Assembly: GCA_041483195.1 (NCBI GenBank) | Contig: JBGPFC010000005.1 | Location: 100,958-164,957 of the forward strand | Direction: 5' to 3' | DNA: 64,000 nucleotides | From: Candidatus Eiseniibacteriota bacterium | GTDB lineage: Bacteria > Eisenbacteria > RBG-16-71-46 | Shown here: positions 1 through 64,000 of the stretch, one piece after another | How positions within the stretch are numbered: the stretch's first letter is position 1 | Layout of the letters: every line of letters starts with the position of its first letter | Program-made: the position numbers and the translations under genes | The notes under the pieces: model-generated | Database searches by the model: none | What the model saw: only the letters and a program-made list of their open reading frames with translations | Told to the model about the DNA's origin: nothing

Positions 1-325
1 GCTTGTTGTAGTAGGGCGTCACGATCATCGCGCCGTCGAGTCCCAGCTCCTCCGCCATCCGGGTGAGGACGATGCTGTCGGCGGTGGCGTTGGTCCCGGT
101 CCCCGCGATCACCGGGACGCGCGAACGCACCCGCTCACGCGCGAAGCGCCACAGGGTGCGGCGCTCGTCGACGCTGCAGGTCGCCGCCTCGCCGGTCGAG
201 CCCGAGACGACCAGCCCCTCGGCCCCTCCCTCGATCATGAAGTCGATGATCTGCGCCGTCGCTTCGAGGTCGATCGCGCCGTCCCGGAACGGCGTGACCA
301 TCGCCACCGTGAGTCCGTCGAACAT
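1..325 (-). CDS. dapA: 4-hydroxy-tetrahydrodipicolinate synthase, N-terminal part (runs off window)
   Basis: Own translation from ATG 325: MFDGLTVAMVTPF...GLVVSGSTGEAAT...RVPVIAGTG...MIVTPYYNK, DapA motifs; next to dapF. Confidence 0.95.
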   Translation of the reverse strand, partial: MFDGLTVAMVTPFRDGAIDLEATAQIIDFMIEGGAEGLVVSGSTGEAATCSVDERRTLWRFARERVRSRVPVIAGTGTNATADSIVLTRMAEELGLDGAMIVTPYYNK

Positions 326-336
326 GGTCGTCCCTT

Positions 337-1170
337 TCAGTCGCGTCCGGCCGCCACCTCGGCCGGCTCGATCCATTCGCCCGCGAACGAGATCTCGGCC
401 GGGCCGCTCAGGCCCACGTCGTAGCCCGTCGCACTCTCGCGATACGTCACGCGCAATTCGTCGCCGCCCGCGGTCAGCACCCGCACCGGCGAGCCGTGGC
501 CATGGGCGGCGGCCCACAGCGCAGATGCGATCGCCCCGCTCCCGCACGCCAGCGTCTCGGCCTCGACGCCGCGCTCGTAGGTGCGCATCGCGACGCGCCC
601 GGGCTCGAGGACCGCGACGAAATCCACGTTCGCGCCGCCCGCGCCGAGCTGTGGGTGACGGCGCAGCGCGCCGCCCCAGGTCCCGACCGAGACCCCGTCC
701 ACGCGATCGACCGGCACCACGAAGTGCGGCACGCCGGGCGTGATCAGCGTCCCGGCGAACACCCGATCCACGGCCTCGAGACTCATCGCGCGCCCGCGTT
801 CCACCCGCCCGAACTGCAGCTCGATCGCGCCGCCCTCGGGCGCGCGTCGCGCGCTCTGAACGCCGGCGGCGGTGCGAAATCGCACCTCCCCCGCGCGGCC
901 CAGCCCCAGGTCGAGCGCGAGCCGCGCCACGCAACGCGCGCCGTTGCCGCAGTAATTCGCCGGCCCGCCATCCGCGTTGAAGTAGCGCATGGCGAAGTCG
1001 AGCTCCGGATCGCGCTCGAGCAGCAGCACCCCGTCCGCGCCGACGCCGCGGCGCCGGTCGCACAGCCGCCGCACCAGCGGCCCGATCGCGTCGGGCAGAA
1101 ACGCCGTGCGGTGGTCCACCACCACGAAGTCGTTCGCCGCGCCGTGCATCTTCCGGAACGCAATGTTCAC
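337..1170 (-). CDS. dapF: Diaminopimelate epimerase
   Basis: FRKMHGAANDF, NYCGNGARC, ERGVEAETLACGSG with both catalytic Cys. Confidence 0.95.
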   Translation of the reverse strand: MNIAFRKMHGAANDFVVVDHRTAFLPDAIGPLVRRLCDRRRGVGADGVLLLERDPELDFAMRYFNADGGPANYCGNGARCVARLALDLGLGRAGEVRFRTAAGVQSARRAPEGGAIELQFGRVERGRAMSLEAVDRVFAGTLITPGVPHFVVPVDRVDGVSVGTWGGALRRHPQLGAGGANVDFVAVLEPGRVAMRTYERGVEAETLACGSGAIASALWAAAHGHGSPVRVLTAGGDELRVTYRESATGYDVGLSGPAEISFAGEWIEPAEVAAGRD

Positions 1171-1175
1171 GCGGT

Positions 1176-2255
1176 TCAGGGTACTCCCGCCGGACGGCGC
1201 AGCACCAGCGTCAGCCCGGTCAGGTCGTCGGCGGGCTCGACTCGCATGACGAGCGGCGCGCTGGCGGGCTCGTCGGCCGGGCGGTACGCACGGTTCTTGT
1301 CGCGGTCACGGAACGCGCGCAGCCTCCATGTCCCCGATGTGATCTGGAAGTCGAACCCACCCCGGTCGTCGACCGCCTCGAGCCGGCGGACGGTCGAGTC
1401 GGTATCGCTCACGGCGAAGATCCGCACGATGCCCAGGCTGTCTCCGAGCGAGTCGAGCACGGCGCCGCGCAGGCGCGCCGGGGCGCGCGGGTTGATCACG
1501 CGCAGCAGCAATCCCGAAGCGGTGGGTTGCTCGCGGGTGAGCTCGAACGTGGTGTCCACCGGGGCGAGGATGTCGGCGTCCGGCTCGAACGAGCGGTTGC
1601 CGTTCAGGTCCGCGAAGGCCCAGAGCCGGTAACGGCCGGGCACCGCGAGACCCGGCACTCGAAACTGCCCGTTCCCGTCGGCGAGTCCGAGCGCGTCGAA
1701 GTCGCGGGCGGTGCTGTCGGGGCCCCGCCCGCGGGCTGCGTCGTAGCACCACAGGTAGGTCCCGGCCGCGCTGAACCCGCGGGCATCGACCTTTCCCGCG
1801 ATCAGGCCGTGCGGAAAACTATCGGCGGTGCTGAACACGATCGCGGTGCCGGCCCCCAGCGGATTGCCGTGCCGGTCGCGCGCCTCGCCGCCCACGAACA
1901 ACGTGTAGGTCTGCGCCGGGGCCAGCGGATGCGCGAGCACGAGCGCGAGCGTGCGCCCGCTCCAGCGTCGCTGCCGGATCTCGACCCGCGGGGCGAGCGC
2001 CACCGATTCACCGGTCGAGCGCGGCTCCATGCCCTCGCTGAACGTGATCGTGAGCCGCGCATCGCGCGCGACCCGCGAAGCGCCGGAATCGGGGGCGCTC
2101 GCGATGACGCGCGGCGGCTCGAGATCGGGCGGACCTCCCGATGGCGGACCCTTCTTCGCGCAACCGCCGAGTGCGATTCCGAGCGCGAGCAGGGTGCCGG
2201 TGGCGCGCGGGGCGCGCGATGTGAAATGAGCCACGGCGGCATCGTGCATGGTCAC
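1176..2255 (-). CDS. Ig-like (Big_5-type) domain lipoprotein
   Basis: Lipobox-like LGGC followed by AKKGPPSGGPPDLEPP; ITFSE..RDRHGNPL..FST Ig-like motifs; DLNGN motif. Confidence 0.7.
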   Translation of the reverse strand: MTMHDAAVAHFTSRAPRATGTLLALGIALGGCAKKGPPSGGPPDLEPPRVIASAPDSGASRVARDARLTITFSEGMEPRSTGESVALAPRVEIRQRRWSGRTLALVLAHPLAPAQTYTLFVGGEARDRHGNPLGAGTAIVFSTADSFPHGLIAGKVDARGFSAAGTYLWCYDAARGRGPDSTARDFDALGLADGNGQFRVPGLAVPGRYRLWAFADLNGNRSFEPDADILAPVDTTFELTREQPTASGLLLRVINPRAPARLRGAVLDSLGDSLGIVRIFAVSDTDSTVRRLEAVDDRGGFDFQITSGTWRLRAFRDRDKNRAYRPADEPASAPLVMRVEPADDLTGLTLVLRRPAGVP

Positions 2256-2339
2256 CGCGCACCCGTCAACCGCTGCGGCGCGCGGCCGGGCGCGGCGCTC
2301 TGCTGCGTCCCGCGCCGGGAGCGGATCGGCGCGCCCCGC

Positions 2340-3224
2340 TCAGGCGCGTGGATGCGCCTGGCCGTATGCCTTGCGCAATCGCGTCTGCGAAACGTGCGTG
2401 TAGATCTGGGTCGTCCCCAGCGAGCGGTGCCCGAGCAGCTCCTGGATCGCGCGCAGATCCGCGCCGCGATCCAGCAGGTGGCTCGCGAACGAGTGGCGCA
2501 GCGCGTGCGGCGTGACGCCGATCCCGCCCGCGACCTCGGCGAGCCGGCGGCGCACGACCCGCTGCACCGTGCGTCCCGAGAGCCGGCTCCCGCGCGGGCC
2601 GCGGAACACCGGCTCGTCGGGGCGTCCGGTCGACCGGCCGCCCGCGCCCAGGAATCGATCGAGCGCGCACAGGGCGGTGTCGCCGGCCGGCACCACGCGC
2701 TCCCGCCGTCCCTTGCCGCGAACGCGCAGCAGCCCGCCGGGCGCATCCACGTCGCCACGGTTGAGGCCGACCAATTCCGAGAGCCGGAGCCCCGCCCCGT
2801 ACGCGAGCTCCAGCAGCGCGCGGTCGCGCAGGGTCGCCGCGTCGGTCGCATCGAGCCGGTCGAGCGCGCGCGAGAGATCGAGCGAAGGCAGCGTGCGGGG
2901 CAGCCGCCGCGGCAGGCGGGGCGCGCGCAGGCCGCGCGCGGGATCGTCCGCGATCACGCCGCGCCTCACGCAGAATCGCGAAAAGCTGCGCCACGCCGCG
3001 AGCGCCCGTGCCGCGCTGGCCGCGGCGTGACCCGAGCGATAGAGATCGCGCTGGCCCTGCTCGAGGAGCTCGCGCGTCCAGAGCGCGGGATCGACGGGGC
3101 GCCCCTCGCCCGCCGCGCGGTCGAGGACCCGCGTCACGTCGCGACGGTAGGCGTCGAGCGTGTGAGGCGAAGCGCGCCGCACGGCCGCGAGTTCCGTGAG
3201 AAACAGATCGAGCGCCGCGCGCAT
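2340..3224 (-). CDS. xerC: Tyrosine recombinase XerC
   Basis: RDRALLELAYGAGLRLSEL, GKGRRER, PHALRHSFASHLL, LLGH, TTQIYTH; downstream of topA. Confidence 0.9.
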   Translation of the reverse strand: MRAALDLFLTELAAVRRASPHTLDAYRRDVTRVLDRAAGEGRPVDPALWTRELLEQGQRDLYRSGHAAASAARALAAWRSFSRFCVRRGVIADDPARGLRAPRLPRRLPRTLPSLDLSRALDRLDATDAATLRDRALLELAYGAGLRLSELVGLNRGDVDAPGGLLRVRGKGRRERVVPAGDTALCALDRFLGAGGRSTGRPDEPVFRGPRGSRLSGRTVQRVVRRRLAEVAGGIGVTPHALRHSFASHLLDRGADLRAIQELLGHRSLGTTQIYTHVSQTRLRKAYGQAHPRA

Positions 3225-3255
3225 GGGATCCCTCCCGTCTTCGCCGCCGGCCGCG

Positions 3256-5844
3256 TCAGTCCGCGACCGGCTCCGATTGCGTCTTGTAACCGCAGCCCGG
3301 CTTCACGCAACGCACCGCCAGGCCCTTGCGGGTCTCCTTCTCCACCAGGAACGGCGCGCCGCACTGCGGGCAGGGCGTGAGACGCGGGCGGTCCCACACC
3401 GCGAACTTGCACTCGGGATAGCGCGTGCAACCGTAGAAGACCTTGCCGCGCCGGCTGCGGCGCTCCGCGATCTCGCCTTGCCCGCATTCCGGGCACTTGA
3501 TGCCGAGCGTGAATGGCCGCGTGTACTTGCAGTCCGGGCGCCGCGAGCACGAGACGAAGCGGCCGTAGGGGCCGTTGCGGGCGACCAGGGTCGAGCCGCA
3601 CAGCTCGCACGTGCCCTCGACCGGGGTCGGCAGCTCCGCGTCGTCGACCGGACGCGTGAACTTGCATTCGGGATAGCCCGGGCAGGCGAGGAATGGGCCG
3701 CGACGGCCGAACTTCTTGACCAGCATCTTCCCGCAGTTGGGGCACGCGATCTGGGTCGCCTCCTCCACTCGTTTGCGGTGATGCTGGCTGGCCTTCTCCG
3801 CGCTCTGGAGATCCTTGTGGAATGGTCCCCAGAAGTCGTGGACGACGCGATGCCACTCCTGCTTGCCCTCCTCGATCCCGTCCAGCTCTTCCTCGAGCGC
3901 GGCCGTGAAGTTCACGTTGAACACATCGGGAAAGGTCTCGGTCAGCAGGCGCTTCACCGCCATGCCGAGATCGGTGGGCCTCAGCCTGCCCTTCTCGCGC
4001 TCGACGTACTCGCGCGTCGTGATGGTGCCCACGATCGTCGCGTAGGTGCTGGGCCGTCCGATGCCGAGCTCTTCGAGGATCTTCACCAGCGACGCCTCGG
4101 AGTAACGCGGCGGCGGTTGCGTGAAATGCTGCTCGGGCCGCACCGGCTCGATGGCCGCGGCCTCGGCGACCGGAGCCAGCGGCGGCGCGAGCTCGAGCCG
4201 CTCGCCCTCGCGCAGCTCCGGCAGGCGTGATTCCGAAGCGTCGTCGTCCTCGTCGACGCCGTACAGCTTCTGGAATCCCGCGAACTTCAGCACCCGCCCC
4301 GACGCCCGCAGGCCGAGCCGGCCGGCCTCGATCTCCACGGTGGTCGCGAGATACTCGGCCGAAGCCGCCTGCGACGCGACCGCCCGCTTCCAGATCAGAT
4401 CGTAGAGTCGGTACTGCTCGTCCGTGAGAAACGGACGCACCACTTCGGGCGTGCGATCGACGGCGGTCGGCCGGACCGCTTCGTGCGCATCCTGCGCGCT
4501 CTTCTTGCCCTTGAACTGGCGCGGGGAGTCCGGCACGTATTCGGGGCCGAGCCGCGCGCCGAGCCAGGCGCGCATGTCGGCGATCGCCTCGCCCGCGAGC
4601 CGCGGGGAATCGGTGCGCATGTAGGTGATGAGACCCACGCTTCCCTCGGCCCCGAGCGCGGCGCCTTCGTACAGCTGTTGCGCGATCGCCATGGTGCGCT
4701 GGCTCGAATACCCGAGGCGGTTGAAAGCGGTCTGCTGGAGGGTGCTGGTGATGAACGGAGCGCGCGGATGCACCTGCCGCGGCGAGGTCTCGACGCTTCG
4801 GACGCCCGCCGTCGCCGTCGCCAGCTCGGCGGCGAGCGCGCTCGCCCGGGCTCCGGCGTCCGCGCCGCGCAGCTGGCCCTGCTCGAGATCCTCCTCGGCC
4901 ACCCTCGTGAGGCGCGCGGTGAACCGGTCGCCGCGCTCGGACTGGTAGTCGGCCTCGATCGTCCAGTATTCCTCCGGCACGAACGCCAGGATCTCCTCCT
5001 CGCGCTCGCACACCAGCCTCAGCGCCACGCTCTGGACGCGTCCCGCCGAGAGCCCATAGCGCACCGTGCGCCACACGAACGGGCTCACCTTGTAACCCAC
5101 GAGCCGATCGAGCACGCGGCGCGCCTGCTGCGCGTTCACGAGATTCATGTCGAGCTCGCGCGGCTGCTCGAGCGCGAGCTTCACCGCACGCTCGGTGATC
5201 TCGTTGAAGGTGAGGCGCAGCAGCGGGCGTCGCGCGCTCTTGAGCGCGCCCGCCAGGTGCCACGCGATCGCCTCCCCCTCGCGATCGGGGTCGGGTGCGA
5301 GGAAGATGCGGTCGGCGTTGCGCGCGGCGGCCTTGATCTTGGCGAGCGCCTGGCTCTTGCCGCGGATCGGAACGTATTCGGGCTCGAAGTCGTTCTCGAG
5401 GTCGACGCCGAGCTTGCTCTTGGGGAGATCCATGATGTGACCGTTGCTGGCCATCACCATGTATCCGCGGCCGAGAAACTTGGTCAGGGTGCGTGACTTG
5501 GTCGGCGACTCGACGATCACGAGCGACTTGAGGCCGGCCGCGGCCGCGCGCGCCCGCGGCTTCGCCGCGGCCTCACCGGAACGCCCGGCAGACGAGGTCG
5601 CGACCGCCTTGCCGGGCTTCTTCGCCGGCCGGGCCTCGGCCTTCGTGGCGCGCGGCGCGGCCGGCTTCGCGGCGGGCTTCGCCTTCGCGCCCGCCTTGCC
5701 CCGGGCCGTGGCCTTCGCGCGCGGCGTGGCCGCAGCCTCGGACACCCGGGGCTTCTGGGCGCGGGATGCGCGTGCCCCCGCCGCGGCCTTGCGGGATGCG
5801 CGCGCGCCCTTCGGCGCGTCAGTGCGTCTGGTCGAAATCGCCAT
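3256..5844 (-). CDS. topA: DNA topoisomerase I with C-terminal zinc ribbons and a long basic N-terminal extension
   Basis: LVIVESPTK Toprim, DPDREGE, SAGRVQS, ITYMRTDS, three C4 ribbons; start taken at ATG 5844. Confidence 0.95.
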   Translation of the reverse strand: MAISTRRTDAPKGARASRKAAAGARASRAQKPRVSEAAATPRAKATARGKAGAKAKPAAKPAAPRATKAEARPAKKPGKAVATSSAGRSGEAAAKPRARAAAAGLKSLVIVESPTKSRTLTKFLGRGYMVMASNGHIMDLPKSKLGVDLENDFEPEYVPIRGKSQALAKIKAAARNADRIFLAPDPDREGEAIAWHLAGALKSARRPLLRLTFNEITERAVKLALEQPRELDMNLVNAQQARRVLDRLVGYKVSPFVWRTVRYGLSAGRVQSVALRLVCEREEEILAFVPEEYWTIEADYQSERGDRFTARLTRVAEEDLEQGQLRGADAGARASALAAELATATAGVRSVETSPRQVHPRAPFITSTLQQTAFNRLGYSSQRTMAIAQQLYEGAALGAEGSVGLITYMRTDSPRLAGEAIADMRAWLGARLGPEYVPDSPRQFKGKKSAQDAHEAVRPTAVDRTPEVVRPFLTDEQYRLYDLIWKRAVASQAASAEYLATTVEIEAGRLGLRASGRVLKFAGFQKLYGVDEDDDASESRLPELREGERLELAPPLAPVAEAAAIEPVRPEQHFTQPPPRYSEASLVKILEELGIGRPSTYATIVGTITTREYVEREKGRLRPTDLGMAVKRLLTETFPDVFNVNFTAALEEELDGIEEGKQEWHRVVHDFWGPFHKDLQSAEKASQHHRKRVEEATQIACPNCGKMLVKKFGRRGPFLACPGYPECKFTRPVDDAELPTPVEGTCELCGSTLVARNGPYGRFVSCSRRPDCKYTRPFTLGIKCPECGQGEIAERRSRRGKVFYGCTRYPECKFAVWDRPRLTPCPQCGAPFLVEKETRKGLAVRCVKPGCGYKTQSEPVAD

Positions 5845-6301
5845 GCCCGAGCATCTCCCCGGCCCCGCCGTCGTCGCCCTGGAGCGCGACCCGCGTCGCC
5901 ACCTCGCGAGCGAGGTCCACGTCCACCGGGCGCACTCCACAGTCGCCCAGCATCTCGAGCACCCGTTCGAATTGCCGCGGGGTGAGCGAGCCCCCGCGCC
6001 GCAGCTTGATGAGGTAGCCCCAGGCCTCGGGGCTCAGCGACTCGCGTTCCTCGGCACTCAGGACCCGGAGCGCATCGCGCCCGGGCGCGCTCTCGAGCGC
6101 CGCCTCGAATCCCTGGCCGGAGTCACGGCTCAGGATGCGCAGCACCATGCAGGCGGACTGGACATCCTCTGGCGTGAAATCCCCCTCCTCGATGCTCTCG
6201 CCGAGCGTCTCGAGCGCAAGATCGTCGCCCTCCACGAAACTCTCGAGTCGCTCTCCGATCAGGCGGAGCAACCGCTGCACCGCGTCGCGCTCCTCGCTCA
6301 T
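5819..6301 (-). CDS. Smg / DUF494 family protein
   Basis: [23 protein letters not shown]...[11 protein letters not shown] resembles DUF494; usual position upstream of topA. Confidence 0.75.
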
Positions 6302-9300
6302 GTGCCGCTCCCCACGCCCTCGTCGATCAGCATGTGACATTTCTTGTATTTCTTCCCGCTGCCGCACGGACACGGATCGTTGCGACCCACCCGCGGACCG
6401 CTGCGAACCGGCGCGGCCCGCGGCGGACCCTGGTCGGCCGTCTCCGCGCGCTCCCCGCCCCCCGGGCCGCCGGCTTCCGGCGCGCCGGCGAACACCTGCG
6501 CCTCGGCGTGCTGAGCCACCAGCTGCCGGGGACGCGGCCTCCGCTCGATCTCGTGCATCGCCTCGGGCGCGAGCTGCACGCGGAACAGGCGTTGCACGAA
6601 CTCCTCGCGCACCTCGCGCACCAGCGTCTCGAACAGCGTGTACGCTTCCTTCTTGTACTCGATGAGCGGATCGCGCTGGCCGTACGCGCGCAGCCCGATG
6701 CCGCCCTTCAGGTGATCGAGCTCGTAGAGATGGTCGCGCCAGTGCTCGTCGAGGGTGAACAGGTAGAGGTGCCGCTCGAGCTCGCGCAGCACCGGCGGCG
6801 AGAATTCGATCTCCCGCGCGCGGTAGGCCTGCTGCCCGATCTCGACCGCGCGCTCTCCGAGCGCGTCGGCGTCGGGCGCCTCCTCGAGGTCGGCCGCGGT
6901 TACCGGACGCATCAGCAGGTAGGACAGCTCCTCGGCCAGCGCCTTCCAATCCCACTCGTCGCGGTGACCGCCCCCGCTCCCGGTCGTCTTGTCGGCCCGC
7001 TCCAGCACCGACTCCTCGATCGCGTCGAGCACGATCGCGCTGATGTCGTCCGAGAGCAGCGCCTTGTTGCGCAGGTCGTACACCACCGTGCGCTGCTGGT
7101 TCATGACGTTGTCGTACTCGAGCAGGTGCTTGCGGATGTCGAAGTTGTGCGCCTCGACCCGCTTCTGCGCGCGCGAGATCGCGCCGGTCACGAGCGGATG
7201 CTCGATGACCTCGCCCTCCTGCACCCCCATGCGCTGCATGAGCCCCGAGATGCGCTCGCTCCCGAACAGGCGCATCAGGTCGTCTTCGAGCGAGAGGAAG
7301 AAGCGCGAGGAGCCGGGATCGCCCTGGCGGCCCGCGCGCCCGCGCAGCTGGCGGTCGATGCGCCGCGACTCGTGCCGCTCGGTGCCGAGGATATGGAGGC
7401 CGCCGAGGTCGGGCACGCCGGCGCCGAGCTTGATGTCGGTGCCGCGCCCCGCCATGTTGGTGGCGATCGTCACCGCCGCGCGCTGCCCCGCCTGCGAGAC
7501 GATCCCCGCCTCCTGCTGGTGGTACTTCGCGTTCAGCACGTTGTGCTTGACCCCGCGCCGCTTCAGCATGCGCGAGAGCAGCTCGCTGACCTCGACGCTG
7601 ATAGTCCCGACCAGCACCGGCTGGCCGCGTTCGTGGCAGGCCACGATCTCGTCGATCACGGCGTTGTATTTTTCGCGCTTGGTGCGATAGACGACGTCCT
7701 CTTCGTCCTTCCGCACGCAGTCCTTGTGGGTCGGGATCACCGCGACGTCGAGCTTGTAGATCTCGAAGAATTCGGTGGACTCGGTCTCCGCCGTGCCCGT
7801 CATGCCCGCGAGCTTCTCGTACATGCGGAAGAAATTCTGCAGGGTGATGGTGGCGAGCGTCTGGGTCTCGCCCTCGACCCGCACCCCCTCCTTGGCCTCG
7901 ATCGCCTGGTGCAGACCCTCCGAGTAGCGGCGTCCCGGCATCAGCCGGCCGGTGAACTCGTCGACGATCAGGACCTTGCCATCCTGGACCACGTACTCGA
8001 CGTCGCGTTCGTAGAGCGAGTACGCCTTGAGCAGCGCCTGGATGTTGTGGATGCGCTCGTTCTTGGAGGCGTAGCCGCGGTAGATCTCGTCGCGGAGCTT
8101 GATCTTCTCCTCCGCTCCCAATTCCTCGTTGCCCTCGAGCTCCGAGAGCTGGCCGGCCAGGTCGGGGACCACGAAGCGATCCGGATCCTGGGGCGACATC
8201 TGCTCGCGCCCCTTCTCGAGCAGGTCCACGTTCCGCGCCTTCTCGTCGATCGCGTAGTAGAGGTGTTCGTCGATCTCGTGCAGCCGCTTGTCGCGCAGAT
8301 AGTCGAGCTCGACCTTGGTGGTGAGGTTCTTGAGTCCGGGCTGGTCGCTGACCAGTTTCGTGAAGCGCTTGTGCTTGGGAGCGGCGCGCTGGACCTGGAG
8401 CAGCTTGATGCCCGCCTCGTACTCCTGCTTCGGATCCTTCAGCAGCGTCTCGGCCTCGGACAGCAGCTCGTTCACGAGCGTGGTCTGCACCTTCACCACG
8501 CGCTCGACCAGCGGCTTCAACTCATCGAACGCCTGATCGCTGTGCTCGACCGGGCCCGAGATGATGAGCGGCGTGCGGGCCTCGTCGACCAGCACCGAGT
8601 CGACTTCGTCGACGATCGCGTAGGTGAACCCGCGCTGGACCCGGTGCTCGGGGCGCACCGCCATGTTGTCGCGGAGGTAGTCGAACCCGAACTCGTTGTT
8701 CGTGCCGTACGTGATGTCGCACGCGTACTGGTCGCGCCTCGCCGGCGGGTCCATGCCCTGCTGGATGCAACCGACGGTGAGCCCCAGCCGCCGGAAGATC
8801 TCCCCCATCCACTGGCTGTCGCGCAACGCGAGGTAGTCGTTGACCGTGACCAGGTGCGCGCCGCGCCCGGAGAGCGCGTTGAGATAGAGCGGCATCGTGG
8901 CGACCAGGGTCTTGCCTTCCCCGGTGGCCATCTCGGCGATCCGCCCCTCGTGGAGCATGACCCCGCCGATGAGCTGGACGTCGTAAGGGACCATGTCCCA
9001 GGTGATCGGGATGCCCACGACCTCCCAGGGCTGGCCGCACAGCCGGCGGCACGCCTCCTTGACGGCGGCGAACGCTTCGGGCAGAAGCGCATCGAGCGCC
9101 TCGCGCTCGGCCGCCCGCCGCTCCGTGGCGTCCTCGATCCCGGAAAGCGCCTCGGCGAGCCGGGCCTTGAACTCCGTGGTTTTCGCGAGCAGCGCCCCGT
9201 CGGACAGCGCGCCGAATTCCCCTGCGAACGTGTTGATGGCTTCGACGAAGGGCTCGACCCGCTTGACGTCGCGGTCGTGCTTGGATCCGAAGATGGACTT

Positions 9301-9318
9301 GAGGAGTGATTCGAACAT
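6298..9318 (-). CDS. secA: Preprotein translocase ATPase SecA
   Basis: [40 protein letters not shown]-terminal [22 protein letters not shown]. Confidence 0.98.
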
Positions 9319-9411
9319 GGACCTCAGGATAGATGCGCTGTCAAGCGGGGACTGTCGTTCCGGGCGCCGCGGCGTCCGTCCATGCCGGCAAACCGCGGCC
9401 CGGCAAAGCGA

Positions 9412-9440
9412 CGCGGCCCGATGCTCCGCATCGGGCCGCG
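9412..9440 (-). terminator. Perfect 13-bp hairpin between csp and secA, possible terminator
   Basis: cgcggcccgatgc-tcc-gcatcgggccgcg; weak U tract. Confidence 0.4.
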
Positions 9441-9462
9441 CGAACTCCGGGCGAAACGCCGC

Positions 9463-9666
9463 TCACATCCGCCTGATCACGTGGGCCGCCTCCGCGCCCC
9501 GATCGCTCGTGCGAATCTCGAACTCCACGGCCTCGCCTTCGTGCAGTGTGCGGAAGCCGTTGCCTTCGATCGACGAGTGATGGACGAAGACGTCCTGCTC
9601 TCCCTCCGCGGTGATGAATCCGTATCCCTTCTGGTCGTTGAACCACTTCACCGTACCACGCGCCAT
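9463..9666 (-). CDS. Cold-shock protein
   Basis: [25 protein letters not shown] motifs; 67 aa. Confidence 0.95.
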
Positions 9667-9745
9667 GGAGCGTCCTCCCTGTGGAGCCCTGGCCCCTCGA
9701 AGGGCCCTGGACCGTCGCTAGGGTGGGGCCGCGAACCCGCGACGG

Positions 9746-10684
9746 TCAAGAGGGTTTCGAGCCCGGATTTTCGCGCCCCGGCACGGCCCGGGGCCGAGCC
9801 GACCAGCGCGCGTGCAGCTCCAGCGCCTGCGGATGCTCCGGCTCCCGCTCGATGACCAGCGCGAGCTGCTCGGCGGCCTGGATGCGCATCCCGAGCGCTT
9901 CGAGCGCCCGCGCGAGATCGACCCGCGCGTCGTGATACTCGGGATTGATCTCGAGCGCGCGCCCGAACGACGCCACCGCGTCGTCGCAGTGCCCCTGCCG
10001 GAGTTCGGCGCGGCCCAGCAGCGCGTGGAGATCGGGGTAGAGCGGATGCTCCATGATCGCCTCGCGCAGCAGCTGCATGGCGCCCGGCACCTCGCCCTGC
10101 TCGACCAGCGCGTGAAAGCGCTGGAGCCGCTGCTGAAGCGCGGGGTTCGACAGCCGGAGCGCGCGCTGGAACAATGCCTGCGCCTCCTCCCAGTCGGCCC
10201 GCTCGAGGCGCTGCATGCCCTGCTGGAACGCGCTCTCCTCCGCGATCGCGGATTCCCGCGAAAGCGCGCGCAGCGATTCGAGCGCCTCCCCCAGGCGTCC
10301 CTCGCGGGCATCGAGCAGCGCGCGCTCCAGCCGCGCGGCCGCGTAATGAGGATTGATCGCGAGCGCGCGGTCGAGCGACTGGCGCGCTTCCGCGCGCCGC
10401 TTCAGGCGGAGCAACACGCACGCACGCTGGAAGTGGAGATCGGCGTGACGGGGCCGGACTTCGAGCGCGAGTCCGAGCGCGTGTTCGGCCGGGGCCAGAT
10501 CACCGGCGGAGTCCGCCATGCGGGCCACTTGAGCGAGCGCGTCCACCGCCCCGCCGGCATCGTGGCCGGGCGTGCGCAGCACCGGCGCGATGCGCTCGAT
10601 CGCCTCGGTGAAGCGCCCCTGCAGCGCGAGGCGCAGCGGCTCCTCGAACGGGGAGCGCGCGGGCTCGATCGGGCGCGGCGTCAT
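9746..10684 (-). CDS. Tetratricopeptide repeat protein
   Basis: Repeated ALxxNPxY/HADL TPR patterns; ATG 10684 overlaps upstream stop. Confidence 0.8.
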   Translation of the reverse strand: MTPRPIEPARSPFEEPLRLALQGRFTEAIERIAPVLRTPGHDAGGAVDALAQVARMADSAGDLAPAEHALGLALEVRPRHADLHFQRACVLLRLKRRAEARQSLDRALAINPHYAAARLERALLDAREGRLGEALESLRALSRESAIAEESAFQQGMQRLERADWEEAQALFQRALRLSNPALQQRLQRFHALVEQGEVPGAMQLLREAIMEHPLYPDLHALLGRAELRQGHCDDAVASFGRALEINPEYHDARVDLARALEALGMRIQAAEQLALVIEREPEHPQALELHARWSARPRAVPGRENPGSKPS

Positions 10685-11346
10685 CCGTGATTCCAGAGCA
10701 GCTTCATGGCGTAGCCTGCGAACAGGGTGATCCCGAGGTTGTCGTCGAGGGGTATCGGCAGGAGCTCGATCAGACTTGCGACCACAGCGCCGGCCAGGGC
10801 CGGGCCCAGCGGCAGCCGCCCGAACGCCGTGACGAATGCGGCCCACGCGAGGCAGACCAGCAGGCATGCGACGAACCCTTCGAGCGACTTGTTGAACAGG
10901 CGGTGACGACCCCAGGCGCGGCCGACGATCGCGGCGACCGCGTCGCCCAGCACGGTGAACCCCAGCGCCGCCGCCGCCACCGGCTGCGGAAAGATCTCGA
11001 TCGCGAGCAGCGCGGCGAGCAGCAGATAGGTCGATCCCAGCAGATTCAGCTGCTCGTGCTCGCGGATCATCTGCCCGAAGAAGCGGCGGAAGAATCCTTT
11101 CACCCGCGGCTCGTGCAGCCGGAGCAGATCGAGCGTGATCGCGCCCACCACCAGGGCGATGAAGAACAGACGGAACTGCGCGCGGCCGCGTGGCCATGGC
11201 AAGACCTGGTAGAGCAGCTCCAGCGGCAGCACCACGAAACTGAGATGAATCGCCTTGCGGCGCAGCTCGGTCAGGACGTGCGGCGCGCGCAGTGGAGCGA
11301 GCGGGTCGGGAGGCGGAGCGGCGCCGGGAGTGTGCACGCCCGTCAT
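10681..11346 (-). CDS. Polyprenol/phytol/diacylglycerol kinase family (CTP-dependent) membrane protein
   Basis: ELRRKAIHL, GDAVAAIVGR, KSLEG, DDNL motifs; multi-TM. Confidence 0.8.
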   Translation of the reverse strand: MTGVHTPGAAPPPDPLAPLRAPHVLTELRRKAIHLSFVVLPLELLYQVLPWPRGRAQFRLFFIALVVGAITLDLLRLHEPRVKGFFRRFFGQMIREHEQLNLLGSTYLLLAALLAIEIFPQPVAAAALGFTVLGDAVAAIVGRAWGRHRLFNKSLEGFVACLLVCLAWAAFVTAFGRLPLGPALAGAVVASLIELLPIPLDDNLGITLFAGYAMKLLWNHG

Positions 11347-11415
11347 CTTATGTCATCCGTGGCGGTGTCGCGGAGCGTGGGCCGCGGCCCCGTTCCGCGG
11401 GCGGCGTGAGCGGGA

Positions 11416-13500
11416 TCATTCCCCGGCGCTCGATCGAGGTCGCAGCTCGCGGTAGGCCTGGCGGCCGGACAGGATCTTCTTCGCGTAATCGCGCGCGTCC
11501 GAGTTCGCCCCCAGCTCGCAGAGCAGCGCGTCGCCGCCCCGCTCGACCAGCGATCGCCACGCGGTCCCGAGGGTCGACGGCCCCGCGTTGTACGCGCACA
11601 GCGCGGCGACCACGTCGCCGTCGAAGCGGTGGAGCAGGCGTTCGAGATAACGCACCCCGAGCCGCACGTTGATCGCGGGATCGAACAGCGACGACTCGGA
11701 CGGCGCGGCCACGTGGAGCTCGCGCGCCACCTCGCGCGCCGTCGCGAGCTTGAGCTGCATCAGCCCGAGCGCGTCGCGGGCCGACCGGGCGCGGAGATCG
11801 AAGCGGCTCTCCTGCCGCACCAGCGCCGCGAGCAGCGCCGGCTCGAGACCCGGTGCATGATCGGCCGCCGCCGAGAGCAGCCGGCCGAACGCCGGCGGAT
11901 ACGCCCACGGGGTCGTCGCCCACTGGGTGGCGGGCGGCCCCGCCGCCGGCATGCGCAGGGCGCGCTCGGCGTAGCCGGTGCCGGTCGCCGGCCGGCCCAT
12001 TTCGAAAGCGAGCCGGGAGGCCGCGAGCAGATCGCCCGGCGCCGGACCGCCCGCTCCGGCGCGGGCGTCGCCGGCGGCCCAGCGCGCGATCAGGAACAGC
12101 GCCTCCTCGCCAGCGCCCGCCGCGGCGAGCGCCTGCGCGGCGCGCACCACGGCGCAGCCCGCGGCGCCGCAACTGTCCTCTGCGACCCGGCCGGGCCAGG
12201 CCGAGAGGCCGAGCGTCTCGCGCGCGGCGACCGCATAGAAGGAGTACCCCGGACGCGCCGCGATCGTGGCGAGCACCGAATCGGAGGCCGCGCGCTCCGC
12301 GGCCCGCCCCGCGATCGCACGCCAGAACCGCGAAGCCTCGTCGGTTGCCAGCGCCCACACCACCCGCGCCGAATCCGCGCGCCCGCTCGCGAACAACATC
12401 AGCCCCGAGCGGAACACGCCGTCGGCACGCCGCATCCGTCCGAGTTCCGCGACGGCCGCGAAGCTCAAGCCCGCGGATTCCCACCGCCCCGCATCCTCGG
12501 CCGCGCGCCCCCGCTCCCACAAAGCAGTCTCCTGCTGCGTGGGGTCGCGGGCGAGATCGGCGGACGCTCCGAACGCTGCGATCGCGGAATCCGGCCGGCC
12601 GGCGTCGCGGTGGATCCGCGCGAGCTCGAGCAGGGCGCGCGCGCGCGCCGAATCCGCGCGCGTCGACCCGATCGCGACGCGCACCGCGGCCTCGGCCGCG
12701 ACGAAGTGACGGGCGCCGCGCTCGACTTCGGCGAGCCGCTCGGCGAGGGCCGGTCTCGCCTCCGGCTCGGACCCGGGGAGCGCGCGCCGGAGCCGCCGCG
12801 CCGCCGACGCGCGATCCCCGCGCAGCACGTCCGCCTCGGCGGCCGCGATCTCGTCCGCCACCGCGAGCGTGTCGCCGCGCGCGCGGAGCAGGGTATCGAG
12901 CGTCCCGAGCGCGCGTGCCGTCGGCGGCTGCGACGGATACACGCGGAGCGCCTGCCGCGCGAACTCCATGGCGCGCGTCGTGTCGCGGAGCGCCGCGCGC
13001 AACCGCACGCGGAGCGCGAGCCATGCCGCCCGCTCCGGATCGGGCCATCCGTCGCGCGACGCGGCCTCGAGCAGCGAATCCGCTCGCGAGGCTTCCCCCC
13101 GCGCGAGCGCCAGGTCGGTGCGCGGGCGGAGCGCCTCCCACGCCCAGACCGAGGCGGCGAGATCGGGCTGCGCCCACAGTGAGTCCGCGCGAGCGGTGTC
13201 GCCGGCCGCGAGCGCGAGCGTCGCGAGATGGTGGAGCGCGGCCGCACGCAGCGCGGGCTGGCCCGAGGCGGTGGCCCAGAACGCAACGCTGTCGGCGGCG
13301 CTCATCCGCGGCGCGGGGGGGCCCCAGATCACCGCGCCGCCCGGGCCCTCGCGGGGGGGCCCGAGCGCGAACGGGATCGATGACGCCGAGTCGGGCGACG
13401 CGATCTTCGCGGCGCCGGCCGCGCCCGCCCGCGCGATCGGAACGGGTGCGAAGGCGACGATCAGCGCCGCGCTCATGCGCAGGACGCCGAGCCGCTTCAT
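11416..13500 (-). CDS. Soluble lytic transglycosylase (Slt70-like)
   Basis: Signal peptide, helical repeats, RQESRF, ALGLMQL, ALCAYNAGP; start overlaps guaA stop. Confidence 0.85.
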   Translation of the reverse strand: MKRLGVLRMSAALIVAFAPVPIARAGAAGAAKIASPDSASSIPFALGPPREGPGGAVIWGPPAPRMSAADSVAFWATASGQPALRAAALHHLATLALAAGDTARADSLWAQPDLAASVWAWEALRPRTDLALARGEASRADSLLEAASRDGWPDPERAAWLALRVRLRAALRDTTRAMEFARQALRVYPSQPPTARALGTLDTLLRARGDTLAVADEIAAAEADVLRGDRASAARRLRRALPGSEPEARPALAERLAEVERGARHFVAAEAAVRVAIGSTRADSARARALLELARIHRDAGRPDSAIAAFGASADLARDPTQQETALWERGRAAEDAGRWESAGLSFAAVAELGRMRRADGVFRSGLMLFASGRADSARVVWALATDEASRFWRAIAGRAAERAASDSVLATIAARPGYSFYAVAARETLGLSAWPGRVAEDSCGAAGCAVVRAAQALAAAGAGEEALFLIARWAAGDARAGAGGPAPGDLLAASRLAFEMGRPATGTGYAERALRMPAAGPPATQWATTPWAYPPAFGRLLSAAADHAPGLEPALLAALVRQESRFDLRARSARDALGLMQLKLATAREVARELHVAAPSESSLFDPAINVRLGVRYLERLLHRFDGDVVAALCAYNAGPSTLGTAWRSLVERGGDALLCELGANSDARDYAKKILSGRQAYRELRPRSSAGE

Positions 13501-15035
13501 TCCCATTCGATCGTCGCGGGCGGCTTGCTGGTGCAGTCGTAGACCACGCGGTTCACGCCCCGCACCTCGTTCGCGATGCGGCTCGCGACGCGCGCGAGCA
13601 GGCTCGCCGGAAGCCGCGTCCAGTCGGCGGTCATTCCGTCGCTCGAGTTCACGGCGCGCAGCGCGATGACCTTCTCGTAGGATCGCTCGTCGCCCTTGAC
13701 GCCGACGGTCTGCACCGGCAGCAGCACCGCGAACGCCTGCCAGGTGCGTCCGTACCATTTCGCGCGGCGCAGCTCCTCGATGAAGATCGCGTCGGCGTTG
13801 CGCAGCACCTCGAGATCCGCCGCGTTCACGGCGCCCAGGGTGCGCACCGCGAGCCCCGGACCCGGGAACGGATGGCGATCCACCAGATGATCGGGCAGCG
13901 AGAGCGCGCGGCCCAGCTCGCGCACCTCGTCCTTGAACAACCAGCGCAGCGGCTCCACCAATTTCAGGTGCATGCGCTTCGGGAGCCCCCCCACGTTGTG
14001 GTGGCTCTTGATGACCTGCGCGCCCCAGCCCGCCGAAGCGCTCTCGATCACGTCCGGGTAGAGCGTGCCCTGCGCGAGGAATTCGACGGGCCCCGCGCGC
14101 CGCGCCTCCTCCTCGAACACCGCAATGAACTCGGCGCCGATGATCTTGCGCTTGCGCTCGGGATCGGTGACCCCGGCCAGCGCGCCGAGGAATCGTTCGC
14201 GCGCGTCCACCACCCGCAGGTCGAGCCCGCGCTTCTCCCCCAGCTCGCGCGCCACCTCCTCCGCCTCGCCGAGCCGCAGCAGGCCGTGGTCCACGAGGAC
14301 GCAGTGCAGGCGCTTGCCCACCGCGCGATGGCAGAGGGTCGCGACCACCGAGCTGTCCACGCCGCCCGAGAGGCCGCACAGGATGCGGCCCTTTCCCACC
14401 TGCGCGCGAATGTCGGCGACCGCGCGGCGGAGAAAACTCTTCATGCTCCAGCCGCCCCTGAGGCCCGCGATCTCGAACAGGAAATTGGAGAGCACCCGCC
14501 TGCCGTACGGCGAATGCACCACCTCCGGATGGAATTGAATGAGATGAAACGGGAGCTGCTCGTGCATCGCGGCGGCGAACGCGCAGTTCGAGGTGTGCGC
14601 GATCCGCGTCCAGCCCGACGGGAGCGCCTGCACTTCATCCCCGTGGCTCATCCATGCACGAAATCGCTTCGGCACGCCCGTGAACAGCGGCGAGCGGCGA
14701 TCCTGCACGAAGGTGGCGGTCCCGTATTCCGCCCGCTCGGCCTTCGCCAGCACCCCGCCCATCAGCTGCATCGTCGCCTGGAAGCCGTAGCAGATTCCGA
14801 GCAGCGGCCGGCCGAGGCCGTAGATGCCGGGATCGGGCATGGGCGCCTCCGCGCGATAGCCGGAGGCCGGCGAGCCGCCGAGGATCAGCGCGCTCGGACG
14901 CTTCGCCTCGATCGCGGCGAGCGGCGTGTTGCCCGGCACGATCTCGGAGTAAACCCCCAGCTCGCGCACGCGCCGCGCGATGAGCTGCGTGTACTGCGAG
15001 CCGAAATCGAGGATGAGAACCAGTTCGCGGGGCAA
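13497..15035 (-). CDS. guaA: GMP synthase (glutamine-hydrolysing)
   Basis: ILDFGSQY, GICYG, QFHPEV, LSGGVDS, IKSHHNVGG, SKPPATIEWE; TTG start after GAAGGAG (alternative ATG 15074). Confidence 0.97.
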   Translation of the reverse strand: MPRELVLILDFGSQYTQLIARRVRELGVYSEIVPGNTPLAAIEAKRPSALILGGSPASGYRAEAPMPDPGIYGLGRPLLGICYGFQATMQLMGGVLAKAERAEYGTATFVQDRRSPLFTGVPKRFRAWMSHGDEVQALPSGWTRIAHTSNCAFAAAMHEQLPFHLIQFHPEVVHSPYGRRVLSNFLFEIAGLRGGWSMKSFLRRAVADIRAQVGKGRILCGLSGGVDSSVVATLCHRAVGKRLHCVLVDHGLLRLGEAEEVARELGEKRGLDLRVVDARERFLGALAGVTDPERKRKIIGAEFIAVFEEEARRAGPVEFLAQGTLYPDVIESASAGWGAQVIKSHHNVGGLPKRMHLKLVEPLRWLFKDEVRELGRALSLPDHLVDRHPFPGPGLAVRTLGAVNAADLEVLRNADAIFIEELRRAKWYGRTWQAFAVLLPVQTVGVKGDERSYEKVIALRAVNSSDGMTADWTRLPASLLARVASRIANEVRGVNRVVYDCTSKPPATIEWE

Positions 15036-15103
15036 GACACTCCTTCTATCGATGCGTGAAGCGGGGGACTTCATGACGAAGCGCCGGACGGGAACGGGCC
15101 CGC

Positions 15104-16693
15104 TCAATGCCGGAACGTCCTCCGATCGGTGAAGCACATGGCGATGCGATGCGCGTCGCAGGCCGCGATCACCTCAGCGTCGCGCATCGAGCCGCCGGGC
15201 TGCACCACGGCCGCGATACCCGCGGCGGCGGCGTGCTCGATGTTGTCGGCGAATGGAAAGAACCCGTCGCTGGCGAGCGCCGCGCCGCGCAGGTCGTGCT
15301 CGGAGCGCCGCGCCTTCATGAGCGCGACGTCCACGGCGTCCACGCGGCTGGTCTGGCCCGAGCCGAGCCCGATCAGCGCCTCACCGCGCGCGATGGCGAT
15401 GGCGTTCGAGCGCGCGGAGGCCGCGATCTCCCATGCGAAGCGCATCGCGAGCATCTCCTCGGCGGTCGGCGGGCGAGCCGTGACGGTCTTCCATTCTGGC
15501 GCGGGATCCGAGGCCTCGCCCTCCAGCAGAGCCCACATGCCCGTGAGGCGCAACGACCACGGGTCGAGCGGCCGAACGTCCTCCGCAGCAAGCCGTAACG
15601 CCCGGAGGTTCTTCCTCGACTTCAAGGGGGTCTCCGCGGCCTCCGCGAACCCGGGCGCGGCCACGCACTCGACGAAATGCCTCGCGAGCCGGGCCGCGGT
15701 CTCGCCGTCGAGCTCCCGGTTGAACGCGACGATGCCGCCGTAGGCCGAGAGCTCGTCGGAGCGCAGCGCGGCGTCCCACGCGCCGGCGAGCGATGGCGCG
15801 CATGCCGCGCCGCATGGCTGAGTGTGCTTCACGATCACGCACGCCGGCCGTGCGAAGCGTGAGACCAGGGCGACCGCCGCCTCGAGGTCGAGGAGATTGT
15901 TGTACGAAAGCTCCTTGCCCTCCCGCCACGCCTCGAGCGCTGCGGCCTCCCCCGCACGCGCGTAGAGCGCGGCGGGTTGATGCGGGTTCTCGCCGTAGCG
16001 CAGGCCCCGCGCGCGCTCGAGCGCGAGGAAGTAGACGGCGGGCGGCGCCGCGGCGACCGCGCCGGCCGGTTCGCCTTCGCGCGCCAGTCGCCGGGCTTCG
16101 TCGCGCCGGGCGAGCTCGCTCGCGATGACGGCGTCGTATCGCGCGGTGCGCGCGAACGCCTTCATCGCCCACCCGCGGCGCGCCTCGAGCGTCACGCCCT
16201 TCGCGAGCGCGGCGAGCACCTCCTCGTACTGACTCGGGTCGTGCACCACGATCACGTCCCGAAAGTTCTTGGCCGCCGCCCGCAGCAGCGCGACGCCGCC
16301 GATGTCGATCTCCTCGATCGCTCCCGCCTCGTCGAGTGACGCCGCGCGCGTCTCGAACGGATAGAGGGAGACCGCGACCAGATCGATGGGCTCGAGCCCG
16401 CGCTCCGCGAGCGCCGCGAGATCGGCCGGCGCGTCGCGCCGCGCGAGGATCGGCGCGTGCACGTCGGGATGGAGCGTCTTCACTCTCCCGCCCAGCAGCT
16501 CGCCGAAGCCGGTCCGGCCTTCGAGCGGAGTGGCGGCGACGCCGGCCGCGGAGAGTTGAGAGGCGGTGCCGCCCGAGGCGAGGATGCGCGTGCCGCGCGC
16601 CGTAAGCGCGCGTGCGAACTCGGCGGCGCCGCGCTTGTCGTGGAGCGAGAGCAGCGCCACGCGCGGCCAGGCGGCGGGGGCCCGATCGGTCAC
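15104..16693 (-). CDS. purH: Bifunctional AICAR transformylase / IMP cyclohydrolase
   Basis: GGRVKTLHP, EEIDIGG, LRYGENPHQ, ASDGFFPF, QPGGSMRD, RTFRH. Confidence 0.96.
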   Translation of the reverse strand: MTDRAPAAWPRVALLSLHDKRGAAEFARALTARGTRILASGGTASQLSAAGVAATPLEGRTGFGELLGGRVKTLHPDVHAPILARRDAPADLAALAERGLEPIDLVAVSLYPFETRAASLDEAGAIEEIDIGGVALLRAAAKNFRDVIVVHDPSQYEEVLAALAKGVTLEARRGWAMKAFARTARYDAVIASELARRDEARRLAREGEPAGAVAAAPPAVYFLALERARGLRYGENPHQPAALYARAGEAAALEAWREGKELSYNNLLDLEAAVALVSRFARPACVIVKHTQPCGAACAPSLAGAWDAALRSDELSAYGGIVAFNRELDGETAARLARHFVECVAAPGFAEAAETPLKSRKNLRALRLAAEDVRPLDPWSLRLTGMWALLEGEASDPAPEWKTVTARPPTAEEMLAMRFAWEIAASARSNAIAIARGEALIGLGSGQTSRVDAVDVALMKARRSEHDLRGAALASDGFFPFADNIEHAAAAGIAAVVQPGGSMRDAEVIAACDAHRIAMCFTDRRTFRH

Positions 16694-17625
16694 CGTGGCT
16701 TGCCCATCAATCGCCGCAGCGCCTCGAGATAGCGCTCCTGCGTGCGGATCACGATCTCCGCGGGCAGCGCCGGCGCCGGCGGATCGTGATTCCAGCCGCT
16801 TCGGTCCAGCCAGTCGCGCACCACCTGCTTGTCGAACGAGTGCAGCCGTCCGTTCTCGAACTCCTCGCGATCCCAGTAGCGCGACGAATCGGGGGTGAGC
16901 GCCTCGTCGATCAACACCCGATCGTCGCCGATCGTCCCGAATTCGAACTTGGTGTCGGCGAGCACCAACCCCCGCGCCCACGCCCAGGCCCGCGCCTCCT
17001 CGTAGATCGCGACGCTCCTCGTGCGCAGCGCATCGGCAGTCGCCGCGCCGATCAACTCGCTCATGCGCTCGAAGCCGATATTCTCGTCGTGCCCGGCGTC
17101 GGCCTTGGTGGCCGGCGTGAAGATGGCGGGCTCCAGCCTCGACCCGTCCTTCAATCCCGCGGGGAGCGCGATGCCGCACACCGCGCCGCGCTCGCGGTAC
17201 TCGCGCCAGCCCGATCCGGTGAGGTAACCGCGCACCACGCACTCGATGTCGGTGCGCCGCGCGCGCCGCACCAGCTGGGCTCGCCCCGCCAGCAGGCCGG
17301 CGTGCGCGTTGAACGGCGGCGGAAACACGCGCGGATCGTCGGTCACGAAGTGATGAGGGGAGGCGGTCGTCAGCGACCGCATCCAGAATGCCGAGATGTG
17401 AGAGAGGATCGCGCCCTTCCCCGGGATCGGGGTGGGCAGGATCGAGTCGTACGCCGAGAGCCGGTCGCTCGCGACGATCACCAGGTGATCGGGCCCGGCC
17501 TCGTAGATGGAACGCACCTTGCCGCGGCGCCAGGGTTCGAGGCCCGGGATGCGCACCTCCATGACGGCGCGCGCGGGGTCGAGCAACTCGGATGGAACCG
17601 CGATGCGGGTGCTGGTGACGTCCAT
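16690..17625 (-). CDS. purC: SAICAR synthetase
   Basis: GKVRSIY, SDRLSAYD, IECVVRGYLTGSGW, ADTKFEFG, DEALTPDSSRYW. Confidence 0.96.
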   Translation of the reverse strand: MDVTSTRIAVPSELLDPARAVMEVRIPGLEPWRRGKVRSIYEAGPDHLVIVASDRLSAYDSILPTPIPGKGAILSHISAFWMRSLTTASPHHFVTDDPRVFPPPFNAHAGLLAGRAQLVRRARRTDIECVVRGYLTGSGWREYRERGAVCGIALPAGLKDGSRLEPAIFTPATKADAGHDENIGFERMSELIGAATADALRTRSVAIYEEARAWAWARGLVLADTKFEFGTIGDDRVLIDEALTPDSSRYWDREEFENGRLHSFDKQVVRDWLDRSGWNHDPPAPALPAEIVIRTQERYLEALRRLMGKPR

Positions 17626-17665
17626 GGTCTCTCCTCCCGCCCTCTCGCGCCGGCGCGGCCGACGG

Positions 17666-18421
17666 CTATCGAGGTACCCGACTCCCCGTCCTGCCGATCT
17701 CGAAGTGAGCCGGGAGCCACCCCGGAAGCTGCTCGATGCGCGCGAGCGATGCAATGCCCGCCTCGCCGTAGTCCCCGTATGGATCGATGAGCACGAAGTG
17801 CATCGCCGCCGCGCGTGAACCGGCTTCGTCAACGGAGCGAATGTCTCCAACGTAGAGCGCGTGCCCGGGCGCGACCCCGAGCCGGCCGAGCGCGATTCGG
17901 AAGATCGCGGGATCGGGCTTTTCAACGCCGACCAGCTGCGAGTCCACCACGAACTCGAGCCCCGCCCGCACGCCGCACTGCTCGAGATGCCATTCCGCGC
18001 GGCCGTCGGAGTTCGAGACGCATGCGCACCGCATGCCGAGCGCCGAGAGCCCATCGAGCGCATCGCGCGCGCCCTCCATGGGCCGCGTCCACAGGCCCTC
18101 GCCGAGCTGCCGCGCGAACCAGCGGCCGATCACCGCCTCGCGAGCGGGCGCCTCGACCCCCGCCGCCTCCAGCATGCCGCCGAAGTAGGCGCGCGTGTCG
18201 CCATGCGTCCCGAGCGGCGGATGCGGCTCGCCATCGCGCCGCGCGTGACCGCGGCTGCGGTCGTAGGCGCGGCGCCCCGCGATCTCGGCGCGGCGCAGCG
18301 CCTCCGCCCCGAGCGGCGTGCCGAGGGCACCCACCTGCTCGGCCATCCACTCGAAGTCGAGCCGCAGCAGGGTACCGCCCGCGTCGAACACGACCGCGTC
18401 GAGCCGCGGCCGCTCAGCCAT
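17666..18421 (-). CDS. HAD-superfamily hydrolase
   Basis: VVFDAGGTL, VSNSD, EKPDPAIF, VGD motifs. Confidence 0.85.
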   Translation of the reverse strand: MAERPRLDAVVFDAGGTLLRLDFEWMAEQVGALGTPLGAEALRRAEIAGRRAYDRSRGHARRDGEPHPPLGTHGDTRAYFGGMLEAAGVEAPAREAVIGRWFARQLGEGLWTRPMEGARDALDGLSALGMRCACVSNSDGRAEWHLEQCGVRAGLEFVVDSQLVGVEKPDPAIFRIALGRLGVAPGHALYVGDIRSVDEAGSRAAAMHFVLIDPYGDYGEAGIASLARIEQLPGWLPAHFEIGRTGSRVPR

Positions 18422-19076
18422 GCGTGGCCTCGCCCGCGCGCGCGTCCGATGCTTCGGCGGATTCGAACACGACGCGCCGTCCGTCGCGACGCCATGATTC
18501 CCGCAGCATGCGCCGCACCGTCGCGGGAAACAGACGATGCTCCGCCTCGTGCATGCGCGCCTCGAGCGCCGCGAGTGAATCGTCGTCTCGCACCTCGACG
18601 GGAGCCTGAGCGAGAATCGGTCCGGCGTCGAGCGCGTCGTCCACCAGGTGCACGGTGCAGCCCGTCACGCGCACCCCGTGGTCCAGCGCCCTGCGGATGG
18701 CGTCGAGTCCCGGGAACGCGGGGAGCAGGGACGGATGAATGTTCAGGACCCGATCCGGAAACGCATCGAGCAGCGGCCGATGCAGGCGGCGCATGAATCC
18801 CGCGAGCAGCACCAGCTCTGCGCCGTGCGCACGCAGCGCATCGATCCAGGGGCGCTCGTCCTCGAGACGGGTGCGATAGCCGCCGGTCGGCGGCGTGAGG
18901 CTCTCGATGCCGAAACGGCGCGCGCGCTCGATCACCGGCGCACCCGGTCGGTCGCACAGCAGCAGGGCGATTCGTCCACCCAGCTCTCCGCGCGCGGCCG
19001 CGAGGGCGAGCGCTTCGAAGTTGCTGCCCGTGCCCGAAGCGAGCACCGCGAGCGTGGCGGGTGAAGAGAAGTGCAC
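18414..19076 (-). CDS. purN: Phosphoribosylglycinamide formyltransferase
   Basis: ASGTGSNFEAL, LAGFMR, NIHPSLLPAFPG, GCTVH..DAGPI; start approximate. Confidence 0.95.
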   Translation of the reverse strand: MHFSSPATLAVLASGTGSNFEALALAAARGELGGRIALLLCDRPGAPVIERARRFGIESLTPPTGGYRTRLEDERPWIDALRAHGAELVLLAGFMRRLHRPLLDAFPDRVLNIHPSLLPAFPGLDAIRRALDHGVRVTGCTVHLVDDALDAGPILAQAPVEVRDDDSLAALEARMHEAEHRLFPATVRRMLRESWRRDGRRVVFESAEASDARAGEATHG

Positions 19077-19084
19077 GCCGCAAT

Positions 19085-21496
19085 CTACCAGCGGGCCGGA
19101 GGGCGGGCAAGCGTCGCGCCGCATCGCGCGGCGGATGATGGCGCCGTCTCGACGCCCGCGGCTCGCACGCCGCGCCGCCAGTCGAGCGCCGTCGCGCCGG
19201 CGTCCGACATCTCGAACCACAGCGCGCCTTCACGGTCGGTGCGATGGATTCGCGCGCCGCTCGCGAGCAGCCGCGCCACCGCGCCGGCGTCGGGATGGCC
19301 GAACGGATTGTGCATGCCGCACGAGATCACGGCGTCCCCCGCACGAAGTCCCCGCAGGAACGCGGCGCCGCTGGAGGAGCCGGAGCCGTGATGCGCGACC
19401 TTGAGCAGCGCGATGCCGGGCGCCACCCGCAGCGAGGCCTCGGCCGCGCTGTCGGCATCCGCGAGCAGCAGCGCGCGTCCGCGTGCGGCGCCCGCCTCGA
19501 TGACGAGCACGGCGCCGTTGTCGGTGCGGATCTCCGCCGCCTCCGCGTCCCCGGGACGTGGCGGCCACAACACGACCAGCGGCGGCGCCGAGCGGAGCGT
19601 GTCGCCGCGCGCGCGCGGCTCGGCGCCGAAGCGCCGCGCGGGGCCCGCGACCAGCGGCAACGGAGCGGGCGCCAGGATCCGCATCACGTGCACGCCGCGA
19701 CGCACCGCGTCCGCGCCCCCGGTATGATCGCCGTCGTCGTGCGTGAGCGCGAGCGTCTCGAGCCGGCGCACCGCGGCCCAGCGCATGAAGGGCAGCACGA
19801 CGCTCTCGCCCGCGTCAACGTGCGGGGTGCGCGGGCCCGCGTCGATCAGCCACCATCCGTCCTCGAACCCGAGCGCGAGCGCGTCGCCCTGTCCCACGTC
19901 GAGCGCGACCAGCCACCAGCGACCCGCGGGGGGAGCGAGCGGCCGCACGGTAGACGCCAGCAGCAGCGCGATCGCGACCAGCGTCGCTCCCAGACCCCCG
20001 GTCGCGACGCGCGCGCGAGGCGCAGCTTCCCGCGCGCGCTCCAGATCGCGGGGCGTGGAGACCGCGATCGCGATCAGCGCGGCTCCCGCGCCGGCGACGA
20101 TCGTGACGCCGGGCTCGCATCCGACTCCGACCATCGCGCCCGGCGCGCGGGCCGCGAGGGTCGCGATGCCGCGCAGCGCGGCGGCGAGCGCGTTACAGGC
20201 GTCGTACCACGGCGCGCCCGCGCCCGGCAGCGCGCAGTCCATGAGCGACGCCAGCCACGCCGCGGTGAGCAGCAGTCCCGAGACCGGGACCGCAACCAGA
20301 TTCGCGAAAGCGCCCACCCACGAGATCGCGTGAAAGCGCGCCATCAGGAGCGGCATCGCGGTGAGCTGCGCGCTCAGGGTCGGAAGCAAGGGCGCCGCGA
20401 GGCGCCGCCAGCGTCCGCAGCGCGCGCCCAGCCACGGACCCACGGTCACGAGCCCGAGCACCGCCCCGAACGATAGCTGGAAGCCGAGGTCGCCCGACCA
20501 GCCCGGGGCGACCGCGAGCAGCGCGAGCGCGGAGAGCGCCAGCGCCTGCAGCGGATCGAGCGCGAGATCCATCACGCGCGCCCACGCGAGCAGGGCCTCG
20601 CCCGCCGCCGCGCGCGCGAGCGAGGGCAGGGGACCCGCGAGCGCGACGTACCCCAGCGCGCACAGCCCCCCGGCGAGCGCCCGGGCGCGCGGTCCCCCGC
20701 CCAGCGTCCCGCAAGCTGCGCGAGCGAGCGCCGCGAGCCATGCCACGTGCAACCCCGAGAGCGCGAGCAGGTGGATGATGCCAGCGGCGCGCAGCCGCGC
20801 GTTGAGCGCAGGCGAGAGCGCAGAACGATCGCCGACCACGAGCGGCACCACCAGCTCGCGCGACTCGGGAGTGAGATGGATCGCGAAGCGGCGCTCGAAC
20901 GCACGACGCCAGCGCGCGGCGGTCGCGCGCGGCAGCGCGTACACGCCTCGCCCGCGAGACGCCACCGCGTCGGGCGCGTGCCCGCTCGCGACCAGCCCCC
21001 CGGCCTCCGCCACCGCGCGCGCATCGAATCCGCCCGGGTTCCGCAAAGCTGAGGGCGGATCGAGCAGGGCGAGGGCCTCGATCGCGTCGCCCCATTCGGC
21101 GCCGCTGCCGGCCGGCAAGCGAACGCGCACCCGCGCCCCGCGAGGAAGCGGCGGCGCCGAGCCGCTCACCGCGATGATCGCGACCGGCTCATCCGATTCG
21201 CGAAGCGGCGGCTCGACCACCCGTCCCCGGATTCGAATCAGCGCGCCGGGTGGCGCGAGCGCGAGCCGCGCGCGCTCGAGAGCCAGATGATGCGCGGCGC
21301 CGCGCGCTCCGCCCGCGAGCGCGAGCGCGAGGACGAGGGCGAGCGTCCCGGTGCGATCCGGCGACCGCCACGCGATCAGGGCGAGCGGCATCAACGCCGC
21401 GAGCGCGGCGAGCGCCGCGGCCGGCGAGCGCCCCGGACCGCACATCATTCCGAGCCACACCGCGATCGCCGCCGGCACCGCGCATCGCCCGCCCAT
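19085..21496 (-). CDS. comEC: ComEC/Rec2 competence DNA channel with MBL domain
   Basis: NPGGFD, HLLALSGLHV, GFQLSF, DVGQGDA, THDDGDHTGG, KVAHHGS, NPFGHP. Confidence 0.9.
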   Translation of the reverse strand: MGGRCAVPAAIAVWLGMMCGPGRSPAAALAALAALMPLALIAWRSPDRTGTLALVLALALAGGARGAAHHLALERARLALAPPGALIRIRGRVVEPPLRESDEPVAIIAVSGSAPPLPRGARVRVRLPAGSGAEWGDAIEALALLDPPSALRNPGGFDARAVAEAGGLVASGHAPDAVASRGRGVYALPRATAARWRRAFERRFAIHLTPESRELVVPLVVGDRSALSPALNARLRAAGIIHLLALSGLHVAWLAALARAACGTLGGGPRARALAGGLCALGYVALAGPLPSLARAAAGEALLAWARVMDLALDPLQALALSALALLAVAPGWSGDLGFQLSFGAVLGLVTVGPWLGARCGRWRRLAAPLLPTLSAQLTAMPLLMARFHAISWVGAFANLVAVPVSGLLLTAAWLASLMDCALPGAGAPWYDACNALAAALRGIATLAARAPGAMVGVGCEPGVTIVAGAGAALIAIAVSTPRDLERAREAAPRARVATGGLGATLVAIALLLASTVRPLAPPAGRWWLVALDVGQGDALALGFEDGWWLIDAGPRTPHVDAGESVVLPFMRWAAVRRLETLALTHDDGDHTGGADAVRRGVHVMRILAPAPLPLVAGPARRFGAEPRARGDTLRSAPPLVVLWPPRPGDAEAAEIRTDNGAVLVIEAGAARGRALLLADADSAAEASLRVAPGIALLKVAHHGSGSSSGAAFLRGLRAGDAVISCGMHNPFGHPDAGAVARLLASGARIHRTDREGALWFEMSDAGATALDWRRGVRAAGVETAPSSAARCGATLARPPARW

Positions 21497-21626
21497 GCCG
21501 CTGCCGAGCGAAAGAGGCGTGCCAGCGTGCGCCGGGCGCGACGCCCGTCCCGCGCAAGGACTTGCCAGGAAGCAACGGGCGGCCGCCCTCCACGACGAGG
21601 ACGGCGGCCGCCCCGGAAGCGTCAGC

Positions 21627-24377
21627 TCAGCGTTTGACGGTCGCGGGCGGAGCCGCCATCTGCGCGCTCAGGATCTCGGTGAAATATTCGTCACCGGTCT
21701 GGATCGACGCGCTCATGTAATAGCGAACCAGCCCGTGCTCGTCGAACATCCCGGGCGGGTACATGGCGACCCCCACGACGCCGGTCGGAGCCTTGAGCAT
21801 GACCATCTGATAGCGCCGCCACGGACCGTCGGGGGCCTGCACGTGCAGCCACATCTCGCGCACCTCGGTATCGCTCACGCCCTCCAGGCTGCCCGAGATG
21901 ACGACCGGGGCATCCAGCGGGATGCGCGCCGGCGGAGCGAGCGCGCTCAGCGACGGACGGTCGAGATTGAGCCCGAGCTCGAAGGTCGCGAACCGCTGGT
22001 TGCCGCCGGGAAGATCGATGACCTGGACCGGCGCGCCCTCGCCCTGGTACTCGACGCGGACGCTGTGCGGCCCGCGCGGCAGCTCGAGCGGAAGCGGCGT
22101 GAGCCCGCGCTTCTCTCCATCGATCCACACGGTGGCGCCGGTGAGATCCTGCGTACCTCTCTCGTCGGTCAGGTTCGCGCGCACCTCGATGACACCCGTG
22201 GCGGGCGAGGTCATCGGTCGCGCGATCACCTCGACGGTCTCCCCCACGCGCACCGGGACCGTCTCGCTCCACGACGGCATGCCGGGCCCCGAGAAGCGCA
22301 GCTCGTGCGGCCCGGGTACCACGCTGTCGGCCTTGACCGGCGCGAACCCGATGCTCTGTCCGTCGAGCGTGACCGCGATCGGCAGGGCGGCGTCCGCGCT
22401 GTGCACAGAGACCGATCCCCAAAGCGGCGCATCGAGAACGACCCGATCGCCGCGCTCGCCGCGCACGTCGAATCCCGCGCTCCCGAGGTCCGAAAGCGAG
22501 AGCGTGACGCGGTGCGTGCCGGGCGCGAAGTCGATGGTCGCCGGAGTGCGACGCGCGAGGTCCTTGCCGTCGGCGGCGATCCACGCTCCCTGCGGGCGGC
22601 TGTTCACCGTGACCTCGTAGCGTGCGCCGCCGACACCGATCGCTCGCAGCGCGTGAAGCAACGAAGGACGGCGGCCGTCTGCCCCCTCGCGATTCTCCTG
22701 CAGGCTGCCCACCAGCCAGCCTCCGGCGAACAACGCGACGAACAGCACGACCCAGGCCCACGGCTTCTTCCAGAGCGGGCGCTCGAATTCCATCTCGCTC
22801 GCCGATGGCCATGCGGGTCGCAGCGGCGGATGCGCGGCGGGTGGCGCGGCTTCGGAATCATCCGCCCACGGAACGGCCTCCCGATCGGGCGCGGCCGGGA
22901 AAGCCTCGTCGGCCGCGCCGGGTGCGGCGAACGGCGCATGGATCGGCGCGGCCGGAACCGCAGGCGCCGCATCCGGCGCTTCGATCGGAGCGATCGTGAT
23001 CTCCGCCGCCCGCGGCGGCGCGCCATGCGAAGGCGTTGGCGGCAGCATCATCGGCGCGTGAGTCTCGATCGCGATCGGGATGGGCGGCGCGACGCTCTCG
23101 CCGATCACGCGCGGATGCAGCTCGATCTCCGACCCGACCGGTTCGATCTGCATCCCCAACACGGGTCGCGCGGGGGATACCGGGCGATCCGACTCACGCA
23201 CGAGCCAGTCCGCGGCGTCCTGCGCGAGCGACGGCGGCTCGGGCGTGGGCGGGATCAGGTCGGGCAGATCGGATGGCGTCGCGAGCGCATCGCCCGGCAT
23301 TCCTTCGGGGACCGATGCGAACTCCGGCTCGCGTCCCTCGAGCTCATCGGATGGAATCTCTCGAGTCTGGCGCGCCGCGCGATTCCACGGCCAGACGCGC
23401 TCGATCCACGCACGGAACACGCTGCGGCGTCGGACGTGGTCCACGTCGGATTCCGGCGAGTCCGAAGCTTCGCCCTCGGCGCTCGATTCCGCGGCCGCAT
23501 AGACCGCAGGCGGCGCGGGGCTCGCGCCCGACAGGCGCGCGAGCGCGGCGGACGTGTCGCGCGCGGCGATTCCACGCATGCGCTCCTCTTCGCCGGCCGG
23601 CAGTTGAGGAAACAGCATGGCATCGCGCAGGCTCGACTCGCCCGCCGCGACCGGCGCCGGGACGGGGGCGAGCCCGCCGCCCGGCGCGACTGCGATCGGA
23701 TCGGGCGCGCGCGGAGCGGGCACGGTCATCGGGCGGGCGATGGACGGGGACGCCACCTCCGCGCGGGATGGAGCCTGAGGCGCCTCGCGCTCGTCCGGCC
23801 ACTCCGCGACGACCGTCACCGCGGGACCCTCTGGATCGTGCGGATCCGCGGCATACGTGAGGCACACCCGCACGCGGTGAGTGGCGTCGACACCGAACGC
23901 GCGCGCCTCGCTCCCCGAATCGTCGCGCACCCGCACCCACTCGATATCGGCGAGCTCCCCGTTCAGCCACACTTCTGCCACCGCCTCGCCGATCCAACCG
24001 AATCCCACCTCGCGATCGCCGTCCACGAAGGCGAGGGTGCTGGGATGGGGCCCCTCCGCGCGGACCCACACCTCGCTGTGCGAGAACAGGAGTCCTGCCA
24101 GGGCGTGATGGAGCAGGGCGGGGATGGGCCGAGGGCCGGTGTCGGTGCGAGATGTTTCCCGCGCGACCCCGATCAGATCGCTGAGCCAGCCCTCCACCTC
24201 GGACGCGGTGTATCCCGATGGGACACCCAGGAGCAGCAGCTCGCATGAGGCGCTGCGCGCCCCGGCGCTCAAAACCTCGCCGCGAACCCGGGCCGAAATG
24301 TTCCACTGCCGGGTGGCCACATGAGCCACGTTCATCGAGGGGCTCCCTCCCCGAGCGACTGCCTTCGCTTCCATCAT
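21627..24377 (-). CDS. Bitopic membrane protein: globular N-domain, Pro-rich linker, one TM, about three PEGA domains
   Basis: TM WAWVVLFVALFAGGWLV; PEGA-like units VNSRPQGAWI..TP..PGTHRV, PGPHEL, GATVWIDG..GLTP..GPHSVRV. Confidence 0.7.
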   Translation of the reverse strand: MMEAKAVARGGSPSMNVAHVATRQWNISARVRGEVLSAGARSASCELLLLGVPSGYTASEVEGWLSDLIGVARETSRTDTGPRPIPALLHHALAGLLFSHSEVWVRAEGPHPSTLAFVDGDREVGFGWIGEAVAEVWLNGELADIEWVRVRDDSGSEARAFGVDATHRVRVCLTYAADPHDPEGPAVTVVAEWPDEREAPQAPSRAEVASPSIARPMTVPAPRAPDPIAVAPGGGLAPVPAPVAAGESSLRDAMLFPQLPAGEEERMRGIAARDTSAALARLSGASPAPPAVYAAAESSAEGEASDSPESDVDHVRRRSVFRAWIERVWPWNRAARQTREIPSDELEGREPEFASVPEGMPGDALATPSDLPDLIPPTPEPPSLAQDAADWLVRESDRPVSPARPVLGMQIEPVGSEIELHPRVIGESVAPPIPIAIETHAPMMLPPTPSHGAPPRAAEITIAPIEAPDAAPAVPAAPIHAPFAAPGAADEAFPAAPDREAVPWADDSEAAPPAAHPPLRPAWPSASEMEFERPLWKKPWAWVVLFVALFAGGWLVGSLQENREGADGRRPSLLHALRAIGVGGARYEVTVNSRPQGAWIAADGKDLARRTPATIDFAPGTHRVTLSLSDLGSAGFDVRGERGDRVVLDAPLWGSVSVHSADAALPIAVTLDGQSIGFAPVKADSVVPGPHELRFSGPGMPSWSETVPVRVGETVEVIARPMTSPATGVIEVRANLTDERGTQDLTGATVWIDGEKRGLTPLPLELPRGPHSVRVEYQGEGAPVQVIDLPGGNQRFATFELGLNLDRPSLSALAPPARIPLDAPVVISGSLEGVSDTEVREMWLHVQAPDGPWRRYQMVMLKAPTGVVGVAMYPPGMFDEHGLVRYYMSASIQTGDEYFTEILSAQMAAPPATVKR

Positions 24378-24439
24378 CGGTGCGCGCTTCGCCGCAAGCT
24401 ATCCAAGCCCCATTCAAGTGTCAATGGCCGATGGACTTG

Positions 24440-24455
24440 TGGCATGGGACTTGCC
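24440..24455 (+). promoter_or_regulatory. Candidate sigma54 -24/-12 promoter upstream of mltD
   Basis: TGGCATGGGACTTGCC, GG-N10-GC. Confidence 0.5.
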
Positions 24456-24615
24456 GCTACGTATGTGGCCCGGTTCGAATCCCGGGACTTGCAGGCAGCA
24501 CCCACCGCTCGGATCAGGCGAAGTGGCGGATTGCAGATTGCATCTTGCATGCCGAATGGGTAGCTTCCCGCGGACTGTGCGCGCCGCATTCACGGTCTCA
24601 CCCGGGGATTTCGAT

Positions 24616-26511
24616 TTGATCCAGGCTCGGATTTCCATCCTGCCGGTCGTCTCGCTCGCGGCAATGCTCGCGTTCGGGCCCGCGCGCGCGGCCGAGTACT
24701 CGTTGCCGGCCGGGCCGCAGGCGCCGGCGGCGGGCGCGCCGATCTCCCCGGCCGCGATCGGCGACAGCGCGATGGCCGACAGTCCCATCGCGAGCGCGCG
24801 CTCCGCGTACCAGGCGGCATGGGCGCTCAAGCAAGCCGGCGACTACGCATCCTCCATCTCGACCTGCGATCAGGCGCTCTCGGACATCACCGACGTGTTC
24901 GCGCGGAGCCCGGACGCGACCACCTGGCGCGAGCTCGCCGACCTGCGTTCTCGCATCGGCGGGGTACGCGACGGCGCGAAGCACGCGCTCGAGTCGGAGA
25001 AGAATGATCCGGGCAACGCGGCCGACGCGAACGTGCTCAACGCGCCGGCGGTCGATACGATCGAGCCCCAGTTCAACGCCGACGTCTATCGATGGATCGA
25101 GTTCTTCACCGGGGCGGGGCGTTCCGTGTTCGAGCGATGGCTCAAGCGTTCGGGCCGCTACATGGACCTGTTCCGAGCGGTCCTTCAGAAGGAAGGGCTT
25201 CCCCCGGATCTGGTGCACCTGGTGTTCGTCGAGAGCGGCTTCAACCTCAATGCGCGCTCGGTGTCGGCCGCGGTCGGGCCCTGGCAGTTCCTCCGCTCCA
25301 CCGGGCGCCTGTTCGGGCTCACGGTGAACCAGTGGGTGGACGAGCGGCGCGACCCGGAGAAGTCCACCGTCGCGGCCGCGCGCTACCTCAAGCACCTCTA
25401 CTCGATCTTCGGCGACTGGCCGCTCGCGCTCGCTTCGTACAACGCGGGCGAGGGCACGGTGCTGCGCGCGATCAAGTCGCAGGGCACCACGAACTACTGG
25501 GATCTCAGGCTACCGCGCCAGACCGAGGAGTACGTGCCGCAGTTCATGGCGGTGCTCGCCATCTCGCGGGACCCCGAGAAGTACGGGTTCGACGCGATCG
25601 AGGTCGAGGACCCGATGGCGTTCGACGAGATCGCGTTCCAGGGCCCGGTCGACCTGCGCGCCATCGCGAAGCTCGCCGAGTGCTCGTACGATGAACTCCG
25701 CACGCTGAACCCGGCGGTGCGCACCCACGCGGCGCGGGGAGCGAACGGCGTCACCACGCTGCGCGTGCCGCAGGGCAAGGGCGAGATCCTCATGCAGCGG
25801 CTCCAGCAGGGCGCGCGCCTCCCCGCGGTCGATCTCACGCTCAAGCACCGCGTGAAGCGCGGCGAGACCCTGCAGGGCATCGCGAACCAGTACCACGTCA
25901 ACGCCGAGCAGCTCGCGCGCGCCAACGGCATCGGGCGCAAGCATCCGCTGCGGCTCGGCACCACGCTCACCGTCCCCGCGAGCATGCGCTCGCCATCGCT
26001 CGAGGTGGTCGCCTCCGATGATCCCCGCGCGTCGACCGGTTACGTGCCAGAGCGCAACATCCGGCCGTCCGCGCAGCTCGACGGCGCATCGACCGCCGAG
26101 GGCCGGATCACGGTCACGGTGAGGCGCGGCGAGACGCTCGCGCAGATCGCCGACCGCTACGGCGTGTCGGTGGACGACATCCGCCGCTGGAACCGGCTCA
26201 AGACCACATCCGTTCGCCGCGGAACGCGACTCAAGCTGCGCACCGGCGATGCGCTCGTGAGCGAGAACACCGCCGCGGACAGCGCACAGATCGCGTCGCT
26301 TCCGGTGCGAGCTTCGCGGCGGTCGAGGGGCTCGCACCACGCGGCGAGCGCCGCGCCCGATGCGAGCGGCACGATCGTCGTGCGCGCCGGCGACACGCTG
26401 GGCGATATCGCGCGCCGCAACGGAATCTCGCTCGCGGCGCTCAAGCGCGCCAACAGCCTGACCACGAGCCGCATCCGGGCCGGCCAGCGGCTCCGCCTCC
26501 CGGAGGGCTAG
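24616..26511 (+). CDS. mltD: MltD-like lytic transglycosylase with LysM repeats
   Basis: FVESGFN, AVGPWQF, DERRDPEKST, ASYNAGEG, three clear LysM repeats; TTG start chosen before a signal peptide. Confidence 0.88.
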   Translation: MIQARISILPVVSLAAMLAFGPARAAEYSLPAGPQAPAAGAPISPAAIGDSAMADSPIASARSAYQAAWALKQAGDYASSISTCDQALSDITDVFARSPDATTWRELADLRSRIGGVRDGAKHALESEKNDPGNAADANVLNAPAVDTIEPQFNADVYRWIEFFTGAGRSVFERWLKRSGRYMDLFRAVLQKEGLPPDLVHLVFVESGFNLNARSVSAAVGPWQFLRSTGRLFGLTVNQWVDERRDPEKSTVAAARYLKHLYSIFGDWPLALASYNAGEGTVLRAIKSQGTTNYWDLRLPRQTEEYVPQFMAVLAISRDPEKYGFDAIEVEDPMAFDEIAFQGPVDLRAIAKLAECSYDELRTLNPAVRTHAARGANGVTTLRVPQGKGEILMQRLQQGARLPAVDLTLKHRVKRGETLQGIANQYHVNAEQLARANGIGRKHPLRLGTTLTVPASMRSPSLEVVASDDPRASTGYVPERNIRPSAQLDGASTAEGRITVTVRRGETLAQIADRYGVSVDDIRRWNRLKTTSVRRGTRLKLRTGDALVSENTAADSAQIASLPVRASRRSRGSHHAASAAPDASGTIVVRAGDTLGDIARRNGISLAALKRANSLTTSRIRAGQRLRLPEG

Positions 26512-26556
26512 CCGCCCGCTCCGCGCGCCGCCCGTTCGCCGGCGGCGTTCGCGGTT

Positions 26557-27834
26557 TCAGTGCATCGACTCCGGGCCGTCCACCACGCCCCCGGCGGGCA
26601 CGTGATCGCCGAAGTCGGCCTCGGTCACGAACGCTCCGATCCGCGCGTTGCGCCCGATCCGGATGCCTGCCGGCAGCTGCGCGCCCTTCCCGACCACCGT
26701 GAGTCCATGCGCGAGATGGTCGGGGCACGCGCGATTCGGAGCGGCGGCGTCGCCGTGCCCGATGATCGCGCCGTCCCCGATCCGCACCTGCTTGTCCACG
26801 ATCGCGCGATCGAGGACCGCGTTCCGGCCGACGAACGTGTCATGCATGACGATGCTGTCCCTCACGATCGCGCCGGCCGACACCGTCACGCCCGGGAACA
26901 GGATCGAGCGCACCACCTCTCCCGCGACGCGGCTGCCGTTCGCGACCAGGCTGCGCGCGGCGCGCCCGCCGTGCTCGATCATGACCGGCGGACGGTCCGC
27001 GCTCTGGGTGTGGATCACCCAGTCGGGATCGTTCAGATCGAGCGGCGGACTGTCCGAGAGAAACGCGAGATTGGAGTCGTAGTAGGAGTCGAGCGTGCCC
27101 ACGTCCTGCCAGTAGTCCTGGAAGCGGTACGCGAAGACCCGTTCGCCGCGCGCGACCAGCCGCGGGAGCAGATCCTTGCCGAAGTCGTGTCGCGAGTCCT
27201 CCATCACCGCGTCCTCGGTGAGCCAGCGGATCAGCGAATCGCGGTCGAACAGATACACGCCCATCGACGCGAGGCGCGAGCGCGCCTGCTTGGGCTTCTC
27301 CTGGAATCCGACGATGCGGCCGCTCGGGTCCGTCTCGAGGATTCCAAAGCCGCTGACCGCGGCCTCCGGCACCTCGGTCACCGCGACCGTGGCCGCGGCC
27401 CCGCTCGCGGCGTGGAATGCGTATAGCACGTTGTAATCCATCTTGTAGACATGATCGCCGGACAGCACCAGCAGCTGGTCGATGCGCCGTCGCCGCAGGT
27501 GGATCAGGTTCTGGTAGATCGCGTCCGCGGTGCCCTGGTACCAGTCGCTCTGCACGCTGCCGAGCGCGGGCTGCAGCACCTGGATCCCGCCGCGCGTGCG
27601 ATCGAGGTCCCACGGCCGCCCGGTTCCGATGTGCTGGTGGAGCGACGTCGGACGGTACTGGGTCAGCACGCCGATATCGTAGATCCCGGAGTTCACGCAG
27701 TTCGAGAGCGTGAAGTCGATGATGCGGTACTTGCCCGCGAACGGCACGGCGGGCTTGGCTCGCCGCTCGCTCAGCAGGCAGAGCCGGCTCCCCACGCCGC
27801 CCGCCAGGATGAACGCGTAGCGCGAGCTTCTCAT
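26557..27834 (-). CDS. glgC: Glucose-1-phosphate adenylyltransferase (catalytic)
   Basis: [50 protein letters not shown]. Confidence 0.93.
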
Positions 27835-29090
27835 CGCGCGTCCTCGTACCACGGCCGGTTCGGAATCACGGAGCCCGGCGCGATCTCGCCGGCGCTGAAG
27901 TCCGGCGGCCCGCCCCCGACCCCGATCACCGCCGCCCGCCCCACGCGCGCGCCGGGCGGGATGTGCGCGTCCTTTCCGACCAGCGTGAGTCCATCCAGCC
28001 AGGCGCTCTCGGGCGCGTGCGGGATCTCGCCGTAGCCCACCACCGCCCCCTCGCCGAGCCGCGCGTATTTGTCGATGATCGCGCGATCCACCCGCGCGCG
28101 ACGTTCCAGGGTCACGTCGGACATCACGACCGAATCGACGACCTGAGCCCCGGCCTCGACCCGCACCCCGGGAAACAGCACGGAGCGCCGAACCACGCCC
28201 GCGATGCTGCAACCGTTCGCGATCAGGCTGTCTTCGACCGCCGCGCTCTCGCGCAGCAGCACCGGCGGGCGCTCTTCGTCGCGGCTCAGGATCGGCCAGC
28301 GCGGGTCGTAGAGCGCGAGCCGCGGCTCGGCGCCGAGCAGTTCGAGGTTGGAGCGGTAGTACGAGTCGATGGTGCCGACGTCCTCCCAGTATCCGCCGAA
28401 CTCGTGAACCACGAGCCGCTCGCCGGCCTCGATCATGGGGCGCACCACGTCGAGCACGAGATTCACCGGGTGGCCGCGCAGCCACTCCCCCAGCACCTCG
28501 GTGTCGAACATGTAGATCCCCATCGACGCGTGCGGCGTGGGCGCGTGCACCGGCTTCTCGACCAGGCTGAGCACGCGGCCGTCGGGGTCGAAGGTGACCA
28601 TGCCGAAGCGCCGGGCTTGAGCGGCGGGAACGCGCGTGACGGCGAGCGTGGCGGCCGCGCGGTGCTCGAGGTGGGTCGCCAGCAGCGCGCGATAGTCCAT
28701 CCGGTAGACGTGATCGCCCGAGAGCACCAGCACGCGCGCCGGACGGCGTTCCATGATCGCGTCCCAGTTCTGGGCGATCGCGTCGGCGGTGCCGCGATAC
28801 CACCCGGACTGATTGCGGGTCTGGAACGGCTGGAAGATCACGACGCCGCCGCTGCGGCGATCGAGGTCCCACGCGCGTCCCGCGCCGATGTGATCGTGGA
28901 GCGAGATCGGCGCGTGCTGGGTGATGACCCCGACGTGCTCGGCGCCGGAGTGGCAGAGATTGCTGAGCACGAAGTCGATGATGCGGTACTTCCCGCCGAA
29001 CGGCACGGCGCTCACCGCGCGCTCCGCGGTGAGCACGCTCAGCCGCTCGCCGCCGCCTCCGGAGAGGACCAACGCCATCGTCTCTCGCAC
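27831..29090 (-). CDS. GlgC paralog, probably GlgD-like subunit
   Basis: Same fold motifs but RAVSAVP in place of RAKPAVP and no DFG motif. Confidence 0.8.
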   Translation of the reverse strand: MRETMALVLSGGGGERLSVLTAERAVSAVPFGGKYRIIDFVLSNLCHSGAEHVGVITQHAPISLHDHIGAGRAWDLDRRSGGVVIFQPFQTRNQSGWYRGTADAIAQNWDAIMERRPARVLVLSGDHVYRMDYRALLATHLEHRAAATLAVTRVPAAQARRFGMVTFDPDGRVLSLVEKPVHAPTPHASMGIYMFDTEVLGEWLRGHPVNLVLDVVRPMIEAGERLVVHEFGGYWEDVGTIDSYYRSNLELLGAEPRLALYDPRWPILSRDEERPPVLLRESAAVEDSLIANGCSIAGVVRRSVLFPGVRVEAGAQVVDSVVMSDVTLERRARVDRAIIDKYARLGEGAVVGYGEIPHAPESAWLDGLTLVGKDAHIPPGARVGRAAVIGVGGGPPDFSAGEIAPGSVIPNRPWYEDAR

Positions 29091-29130
29091 CCGCGCTCTC
29101 CCAGGAAGGTCCGCCGTGAGAATCGCACGG

Positions 29131-29159
29131 ACACTAGGAAGCGTGGAGGATCAAGTCAA
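29131..29159 (-). promoter_or_regulatory. Sigma70-like promoter for the glg pair
   Basis: TTGACT-17 bp-TAGTGT on minus strand. Confidence 0.5.
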
Positions 29160-29197
29160 GGTGCGGCGCGCGCGGCGGAACGCGCGCGGCGGCCCGG

Positions 29198-30346
29198 CTA
29201 CCAGCTCCAGCCGAGCGCGACCAGGTGGGTGGCTTCGAGGTTCTTGTCGTTCGGGAAATCGGGGGCGTCCACCGCGAAGAAGCGGTGGAGCGAAGCCGCG
29301 TAGTCCACGCCGATCTGCTTGTAGCGGATGCCCAGACCGAAATTGAGATCCTTCCCGTTGACGCCGGTGCGCAGCGCGAAGGTGTTGCGGTACCAGTACT
29401 CGGCGCCGGTGCGCACGTCCCAGGTCTGGCCGCCGAACTTGAGCTGGCTGTCGAGCTTCTTCCGCTCGAATCCCCACGCCAGATCGAGCGCGAGCGTCAG
29501 CGCATGATGATCGGCCGGAAAGAAGTTGAAGGCCGCGCCGGTATCGAGCGTGGGATCGATGAGCTCGTGCGTGCCGTTGCTCCACGCGAGATAGGTCGTG
29601 GTGAGATCGCGCAGCGTCGCGCCGACGGTCACGGCGTCGCTGGGCATGTAGAGCACGCCCGCGTCGAGGCCCGCGCCGAACGAGGTCGCGTGCCCCACCG
29701 ACGTCACGCGGCGCGCGAGCGTATCGTAGACGGCCGCATCATTCGGGATGCTCTGGCGCACGAACTTGAGGTTTCCGCCCAGCGCCCAGTGCGCGCCGCG
29801 CTGCCGCGCGAACGAGAGCATCACGGCGAGGTCGTTGCTGCTCGCCATGAACAGGTTGTCGCTGGTGAGCAGCAGCCGCTCGCCGGGGTCCCACTGGCCG
29901 TTGTGATCGCCGTAGTCCGCGGTGCTGGGATCGTTGTCGATCCCGTAGTCGAGGTAGTCGCCGGGGCGCAGCCCTTCGGGCCGGGGCGTGATCGGGATGT
30001 CATCGACCGCGACCCGGATCGCCGAGACGCCGAACGCGGATTGACGGCCGCTCGGACCGCCGAGTGGAAACACGCCGGTGAGGTAGTCGTGATTCACGAG
30101 GCTCCCGAATTGCTCGGCGTGCTGCGCCACCACTTCGCGGTATGGGAGGTAGACCATCCCCGCGGGATTCCAGTAGGGCGCGGTCGCGTCGTCGGTCACC
30201 GCGATGAACGCCCCGCCCATGCCGATGGCCCGTGGGCCGACGGGCGACTTGAGGAATTCTCCCGCGTATTTCGTGGCGGCGGCGGGCCCGGCCGCGATGA
30301 TCGTGATCGCGAGCACGAGGAACAGCGGGGCTCTGAAACGCGTCAT
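29198..30346 (-). CDS. PorV/PorQ-like (FadL-type) outer-membrane beta-barrel
   Basis: Signal peptide, GPRAIGMGGAF..DDATAPYWNPAG, RTGAEY, terminal aromatic LGWSW. Confidence 0.75.
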   Translation of the reverse strand: MTRFRAPLFLVLAITIIAAGPAAATKYAGEFLKSPVGPRAIGMGGAFIAVTDDATAPYWNPAGMVYLPYREVVAQHAEQFGSLVNHDYLTGVFPLGGPSGRQSAFGVSAIRVAVDDIPITPRPEGLRPGDYLDYGIDNDPSTADYGDHNGQWDPGERLLLTSDNLFMASSNDLAVMLSFARQRGAHWALGGNLKFVRQSIPNDAAVYDTLARRVTSVGHATSFGAGLDAGVLYMPSDAVTVGATLRDLTTTYLAWSNGTHELIDPTLDTGAAFNFFPADHHALTLALDLAWGFERKKLDSQLKFGGQTWDVRTGAEYWYRNTFALRTGVNGKDLNFGLGIRYKQIGVDYAASLHRFFAVDAPDFPNDKNLEATHLVALGWSW

Positions 30347-30404
30347 GCATGCCTCGAGGAGTACTGAGCTCGGCCCGGACCAAGAAGCCTACGAGGGCTT
30401 CGAA

Positions 30405-30900
30405 TCAGATGTCAAACGTGTGACGCACCGGGCGCCACTCCGGCATGCCGGCCTCGCCGAGCGGCTTCGCGATGCGCCACTCGCCGCGGGTGCGGACCAG
30501 CTCGTTGCCGGTGCGAAAGGTCAGCTCTTCCCGCGCGCCCTTCGGAAGGTAGTGCACTTCGTACGTCACCATCACGCGACCGCTCTGCACCGGAAGCGAG
30601 CGGAAGTGCTCGAGCCGAAACAGGCGGGTCGGCGGCAGGAACCACAGCATCCCGGGGAACGGCAGATCGTGAGGACCCTCGATCAGACACTCCGCGACCG
30701 CTTCCTCGTCCCCCGCGCGCAACGCCTCCCAGTACGCCGCGAGCGTGGAGCTCGGCGACGTGAATCGTGGATCCACCCGGCATCGCTCGCCCAGTCCCAG
30801 CATGCTCCAGGCAACCACCGCCACCAGCAGCCACTCGCGTGCGCCCGCCTTCGAACGGGGCAGGCACGCCGGGACGACGCGCGCCTCGGCGGTGTCGTCG
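30405..30900 (-). CDS. Hypothetical membrane-anchored protein (start uncertain)
   Basis: Hydrophobic WLLVAVVAWSMLG followed by SPSSTLAAYWEAL..LVRTRGEWRI, NTF2-like pattern. Confidence 0.5.
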
Positions 30901-31230
30901 GAGATTACTACCCCGGCGGGGGCATCCGGCGTTCCAGAAAACGTCGCGGACCCGCGCGGAATCAGGCGATGGAGCTGCACGAAGAAGATCTCCCGCGCTG
31001 CGGCCGGGGTGCGATGGTGGGGCGTCCGTGCGGGGAAAAGTGGCCGGATGAGCGAGGCCGGCTGGCGGTTCACGCCGGCCGGGAGGCACATCTCCGCGCA
31101 CATCTATCCGCAGGAACCGTTCCGCGCGGGAGAATTCTGCGCCGCCTCCGGCGTCACCTCGACGTATAGGTTAGACCGGCGCTGGAAACACAATCCAGTC
31201 AATTGCTTGTGGGGGGAACGGAATCCCGGG

Positions 31231-32796
31231 TCAGGGACGCCCGCGGCGCCCGGGCCTCGCGCCCGTCCGTGCGGGGGCCCCTCCCCGCTCCCTGAATGCG
31301 CGGGGCGCCCCACCGGAGCGCGGAGTTTGACCCCGCGCGCCTGCCCGCGGGAACCCACCGCCGCCGGCGCGGGCCGGACGCGGACCCGGGCCGGATCGCT
31401 CATTTCGAGAGGTCGGCCGGGCGGCGCGTGGGCGTGGCTTCGCGTTCGCCTCGGCGAATCGTTCCCGCCAATCCGAGCGGCGCGGGCCGCGGGCGGCAGG
31501 GATCGGTCGCTCATACCGCTCGCCGCGCCCGGGACGCTTCGGCGCGCGCGAGCGCGTCGCCGCGCCCGGTCGCTCGAACCGCTCGCGTCGCTCGGGACGC
31601 TGGGGCGCGCGTGAGCGTGTCGTCGCGCCCGGTCGCTCGAAACGCTCGCGGCGCTCGGGACGCTGGGCCACGCGCGAGCGCGTCGTCGCGCCCGGTCGCT
31701 CGAAACGCTCGCGCCGCTCGGGACGTTGCGGCGCGCGTGAGCGTGTCGTCGCGCCCGGCCGCTCGAAGCGCTCGCGTCGCTCGGGACGTTGCGGCGCGCG
31801 CGAGCGCGTCGTCGCGCCCGGTCGCTCGAAGCGCTCGCGTTGCTTAGGGCCCCGCGGCGCGGGTGCGAAGGGAGTGAATCCGCGTGCGTCGCGTCCACGC
31901 GGCACGGTGTCGCGCGCGGGCGGAGACGCGGCACGCGGGCGCGGCGTCGCTCCCGGCGCGCGCGCCGCGCCTCCTCCCAGGCGCGATGCGGCCCATGCCG
32001 CGTTTCTCCGGCCGGCGCCAGCCTCCGCACGCGGCGAGCGCGGGCCGCCCGTCCGTCCCGGGCGACGCAGCTGCGGACGCGCGGAGGCCGAGCGCAGACC
32101 GAGCACCTCGCTCTCGGACAGCTCGCGCCACATCCCGCGCGCGAGATCCCCGAGCCGGAGCGGGCCGTAGCCCCAGCGATGGAGGCGATGCACGAGCAGT
32201 CCGGCCGCCTCGCACATGAGCCGCACCTGACGGTGGCGGCCCTCGCGGAGGGCGATCTCGATCACGCTGTCCCCCGGCGTTTCGTCGCGAACCCGCACCC
32301 GCGCGGGCGAGCTCACGACGCCGGGCTCGAACTCGATGCCGCTCTCGAGCCGCTTCACCATGGCCGGCGATGGCGCGCGATCGGCGTGCACTCGATAGAG
32401 CTTGCTCACGCCGTAGCGCGGGTGCATGAGGTGATGCGCGAGCTCGCCGTCGTTCGTCAGGATCAGGAGTCCGCTGGTGTCGGCGTCGAGCCGCCCCACC
32501 GGGAACAGCCGCGCGCCGGCCGGCATGAACTCGCGCAGCGTGCGGCGTCCCTCCGGGTCGTCGAGCGTCGAGATCACGCCCACCGGCTTGTGGAGGACGT
32601 AGTACGCGAGCCGCGACACGCCGGGGATCGGCTTGCCATCCACCTCGATGCGATCGCGCTCGGGCTCGACCTGCGTGCCGGGTTCCTTCTCGATCACGCC
32701 GTTCACGCGCACCGATCCCGACTGGATGAGCGCGTCGCACTTGCGGCGCGCGCCAACGCCGCGCTGGGCGAGCAGCTTGTTGAGGCGGATGCTCAC
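31231..32796 (-). CDS. rluB: RluB/RsuA-family pseudouridine synthase with long Arg-rich repetitive tail
   Basis: S4 domain IRLNKLLA, HKPVGV, PVGRLDADTSGL, EGRHRQVR; follows scpB. Confidence 0.85.
   Translation of the reverse strand: MSIRLNKLLAQRGVGARRKCDALIQSGSVRVNGVIEKEPGTQVEPERDRIEVDGKPIPGVSRLAYYVLHKPVGVISTLDDPEGRRTLREFMPAGARLFPVGRLDADTSGLLILTNDGELAHHLMHPRYGVSKLYRVHADRAPSPAMVKRLESGIEFEPGVVSSPARVRVRDETPGDSVIEIALREGRHRQVRLMCEAAGLLVHRLHRWGYGPLRLGDLARGMWRELSESEVLGLRSASARPQLRRPGRTGGPRSPRAEAGAGRRNAAWAASRLGGGAARAPGATPRPRAASPPARDTVPRGRDARGFTPFAPAPRGPKQRERFERPGATTRSRAPQRPERRERFERPGATTRSRAPQRPERRERFERPGATTRSRVAQRPERRERFERPGATTRSRAPQRPERRERFERPGAATRSRAPKRPGRGERYERPIPAARGPRRSDWRERFAEANAKPRPRAARPTSRNERSGPGPRPARAGGGGFPRAGARGQTPRSGGAPRAFRERGGAPARTGARPGRRGRP
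31510..31840 (-). repeat. 63-bp coding tandem repeat, 5 copies plus a degenerate one (ERRERFERPGATTRSRAPQRP)
   Basis: cgcgcccgg(t/c)cgctcgaa recurs at 31561, 31624, 31687, 31750, 31813. Confidence 0.9.
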
Positions 32797-33509
32797 GTGC
32801 GCGCGGGATGCGACGGGTCGGGCTCGGCTTCCTCGTCGAGAACGCCGTCACCCGGATCGTCGAGCGGCACGATCTCGTGCTGGACCCGCGGCGACTGCCC
32901 GCTGGCCTCGCCGGCCGCGAGATCGGACGCGACCTGGGTGACGACCTCCAGCTCCATCATGTCGAGTTGCTCGGGCTCGCGCGCCGCGACCAGCGCCCGC
33001 AGCTCCTCGGGACGCGGCAGCTCGTTCAGGTCGCGCAGTCCGAAGTACTCGAGAAATTCCTGGGTGGAGCCGTAGAGCAACGGTCGTCCCACCACCTTCG
33101 AGCGGCCGCGGATGGTGACCAGGTTGCGCTCGAGCAGCGTGGTCAGCACTGCGCTCGAGTCCACCCCGCGAATCGCCTCGACCTCGGACTTCGTGACCGG
33201 CTGCTTGTACGCGATGATCGCCATGGTTTCGAGCGCCGCGCGCGAGAGCCGCATGCGGCGCTTTCCGCGCAGCATGCGCCCCACCCACTCCGCGTGCACT
33301 GCGGTCGTCACCAGCATCCAGCCGCCCGCGATCTCCCGCAGCTCGACGCCGGCGCCGCGCGCCGCGTACTCGGCCCCCAGCGCCTGGATCGTATCGACGA
33401 CCTCCTCGGGGCCGGCATCTAGCGATTCGACGAGCTGGCTGAGCGTCAGCGGCTGGTCCGACGAGAACAGCAGCGCTTCGACCGCGCCCTTCAGATCAAG
33501 AGGGGGCAT
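32793..33509 (-). CDS. scpB: SMC-Scp complex subunit ScpB
   Basis: VEALLF, LSRAALETMAIIAYKQPVT, GRPLLYGST..FLEYFGL. Confidence 0.95.
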   Translation of the reverse strand: MPPLDLKGAVEALLFSSDQPLTLSQLVESLDAGPEEVVDTIQALGAEYAARGAGVELREIAGGWMLVTTAVHAEWVGRMLRGKRRMRLSRAALETMAIIAYKQPVTKSEVEAIRGVDSSAVLTTLLERNLVTIRGRSKVVGRPLLYGSTQEFLEYFGLRDLNELPRPEELRALVAAREPEQLDMMELEVVTQVASDLAAGEASGQSPRVQHEIVPLDDPGDGVLDEEAEPDPSHPART

Positions 33510-34407
33510 GGGGATCCCGTCCTTCCGGCATTCGCGCCAGGATGGTGATGTCGGCGAAGGCTTCGTCCTGCACGACGGTGACCTGACCCAGCTTCACGAG
33601 CTCGAGCAGCGCCATGAACGTGACGATCATCTCGGCGCGCGCGCGACAGCGGGTGAGCAGCTCGATGAACGAGACGGAGCCGAGCTCGGCGACCGTGCTC
33701 GCGATCAGGGACATCTTCTCCTCGACGTCGTAGATCTCGCCCTGCACTTCGTAGACGGTCGATTCGGGCACCCGCGACATCACGCGGTTCAGCGCGTCGA
33801 GCAGGTCGAACAGGTTGGCGGGCGCGAGCGGCAGCGGCCCGGCCTCGTCCTCGGTCGGCACCATGCCGCGCTCGAACAGCAGCCGGCGCTCGCCCTCCTT
33901 CAGCTTCAGCGTGCCGGCCGCCTCCTTGAACTGGCGGTACTCGACGAGACGCTGCACCAGCTCCTCACGCGGATCGCCCTCGTCTTCCTCCTCGCCCACC
34001 GCGGGCAGCGGCAGCAGCATCTTGGCCTTGATGCGCATCAGCGTCGCCGCCATCAGCAGGAACTCCCCGGCCACGTCGAGATCGAGCGCGCGCATGAGCT
34101 CGATGTAGGCGAGGTACTGCTGCGTGATGTGCGCGATCGGGATGTCGTAGATGTCGACCTCGTCGCGCTTGATGAGGTGGAGCAGGAGATCGAGCGGCCC
34201 TTCGAAGCGCGCGAGCCGCACCATCACCGTGCGGCTCGAGGTGAGCGTGGCTCCCGCGGCGCCCGCGCCCGCCGCCGTGCCCGCGCCCGCGGCGGTGCTC
34301 GCGCCGGCGGCGGCGACCGGCTCGGGCTCGACGCCGGCGCGCGCCGCGGCCGCCGCCAGCTCGGCGGCGAGCTCCGGGGTCATGGGGCGAACGGTCTTCT
34401 GCGTCAT
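33496..34407 (-). CDS. scpA: Segregation/condensation protein ScpA
   Basis: FEGPLDLLLHLI, AGEFLLMAATL, DPREELV..L.EY, VTFMALLEL. Confidence 0.95.
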   Translation of the reverse strand: MTQKTVRPMTPELAAELAAAAARAGVEPEPVAAAGASTAAGAGTAAGAGAAGATLTSSRTVMVRLARFEGPLDLLLHLIKRDEVDIYDIPIAHITQQYLAYIELMRALDLDVAGEFLLMAATLMRIKAKMLLPLPAVGEEEDEGDPREELVQRLVEYRQFKEAAGTLKLKEGERRLLFERGMVPTEDEAGPLPLAPANLFDLLDALNRVMSRVPESTVYEVQGEIYDVEEKMSLIASTVAELGSVSFIELLTRCRARAEMIVTFMALLELVKLGQVTVVQDEAFADITILARMPEGRDPHAPS

Positions 34408-35450
34408 CGCACCGGCGCCGCGCTGGAGTGCAGCCCCATCGCGCCGCGCACCTCGTCCATCGTCGCCTGCGCCACCGTGCGCGCGCGGCGGTTGCCGTCG
34501 GCGACGATGTCACGCACCAGATCCGGGTCGTTCGCGTAGCGCTCGCGGCGCTCGCGGATCGGCGCCAGCGATTCGGCGAGCACCCGCGCGAGATGCTGCT
34601 TGTCGGGCACGCACGCGAGCGTGCCGGCGCGGCACTTCGAGGCGATCGCCTCGGCCTCGGCCGGATTGAACTTGCGATGGTATTCCCACACCACGCACCC
34701 GCCGTGACCGTCGCTCGCGTCGGCCTCGGGCCGGCCGGGATCGTTCGCGCGCAGCTTCTTCGGGTCGGTGTACGCGGAGCGCACCCGTGCCGCGATCTCC
34801 TCTGCCGAATCGGCGAGCAGGATGGTGTTGCCCACCGACTTGCTCATGCGGTTGCCGTCGAGCCCGCGCAGGCGCGGAAACGCCGTGAGCTGCGCCTCGG
34901 GCTCCGCGAAGACCGGTGCGCGGCCCTGGCAGTAGAGAAAATTGAAGCGCCGGGCGATCTCGCGGGTGAGCTCGACGTGCGGCACCTGGTCCTCGCCCAC
35001 CGGCACGTGGGTCGCGCGGTAGAGCAGGATGTCCGCGGCCTGCAGCACCGAGTAGCCCAGGTGCCCGTAGGAGATCGTCTGCTCGTCCAGGTGCAGATCG
35101 CGGATCTGCTCCTTGAGGGTCGGGATGCGCTCGAGACGCGCCTTGCTCACCAGCATCGAGAACAGCAGGTGAAGCTCGGCGTGCTCCTTCACCTCGGACT
35201 GGATGAAGATCACGCTCTTCGCGGGATCGAGCCCGGCGGCCAGCCAGTCGACCACCATCTCGTGAGTGTCGGACTGGAGGCGCGAGGTGTCTTCGTGGCC
35301 GGTGGTCAGCATGTGCCAGTCGGCCACCATGTGGAAATTTTCCCAGCCCTCGTTCTGCAGGCGCACCCAGTTCTCGAGCGCGCCGACGAAGTTCCCGAGA
35401 TGGAGCCGGCCGGTGGGTCGCATGCCCGACAGGATGCGGCCCGGCTTCAC
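34404..35450 (-). CDS. trpS: Tryptophan--tRNA ligase
   Basis: SGMRPTGRLHLGN, LQAADIL, VPVGEDQ, RMSKS; GTG start at 35450. Confidence 0.95.
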   Translation of the reverse strand: MKPGRILSGMRPTGRLHLGNFVGALENWVRLQNEGWENFHMVADWHMLTTGHEDTSRLQSDTHEMVVDWLAAGLDPAKSVIFIQSEVKEHAELHLLFSMLVSKARLERIPTLKEQIRDLHLDEQTISYGHLGYSVLQAADILLYRATHVPVGEDQVPHVELTREIARRFNFLYCQGRAPVFAEPEAQLTAFPRLRGLDGNRMSKSVGNTILLADSAEEIAARVRSAYTDPKKLRANDPGRPEADASDGHGGCVVWEYHRKFNPAEAEAIASKCRAGTLACVPDKQHLARVLAESLAPIRERRERYANDPDLVRDIVADGNRRARTVAQATMDEVRGAMGLHSSAAPVR

Positions 35451-36103
35451 AGCGCAGCCCCCGCGCGCGGCACGCCGAACAGATCGAGGCACGCGTCGAC
35501 CGCGAGGCGCAGTGGCCCGTACAGGATCGCGTTCGACACCCACGGCGAGCTGAGCAGCATCGCGACCAGCAGCAGTCCGACCACCCGGAAGCTCTGCAGC
35601 GCGATGATGTGACGGAGCGGCAGGAATCGCATCAGCACCCACGATCCGTCGAGCGGCGGGATCGGGATCAGGTTGAAGAGCGCGAGCGCGCAGTTCAACA
35701 CCACGCCGGCGTAGCCGGTGATGCGCAGCGGGGCGAGGAACCCGTGCTCGGGCGCCAGCCGCGCGAGCGCCGCGAACGCGAGCGCGAGCAGCACGTTCGA
35801 CGCCGGCCCGGCGAGCGCCACCTTGACCGGATCGTTGCGCGGGCTCCGAAGGTTCGCCCAGTTGATCGGGACCGGCTTCGCCCACCCCAGCATGACCGGC
35901 GAGTGAAACAGGATCAGGGCGGCCGGCACGATCAGCGACCCGATCGGGTCCACGTGCGGCAGCGGGTTGAGCGTGAGCCGCCCCCGATCGCGAGCGGTCG
36001 AATCGCCATTCCAGAGCGCGACCAGCCCGTGGGCGCACTCGTGCACGACGACGCTCAGGACGAACGCCGGAAATACCAGGAAGAATCGAGGGTCGAAGTG
36101 CAC
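35447..36103 (-). CDS. Site-2 protease (M50) family
   Basis: HECAH, ALAGPASN, NLIPIPPLDG. Confidence 0.9.
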   Translation of the reverse strand: MHFDPRFFLVFPAFVLSVVVHECAHGLVALWNGDSTARDRGRLTLNPLPHVDPIGSLIVPAALILFHSPVMLGWAKPVPINWANLRSPRNDPVKVALAGPASNVLLALAFAALARLAPEHGFLAPLRITGYAGVVLNCALALFNLIPIPPLDGSWVLMRFLPLRHIIALQSFRVVGLLLVAMLLSSPWVSNAILYGPLRLAVDACLDLFGVPRAGAAL

Positions 36104-36263
36104 GCGGAGCCGCTCCAGCCGAGGGTGAAATGAAATTCAAAGCAGACTATCGGGATTGCCCAGAGGGGTCAAGGCTCGATGGCTTCATGTAGCGCGCGAA
36201 GCCCGGCGAGCTCGGCATTCGGGCGCATTGCCCCTCCCATGCGCGCTCGACTATGGTCCCGCG

Positions 36264-36821
36264 GTGAACGCTCCCGTCCGCCCCGAAGACATGCTCGATC
36301 GCGCGGTCCCCGATCTGGCGCTCCCCAGCTCGCTCGGGGGAGCGTTCGGCCTGCGCTCGCGCGTCGGTCTCGGCCCGCTGGTGCTGGTCTTCTTCATCCG
36401 CAACGGCACCCCCGGCTGAGTGCGCGAGATGCGCGAGTTTCGCGTACATCACGAAGCCATGCGGGCCGCGGGTCTCACGGTCGCCGGGATCTCGCTCGAC
36501 ACCGCGGAGAGTTCGCGGATGTGGACCGAGCGCCTGCACCTGCCCTTCCCCCTGCTCTCGGACGTCGACCGCCACGCGGGGGCCGCGTTCGGCGTGATCC
36601 GCCGCATCGGGCTCGGCGGATGGAACATCGAGTTCTTCCGCCGCGCGACGTTCCTCGTCGACGCGCGGGGCATGGTTGTCGCGGTGTGGGAGCGCGTGAA
36701 GGTCCGCGGGCACGCGCTGGACATCATGGACGTCGCGCGCGCGCTGGAGGAGCGGCCGCCGCACGCCGACGCCGAAGGCGGAGACCTCAGCCGCGCAGCG
36801 CGCGAATCACGACCAGCGTGA
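36264..36821 (+). CDS. BCP/PrxQ-type peroxiredoxin with in-frame UGA at the peroxidatic position (probable selenoprotein)
   Basis: One frame from GTG 36264: LVLVFFIRNGTPG-TGA(36417)-VREMREF..GISLD..LPFPLLSD..RATFLVD..VKVRGHA; SECIS-like hairpin follows. Confidence 0.85.
36428..36450 (+). promoter_or_regulatory. Candidate bacterial SECIS element
   Basis: GATG-CGCGA-(GTT loop)-TCGCG-(TA bulge)-CATC; loop begins with G 18 nt after UGA. Confidence 0.6.
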
Positions 36822-38580
36822 GGTCGTCGCTCGGCCCGCGATCGCCGGTCCAGGCCTCGACCGCCCGCACCACGCCGTCCAGCACCTCCTGGCTGCTCAC
36901 CTCGCCCATCGCCTTCACGGTCTGCTCGATGCGGAGGCGGCCGAACTGCTCGCCGCTCGGCGACTCCGACTCCGACACCCCGTCGGTGTACATCACCAGC
37001 ACGTCGCCGGGCCGCACCTCGACCGGGCAGTCCTCGTAGCGCGCGTCGGGAAGCACACCGAGCGCCACGCCGCCCTCCGTGAGGTCCTCGATCGAGCCGT
37101 CGGCGCGAATCAGGAACGGCGGATCGTGCCCGGCGTTCGCGTAGATCAGCATGTGGTTCTTGAAGTCGAGCACGCCGTAGAACGCGGTCACGAACTTGTC
37201 GCGGTCGATGCTCTCGTGGAGCAGCAGGTTGACCTTGCGCATCACCGCGCGGATCGCGAACTCGTTGCGGATCTCGGCGAGCAGGCTCATCCGCACCCCG
37301 GCCATGATGAGCGCGGCCGGGATGCCCTTGCCGGAGACGTCTGCGATCGCGATGCCGAGCCGGGTCTCGCTCACCGGGATGAAATCGAAGTAGTCCCCTC
37401 CCACCTCGTCGTGGGCGTGCGCGGCGCCGGCGAGGTCGAAGCCCGGCACCTGCGGCGCCCGCCGCGGCAGGAACGACTGCTGGATCTCGCGCGCGATCGC
37501 CAGCTCCTTCTCGAGCCGCCGGCGCTCGAGCATGTCGCGCGTGAGCCGCGCGCGCTCGATCGCCACCGCGGCCTGCGAAGCGAAGGCCGACACCAGCTCG
37601 AGGTGTCCCTCGTGGTAGGCGTCCTCGACGTCGTGCTCGAGGTTGAACACGCCGATCGGGCGGCCGTCCACCAGCAGCGGGGCGGCCAGCTCGCTGCGGG
37701 TCTCGTGTCGCGCCGCGACGTAGCGCGCGTCGCGCCGCACGTCGGGAACGATCAGCGGCTCGCCGGTCTTCGCGACCCACCCGACGATCCCCTGTCCGAC
37801 CTGGAGCCGGAACGCGTCGTCAGAGCCCTCGGGGTATCCGCTCTCGCTCACCAGCTCGAGCGCGAGCGTCTTGCGGTTCACGAGGTAGATCGCGGCGGCG
37901 GCGTAGTTCACGACCTGGCGCAGCGACTTGAAGATCGCCTCGATCACGCCGTCGAGATCGAGCTGCGTCGAGAGCGTCTTCGCGACCCCCAGCAGCACTT
38001 CCTTCTCGAGCGAGCGGCGCTCGGTCTCCTGGTACAGCAGCGCGTTGTCGAGCGCGAACGCGACGTGCTCGCCGGCCACGTCTAGGTTGTCGAAGTCGGA
38101 GTCGCTGAAGTCGCCCCCGCCGCGCTTGTCGAGGCATTCGATCGCCGCGAACGCGTCGCCGCGGCGGAACAGCGGCATCACGAGCGCTGCGTGGAACGCC
38201 GGCGTCTCGCCCCAGAACTCGGGGCGCGGGTCGGCGCCGGTGAGACGCAGCGGCTGCTGGTGCGCGATCGCCCATCCCGCGAGCCCCTCGCCCCCGGCCA
38301 CCCGGACCTCGGTGCCGGCCAGGTCCGAGTCTCCGGCGAACTCGCGGCCGACCAGCCGGCGTCCGCCGCGGCGCGCCACCCAGATCCGCACGCGCTCCGC
38401 GTCGACCAGCCGCCGGCAGTGACGGCTCGCCGCGCGCAGCAGGTCGGTGAAGCTGCTCGAGTCGCCGACCGCTTCGGACGACGAGGTGCCGAGCGCGGAG
38501 AGCGTGCGGAGCGCGATGTCCGAGGGCGACGGCACGTGCGGCATCGGCGTGTCGGGGAGGGTGGGTTCTGACATGTTCAT
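36787..38580 (-). CDS. GAF-GAF-SpoIIE (RsbU-like) PP2C phosphatase
   Basis: Two GAF-like domains; VGGDYFD, ADVSGKG, NAGH, YTDGVSE, DDLT. Confidence 0.9.
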   Translation of the reverse strand: MNMSEPTLPDTPMPHVPSPSDIALRTLSALGTSSSEAVGDSSSFTDLLRAASRHCRRLVDAERVRIWVARRGGRRLVGREFAGDSDLAGTEVRVAGGEGLAGWAIAHQQPLRLTGADPRPEFWGETPAFHAALVMPLFRRGDAFAAIECLDKRGGGDFSDSDFDNLDVAGEHVAFALDNALLYQETERRSLEKEVLLGVAKTLSTQLDLDGVIEAIFKSLRQVVNYAAAAIYLVNRKTLALELVSESGYPEGSDDAFRLQVGQGIVGWVAKTGEPLIVPDVRRDARYVAARHETRSELAAPLLVDGRPIGVFNLEHDVEDAYHEGHLELVSAFASQAAVAIERARLTRDMLERRRLEKELAIAREIQQSFLPRRAPQVPGFDLAGAAHAHDEVGGDYFDFIPVSETRLGIAIADVSGKGIPAALIMAGVRMSLLAEIRNEFAIRAVMRKVNLLLHESIDRDKFVTAFYGVLDFKNHMLIYANAGHDPPFLIRADGSIEDLTEGGVALGVLPDARYEDCPVEVRPGDVLVMYTDGVSESESPSGEQFGRLRIEQTVKAMGEVSSQEVLDGVVRAVEAWTGDRGPSDDLTLVVIRALRG

Positions 38581-38818
38581 CGCACCCTAGCATCCGCATT
38601 CGCGGCCGACAAATTCGCGGGCTTCGCGATGCAAGACGCATCGCGCGCGCGCAAAATGCGCGATCTCGCGCGGGTCCGATCGTTGCGGGGCGGCAGGCGA
38701 CCGGCGTCCGCGCAACTCGCTGCGCCGCGCGCAAAAAGCGTCAACGCGGGTGTTCAGTACGCCGATACCTGATGCGCATTCACCTCGTTGCACCTCCCGC
38801 ACCCGCTCGGAGCGAAGC

Positions 38819-40807
38819 ATGGCCAGGGATCACAAGCGACTGGGCGATCTGCTGCTCGACGAGAAGCTCATCACGCCGCAGGATCTCGCCGCGGCGATCG
38901 TCGAACAGCAGCGCACCGGCCAGCTGCTGGGCGCGACCCTGCTCCACATGGGATTGATCACCGAGGAGACGCTGCTGCGCCTGCTCCAGCATCAGCTCGC
39001 GCTCCCGCTGGTCGACCTCGCGCAGGTGGTCATCGACGAGCAGGTGCTGGCCTACGTGAAGGAAGAGCTGGCGAAGAAGTACGTCGCGATCCCGATCGAG
39101 ATCGAGGGCCGCTCCACGCTGGTGGTGGCGATGGCCGACCCGCTGAACGTCGCAGCGCTCGAGGACCTGCGCTTTCACAGCGGCATGTTCATCCAGCCGG
39201 TGCTGGCCGCGCCCTCGGCGATCGTCGAGGCCATCGAGCGCTACTACCACATCGACAGCTCGATGAACGAGCTCATCCAGAACATCATCACGACCGAAGA
39301 CGAGGTCGTCGTGAACCAGATCGTGGAGGAGGAGCATGCCGCCGCGATCGACGATCTGATCAAGGAGGCCGAGGGCCGCCCGATCGTCCGCCTCACCAAC
39401 TGGCTGTTGCACCGCGCGGTGGAAGAGCGCGCGAGCGACATCCACATCGAGCCCCAGGATCGGGAGCTCATGGTGCGCTTCCGCGTGGATGGATTGCTGC
39501 ACGAGGTGCAGAAGCTGCCGAAGTGGACCCAGAGCGCGGTCGTCTCGCGCATCAAGGTGCTATCGAACCTGGACATCGCCGAGAAGCGCCTGCCGCAGGA
39601 CGGGCGGCTCGTGCTCCAGATCAGCGACCGCCGCGTGGACATGCGCGTCTCGACGCTGCCGGTGACGAACGGCGAGAAGGTGGTGCTGCGCGTGGTCGAT
39701 CACAAGTCGACCACCGTCGCGCTCACCGATCTCGGGTTCCAGGACGACGACTACACGCGCTTCAAGCGCTACCTCGACCGGCCGCAGGGCATCGTGCTGG
39801 TCACGGGGCCGACCGGCTCCGGCAAGTCGACGCTGCTCTACGCCTCGATCCGCCACATCCAGCACGAGACCAAGAACATCGTCACCGTCGAAGACCCGGT
39901 CGAGAACGAGCTGATCGGGATCAATCAGGTGCAGGTCGACGAGAAGGCGAAGAAGACGTTCCCCGCCGCGCTGCGCGCCATCCTGCGACAGGACCCCGAC
40001 GTCATCATGATCGGCGAGATCCGCGACAAGGAGACCGCGCAGATCGCGTTTCGAGCCTCCGTGACCGGGCACCTCGTGCTCAGCACCGTCCACACCAACG
40101 ACGCCGCCGGCGCCGTGACGCGCCTCATCGATCTCGGGCTCGAGCCGTTCATGGTGGCGTCCTCGCTCATCGGCGTGGTGAGCATGCGGCTGGTGCGCAC
40201 GCTCTGCCCCCGCTGCAAGGAGACCTACGAGGCGGGCGCCGCGAGCCTCAACCGGTTCGGACACGAGGGCGCCGAGAACGGAAAGGTCACGCTGTCGCGC
40301 GGCCGGGGATGCCCGGCCTGCCGCGAGACCGGCTACCACGGCCGCACCGGCATCTTCGAGGCGCTCGAGGTGGACGAGACCGTTCGCGCCCTGATCGTTC
40401 GCAACTCGCCGGACACCGCGATCCGGCAGGCGGCGATCGAGGCCGGGATGCGCTCGATCGGCGAGGACGGCCTGAAGAAGGTGCTCGCCGGCAAGACCAC
40501 GCTCGAAGAAGTCACGCGCATGGTCTACCTCGAGGAGCAGGCCGCGAAATTCTGCCCGTCGTGCAAGAGCATCCTGACCCAGGAGTTCGAGTACTGCCCG
40601 AACTGCGGCGAATTCGTTGGCGAGCATTGCGAGAGCTGCCGCCGCCGGCTGAACCCGGGCTGGGCATGGTGTCCGTTCTGCGGCGAGGACGCGAAGCCGG
40701 GCCCGCCCGCCTCCCGCGACGGCCGCCCGGGCGACGACGTCTCCGCGCCCGCCCGGCCGCGCCGCAAGCCCACCGCCCTCGAGCCTCCGTTGCGGAAGGC
40801 CGCATGA
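38819..40807 (+). CDS. PilB/GspE ATPase with N-terminal MshEN and C-terminal double zinc ribbon
   Basis: RLGDLL..Q..LLGATLL.MG; ASDIHIEP; GPTGSGKST; RQDPDVIMIGEIRD; tetracysteine; four extra CxxC at C-terminus. Confidence 0.9.
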   Translation: MARDHKRLGDLLLDEKLITPQDLAAAIVEQQRTGQLLGATLLHMGLITEETLLRLLQHQLALPLVDLAQVVIDEQVLAYVKEELAKKYVAIPIEIEGRSTLVVAMADPLNVAALEDLRFHSGMFIQPVLAAPSAIVEAIERYYHIDSSMNELIQNIITTEDEVVVNQIVEEEHAAAIDDLIKEAEGRPIVRLTNWLLHRAVEERASDIHIEPQDRELMVRFRVDGLLHEVQKLPKWTQSAVVSRIKVLSNLDIAEKRLPQDGRLVLQISDRRVDMRVSTLPVTNGEKVVLRVVDHKSTTVALTDLGFQDDDYTRFKRYLDRPQGIVLVTGPTGSGKSTLLYASIRHIQHETKNIVTVEDPVENELIGINQVQVDEKAKKTFPAALRAILRQDPDVIMIGEIRDKETAQIAFRASVTGHLVLSTVHTNDAAGAVTRLIDLGLEPFMVASSLIGVVSMRLVRTLCPRCKETYEAGAASLNRFGHEGAENGKVTLSRGRGCPACRETGYHGRTGIFEALEVDETVRALIVRNSPDTAIRQAAIEAGMRSIGEDGLKKVLAGKTTLEEVTRMVYLEEQAAKFCPSCKSILTQEFEYCPNCGEFVGEHCESCRRRLNPGWAWCPFCGEDAKPGPPASRDGRPGDDVSAPARPRRKPTALEPPLRKAA

Positions 40808-41763
40808 CCCGCGCGTTGAGCCGCCTGTGGCGCGTGAACCGCGGCCTGCTGGTGCTGCTCGGGATCGTCGCGATCACCGGCGTCATCAACTTCTTCGTCA
40901 TCAACCAGCGCGCGTTCCTCAACTTCTACTACCTGCCGGTCGTGTTCGGCGCCTACACGCTGGGCCTGCGCAAGGGCGTGTACTCGGCCCTGTTCTCGTG
41001 CGCCATCGTGTTCACCATCGCGCTCATGAACGAGCACCAGTTCCTCGCGAACGACCCCGAGAACTGGATGCGCTGGCTCGACCTCGTCACCTGGGGCTGC
41101 TTCCTGGTGCTCACCTCCTACGTGGTCGGCACCCTCTACGAGGAGAAGGAGCAGCAGCTTCACGAGATCCGGCAGGCCTACTCGGGCATCCTCGAGATCA
41201 TGTCGAAGTTCATCGACTCGGTGGATCGCTACACCGAGAACCACTCGCGGCGGGTCGCCGACTATTCGATCGAGATCGCGCGCGCGATGGGGCTCGCCGA
41301 GCCGATCGTCGAGGACATCCGGGTCGGCGCCTACCTCCACGACATCGGCAAGGTGGACGTCAGCACCGAGGTGCTGCGCAAGGCGGCGGGCCTCACCGAG
41401 GAGGAGATGGACGAGATGCGCCGCCACGTGGACACCGGCGAGCGCATGGTGCGTTCGATGGGCGGCATCCTGAGGCACGTCATCCCGATGATCGCCTACC
41501 ATCACGAGCGCTGGGACGGAACCGGGTACAAGGGACTCGTGGGCGAGGCGATCCCGCTCGGGGCGCGCATCATCGCGGTGGCCGACACCTACGACGCGAT
41601 CGTGACCGACCGCGCCTACCGCAAGGGCCGCACGCCGGAGCAGGCGATGCGCATCCTCGAGGAGGCGAGCGGCACGCAGTTCGATCCATCGGTGGTCGCG
41701 GTGTTCATGCATCTCTACGCGCTGGGTCCCGCCGAGCCGGCCGGCGCGGAAGAGGCGGCGTAG
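40804..41763 (+). CDS. Membrane-bound HD-GYP-type phosphohydrolase
   Basis: About 4 TMs, then HSRRV, LHDIGK, HHERWDGTGY, IPLGARIIAVADTYDA; ATGA overlap with ATPase. Confidence 0.88.
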   Translation: MTRALSRLWRVNRGLLVLLGIVAITGVINFFVINQRAFLNFYYLPVVFGAYTLGLRKGVYSALFSCAIVFTIALMNEHQFLANDPENWMRWLDLVTWGCFLVLTSYVVGTLYEEKEQQLHEIRQAYSGILEIMSKFIDSVDRYTENHSRRVADYSIEIARAMGLAEPIVEDIRVGAYLHDIGKVDVSTEVLRKAAGLTEEEMDEMRRHVDTGERMVRSMGGILRHVIPMIAYHHERWDGTGYKGLVGEAIPLGARIIAVADTYDAIVTDRAYRKGRTPEQAMRILEEASGTQFDPSVVAVFMHLYALGPAEPAGAEEAA

Positions 41764-41861
41764 TCCGACCCACCTCGCACTCTCCGCGCTTGTTTCGCGC
41801 GCGCGCACGCGGCTAGACTCCCCTTCCGACCGCTTGGCGTCGGCCCCTGGAGGAAGCGAGC

Positions 41862-43715
41862 GTGCCCGCTCTCTATCTGGTCATCACCTCCGCGCTGGTC
41901 GCGATCATCGCGTACCGCACCTACGGCGCGTTCCTGGCCGCGAAGGTCGCGACGCTCGACGATCTGCGCATCACCCCCGCCCACACCCGCTTCGACGGGC
42001 GCGATTACGTGCCCACCCATCCGGTCGTGCTGTTCGGCCATCACTTCGCCGCGATCGCGGGCGCCGGTCCCCTGATCGGCCCGGTGCTCGCCGCCCAGTT
42101 CGGATACTTCCCCGGCTTCCTCTGGCTGCTGCTGGGATCGGTGCTGGCGGGCGGCGTCCACGATTTCGTGATCCTGACCGCCTCGGTGCGCAGCGGCGGG
42201 CGCTCGCTCGCGAACATCGCGCGCGAGCAGGTGAGCCCGCTCACCGGCACCGCCACCGCGATCGCGATCGTGTTCGTCATGACGGTGGCGCTCGCCGCGA
42301 TGGCGTTGGTGGTGGTGAACTCGCTCAAGCAGAGCGCGTGGGGCGTGTTCAGCATCGCGTGCACCATCCCGATCGCGCTCGCGATGGGGCTCTGGTCGTA
42401 TCGCGTGCGCCCCGGCTCGATCCGCATCACCACCGCGTTCGGCGTGGTGATGCTGCTGGTGGCGGTGGCGGCCGGCGCCTGGGTGCAGCAGTCGCCGATC
42501 GCCAGGGCTTTCGTCCACCCCGAGCGCACGGTGGGCCTCGCGATCATGGCCTACGGCTTCATCGCGTCGGTGCTGCCGGTGTGGCTGCTGCTCACGCCGC
42601 GCGACTATCTCTCGTCGTTCATGAAGATCGGCGCGATCGCGCTGCTCGCGGTCGGCGTGATCGTGGTGAACCCGCGGCTCCAGATGCCGGCCTTCACGCC
42701 CTACATCCACGGCGGCGGCCCGGTGTTCCCTGGCACGTTGTTCCCGTTCGTGTTCATCACCATCGCATGCGGCGCGATCTCGGGGTTCCACTCGCTGATC
42801 GCATCCGGCACCACCCCCAAGATGATCGACCGCGAGAGTCACATCCTGCCGATCTCGTACGGCGCGATGGTGGTCGAGGGCTTCGTCGGCGTCATCGCGC
42901 TGGTCGCCGCGTGCGCGCTCCATCCTGCCGACTACTTCGCGATCAACTCGAAGCCCGAGGTGTTCGCGACGCTCGGCATGGCGGTGCAGAACCTCCACGT
43001 GCTCGAGTCACAGGTCGGAGAGACGCTGGCCGGCCGCCCGGGCGGCGCGGTGTCGCTTGCGGTCGGCATGGCGCAGATCTTCTCGTCGCTCCCCTACCTC
43101 AAGGGACTGATGGCGTTCTGGTACCACTTCGCGATCATGTTCGAGGCGATGTTCGTGATGACGCTGATCGACGCCGGCACGCGCGTCACGCGCTACATGC
43201 TCCAGGAGGTGGGGGGCATGGCGTTCCCCGCGCTGCGCGCCTGGCAGGGCTTCGCGCCCGCGGTGGTGTTCAGCGCGCTCGCGGTCGCGGCGTGGGGCTA
43301 CTTCGTGTGGACCGGCACGGTGAGCACCATCTGGCCGATGCTGGGCGTAAGCAATCAGCTGCTCGCGGCGTTCGCGCTCGCGATCGGCACCTCGGTGCTG
43401 ATCAACATGGGCCGCGCGCGCTACGTGTGGTGCACGCTGGTCCCGCTCGCCTTCATGTGCGTGAACACGCTCACCGCCGGCTGGCTCAACATCCGCATCA
43501 ACTACCTGCGTCCGCAGCTGGCGGACGGCACGACCTCGCTGCTCTCGGCGTTCGCCCGCGCGCCGATCGCGGCCCGCATGCAATGCGTGATCACGCTGAT
43601 CGTCATGAGCCTGCTGGTGGTCGTCGTGATCGACAGCCTGGTGCGCTGGAGCCGCGCGCTGCGCGGCCCGCGGCGCGTGGTGGCCGCGACCCCCGCGCCC
43701 GCGGCCATCCCCTGA
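41862..43715 (+). CDS. cstA: Carbon starvation protein A (peptide/pyruvate transporter)
   Basis: DGRDYVPT..FGHHFAAIAGAGPLIGP, PRDYLS, ACGAISGFHSL..SGTTPK. Confidence 0.93.
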   Translation: MPALYLVITSALVAIIAYRTYGAFLAAKVATLDDLRITPAHTRFDGRDYVPTHPVVLFGHHFAAIAGAGPLIGPVLAAQFGYFPGFLWLLLGSVLAGGVHDFVILTASVRSGGRSLANIAREQVSPLTGTATAIAIVFVMTVALAAMALVVVNSLKQSAWGVFSIACTIPIALAMGLWSYRVRPGSIRITTAFGVVMLLVAVAAGAWVQQSPIARAFVHPERTVGLAIMAYGFIASVLPVWLLLTPRDYLSSFMKIGAIALLAVGVIVVNPRLQMPAFTPYIHGGGPVFPGTLFPFVFITIACGAISGFHSLIASGTTPKMIDRESHILPISYGAMVVEGFVGVIALVAACALHPADYFAINSKPEVFATLGMAVQNLHVLESQVGETLAGRPGGAVSLAVGMAQIFSSLPYLKGLMAFWYHFAIMFEAMFVMTLIDAGTRVTRYMLQEVGGMAFPALRAWQGFAPAVVFSALAVAAWGYFVWTGTVSTIWPMLGVSNQLLAAFALAIGTSVLINMGRARYVWCTLVPLAFMCVNTLTAGWLNIRINYLRPQLADGTTSLLSAFARAPIAARMQCVITLIVMSLLVVVVIDSLVRWSRALRGPRRVVAATPAPAAIP

Positions 43716-43734
43716 ACGCGCGACGCCTCGCCCG

Positions 43735-44325
43735 ATGAGGCCGCGCGCGGGGCTCGCCATCGCCCTCCTCGCGGCGCTCGCGTTGTTCGCGTGGCGCTCG
43801 CAGCTCTTCACCGTGAGCCGGCCCGGCGAGCGCCCCCGCGCGCTCGCGCTCATCCCGCGCGCGGCGCGCGCGCGCGTCAGCTTCGAGGTGGTGCTGCCGG
43901 CGGTGCCGGTCGGCATGGACCGGCTGCGCGAGAGCGACGGCCCGCTGCTCGTTCATTACTGGGCGCCGTGGGAGCGCGACGGCGCGACCCAGGCCGCGCG
44001 GCTCGATTCGCTGCGGCGCGATCCCGCGCTCGATCGGCTGCGGGTCGTGGTGGTCTGTTTCGACCCGTTCCCATCGGTCGCGCGCTACATCGCGCGGCAG
44101 CGCCTGCGGCTGCGCGTGCTGCTCGAGCACGATCGTTCGCTGCGGCGCGCGCTCCCGTGTCCGAGCGTCCCTTACACCTACGTGATCGACGCCGCGGGAC
44201 GGATCGCGATCGCCCAGAGCGGCGAGGTGGACTGGTTCGCGGCGGGCACGCGCGCCGCGCTCGATTCGCTGCTGGCCGAGCCCGACGACCGCGCGCCGGC
44301 TCTGCCCGCGAGCCTTCCGAGCTGA
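43735..44325 (+). CDS. TlpA/ResA-like thioredoxin-fold protein lacking CxxC
   Basis: N-terminal TM; LLVHYWAPWERDG; SVPYTYVIDAAGRI. Confidence 0.65.
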   Translation: MRPRAGLAIALLAALALFAWRSQLFTVSRPGERPRALALIPRAARARVSFEVVLPAVPVGMDRLRESDGPLLVHYWAPWERDGATQAARLDSLRRDPALDRLRVVVVCFDPFPSVARYIARQRLRLRVLLEHDRSLRRALPCPSVPYTYVIDAAGRIAIAQSGEVDWFAAGTRAALDSLLAEPDDRAPALPASLPS

Positions 44326-44429
44326 GACCCGCCCCGGTCCCCGGACCGACTCGGTCCCGCGCCGCACCTCACGCGAACGGCCCGCCAGCGTGTTGCCGGC
44401 GGGCCGTTTGGCGGACTTCAATCAAGCAA

Positions 44430-44505
<76 letters not shown>

Positions 44506-44569
44506 ACGGAAACGTGCGCGGTCGTGTTTACAACAGCCTTCGACCCGGCGTCAAACGCCGGCGCCACCA

Positions 44570-46111
44570 TTAGAAGAGGCGCCGCCGCCGCCGGGGCGGC
44601 GATCCCAGCAGCGCCCCCATCAGGCCACGCGTCACCGCGCCCGCGATGGTGCGCGTGAGCGGCGACTTGAGCACCTGATCGAGCGTGGTGGGCTGAGGCC
44701 TCGCGGCCGCGCGGCTCGCGCGAGCCGGCGTGGCGGCCTCCGCGTCGTCGCCGCCGCCCGCCGCCACCGGCGCCATGCGCGCGGCCAGCAATTCGCGCGC
44801 GCTCTCGCGGTCGATCGCTGTCGCGTACTCCTTCACCTGCGCCGAGGAGGCGAGCCGCTGGCTCAGCTCGTCGGGCGTGAGCGGGCCCATGCGCGAAGCG
44901 GGGGGCGCCATGCGCGTGACGAACGGCGGCGTGGGCGCGCCGCTCGGCGACAGCACCGTGACCAGCGCCTCGCCGATCCCGAGCGAGGTGAGCACCGACT
45001 CCACCTCGTAGAATTCCGTACGCGGAAACGTGCGCGCCGCGCTCTTCAGCGCCTTCTCGTCGTCGGGCGTGAACGCGCGCAGCGCGTGCTGCACGCGGCA
45101 GCCGAGCTGGCCCAGGATCTCGGGCGGGATGTCCCTGGGGCTCTGCGTGACGAAGAAGATGCCGACTCCCTTCGAGCGGACCAGCCGCACCACCTGCTCG
45201 ATCTCGGCGAGGAACGCCTTGCTGGCGCCGTCGAACAGCAGATGCGCCTCGTCGAAGAAGAATACGAGCTTGGGCTTGTCGACGTCCCCCACCTCGGGCA
45301 GCTCGTGGTAGAGACGCGCCAGCATCCACATCATGAACGTCGAGAACAGCGCCGGCTTGTCCTGCACGTCGGTCAGCTCGAGCACGCTCACCAGCCCGCG
45401 GCCGTCGCGCTCGGTCTGCGAGAGATCGCCGAGATCGAACTCGGGCTCGCCGAAGAACGCCTGCGCCCCCTGTTGCTCCAGCTCGACCATCTCGCGCAGC
45501 AGCACGCCGACCGTGGCCTTCGACATGCCGCCGTAGTCCTTGAGGTCCGCCGCGCCATCGCCGCTCAGGTGCTGGAGCACCGCGCGCAGGTCGGGGAAGT
45601 CGATGAGCGGCAGCTTGCGATCGTCGCAGTACTTGAAGACCAGCGAGAGCACGCTCGATTGCGTCTCGTTGAGGCCCAGCACCTTGGAGAGCAGCAGCGG
45701 GCCGAAGCTCGTGACCGTCGCGCGGAGCTGTGCGCCGTGCGCGCCGGTCAAGCTCAGGAACTCGACCGGGCACGCGAGCGGCTTCCACGCGTAGCCCGTC
45801 TCCTTCGCGCGCTGCGACACGCGATCGCTCGATTCGCCGGCCGCGCCGAGCCCCGAGAGATCGCCCTTCAGGTCCGCGAGGAACACCGGGACGCCCGCGG
45901 CCGATAGCTGCTCGGCGAGCAGCTGGAGCGTCTTCGTCTTGCCGGTGCCGGTCGCGCCGGCGATCAGCCCGTGACGGTTCATCATCGCGAGCGCGACGCG
46001 CACCAGCGGCTCGGGCAGACACTCGCCCTTGTGCACCGGCGCGCCGAGCGTGAGGGCGGGGGCGCCCGCGGGAAACGCGGCGCGCGCGGCGGCGATCAGC
46101 TTTTCATCCAT
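44570..46111 (-). CDS. DUF853 / HerA-like P-loop ATPase (YjgR-like)
   Basis: NRHGLIAGATGTGKT, FFFDEAHLLF, RSKGVG, QHALRAFTP. Confidence 0.88.
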   Translation of the reverse strand: MDEKLIAAARAAFPAGAPALTLGAPVHKGECLPEPLVRVALAMMNRHGLIAGATGTGKTKTLQLLAEQLSAAGVPVFLADLKGDLSGLGAAGESSDRVSQRAKETGYAWKPLACPVEFLSLTGAHGAQLRATVTSFGPLLLSKVLGLNETQSSVLSLVFKYCDDRKLPLIDFPDLRAVLQHLSGDGAADLKDYGGMSKATVGVLLREMVELEQQGAQAFFGEPEFDLGDLSQTERDGRGLVSVLELTDVQDKPALFSTFMMWMLARLYHELPEVGDVDKPKLVFFFDEAHLLFDGASKAFLAEIEQVVRLVRSKGVGIFFVTQSPRDIPPEILGQLGCRVQHALRAFTPDDEKALKSAARTFPRTEFYEVESVLTSLGIGEALVTVLSPSGAPTPPFVTRMAPPASRMGPLTPDELSQRLASSAQVKEYATAIDRESARELLAARMAPVAAGGGDDAEAATPARASRAAARPQPTTLDQVLKSPLTRTIAGAVTRGLMGALLGSPPRRRRRLF

Positions 46112-46114
46112 GCG

Positions 46115-46681
46115 CTATTTCTCCATCTTGAGAACGATGCGCGCCTCGCCGGTCGTGGCGCGCGCCACCATACGCACGTGATCCACCTTGTGGCCGTCCC
46201 TGAAGTCGAGGAGTGAATAGTGTCCGGGACCCTGCGTCTTCTCGGCGAAGTCCACGACCTGGGTTTCGCCGTTCTCGAACACCACTTCGGCCCAGTCGAA
46301 CTGCGCGCGGCCCGCCGCGATCTCGAGCCAGAGCTTCGTGCCGCGGCTGTCGCAGTCGAGCGTGAACTCGCTCCAGTCGTCGGCCCTGGCGATCGTCTCG
46401 CCGTCCTCCCACGCCAGGACCTCGTGCGCGGGCGCGGTGGCGATCAGCACGCCCGCGAACACGACGGGCGCGAGGAACACTCCGGGCTGGACGCGAATCG
46501 CCACGCGGGCCGGATGCACCACCGCCCGGCGCATCGGGCGCCGCAGCGGCCAACCGCGGCGCACCACCACCACCGCACGGCCCCGCGGGCCACGACGCAC
46601 CACGCGGCGCGCGGCGATCGCGGGATCCAGCGCCGCGAGACCCATCACCAGCACCAGGCAGCACATGAGCACGCGCTTCAT
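46115..46681 (-). CDS. Secreted hypothetical protein, paralog A
   Basis: Signal peptide, Arg/Val-rich segment, C-domain AEVVFENGETQVVDF..FRDGHKVDHVRMVARA. Confidence 0.75.
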   Translation of the reverse strand: MKRVLMCCLVLVMGLAALDPAIAARRVVRRGPRGRAVVVVRRGWPLRRPMRRAVVHPARVAIRVQPGVFLAPVVFAGVLIATAPAHEVLAWEDGETIARADDWSEFTLDCDSRGTKLWLEIAAGRAQFDWAEVVFENGETQVVDFAEKTQGPGHYSLLDFRDGHKVDHVRMVARATTGEARIVLKMEK

Positions 46682-46815
46682 CGCAGCATCCTCCATTGGA
46701 ACGGGCCAGGGCCGGGAGCGACGCCGGGCATCTTAGTGCAGCCTGTGTGGTGCGCGCCACGCGTGTTCGCAGCGGAGGCCACGGGCCGAAGGAGCCGTGC
46801 CCGGGGACGAACGCG

Positions 46816-46848
46816 AAACGGCGGCGGGAGCCTCGCCCCCCGCCGCCG
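46816..46848 (-). terminator. Possible intrinsic terminator between the paralogs
   Basis: cggcggcggg/cccgccgccg stem followed by TTT on minus strand. Confidence 0.4.
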
Positions 46849-46869
46849 CACGCAAATTGGAAAGCCGAT

Positions 46870-47499
46870 CTACTTCGCCATCTTGAGCACGAGCTTGGTG
46901 CCGTCGGCCCTCGCGCGCGCCACCATGCGCACGTGCGATACCTTGCGGCCGTCCTTGAAGTCGAGCACCGAGTAGGTGCCGGCGCCACGATCGCACTCGC
47001 GGAAGTCCACCACCTGCGTCTCGCCGTTGGCGAACACCACCTCTGCGAAGTTGAGCTGAGCCCAGCCCTGGATCTCGAGGTAGAGCTTCCGGCCGCGGTC
47101 GTTCACGTTGAGCGTGAAGTCCGTCCAGTTGTCGTCCCTCGAGAGCGACTCCGAGTCTTCCCACACCATCGGCGCGTGCGGCGGCAGACTCGCGATCGCC
47201 GCCATCCACAGCACCGGCGCGAGGAACACTCCAGGCGTCACCATGACCCGGGTGCGAGCCGGGCGCACCACCACCATCGGCATCGACCGGCTAATCGGGA
47301 AGCCGCGGCGAACCACCACCACCGTGCGCGCGTGGCCGCCATGCACCACCGCCACCGCCTTGGCGGGGCCGCGGTGCACCACGGTCACCGTCTTCGCGGG
47401 GCCGCGGTGCGCCACCGCCGCGGCGCGGCGCGCGGAGGCCGACGCGACGCTCGAGACCGCGACGGCCACGAGCAGGGAAAGCACGAGCAGACGCTTCAT
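46870..47499 (-). CDS. Secreted hypothetical protein, paralog B
   Basis: RBS GAAGGAGG, signal peptide, HRGPAK repeats, C-domain AEVVFANGETQVVDF..FKDGRKVSHVRMVARA. Confidence 0.75.
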   Translation of the reverse strand: MKRLLVLSLLVAVAVSSVASASARRAAAVAHRGPAKTVTVVHRGPAKAVAVVHGGHARTVVVVRRGFPISRSMPMVVVRPARTRVMVTPGVFLAPVLWMAAIASLPPHAPMVWEDSESLSRDDNWTDFTLNVNDRGRKLYLEIQGWAQLNFAEVVFANGETQVVDFRECDRGAGTYSVLDFKDGRKVSHVRMVARARADGTKLVLKMAK

Positions 47500-47754
47500 T
47501 TCGTCCTCCTTCGAGACTGGAGCCACGGTCAGTCGATCGGCGGCACAGGAGATCATGCGGGGGTGTGATCGCTGTCATCGGCACGATGGAGGCGGGGCTT
47601 GAGGGCGCAGCGTGACGGCCCGGCGTAGCGCGGCGAGGTCGCGGTTGATGCCGCTTCCGACCGTCTGCTACGGTCCCTCGCCCCGTCGCCGCAGTAGCGG
47701 AACTGGCAGATGCGCGCTCGTGTGCCCACTTCACCCTCACCTCTCGGAGGACAA

Positions 47755-48303
47755 ATGGTCAAGGCCGCACCGATCGCCCTTGCCGCCGTCGTCGCGTTCG
47801 CCGCTGCCGCTCATGCCTACGACTGGGGCAAGCCGAGCGCGCCCGTCATTCCGCAGGCCGACGGTTTCTTCGCCATTCGCGACGCGGCGTTGACCCCGCG
47901 GCCGAGTGAGACCTTCAAGGCCGTCTTCGACGCGACGCGGGGCGCGGAGAAGCCGACGCAGATCCTGCCCGCGCTCAACATGGCCGGTTCGGAACTCAAC
48001 CTGATCGTTGAGTCCGGCGTGCCGCTCGCGAACGCGAAGTTCGTCGTCGTGTTCCACGCCGATGGGATCGATGGGATCCTCGAGGACTCTGCGTACCGGG
48101 CGAAGTTCGGCGTCGCGAACCCGAACCTCGCGGTGCTCTCCGAGCTGCGCCGCAAGGGCGTCGAGCTGTACGTCTGCGGGCAGAACATGGCCTTCGTGGG
48201 GATCGATCCCAAGACGATCGCTCCGGAGGTGCGGGTGGCCAGCGACGCCCTCATCGTGCTCATGACCTACGAGATGAGGGGCTACGCGCTCATGAGCTTC
48301 TGA
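47755..48303 (+). CDS. Exported DsrE-family protein
   Basis: RBS GGAGG, signal peptide, KAVFD, VVVFH, NPNL..L..L...GVELYVCGQ. Confidence 0.7.
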   Translation: MVKAAPIALAAVVAFAAAAHAYDWGKPSAPVIPQADGFFAIRDAALTPRPSETFKAVFDATRGAEKPTQILPALNMAGSELNLIVESGVPLANAKFVVVFHADGIDGILEDSAYRAKFGVANPNLAVLSELRRKGVELYVCGQNMAFVGIDPKTIAPEVRVASDALIVLMTYEMRGYALMSF

Positions 48304-48359
48304 GCGCGGCGAATTGCAGAACGCGCCCGATCGGTTAAGTTCATCGAGTGGTCGCACGT

Positions 48360-48448
48360 GCCGGAGTGGCGGAACTGGCAGACGCGCGGGACTCAAAATC
48401 CCGTGAGGCTCAAACCTCGTGAGGGTTCGACCCCCTCCTCCGGCACCA
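48360..48448 (+). tRNA. tRNA-Leu(CAA)
   Basis: GCCGGAGTGGCGGAACTGGCAGACGCG, anticodon loop CTCAAAA, long variable arm, GGTTCGA, CCA end. Confidence 0.95.
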
Positions 48449-48579
48449 ACATCGGGCTATGTGTTCCGCGTCGACTGCAACCCCGCGCACTGTGGTCGCG
48501 CGCATGAGCCGGTCAGACAATCGGGGACAAAGGATGCCCAATTCGGCCGGCGCGCGTGACACCTCACGGAGGCCGCCTC

Positions 48580-50337
48580 ATGCACAAGGCTAGATCTCTC
48601 TTCTTCGCGTGCGCAGGCTTGCTCGGCCTCGCGCTCCTGCTGCAGCGTCCTGCCACTGCGGCATGGCCCACCGACCCGCTCGTCAACGTGCCGCTCTGCA
48701 CCGCGGCGAACGATCAGTTCAACCCCACGATGGTCTCGGACGGCGCGGGCGGGGCGATCGTCACCTGGTACGATTATCGTAGCGGCACGAACTACGACAT
48801 CTACGCCCAGCACGTGCTGGCGAGCGGTGCGGTGGACCCGGCGTGGCCGGCGAACGGCCGCGCCCTGTGCACCGCGACGAATGCGCAGCAGTACCCCACG
48901 ATCGTCGCGGACGGCTCGGGTGGCGCCATCGTCACGTGGTACGACGCTCGCAGCGGCACGGACAACGACATCTACGCCCAGCACGTGCTGGCGAGCGGCG
49001 CCGTGGACCCGGCATGGCCCGCCGATGGCCGCGCCCTCTGCACCGCGGTGAACGGTCAGTACGAGCCCACGATCGTCGCGGACGGCTCGGGCGGCGCCAT
49101 CGTCAGCTGGGCCGACTACCGCGGCGGCACGTACTCCGACATCTTTGCTCAGCACGTGCTGGCGAGCGGGGCCGTGGACCCCGCGTGGCCCGCCGATGGC
49201 CGCGCCCTCTGCACCGCGGCGAACGATCAGTTCAACCCCACGATCGTCGCGGACGGTGCGGGCGGTACCATCGTCACCTGGGAAGACTATCGGGGCGGCA
49301 TGTACAGGGATATCTTTGCTCAGCACGTGCTGGCAAGCGGGGCGGTGGACCCCGCGTGGCCCGCGGACGGCCGCGCCCTCTGCACCGCGGCGAACGATCA
49401 GTACAACCCCACGATCGTCGCGGACGGGTCGGGCGGTGCCATCGTCACCTGGGAAGACTATCGGGGCGGCACGTACACCGATATCTTTGCTCAGCACGTG
49501 CTGGCGGACGGTGCGGTGGACCCGGTGTGGCCCGTGGACGGTTGCGCCCTCTGCACCGCGGCGCACTCTCAGCACAACCCCACGATCGTCGCGGACGGGA
49601 CGGGTGGCGCCATCGCCACCTGGTCCGACTATCGCAGCAGCAGCGACTACGACATCTACGCTCAGCACGTGCTGGCGACCGGTGCCGTGGACCCGGCGTG
49701 GCCCGCGGACGGCCGCGCCCTCTGCAGCGCGGCGATCGATCAGTTGCTCCCCACGATCGTCGCGGACGGCTCGGGTGGCGCCATCGTCACCTGGGAAGAT
49801 CGTCGCAGCGCCACTTACTTCGACATCTACGCCCAGCACGTGCTGGCGAGCGGTGCGGTGGACCCGGCGTGGCCCGCGTACGGCATCGCCCTCTGCACCG
49901 CGGCGAACGATCAATTGCACCCCACGATCGTCGCGGACGGCTCGGGTGGCACCATCGTCACCTGGGAAGACCGTCGCAGCGCCACTTACTCCGACATTTA
50001 CGCCCAGCGCGTGCTGGCGAACGGCCAGCTCGGCGGTGACGTGGTGAGCGTCCCGCGCGAAGCCCCGCTCGCGTTCGCGCTCGATCCCGTGCGCCCGAAC
50101 CCCACGCGCGGCGGCACTCTGACCGTGCACTTCGCACTCGCGAGTCCGGCGGCTGCGTCGCTCGAACTGTTCGACGTGGCCGGCCGCCGCATCGCCGCGC
50201 GCGAGGTGGGCTCGTTCGGCGCAGGACGGCACGCGCTCGACCTTCGTGAGGGCCAGCACCTCGCACCCGGGCTTTACCTGGTGTGCCTGCGGCAGGGCAC
50301 GAACACGCGAGTGACGCGGGTGGCGGTGCTGAGGTAG
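48580..50337 (+). CDS. Secreted protein with eight 57-aa tandem repeats and a C-terminal T9SS-CTD/FlgD-like domain
   Basis: RBS GGAGG; signal peptide; LCTAxxxQxxPTIVADGxGGAIVTWxDxR..DIYAQHV..G.VDPAWP x8; PNP..LFDVAGR..PGLY..VAVLR. Confidence 0.85.
   Translation: MHKARSLFFACAGLLGLALLLQRPATAAWPTDPLVNVPLCTAANDQFNPTMVSDGAGGAIVTWYDYRSGTNYDIYAQHVLASGAVDPAWPANGRALCTATNAQQYPTIVADGSGGAIVTWYDARSGTDNDIYAQHVLASGAVDPAWPADGRALCTAVNGQYEPTIVADGSGGAIVSWADYRGGTYSDIFAQHVLASGAVDPAWPADGRALCTAANDQFNPTIVADGAGGTIVTWEDYRGGMYRDIFAQHVLASGAVDPAWPADGRALCTAANDQYNPTIVADGSGGAIVTWEDYRGGTYTDIFAQHVLADGAVDPVWPVDGCALCTAAHSQHNPTIVADGTGGAIATWSDYRSSSDYDIYAQHVLATGAVDPAWPADGRALCSAAIDQLLPTIVADGSGGAIVTWEDRRSATYFDIYAQHVLASGAVDPAWPAYGIALCTAANDQLHPTIVADGSGGTIVTWEDRRSATYSDIYAQRVLANGQLGGDVVSVPREAPLAFALDPVRPNPTRGGTLTVHFALASPAAASLELFDVAGRRIAAREVGSFGAGRHALDLREGQHLAPGLYLVCLRQGTNTRVTRVAVLR
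48694..50030 (+). repeat. 171-bp coding tandem repeat, 8 copies
   Basis: ct(c/g)tgca(c/g)cgcg recurs at 171-bp period. Confidence 0.9.
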
Positions 50338-50579
50338 CGCGAGCGACGTCGAGCAGGAATCCGCTGCCCAGTTGGGGCCGCCATCCAAGGCGCTGCACCG
50401 GTGACGTGCTGGGCCAGACGGTCCGCACCGCCACTGTGCTCCTTCTGTGCTCGAACCACCGAGAAACACCCGTTTCCATGTGCTCGAAGCGGCAACATCG
50501 CTCTCGGCCATGGTGGCCACGTGTGGTCGGTTGTGCCCGCTCTTGGCCAGTGCTCTCGCCCGATCGGGACGACTCAGGC

Positions 50580-50630
50580 TCCCGTGAGGCTCAAACCTCG
50601 TGTGGGTTCGACCCCCTCCTCCGGCACCAA
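50580..50630 (+). repeat. Duplicate 3' half of tRNA-Leu (att site)
   Basis: tcccgtgaggctcaaacctcgtgtgggttcgaccccctcctccggcaccaa. Confidence 0.92.
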
Positions 50631-50769
50631 GCAGTTGCAAGCAGTTGCGCCGCGTCCTCTGCGGCAGCCTCCGGCGCGAAGGCCCCGGATTGTGCCGCGA
50701 ATGTGCTAGTCGGCGCCGAATCGCTCCCCGGGAGGGGGACCACCTTGCGCGGCGAAGGCGAATCGGGGC

Positions 50770-50980
50770 GCCGCATCGTGGCGAGACGCCGCACCCCTTC
50801 GGCGAGGTCGGACTCGGAGACGATTGCGTAGCGGCGGCAAGTGCTCTCGGTCTTATGGCCCGCCAGTTTCATGGCCCAGGAGCGCGGCACGCTCGCACGT
50901 TCGAGGTTTCGGTCGGCGGCGCGGCGCAGATCATGGGCGAGGCGTCCCCGAACGTCAGCGTGCTCGCAGGCACGCTGGAG
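50770..50980 (-). pseudogene. Tyrosine integrase C-terminal remnant
   Basis: GRLAHDLRRAADRNLERASVPRSWAMKLAGHKTESTCRRYAIVSESDL (HxxR, GH, Y); N-terminal part absent. Confidence 0.8.
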
Positions 50981-51147
50981 TTGAGGTTTGGCGGCTTCCC
51001 GCCAGCCGGAATGGATTGCACAACTCGCGCAATCCAATGCTCATGTGCGGCGCGAGAGATGATCGAGACTTCGGGCCGAAATTGCGTGATTGCGGACCGC
51101 CCTCATCGTCGCGGGAGACAAGTTCAAAGACCGACGGCGGGAACGTA

Positions 51148-53673
51148 CTACCTCAGCAGAACTACCTTGCGCGTCTCGCAAATCGCGGGGCCGGTCAGTA
51201 GCACGAAGTACAACCCCGTCCTTACCCTCGATCCTGACTCGTCGGTTCCATCCCATATCACTGTTTCGGTCCCGGCGGGTTTCCCTGCATCCACCAGCCG
51301 GCGTAAGAGGCGCCCGCCAGCATCATAGACACTGAGTCGAACCCACCCCATCCGCGCGGTCGAGTAGCTCAGGGTGGTCGTTCCGCGAGACGGATTGGGC
51401 GAGGGTGGACGGAGATCGCTGATGGGAGGCCGCGCCTCCGGACCGCCCACATCAAGCACGTCTCCCGGCGACAGCACCCATGCATCGTTGAATCTCGAGT
51501 AGGGGCCACCGCCTCCTCCGAAGATCACCATGTGGCCGCGTATCGGGTCGTAGATCGCGCTGGGCCCGTACCGCGCGCCCGGCGGCGGGCCGCTGGGCGC
51601 CAGAGGCAGCCAGGCATGCGGGTCCGATAGCGGCAACTCCCAGACATCATCGTAGAGCAGCGCCCCGGATCCGCCGAAGATGACGATACGGTCGCGATAC
51701 GGATCGTAGATCTCGTCATAGCCGTAGCGCACTGCTGGGGTCGGTCCCGCAGGTATCAGCATCGTCCACGCGGGTGTACCTGACAACGACAGCGTCCACG
51801 TATCGTTGCCAGTGCCAGTGTAGGTATACCCGCCGAAAGTCACCATCTGGTCGCGTACTGGGTCGTAGATTGCGCTGATGCCGTAGCGCACGCCCGGCGG
51901 AACTCCGGTCGGCATCAGGGCCGTCCATGCCGGCATCCCCGAGAGCGAGAGCGCCCAGACGTCATTGAGGGCGCCAACGTAGCCGGCTCCCGCGAAAATC
52001 ACCATGCGGTCGCGCAGAGGGTCGTAGATCGCGCTTTGCCCCCACCGAGGCGCCGGCAGTGCGCCAGTCGGCAGCAATCTCGTCCATTCGGGAGCGCCCG
52101 AGAACGATAGCGCCCAGAGGTCACGTAGGTCATTTCCATTCCGTCCCCCGAACACGATCATGCGATCGCGCACGGGGTCATAGATCGCGCTGTGAAAACT
52201 TCGCCCATCCGGCGGTGTTCCGCTCGGCGTTAGTTGCGTCCATGCCGGCATGCCTGCCAGGGAGAGCGCCCAGACATCGTTCACGTTATAGAACCCGGAG
52301 TCTCCCCCGAAGATGACCATCCGATCGCGCACGGGATCGTAGATCGCGCTCTGGCCATTGCGTCCGTCGGGCAGCGTGCCCCCCGGGGCCACCACGGTCC
52401 AATCGGTCGCCGCTCCCAGCGCCAATGCCCAGGCATCATTGCGGACGCCGCCGCCGTACCCACCGAAAATGATCATCCGCGCGCGCAGTGGATCGTAGAT
52501 CGCGCTCTGGTAGGACCGCGGGGCCGGCGTTGTGCCGCTGGGGACCAGTGGCACCCATGCAATCGAATCCGCGATCGACAACGCCCATACGTCATTCAAG
52601 TCTTGTGAAAAGTCGTCGCCTCCGAACACGACCATGCGGTCGCTCCCGGCGTCGTAGATCGCGCTGTGGCCGAAACGAGCGCTCGGTGGCGTCCCGCTCG
52701 GCGCCAACGTGGTCCAGGCCGGTGTGCCCGACAGTAGGAGTGACAAGACGTCATTACTCGCGACCCCGCCGCCGCTGCTTCCTGCGAACACCAGCATGCG
52801 ATCGCGGACCGGGTCGTAGCTCGCGGTGTGATGGTATCGGCCGCTCGGAGGCGTACCAGTCGGCCTCAACAGCATCCAAGTCGCGGTGTCGGATAGCGAC
52901 AGAGCCCAGGTATCGTTTCGGAAGCCACTCGCGTCGTTCCCTCCGAACACCATCATGCGGTCGCGCACTGGATCGTAGATGGCGCTGTGACCAGCTCGAG
53001 CGCTTGGGCGCGTCCCGCTAGTCAACATCACCGTCCAAGCCGGTGCGCCTGACAGCGAGAGCACCCAGACGTCATTGAGGGACCCGGAACCGCTATCACC
53101 TCCGAACACGATCATGCGATCGCGCACGGGGTCATAGATGGCACTGTGGTTGAGGCGCGCGCTCGGTGAAGGGCCGTTGGGTGCCAGAGTCGTCCATCTC
53201 GGCGTGCCCGACAGTGAAAGAGCCAAGACCGCGTTGGCGGCCCCAGAGAGGCTGTTTCCACCGAACACGAGCATGCGATCGCGGACCGGGTCGTAGATCG
53301 CGCTATGACCGCTCAGCGGGTTGAGGTCGATTTTGACCCACGAGCCGTCGGTGGCATCCGTTGCGTGCCTAGGAGTAGACGCCCAGCCATCCGCTGCCTC
53401 GGAGCTGGATGCAGCCGTCTTGCCGCTACGAACCAAGCTCAGCATGAAGCTGCGCTGCCATGGCGAGAGCGCCGAATCTGCCGCGGCCTGTATCAGTCGC
53501 TCTCCCGCCTCTGGCGCCAACTCCGTCGCGGCAGAGTCGGGCGGCTCAGCCGACGACTCGTGGGGCGACACGACGAGCGCTGTCAGGCAAATGAGAGCGA
53601 GCCCCCGAATCAGAATCGGGACGGGCACACGCCAATCGCGACGACTCTGTGACCGTGGTTCAATGCGACTCAT
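51148..53673 (-). CDS. Secreted Kelch-like protein (12 repeats) with C-terminal FlgD-Ig/T9SS-CTD-like domain
   Basis: 12x SAIYDPxRDRMxxFGG..NDxW; PNPSR..VYDAGGR..WDGTDESG..GLYF..RKVVLLR; start approximate. Confidence 0.85.
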   Translation of the reverse strand: MSRIEPRSQSRRDWRVPVPILIRGLALICLTALVVSPHESSAEPPDSAATELAPEAGERLIQAAADSALSPWQRSFMLSLVRSGKTAASSSEAADGWASTPRHATDATDGSWVKIDLNPLSGHSAIYDPVRDRMLVFGGNSLSGAANAVLALSLSGTPRWTTLAPNGPSPSARLNHSAIYDPVRDRMIVFGGDSGSGSLNDVWVLSLSGAPAWTVMLTSGTRPSARAGHSAIYDPVRDRMMVFGGNDASGFRNDTWALSLSDTATWMLLRPTGTPPSGRYHHTASYDPVRDRMLVFAGSSGGGVASNDVLSLLLSGTPAWTTLAPSGTPPSARFGHSAIYDAGSDRMVVFGGDDFSQDLNDVWALSIADSIAWVPLVPSGTTPAPRSYQSAIYDPLRARMIIFGGYGGGVRNDAWALALGAATDWTVVAPGGTLPDGRNGQSAIYDPVRDRMVIFGGDSGFYNVNDVWALSLAGMPAWTQLTPSGTPPDGRSFHSAIYDPVRDRMIVFGGRNGNDLRDLWALSFSGAPEWTRLLPTGALPAPRWGQSAIYDPLRDRMVIFAGAGYVGALNDVWALSLSGMPAWTALMPTGVPPGVRYGISAIYDPVRDQMVTFGGYTYTGTGNDTWTLSLSGTPAWTMLIPAGPTPAVRYGYDEIYDPYRDRIVIFGGSGALLYDDVWELPLSDPHAWLPLAPSGPPPGARYGPSAIYDPIRGHMVIFGGGGGPYSRFNDAWVLSPGDVLDVGGPEARPPISDLRPPSPNPSRGTTTLSYSTARMGWVRLSVYDAGGRLLRRLVDAGKPAGTETVIWDGTDESGSRVRTGLYFVLLTGPAICETRKVVLLR

Positions 53674-53972
53674 CGAGGCGATCCTCCCTGATCGTGACCC
53701 GAGGCGGAAACTCTCGCTGGAGTCTACTCGAACGCGACAGCAAGCGCGTTGCGGGGGGTTCAAATGACCTTTGCCCCAACACTGGCGCAGCTCAAGATGC
53801 CAGTCTCTGCGGGTTAGGACTTGCAGCAAAGCGCCTGGCGAACTCGCCCGGCGTCTGATTCGAGAGGGCGCTGTGCCGCCGTCTCGCGTCATCCCGCTCC
53901 GGTTGCGGGTCGAGCGCTTAGTCGCCAGACGCGAGGCTGATCACGCGCCGCGCGTCCGCCTCAAGAGCACCG

Positions 53973-55334
53973 TCACATCAACTTCCTCGCCCTCGCCCCC
54001 CGTTCCAGCTCCTCGCGAAACTTCGGATGGGCGATCGCGATGAGCGCGAGTGCCCGCTCGCGCAGCGTCCTGCCGTGGAGGTCGGCCACCCCGAACTCCG
54101 TGACCACGTAGTGCACGTCGGCCCGCGAGGTCACAACGCCCGCACCCTCGTCGAGGTACGTGCTGATCCGCGACACCTGGGCGTCCTTCGCGGTCGAGAG
54201 GATCGCGATGATGGCCTTCCCCTCCTTGGCCCGCGTCGCCCCGCGAATGAAGTCCACCTGCCCGCCGAACCCCGAGTAGACCAGGTCGCCGATCGAGTCG
54301 GAGCAGACTTGCCCGGTGAGATCCACCTGGATGGCGGAGTTGACCGCCACCATCCGGTCGTTCTGGCAGATGATGAAGGGATCGTTCACGTAATCGCTGG
54401 GATGGAACTCCACGATCGGGTTGTTGTGGATGAACTGGAACAGCGGCTTCGTGCCCAGCACGAACGAGGCGACGATTTTCCCGGGGTGAAGGGTCTTCCG
54501 CTCGTTGGTCACGACGCCCAGCTCCACCAGCTCCGCCATGCCGTCCGAGAACATCTCGCTGTGCACCCCGAGGTGCTTGCGATCGTGGAGGTAGTTCAGC
54601 ACGGCGTCCGGGATGCCGCCGATGCCGAGCTGCAGGGTGGCGCCATCCTCGATGAGCGAGGCCACGTTTCGCCCGATCTGCTCGAACTCCGGGGACATCC
54701 TCACGCGCGGGAGCTCGACGAGCGGCTCGGCCGCCTCGACGAAGAAATCTACATTCCGCACGTGGATGAAGTTGTCACCGAGCACCCGTGGCATGTTGGG
54801 ATTGACCTGGGCGATTACCACGCGGGCCGCCTCGGCCGCCGCCTTGGTGCACTCGACGCCGACGCCGAAGCTGCAGAACCCGTGCTCGTCGGGCGGTGAC
54901 ACGTGGATGAGCGCGACGTCCAGCGGGATCCTCTTGGAAGTGAACAGGCGGGGGACCTCGGACAGGAAGATCGGGACGTAGTCGGCGCGACCCTCGTTGA
55001 TCGCGTCGCGCACGTTCTTCCCGGTGAAGAGGGCGACGTGCCGGAAGTGCCGCTCCATGCCGGGCTTTGTGTACTCCGCGCGGCCCAGCGACATGAGATG
55101 GATGATGCGGACGTTCTCCAGCCCCTCGCGGCGCGCCACGAGCGCGTCGAGCAAGCGCTGGGGGGCGGCGCAGCCGGGGTGCACGTAGACCGAGTCGCCC
55201 GACTTCACGACCCGGAGCGCCTCCTCGGCCGACACGAGCTTCAGGTGGAACAGCTTGTGGAACGCTGGAGCCACCGGTGGGCTCGCAACGCCCGCCGCGG
55301 GCGCGGCGGCCACGGCGTCAGCCGGCGAACTCAT
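53973..55334 (-). CDS. Acetyl-CoA hydrolase/transferase (4-hydroxybutyrate CoA-transferase-like)
   Basis: SPPDEHGFCSFG, LQLGIGGIPDAV, GVHSEM, SGFGGQVDF, VVTEFGVA. Confidence 0.9.
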   Translation of the reverse strand: MSSPADAVAAAPAAGVASPPVAPAFHKLFHLKLVSAEEALRVVKSGDSVYVHPGCAAPQRLLDALVARREGLENVRIIHLMSLGRAEYTKPGMERHFRHVALFTGKNVRDAINEGRADYVPIFLSEVPRLFTSKRIPLDVALIHVSPPDEHGFCSFGVGVECTKAAAEAARVVIAQVNPNMPRVLGDNFIHVRNVDFFVEAAEPLVELPRVRMSPEFEQIGRNVASLIEDGATLQLGIGGIPDAVLNYLHDRKHLGVHSEMFSDGMAELVELGVVTNERKTLHPGKIVASFVLGTKPLFQFIHNNPIVEFHPSDYVNDPFIICQNDRMVAVNSAIQVDLTGQVCSDSIGDLVYSGFGGQVDFIRGATRAKEGKAIIAILSTAKDAQVSRISTYLDEGAGVVTSRADVHYVVTEFGVADLHGRTLRERALALIAIAHPKFREELERGARARKLM

Positions 55335-56451
55335 GGGTCGGCCTCCGCTCGGAATCCCGGAAAGGCAGGTCGAGCGCCTCCGCGATCTTCCGATTCACGC
55401 AGTAGCCGTCGTGCGTGTAGAAGCCGCGGCCGAGCGTGCGATCGGTGTGCAGCACTTTCTCCGGGCCGACGCGCGTCAGCGCTTCGAGGTAGGGCAGCAG
55501 GATGTTGGAGAGCGCGACGGTCGCCGTTCGCGGCACCAGCGCCGGGATGTTGGGGACGCAGAAGTGGATGACGTTCTCGCGAACGTAGGTCTGATCGATG
55601 ATGGTGGTCGGCCGGGAGGTCGTGGAGCAGCCGCCCTGGTCGATGGAGACATCCAGGAATACGGACCGCGGCCTCATTCTGCGGATCAGCTCCTCGTCGA
55701 GCACGTGAGGCGTGGCCTCCATCCGCATCAGGACCGCCCCGATCAACACGTCCGCGATCGGCACGAACCGGCTGATGTTGTAGGGGCTCGCGGTGGCTGT
55801 GACGATCCGCCCGCCGCCGCGCTCGTCGAGCTTCCGAAGGCGCGCGACGTCCCGGTCGAGCGCGATCACGTGCGCACCGAGTGCGGCGGCCTTGAGTGCG
55901 GCGTGGGTTCCCACCACGCCGGCCCCCAGGATCACCACGACGCCGGGCGGCACTCCCGGGATGCCCTCGAGCAGCGTGCCGTTCCCGCCCTGTCGCGACT
56001 GCAGATAGTGAGCCGCGATCGGGATCACGAGCTTGCCCGCGATCTCGCTCATGGTGGTCAGCACCGGCCGGTCGCCATCGGACTCCTCGATCGACTCGAA
56101 CCCGATGGCGGTGATCCGGCGCCGGAGGAGCAGCTCGAGGTGGCGGCGGGTCGCGTGAGAAAGCTGGAGGAACGACATGAGCACGCGTCCCTCCTCGAGC
56201 TTCTGGTATTCCTCATCCGACGGTGGATACACCTTGAGGATGATCGAGGAGCGCCCGAACACCTCGTCGGCCGAGTACATCACGGTCGCCCCGGCCTCGC
56301 GATACGACTGATCGTCGAAGCCCGACGCCGCGCCGGCGTCCGACTGGATGACGACGCGGTTCCCCTGCCGCACCAGCTCGCCGACGGCGAGCGGGATGAG
56401 CGGCGCCCGGGCCTCGCCGACGTAGGTTTCCTTCAAGATGCCGATGTCCAT
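55318..56451 (-). CDS. ald: Alanine dehydrogenase-like protein
   Basis: [38 protein letters not shown]; catalytic His position altered. Confidence 0.75.
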
Positions 56452-56452
56452 G

Positions 56453-58747
<2,295 letters not shown>

Positions 58748-59266
58748 GGCAGTTCGTCTCCATCGATCCGCGTCGCGCCGCCGCGCGCGATTCCCCGCCG
58801 GCTCTCCATCGAACTCGCCGCCCGTGGTGCCGTCCGATGGGACGGACCCGCGCGGTCCGACGGATGCGCGAAGCGATCGCCGCGTTGTCTCTGCATCGAC
58901 CGCTCCAATCCGCGCGTCGGGGATCCCAGGGGATCCCAGCGGCCGAATCTGCAACGGCACCGCAGGGTTGGAGGCGCGGCGTCTCCCGCCTGACTCCGGG
59001 TCGAGCCCGCTCTCACATCTAGATCCGGCAGTCATGTCGCGACGGTCTGTCAGGTTCCGACACTTTGCGAAAGCATGGCACCAGAGGGGGCGTCTCCAAA
59101 TGCCTGAGTTGCGAGTGCTTGCAGGCTCGCATCGCGATCGGGCGGATCGTCGGGGGCGGCACGGCTCGTGCAGTTCTTCGTTCGCAGTCGTCGGGCCCCC
59201 CGGTCGTCATCCTGGGGCGTTTGCGCCCCTGCTTGGCCGCAGCGTTTCGGCTTTGAAGGAGGCGCC

Positions 59267-60973
59267 ATGGCCCGGAGAGTCTTGCTGGGCGACGAGGCCG
59301 TCGCCCTGGGTGCCGTGCACGCCGGCGTGTCGTCCGCTTACGCCTACCCCGGCACTCCCGCCACCGAGATCCTCGAGTTCCTGATCGAACACGAGAAGGC
59401 GCATCGCCGCCCGCATGCGGCGTGGTGCGCCAACGAGAAGACGGCGTACGAGGCCGCGCTCGGCACCTGCTTCGCCGGCCGGCGCGCGCTCGTGAGCATG
59501 AAGCACGTCGGGCTCAACGTCGCGGCTGACGCGTTCGTGAATTCCGCGCTGGTGGCTCCTCACGGCGGCCTGGTGCTGGCGGTGGCCGACGATCCCGGCA
59601 TGCACAGCTCGCAGAACGAGCAGGACAGCCGGTTCTATGCCGACTTCGCGCGCGTGATCTGCCTCGAGCCTGCCACTCAGCAGGAGGCCTACGACATGAC
59701 GCGCGAGGCGTTCGATCTGTCCGAGCACTTCCGCGTTCCGGTGATGCTCCGCCTGGTGACGCGCCTCGCACACAGCCGCACCGCGATCGAGCTGGGGATT
59801 CCGCACGGCGAGAACGGGCTCAGCCGGGCGCCGGTGCGCAGCTCGTGGATCCTGCTCCCGGGAAACGCGCGCCGGCAGTGGCGGGAATTGCTCGGCCGCC
59901 AGCCCGCGATGCTGGCCTGGTCGGAGGAATCGCCGCACAATCCGCTGACCCTCGACTCGGAGCGGCGCGAGCTCGGGGTGATCACGGCCGGGATCGCGAG
60001 GAACTACTACCGCGAGATCCTGCCCGACCTGGGATGGCAGCCATCGCATCTCCACATCGGCACGTACCCGCTGCCGCTCGCGCTGGTGCGGCGGCTGGTG
60101 GCTCACGTGGAGCGGGTGCTGGTGCTCGAGGACGGATATCCGTTCATCGAGCGGCAGCTGCGCGGGCTGCTGCCCGCAACGCATGCGGTCGCGGGGCGCA
60201 TGAGCGGCGAGGTGCCGGAGAGCGGAGAGCTTTCGCCCGACGTGGTACGCGCGGCTCTGGGGTTGGCCGCGCGCCCGAGACTCGAGCCCGATGGTTTCGC
60301 CGCGCCCGCCCGCCCGCCGCAGCTCTGCTCGGGCTGCCCGCACGGCCACGCCTATCGCGCCCTCAAAGAAGCCCTGCGGAACGAGCTCGCCCCGATGGTC
60401 ACGGCGGATATCGGCTGCTACACGCTCGGCGCGCTCCCCCCCTTCTCGGCGATCGAGTCGTGCGTGTGCATGGGCGCCTCGATCGGCATGGCCCGCGGAG
60501 CCGCCGAGGCCGGTGTGCATCCCGTGATCGCCGTGATCGGCGACAGCACGTTCCTCCACTCGGGGGTCACGCCGCTCATGGACGCGGTGGCGGCCGACGC
60601 CGACATGACGGTGCTCATTCTGGACAACAGCGCCGTGGCGATGACCGGGGCCCAGGATCCGATCGTCCCATCCGAGCGCCTGCATGCGATCGTGCTCGGG
60701 CTGGGTGTCGCCCGCGAACACTGCCACGTGGTCGACCCGCATCCGCGACGGGTGGCGGCGAACGCGGAGGTGCTGCGGCGCGAGATCGCGCATCGCGGAC
60801 TCTCGGTGGTGATCGCGGCCCGTGAGTGCAAGGAGATCGTCCGCCGCCGGTCGCGAGGCGACTCGTCCGCGGCGGAGACGCCCGCCCCTGCTGAAGACAC
60901 GCCGGGGCCGCGCGAGATCGTTGACGAGTGGTCGATCCCAACTGACGCATCGCCGGCGGAGGTGGCGCCGTGA
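59267..60973 (+). CDS. iorA: Indolepyruvate:ferredoxin oxidoreductase alpha subunit
   Basis: RBS GAAGGAGG; YPGTPATE, NEKTAYE, MKHVGLNVAAD, SSQNEQD, LCSGCPH, DIGCY, IGDSTF. Confidence 0.92.
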   Translation: MARRVLLGDEAVALGAVHAGVSSAYAYPGTPATEILEFLIEHEKAHRRPHAAWCANEKTAYEAALGTCFAGRRALVSMKHVGLNVAADAFVNSALVAPHGGLVLAVADDPGMHSSQNEQDSRFYADFARVICLEPATQQEAYDMTREAFDLSEHFRVPVMLRLVTRLAHSRTAIELGIPHGENGLSRAPVRSSWILLPGNARRQWRELLGRQPAMLAWSEESPHNPLTLDSERRELGVITAGIARNYYREILPDLGWQPSHLHIGTYPLPLALVRRLVAHVERVLVLEDGYPFIERQLRGLLPATHAVAGRMSGEVPESGELSPDVVRAALGLAARPRLEPDGFAAPARPPQLCSGCPHGHAYRALKEALRNELAPMVTADIGCYTLGALPPFSAIESCVCMGASIGMARGAAEAGVHPVIAVIGDSTFLHSGVTPLMDAVAADADMTVLILDNSAVAMTGAQDPIVPSERLHAIVLGLGVAREHCHVVDPHPRRVAANAEVLRREIAHRGLSVVIAARECKEIVRRRSRGDSSAAETPAPAEDTPGPREIVDEWSIPTDASPAEVAP

Positions 60974-61566
60974 AGTACGATCTCATTCTGGCGGGTGTGG
61001 GCGGGCAGGGCGTGCTCTCGATGGCGGCGATCATCGGCAACGCCGCGGGGGCCGAAGGTCTGTTCGCCAAGCTCTCCGAGGTCCACGGGATGGCGCAGCG
61101 CGGCGGGGCGGTGCACTCGCACCTGCGGCTCTCGGATCTGCCGATCGAGAGCGACCTGATCTCGCTCGGCACCGCGAACCTCATCCTCGGCATGGAGCCG
61201 TTGGAGAGCCTGCGCCACCTCGAGTACCTCTCGCCCACCGGTACGCTGGTGACGGCGTCCACTCCGCTGCTGAACATCCCGGATTACCCGGCGGTGGCCG
61301 ACGTTCTGGAACGCATCCGTCGCCTGCCCCGCGCGATCGTCATCGACGCCGAGAAGCTGGCGACCGAGGCCGGCGACCCACTCGCCATGAACTCCGTCAT
61401 GGTAGGAGCCGCGGCGCATCTGCTGCCCCTGAAGGGCGTGAGCGTGGAGTCCGCGGTGGCCGAGACCTTCGCCCGCAAGGGATCGCACGCGCTCGCGGTC
61501 AACCGTGCGGCGTTTCTGTCCGGCCGTGCGGCGGTCGACCACGCGGGCGAGGCGGCCAGCCGATGA
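60970..61566 (+). CDS. iorB: Indolepyruvate:ferredoxin oxidoreductase beta subunit
   Basis: LAGVGGQG, SEVHGMAQRGGAV, EPLESLR. Confidence 0.92.
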   Translation: MKYDLILAGVGGQGVLSMAAIIGNAAGAEGLFAKLSEVHGMAQRGGAVHSHLRLSDLPIESDLISLGTANLILGMEPLESLRHLEYLSPTGTLVTASTPLLNIPDYPAVADVLERIRRLPRAIVIDAEKLATEAGDPLAMNSVMVGAAAHLLPLKGVSVESAVAETFARKGSHALAVNRAAFLSGRAAVDHAGEAASR

Positions 61567-63866
61567 GCGTGACCGCGCCCGGGCCGGCCGAGGCGCATCC
61601 GGTCAGCGCCCCACCCGCGTCGGACCTCGTCGCCGCCGCGCGGGTCCTCCGCTCGGCCCGCGGCCGCGCTCAAGGTCTGGTGCTCGAGACCGAGGCGATG
61701 GCGCTGCTCGATGCGATCGGCATCGCCACGCCGCGGCGTATCGAGTTGCGCGATGCGGCCTCGGCCGCTCGTCTTCCTTCCCCCCCATTCACAGGATCCC
61801 AGGTGGTCCTCAAGATCCTCTCGCCCGGTCTGGCTCACAAGACCGAGGCCGGCGGCGTGCTGATTCTCGAGAACCGGCTGGACGCGATCGTCGCCGGAGC
61901 GCGCGAGCTGGAGCGCCGCTTCGCGTCGCGGCCGACTGCCGGCCTCTTGCTCTGCGAGTTCGTTCCGCACGAACAGGGGCTCGGCCACGAGTTCCTCCTC
62001 GGCCTGCGCTGGAGCCGGGAGTTCGGCCCGGTCGTGACCCTCGGGCCGGGTGGGATCCACGCCGAGTTCCTCGCGCACGCGCTTCGCGAAGAAGAGTCCA
62101 TCGCGGTCACCGCCGTCGCGCTCTCCGACCCCGACGTTGGCGCGCGCGCGATCGCCGGGCTGGGCGCGGTCCGGCTCGCGAGCGAGCCGCAGCGGGGACG
62201 ATCGCCCGCGATTTCGGCCGCCGCCTTCGCTGCCGTCGTCGAGCGGTTCCTCGCGCTCGCCCGGGAGTTCGTGCCCGAGCCGATCGCGGAGCTGGAGGTG
62301 AATCCGCTGGTGGTGACCGGCGGCCGGCTGGTGGCGCTCGATGCGCTGCTCCGGCTCACGCGGGTACCGGAGCACGCCGCGCCCGGGCGGCCGCTGAGGA
62401 AGATCGCGAACCTCCTCGCGCCGCGCTCGATCGCGGTCGTGGGGGCTTCCGAGCGGATGAACCCCGGCCGCGTGATCCTGCAAAACATCCTGGCGCGCGG
62501 CTTCCCGCCCGAGAGCGTCACGGTCGTGAAGCCCGGCCTCGAGCGTCTCGAAGGCTGCCGGTGCGTTCCCTCGCTCGCCGAACTCCCCGGCCGCGTGGAT
62601 CTGCTGGTGTTGAGCGTCCCCGCCCCGCAGGCGGCCGAGATGACCGCCGAGATCGCCCAGAACGGGTGGGCGGAAAGCGTGGTGCTGATCGCGAGCGGCC
62701 TCGAGGAACGACAGGGAATGGAGTCGCATGTCTCCCGGATGCACGACGCGCTGCGGCAATCCCGCGTCGCGGCCTGGCGGGGGCCGGTGGTGAACGGCGG
62801 CAACTGTCTCGGCATTCGCTCGGTCCCGGGGCGCTACGACACGCTGTTCATCCCCGGGCACAAGCTCCCCGCGCCGGGCGAAGCGCATTGCCCACTCGCC
62901 CTGCTCACGGCGAGCGGCGCGTTCGCCGTTTCCAGGACGAGCAAGCTCGCGGGGATCAACCCCCGCTACCTCATCACCATGGGGAACCAGATGGACCTGA
63001 CCGTGGCCGACTACCTCGAGCACCTGAGGGACGACCCGGCGATCGAGGTATTCGCCGTCTACCTGGAAGGTTTCCGCCCGCTCGACGGCGCGCGCTTCCT
63101 GCGCGCGACCGAGAAGATCGTGCGCAGCGGTCGGACCGTGATCCTCTATCGCGCGGGTCGCACGCCCGCCGGCGCCGACGCCGCGGCGAGCCACACCGCC
63201 GCCGTGGCGGGGGACTACCTCGTGACCCGCCGGCTCGCCGCGGCGGCCGGAGCCGTGGTGGCCGGGTCGCTCGAAGATTTCGAGGACCTGGTGCGGCTCT
63301 TCATCATGCTGCGCGGGAGCGAGCTGCGCGGGCTGTCCATCGGGGCGCTCTCCAACGCGGGGTACGAATGCGTCGCGATCGGCGACTCGCTGGGCCCGTT
63401 CCGGCTCGCGGACTGGACCGCCGCGACCCGCGAAAAGCTGGGAGCCATCCTCGCACGCGCGCGGCTCGCCGAGATCGTCCCGGTGCGAAACCCCATCGAT
63501 CTCACCCCGATCCTCGGCGACGAGGATTACGCAGCTGCCGTACGGGCGATACTCGAGGATCCGCGAGTGGACGTGGGCCTGGTGGGATGCGTGCCGCTCA
63601 CGCCCGCCCTTACCACCCTGGCCGCCGGTCCCGGGCATCGCGAAGACCTGCGCCGCGAAGACGGGATCGTCGCGCGGCTGCTGCGCCTCAGGCGGGAAAC
63701 ACCCAAGCCCTGGGTGATGGTCGTGGACGCCGGCCGGCTCTACGACCCGATGGCGCAGGCGCTCGAGGACGGCGGGATCCCCACCTTCCGCTCCGCCGAC
63801 CGGGCCATGCGTCTGCTGGGGCGCTACTGTCAGCACCGGTTGGAGAAAGTCGCGCGCGATCGCTAG
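61563..63866 (+). CDS. ADP-forming acyl-CoA synthetase, beta-alpha (ATP-grasp first) fusion
   Basis: HKTEAGGV, ELEVNPL, PRSIAVVGAS, GGNCLG, ASHTA, NPIDLT. Confidence 0.85.
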   Translation: MSVTAPGPAEAHPVSAPPASDLVAAARVLRSARGRAQGLVLETEAMALLDAIGIATPRRIELRDAASAARLPSPPFTGSQVVLKILSPGLAHKTEAGGVLILENRLDAIVAGARELERRFASRPTAGLLLCEFVPHEQGLGHEFLLGLRWSREFGPVVTLGPGGIHAEFLAHALREEESIAVTAVALSDPDVGARAIAGLGAVRLASEPQRGRSPAISAAAFAAVVERFLALAREFVPEPIAELEVNPLVVTGGRLVALDALLRLTRVPEHAAPGRPLRKIANLLAPRSIAVVGASERMNPGRVILQNILARGFPPESVTVVKPGLERLEGCRCVPSLAELPGRVDLLVLSVPAPQAAEMTAEIAQNGWAESVVLIASGLEERQGMESHVSRMHDALRQSRVAAWRGPVVNGGNCLGIRSVPGRYDTLFIPGHKLPAPGEAHCPLALLTASGAFAVSRTSKLAGINPRYLITMGNQMDLTVADYLEHLRDDPAIEVFAVYLEGFRPLDGARFLRATEKIVRSGRTVILYRAGRTPAGADAAASHTAAVAGDYLVTRRLAAAAGAVVAGSLEDFEDLVRLFIMLRGSELRGLSIGALSNAGYECVAIGDSLGPFRLADWTAATREKLGAILARARLAEIVPVRNPIDLTPILGDEDYAAAVRAILEDPRVDVGLVGCVPLTPALTTLAAGPGHREDLRREDGIVARLLRLRRETPKPWVMVVDAGRLYDPMAQALEDGGIPTFRSADRAMRLLGRYCQHRLEKVARDR

Positions 63867-64000
63867 GAGCCTGTCCGAGTATTCGTCAAAGTTCTGGCGT
63901 GGACTGGTGACGGTGTGGAAGATGCGGACATGAAGACCTTCCGCCCGTACCAGCCCGATCAGCAGTTGCTGTTGCCGCCCTCCATCGAGGAGTGGCTTCC
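63867..64000 (+). mobile_element. IS1182-family element, left end and transposase start
   Basis: CTAG then GAGCCTGTCCGA; ATG 63930 MKTFRPYQPDQQLLLPPSIEEWL, typical IS1182 N-terminus. Confidence 0.75.

Follow-up and report, generated by a model that had tools for sequence, protein, structure and literature searches.

The DNA stretch analysed here (the window; 64,000 nucleotides) contains two adjoining open reading frames, 36156-36419 and 36420-36821, and these raise the question whether the TGA codon between them ends one gene or lies inside a single gene for a selenoprotein. Both belong to one and the same frame of the plus strand, on which all features of this gene lie, and the TGA at 36417-36419 is its sole interruption. 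When this frame is read through from the GTG codon at position 36264 to the next TGA stop codon, the resulting gene (36264..36821) would encode a PrxQ/BCP-type peroxiredoxin of 185 amino acids that carries the sequence FFIRNGTPG-U-VREMREF and contains not a single cysteine. Frame and translation thus confirm what the original prediction had claimed, namely one frame cut by a single TGA and a 185-residue, Cys-free product. Residues past approximately position 165 form an unconserved tail, and the gene overlaps by 35 nt with a convergently oriented PP2C gene. The best reading of the data, to which we assign a probability of about 0.85, is that the gene is monocistronic, is probably transcribed into a leaderless mRNA, and encodes a cytoplasmic peroxiredoxin (Prx) of PrxQ/BCP type with selenocysteine (Sec); it would be a second copy in addition to an ordinary 2-Cys BCP and is found at a trpS/PP2C locus in part of one Candidatus Eisenbacteria family.

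The read-through product matches the Pfam AhpC-TSA domain (PF00578) with a score of 82.2 bits (cut-off: 26), and an AlphaFold2 model derived from 21 aligned sequences (mean pLDDT 91.5) yields top fold matches that are all BCP/PrxQ proteins. In alignments with solved PrxQ/BCP proteins, residue U52, specified by the in-frame TGA (36417..36419), takes the place of the peroxidatic Cys, and the predicted placement of the TGA on this very position is hence borne out. Thr49 of the TxxU motif (36408..36410) is Thr in 19 and Ser in two of the 21 clade loci, while the catalytic arginine Arg127 (36642..36644; RRATF), whose retention had likewise been foreseen, is invariant in all 21 loci and in 118 of 118 database fragments and aligns with the corresponding Arg of solved BCPs. 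The Pro residue of the PxxxT/SxxC motif is replaced by Ile45 (36396..36398), a position that holds one of I, L, V and T, without a single P, in 21 of 21 loci. Twelve of the 20 TGA-containing genes are entirely Cys-free, and the other eight encode one Cys each, found at six different positions. The anticipated combination of a lost Pro and the lack of a resolving Cys therefore holds in the sense that no resolving Cys is conserved. Among the 118 fragments, 89 are Cys-free, 19 possess Cys84 and 12 possess Cys109, so that some sub-lineages may have a resolving Cys.

The closest solved relatives are PrxQ/BCP proteins from Xanthomonas campestris (5IIZ, 3GKM) and Burkholderia ambifaria (5ENU), with which the clade protein shares the fold (TM-score 0.86-0.90, normalized to target length; 33-36% identity), the Thr, the Arg and the peroxidatic register. 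It differs from them in having Sec for Cys, Ile for Pro, and no resolving Cys in either helix 2 (+5) or helix 3; Cys84 of the Xanthomonas protein aligns with Thr88. Fold, closest solved relatives, and a short chain lacking the C-terminal extension of Prx1 or Prx6 place the protein in the PrxQ/BCP class, whereas it scores below the equivalog cut-offs of the NCBIfam PrxQ and BCP models (NF053650: 79.7/260; NF006960: 60.4/140), and no NCBIfam model reaches its cut-off. As judged by these scores, it is a divergent paralogue and not a bcp equivalog, and without a resolving Cys in helix 2 or helix 3 it falls outside the atypical 2-Cys PrxQ proteins. The missing Pro, together with NCBIfam scores so far below the cut-offs, means that the peroxidase activity may be altered. 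This Pro has been described as absolutely conserved in Prxs (PMC4749874). The strict Prx motif is hence matched in the Thr/Ser at −3 and in the distal Arg and departed from in Ile45, and this excludes the protein from the strict motif definition, not from the published catalogue of Sec-Prxs: with PF00578 and the motif TPGU it belongs to the Prx selenoprotein family (PF00578, T/SxxU). The Sec peroxiredoxin that has reportedly been shown experimentally to be one is PrxU from Eubacterium acidaminophilum (work attributed to Sohling, 2001). The clade protein has the peroxidatic Sec in common with PrxU (NF040737) but represents another Prx class, scoring 22.4 bits against a cut-off of 270 for this model of 233 positions.

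From these features, we consider it very likely that peroxidase is the main activity. The strongest competitor accepts a genuine selenoprotein that is not mainly a scavenger; it would serve as a peroxide sensor or redox relay in which Sec52, once oxidized, hands the oxidation on to the thiol of a partner such as the adjacent GAF-GAF-PP2C phosphatase, or as an enzyme for bulky lipid hydroperoxides. This would fit the long stem branch of the clade, its loss of the Pro and the resolving Cys, its conserved, clade-specific Trp120 hairpin, and the presence of a canonical 2-Cys BCP in the same genome. All 21 clade loci adjoin a trpS or a PP2C gene, with PP2C as a neighbor in 20 of them, and one published Sec-Prx is fused to a PP2C of another subgroup (PMC2398784, section 9). 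However, the gene is flanked by a divergent M50 peptidase gene and trpS on one side and by the convergent gene for the GAF-GAF-SpoIIE (PP2C) phosphatase on the other, an arrangement that makes it monocistronic and that excludes co-transcription with PP2C; moreover, trpS is kept at the loci as well, and the synteny may therefore reflect descent only. Since the Thr and the Arg, both of which are needed for peroxide cleavage (PMC7231847), have also been retained, we regard a sensor or relay function as unlikely and favor a peroxidase.

To follow the recoded codon through evolution, we searched 60 related genomes and found an orthologue (44-69% identity) in 20 of 36 genomes of the same family; in the other 16, none was detected, so the gene is dispensable. 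Inspection of the 30 best loci and of the host's own BCP revealed TGA at the recoded codon in 19 of the 20 orthologues (17 genera), with open frames on either side, and TGC in one, which is the UGA/Cys alternation that had been proposed as a check; the remaining 10 inspected loci are canonical paralogues with Pro and CxxxxC. A scan of named genomes, many of them identical to those of the first set, gave 17 loci, 16 of which belong to the clade, all 16 with TGA, and 13 carry the title Ca. Eisenbacteria. When 151 genomes of the phylum were compared, 20 gave a match stronger than 1e-60, every one of them from the same family, and one more, divergent TGA member occupies the same locus. The 91 genomes belonging to other families reached 1.8e-33 at best, and the clade was not found outside the family. 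Within the genomes searched, it thus forms a long branch, set apart from other Sec-Prxs and confined to one Eisenbacteria family. An origin by duplication of the host's own BCP found no support in the trees, whose base is poorly resolved and in which the two clades do not group.

Three full-length Cys versions of the protein are known to us (L041 from genome G023, P0003 and P0004). They are nested within the clade in both trees, which suggests Sec-to-Cys reversals, and two of them have an extra Cys 4-5 residues ahead of the catalytic one (CxxxC or CxxxxC), perhaps a new resolving Cys. A further Pro-less Cys protein in a different genome context (L085) was tried as a sister of the clade and groups elsewhere. 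Second BCP copies in seven relatives were considered as same-locus Cys orthologues and discarded, being canonical Pro/CxxxxC BCPs, none of which is at the locus. Five of them, from one genus (L240, L242, L243, L245, L246), are fused to a C-terminal sequence that we take to be MsrB-like.

In databases, the gene looks like two units. The entry for the host gene is a protein of 130 amino acids, and among the best 120 of 202 matches in the protein collection, 118 are fragments of 106-135 amino acids (117 of which begin just past the recoded codon) and two are full-length Cys forms. Since 118 of these 120 are fragments, standard gene callers evidently miss or split the gene, as had been anticipated. 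Taken at face value, these entries would mean that translation stops at the UGA and that a 130-residue C-terminal piece is made from ATG 36429 as annotated. We consider this very improbable: such a piece would lack the catalytic residue, three full-length Cys members exist, and synonymous differences exceed non-synonymous ones on each side of the TGA in six of six comparisons, so that both halves, the N-terminal one included, are under purifying selection. In addition, the constraint on the RNA hairpin downstream of the UGA exceeds the needs of the protein.

This hairpin, the candidate SECIS element (36428..36447), consists of a 7-bp stem (36430-36436/36440-36446) and a GUU loop (36437-36439) that begins 17 nt past the UGA, with an additional G-C pair (36428/36447); a hairpin with a G-first loop at this distance had been proposed, and it proved to covary in 20 TGA genes. 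The segment 36428-36450 has a folding energy of −8.3 kcal/mol (z −2.4). Published constraints for bacterial SECIS elements call for a loop of 3-9 nt, a stem of 4-16 bp, a G in loop position 1 or 2, a distance of 16-37 nt from the UGA, and an MFE of at most −7.5 (PMC13188914); checked by hand, the 3-nt GUU loop, the 7-bp stem, the 17-nt spacing and the −8.3 kcal/mol comply with all of them, which answers the suggested SECIS prediction. Over the 20 TGA genes, 97.5% of 160 stem cells are paired, with changes on both sides in three pairs, and RNAalifold returned the identical stem. None of 500 shuffles equaled this pairing, a figure that is not a probability, since kinship among the sequences can beat shuffles; slid registers scored far lower. 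In one orthologue, a Glu is changed to Gly, yet the closing pair stays G-C, and five of six comparisons show no change in any of the four hairpin codons. The Phe residue encoded by the loop is specified by TTT in 19 of 20 genes, compared with 7 of 129 Phe codons elsewhere in those genes (1,268 of 21,329 in the genome-wide training set), because the loop sequence forces this rare codon. The hairpin core is absent from the TGC orthologue. The same strict geometry follows 93 of 84,077 genomic TGA triplets, which is chance level; the exact core located 12 nt after a TGA occurs a single time in the host genome, at TGA 36417. A search of 36100-36900 against Rfam gave nothing up to an E-value of 1. 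When the host sequence alone is folded from the UGA onward, a longer, shifted hairpin that includes the UGA is favored (−16.8 to −17.9 kcal/mol). We rejected it as the SECIS element, as it is absent from the conserved structure of the relatives: across the 20 sequences, conservation and covariation are limited to the short apical hairpin. A ribosome positioned at the UGA would presumably cover the 5' arm of the longer structure.

The start of the gene is supported by the same comparison. In 20 of 21 loci (the exception is L027), an ATG or GTG precedes the recoded position by 47-51 codons. A putative −10 box, TATGGT (36252..36257), is situated 6 nt before GTG 36264, and TAnnnT occurs 6-7 nt upstream in 16 of the 20 loci with a start (random background: 0.5%). 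It is preceded, with an 18-nt spacer, by a putative −35 box, TTGCCC (36228..36233); 15 of these 16 loci have a TTG hexamer at a distance of 17-19 nt upstream of the box. A consensus promoter scan called no sites, the TATGGT box included; its two terminator-like matches fall within the coding sequence and were set aside. None of the 20 loci with a start has a Shine-Dalgarno-like motif. The shared start and box and the lack of such a motif point to GTG 36264 as the initiation codon and to an mRNA that is probably leaderless. The alternative starts ATG 36291 and TTG 36156/36228 were rejected because the orthologues share a start at about −51 codons together with the box preceding it.

Two further explanations for the TGA fare worse still. 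That the gene is a pseudogene, or that TGA is a sequencing error for TGC or TGT, might be entertained because a single base change turns Cys into TGA and 16 of the 36 same-family genomes lack an orthologue, but TGA in 19 of 20 orthologues from 17 genera, flanked on either side by open frames, already refutes it, and contigs from three of four other sequencing runs, one of which is a possible source of the window, cover 36417-36419 and carry the identical base instead of the TGC or TGT that would have spoken against the prediction. In two of the runs, contigs of diverged strains differ from the window near 36417-36419 and not within it; this, and the agreement among the contigs, is why we do not take the TGA for a base-calling error. 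No RNA run was among those listed as containing the sequence, which bears on expression neither way. Equally negligible is the possibility that an alternative code or a suppressor tRNA assigns Trp or Cys to the UGA, which would accord with the Cys of homologues in this column, given that TGA is the commonest stop codon of the host (914 of 1,406 high-scoring long ORFs) and that the sole TCA anticodon among its 63 tRNAs is that of tRNA-Sec (one more tRNA has an unreadable anticodon).

The machinery for Sec incorporation, whose presence had been set as a test, is in place. In the host genome (G000; 96.8% complete), selA, selB and selD score above curated cut-offs, and tRNA-Sec (69.9 bits; anticodon TCA) is encoded. 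The selD gene (contig C9:87191-88583, minus strand) lies immediately upstream of the tRNA-Sec gene, with selA and selB on separate contigs, and itself contains an in-frame TGA (CxxU-type) followed by a hairpin with 17-nt spacing and a GGA triloop. All 19 genomes of the TGA-bearing relatives have selA or selB above the cut-off; three of them, which are incomplete assemblies, lack one of the two and one has only a partial selA. A UGA aligned to the Cys of homologues and kept in relatives is what characterizes a bacterial selenoprotein. Judged from these sequence data, it is close to certain that the gene is a real selenoprotein gene, and just as firm is the prediction that UGA 36417 is decoded as Sec52.

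A coding-score and hairpin scan of the host genome revealed other candidate selenoprotein genes: selD, an ArsM-like methyltransferase (C1:43434, minus strand), an AhpD/CMD-like CxxU protein (C26:30292, plus strand), an UshA-like PCGU protein with a multiheme tail (C10:57756, minus strand; 272.9/275 bits), two tandem secreted UxxC redoxins with a C-terminal FlgD-Ig domain (C1:100498 and C1:99525, minus strand; L086), and one unclassified family. Each of the two redoxin genes has its own in-frame TGA, and the ArsM-, AhpD- and UshA-like genes have an in-frame TGA with a hairpin. Four of these genes (selD, those for the ArsM-like and AhpD-like proteins, and the unclassified one) likewise have a G-first loop that starts 17 nt past the UGA; the other three hairpins differ. 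The unclassified gene (C46:23861, minus strand; L089, L247-L266) encodes an exported protein of 179 amino acids with an F[TS]-U motif and a near-invariant 17-nt/triloop hairpin; TGA is present in all 20 loci inspected, there is no Pfam match, and the YHS selenoprotein model gives 14.7/70 bits, making this a candidate for an uncatalogued selenoprotein family. Elsewhere in the window, 43735-44325 (plus strand) encodes a membrane-anchored thioredoxin-fold protein with a weak AhpC-TSA match, WAPWERDG at the active site and no CxxC; 31231-32796 (minus strand) encodes an RluB-like pseudouridine synthase whose long tail, rich in Arg and Pro, is built from tandemly repeated units of about 19 amino acids; and 26557-29090 (minus strand) holds two adjoining genes that are, by their motifs, presumably GlgC-like (ADP-glucose pyrophosphorylase).

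How might such an enzyme work? SelB and Sec-tRNA would bind the GUU-loop hairpin 17 nt downstream of UGA 36417, leading to the insertion of Sec52. The Sec52 selenolate would then attack H2O2 or an organic hydroperoxide and be converted to the selenenic acid, as Thr49, Arg127 and the fold suggest. The Sec version of the Prx reaction has been computed to be favored, with Thr and Arg assisting the selenolate attack (PMC7231847). Selenenic acids are reduced by thiols, and in GPx a reversible Se-N bond can be formed instead of over-oxidation (PMC8533274); Prxs that lack a resolving Cys depend for resolution on a second protein or a small thiol (PMC4749874; PMC8113037). By analogy, the clade enzyme would operate like a 1-Cys PrxQ with Sec. 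It resembles the 1-Cys Prxs (AhpE, Prx6, and the third of PrxQ proteins without a resolving Cys) in having no internal resolving residue and differs from them in its Sec, in a host with bacillithiol-type genes and no match for gshB or glutaredoxin. This host has bshA above the cut-off adjoining a bshC-like gene (C7:64931-68609, minus strand), and both Trx and TrxB score above the cut-off. Hence, Sec52 may be resolved from outside, as in 1-Cys Prxs, most likely by bacillithiol via a mixed selenenyl-sulfide, or alternatively by thioredoxin/TrxB; we put bacillithiol as the first reductant at even odds. The bshC-like gene, which is in two pieces (147.6 and 113.1 versus 265.8), and the best YpdA-like match (169.8/339.9) score below their cut-offs, and bacillithiol recycling therefore stays putative. 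Because selenium resists over-oxidation, the enzyme would be able to do without a resolving Cys of its own.

The protein does not represent a new kind of system. Sec-Prxs (COG1225) were reported with 43 genes from the Sargasso Sea (PMC1088965), 12 from genomes (PMC1794560) and 253 from the GOS dataset (PMC2398784), and the bacterial selenoprotein family "Peroxiredoxin (Prx)" is listed under PF00578/COG1225 (Bcp) with the motif TxxU (PMC13188914). Sec-PrxQ proteins were thus catalogued between 2005 and 2008, and the Eisenbacteria clade is a new branch, or lineage-specific member, of a family known for some twenty years. It is like this family in its peroxidatic UGA, TxxU, PF00578 and a SECIS element just downstream, and unlike it in that the Pro is replaced throughout, whereas a 2026 review calls PxxxTxxU highly conserved (PMC13188914), in its probably leaderless mRNA, and in its long branch within one Eisenbacteria family. 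GOS supplement 3 contains Cys-free full-length entries (JCVI_READ_768057, 1048784, 1000727), a Pro-less entry (1065060) and entries that are both Pro-less and Cys-free (1278961, 1288519; PMC2398784); the clade motif NGTPGU has no occurrence in this file (PMC2398784). A metagenome scan with F[YF]xxxxTPG-TGA-xxE returned at least 120 loci, 117 of them Prx-like; among the Prx-like loci listed, 22 of 117 are Pro-less, 18 of 68 full-length ones are Cys-free, only two belong to the Eisenbacteria clade, and 49 of 117 have the identical 17-nt/GUU hairpin. Each trait stressed at the outset is therefore real and not rare. We consequently rejected the Cys-free or Pro-less state as a novelty, and the rarity that the original prediction implied is not supported, Sec-PrxQ being catalogued, such members being present in the 2008 dataset, and eight of 20 clade TGA genes having one Cys. 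A second Pro-less Sec-Prx clade, YI[RK]A[FS]TPGU, emerged from the metagenome loci (L112, L138, L140, L155, L157, L158, L166, L167, L196); it has a conserved Cys 98-99 residues downstream, possibly a C-terminal resolving Cys. Literature searches found no paper pairing Eisenbacteria with a selenoprotein and, among the papers listed under Sec-Prx, resolving Cys and Prx Pro, no study of Pro-less or Cys-free Sec-PrxQ; the terms sought have no occurrences in the main text on deep-Sep (PMC12013277).

With the same motif filter, the Pro is absent from 8 of 28 Sec clusters and from 4 of 94 Cys representatives (Fisher p 0.0008), a comparison of different libraries that are not phylogenetically independent. 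The Sec clusters stem from the 106 of 117 sequences that were long enough; 55 of 149 Cys representatives failed the filter (unfiltered, 12 of 143 are Pro-less), and so few of them lack the Pro even though a Pro-less profile was used to rank them. It is tempting, though decidedly tentative, to propose that selenium relaxes the Pro-Thr-Arg architecture of Prxs and that both the Pro and the resolving Cys are lost time and again among Sec-PrxQ lineages. The clade might then be a fixed end-point: a Pro-less, Cys-free monoselenol peroxidase, made from a leaderless mRNA and either recycled through bacillithiol or held in reserve as a selenenylamide. Its Cys revertants might compensate by acquiring a further Cys within the active-site loop (two of the three nested Cys forms). 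That three of three Cys members of the clade are also Pro-less argues against selenium as the factor that relaxes the need for the Pro.

Collectively, these data indicate that a family-wide, predicted antioxidant gene of an uncultured phylum sits in databases as catalytically dead fragments, a systematic annotation miss. In this clade, one Pro-less enzyme occurs naturally in both a Sec and a Cys form; through these forms, the conservation of the Pro in Prxs can be tested, and the same Sec/Cys pair bears on what selenium gains an enzyme without a resolving Cys.
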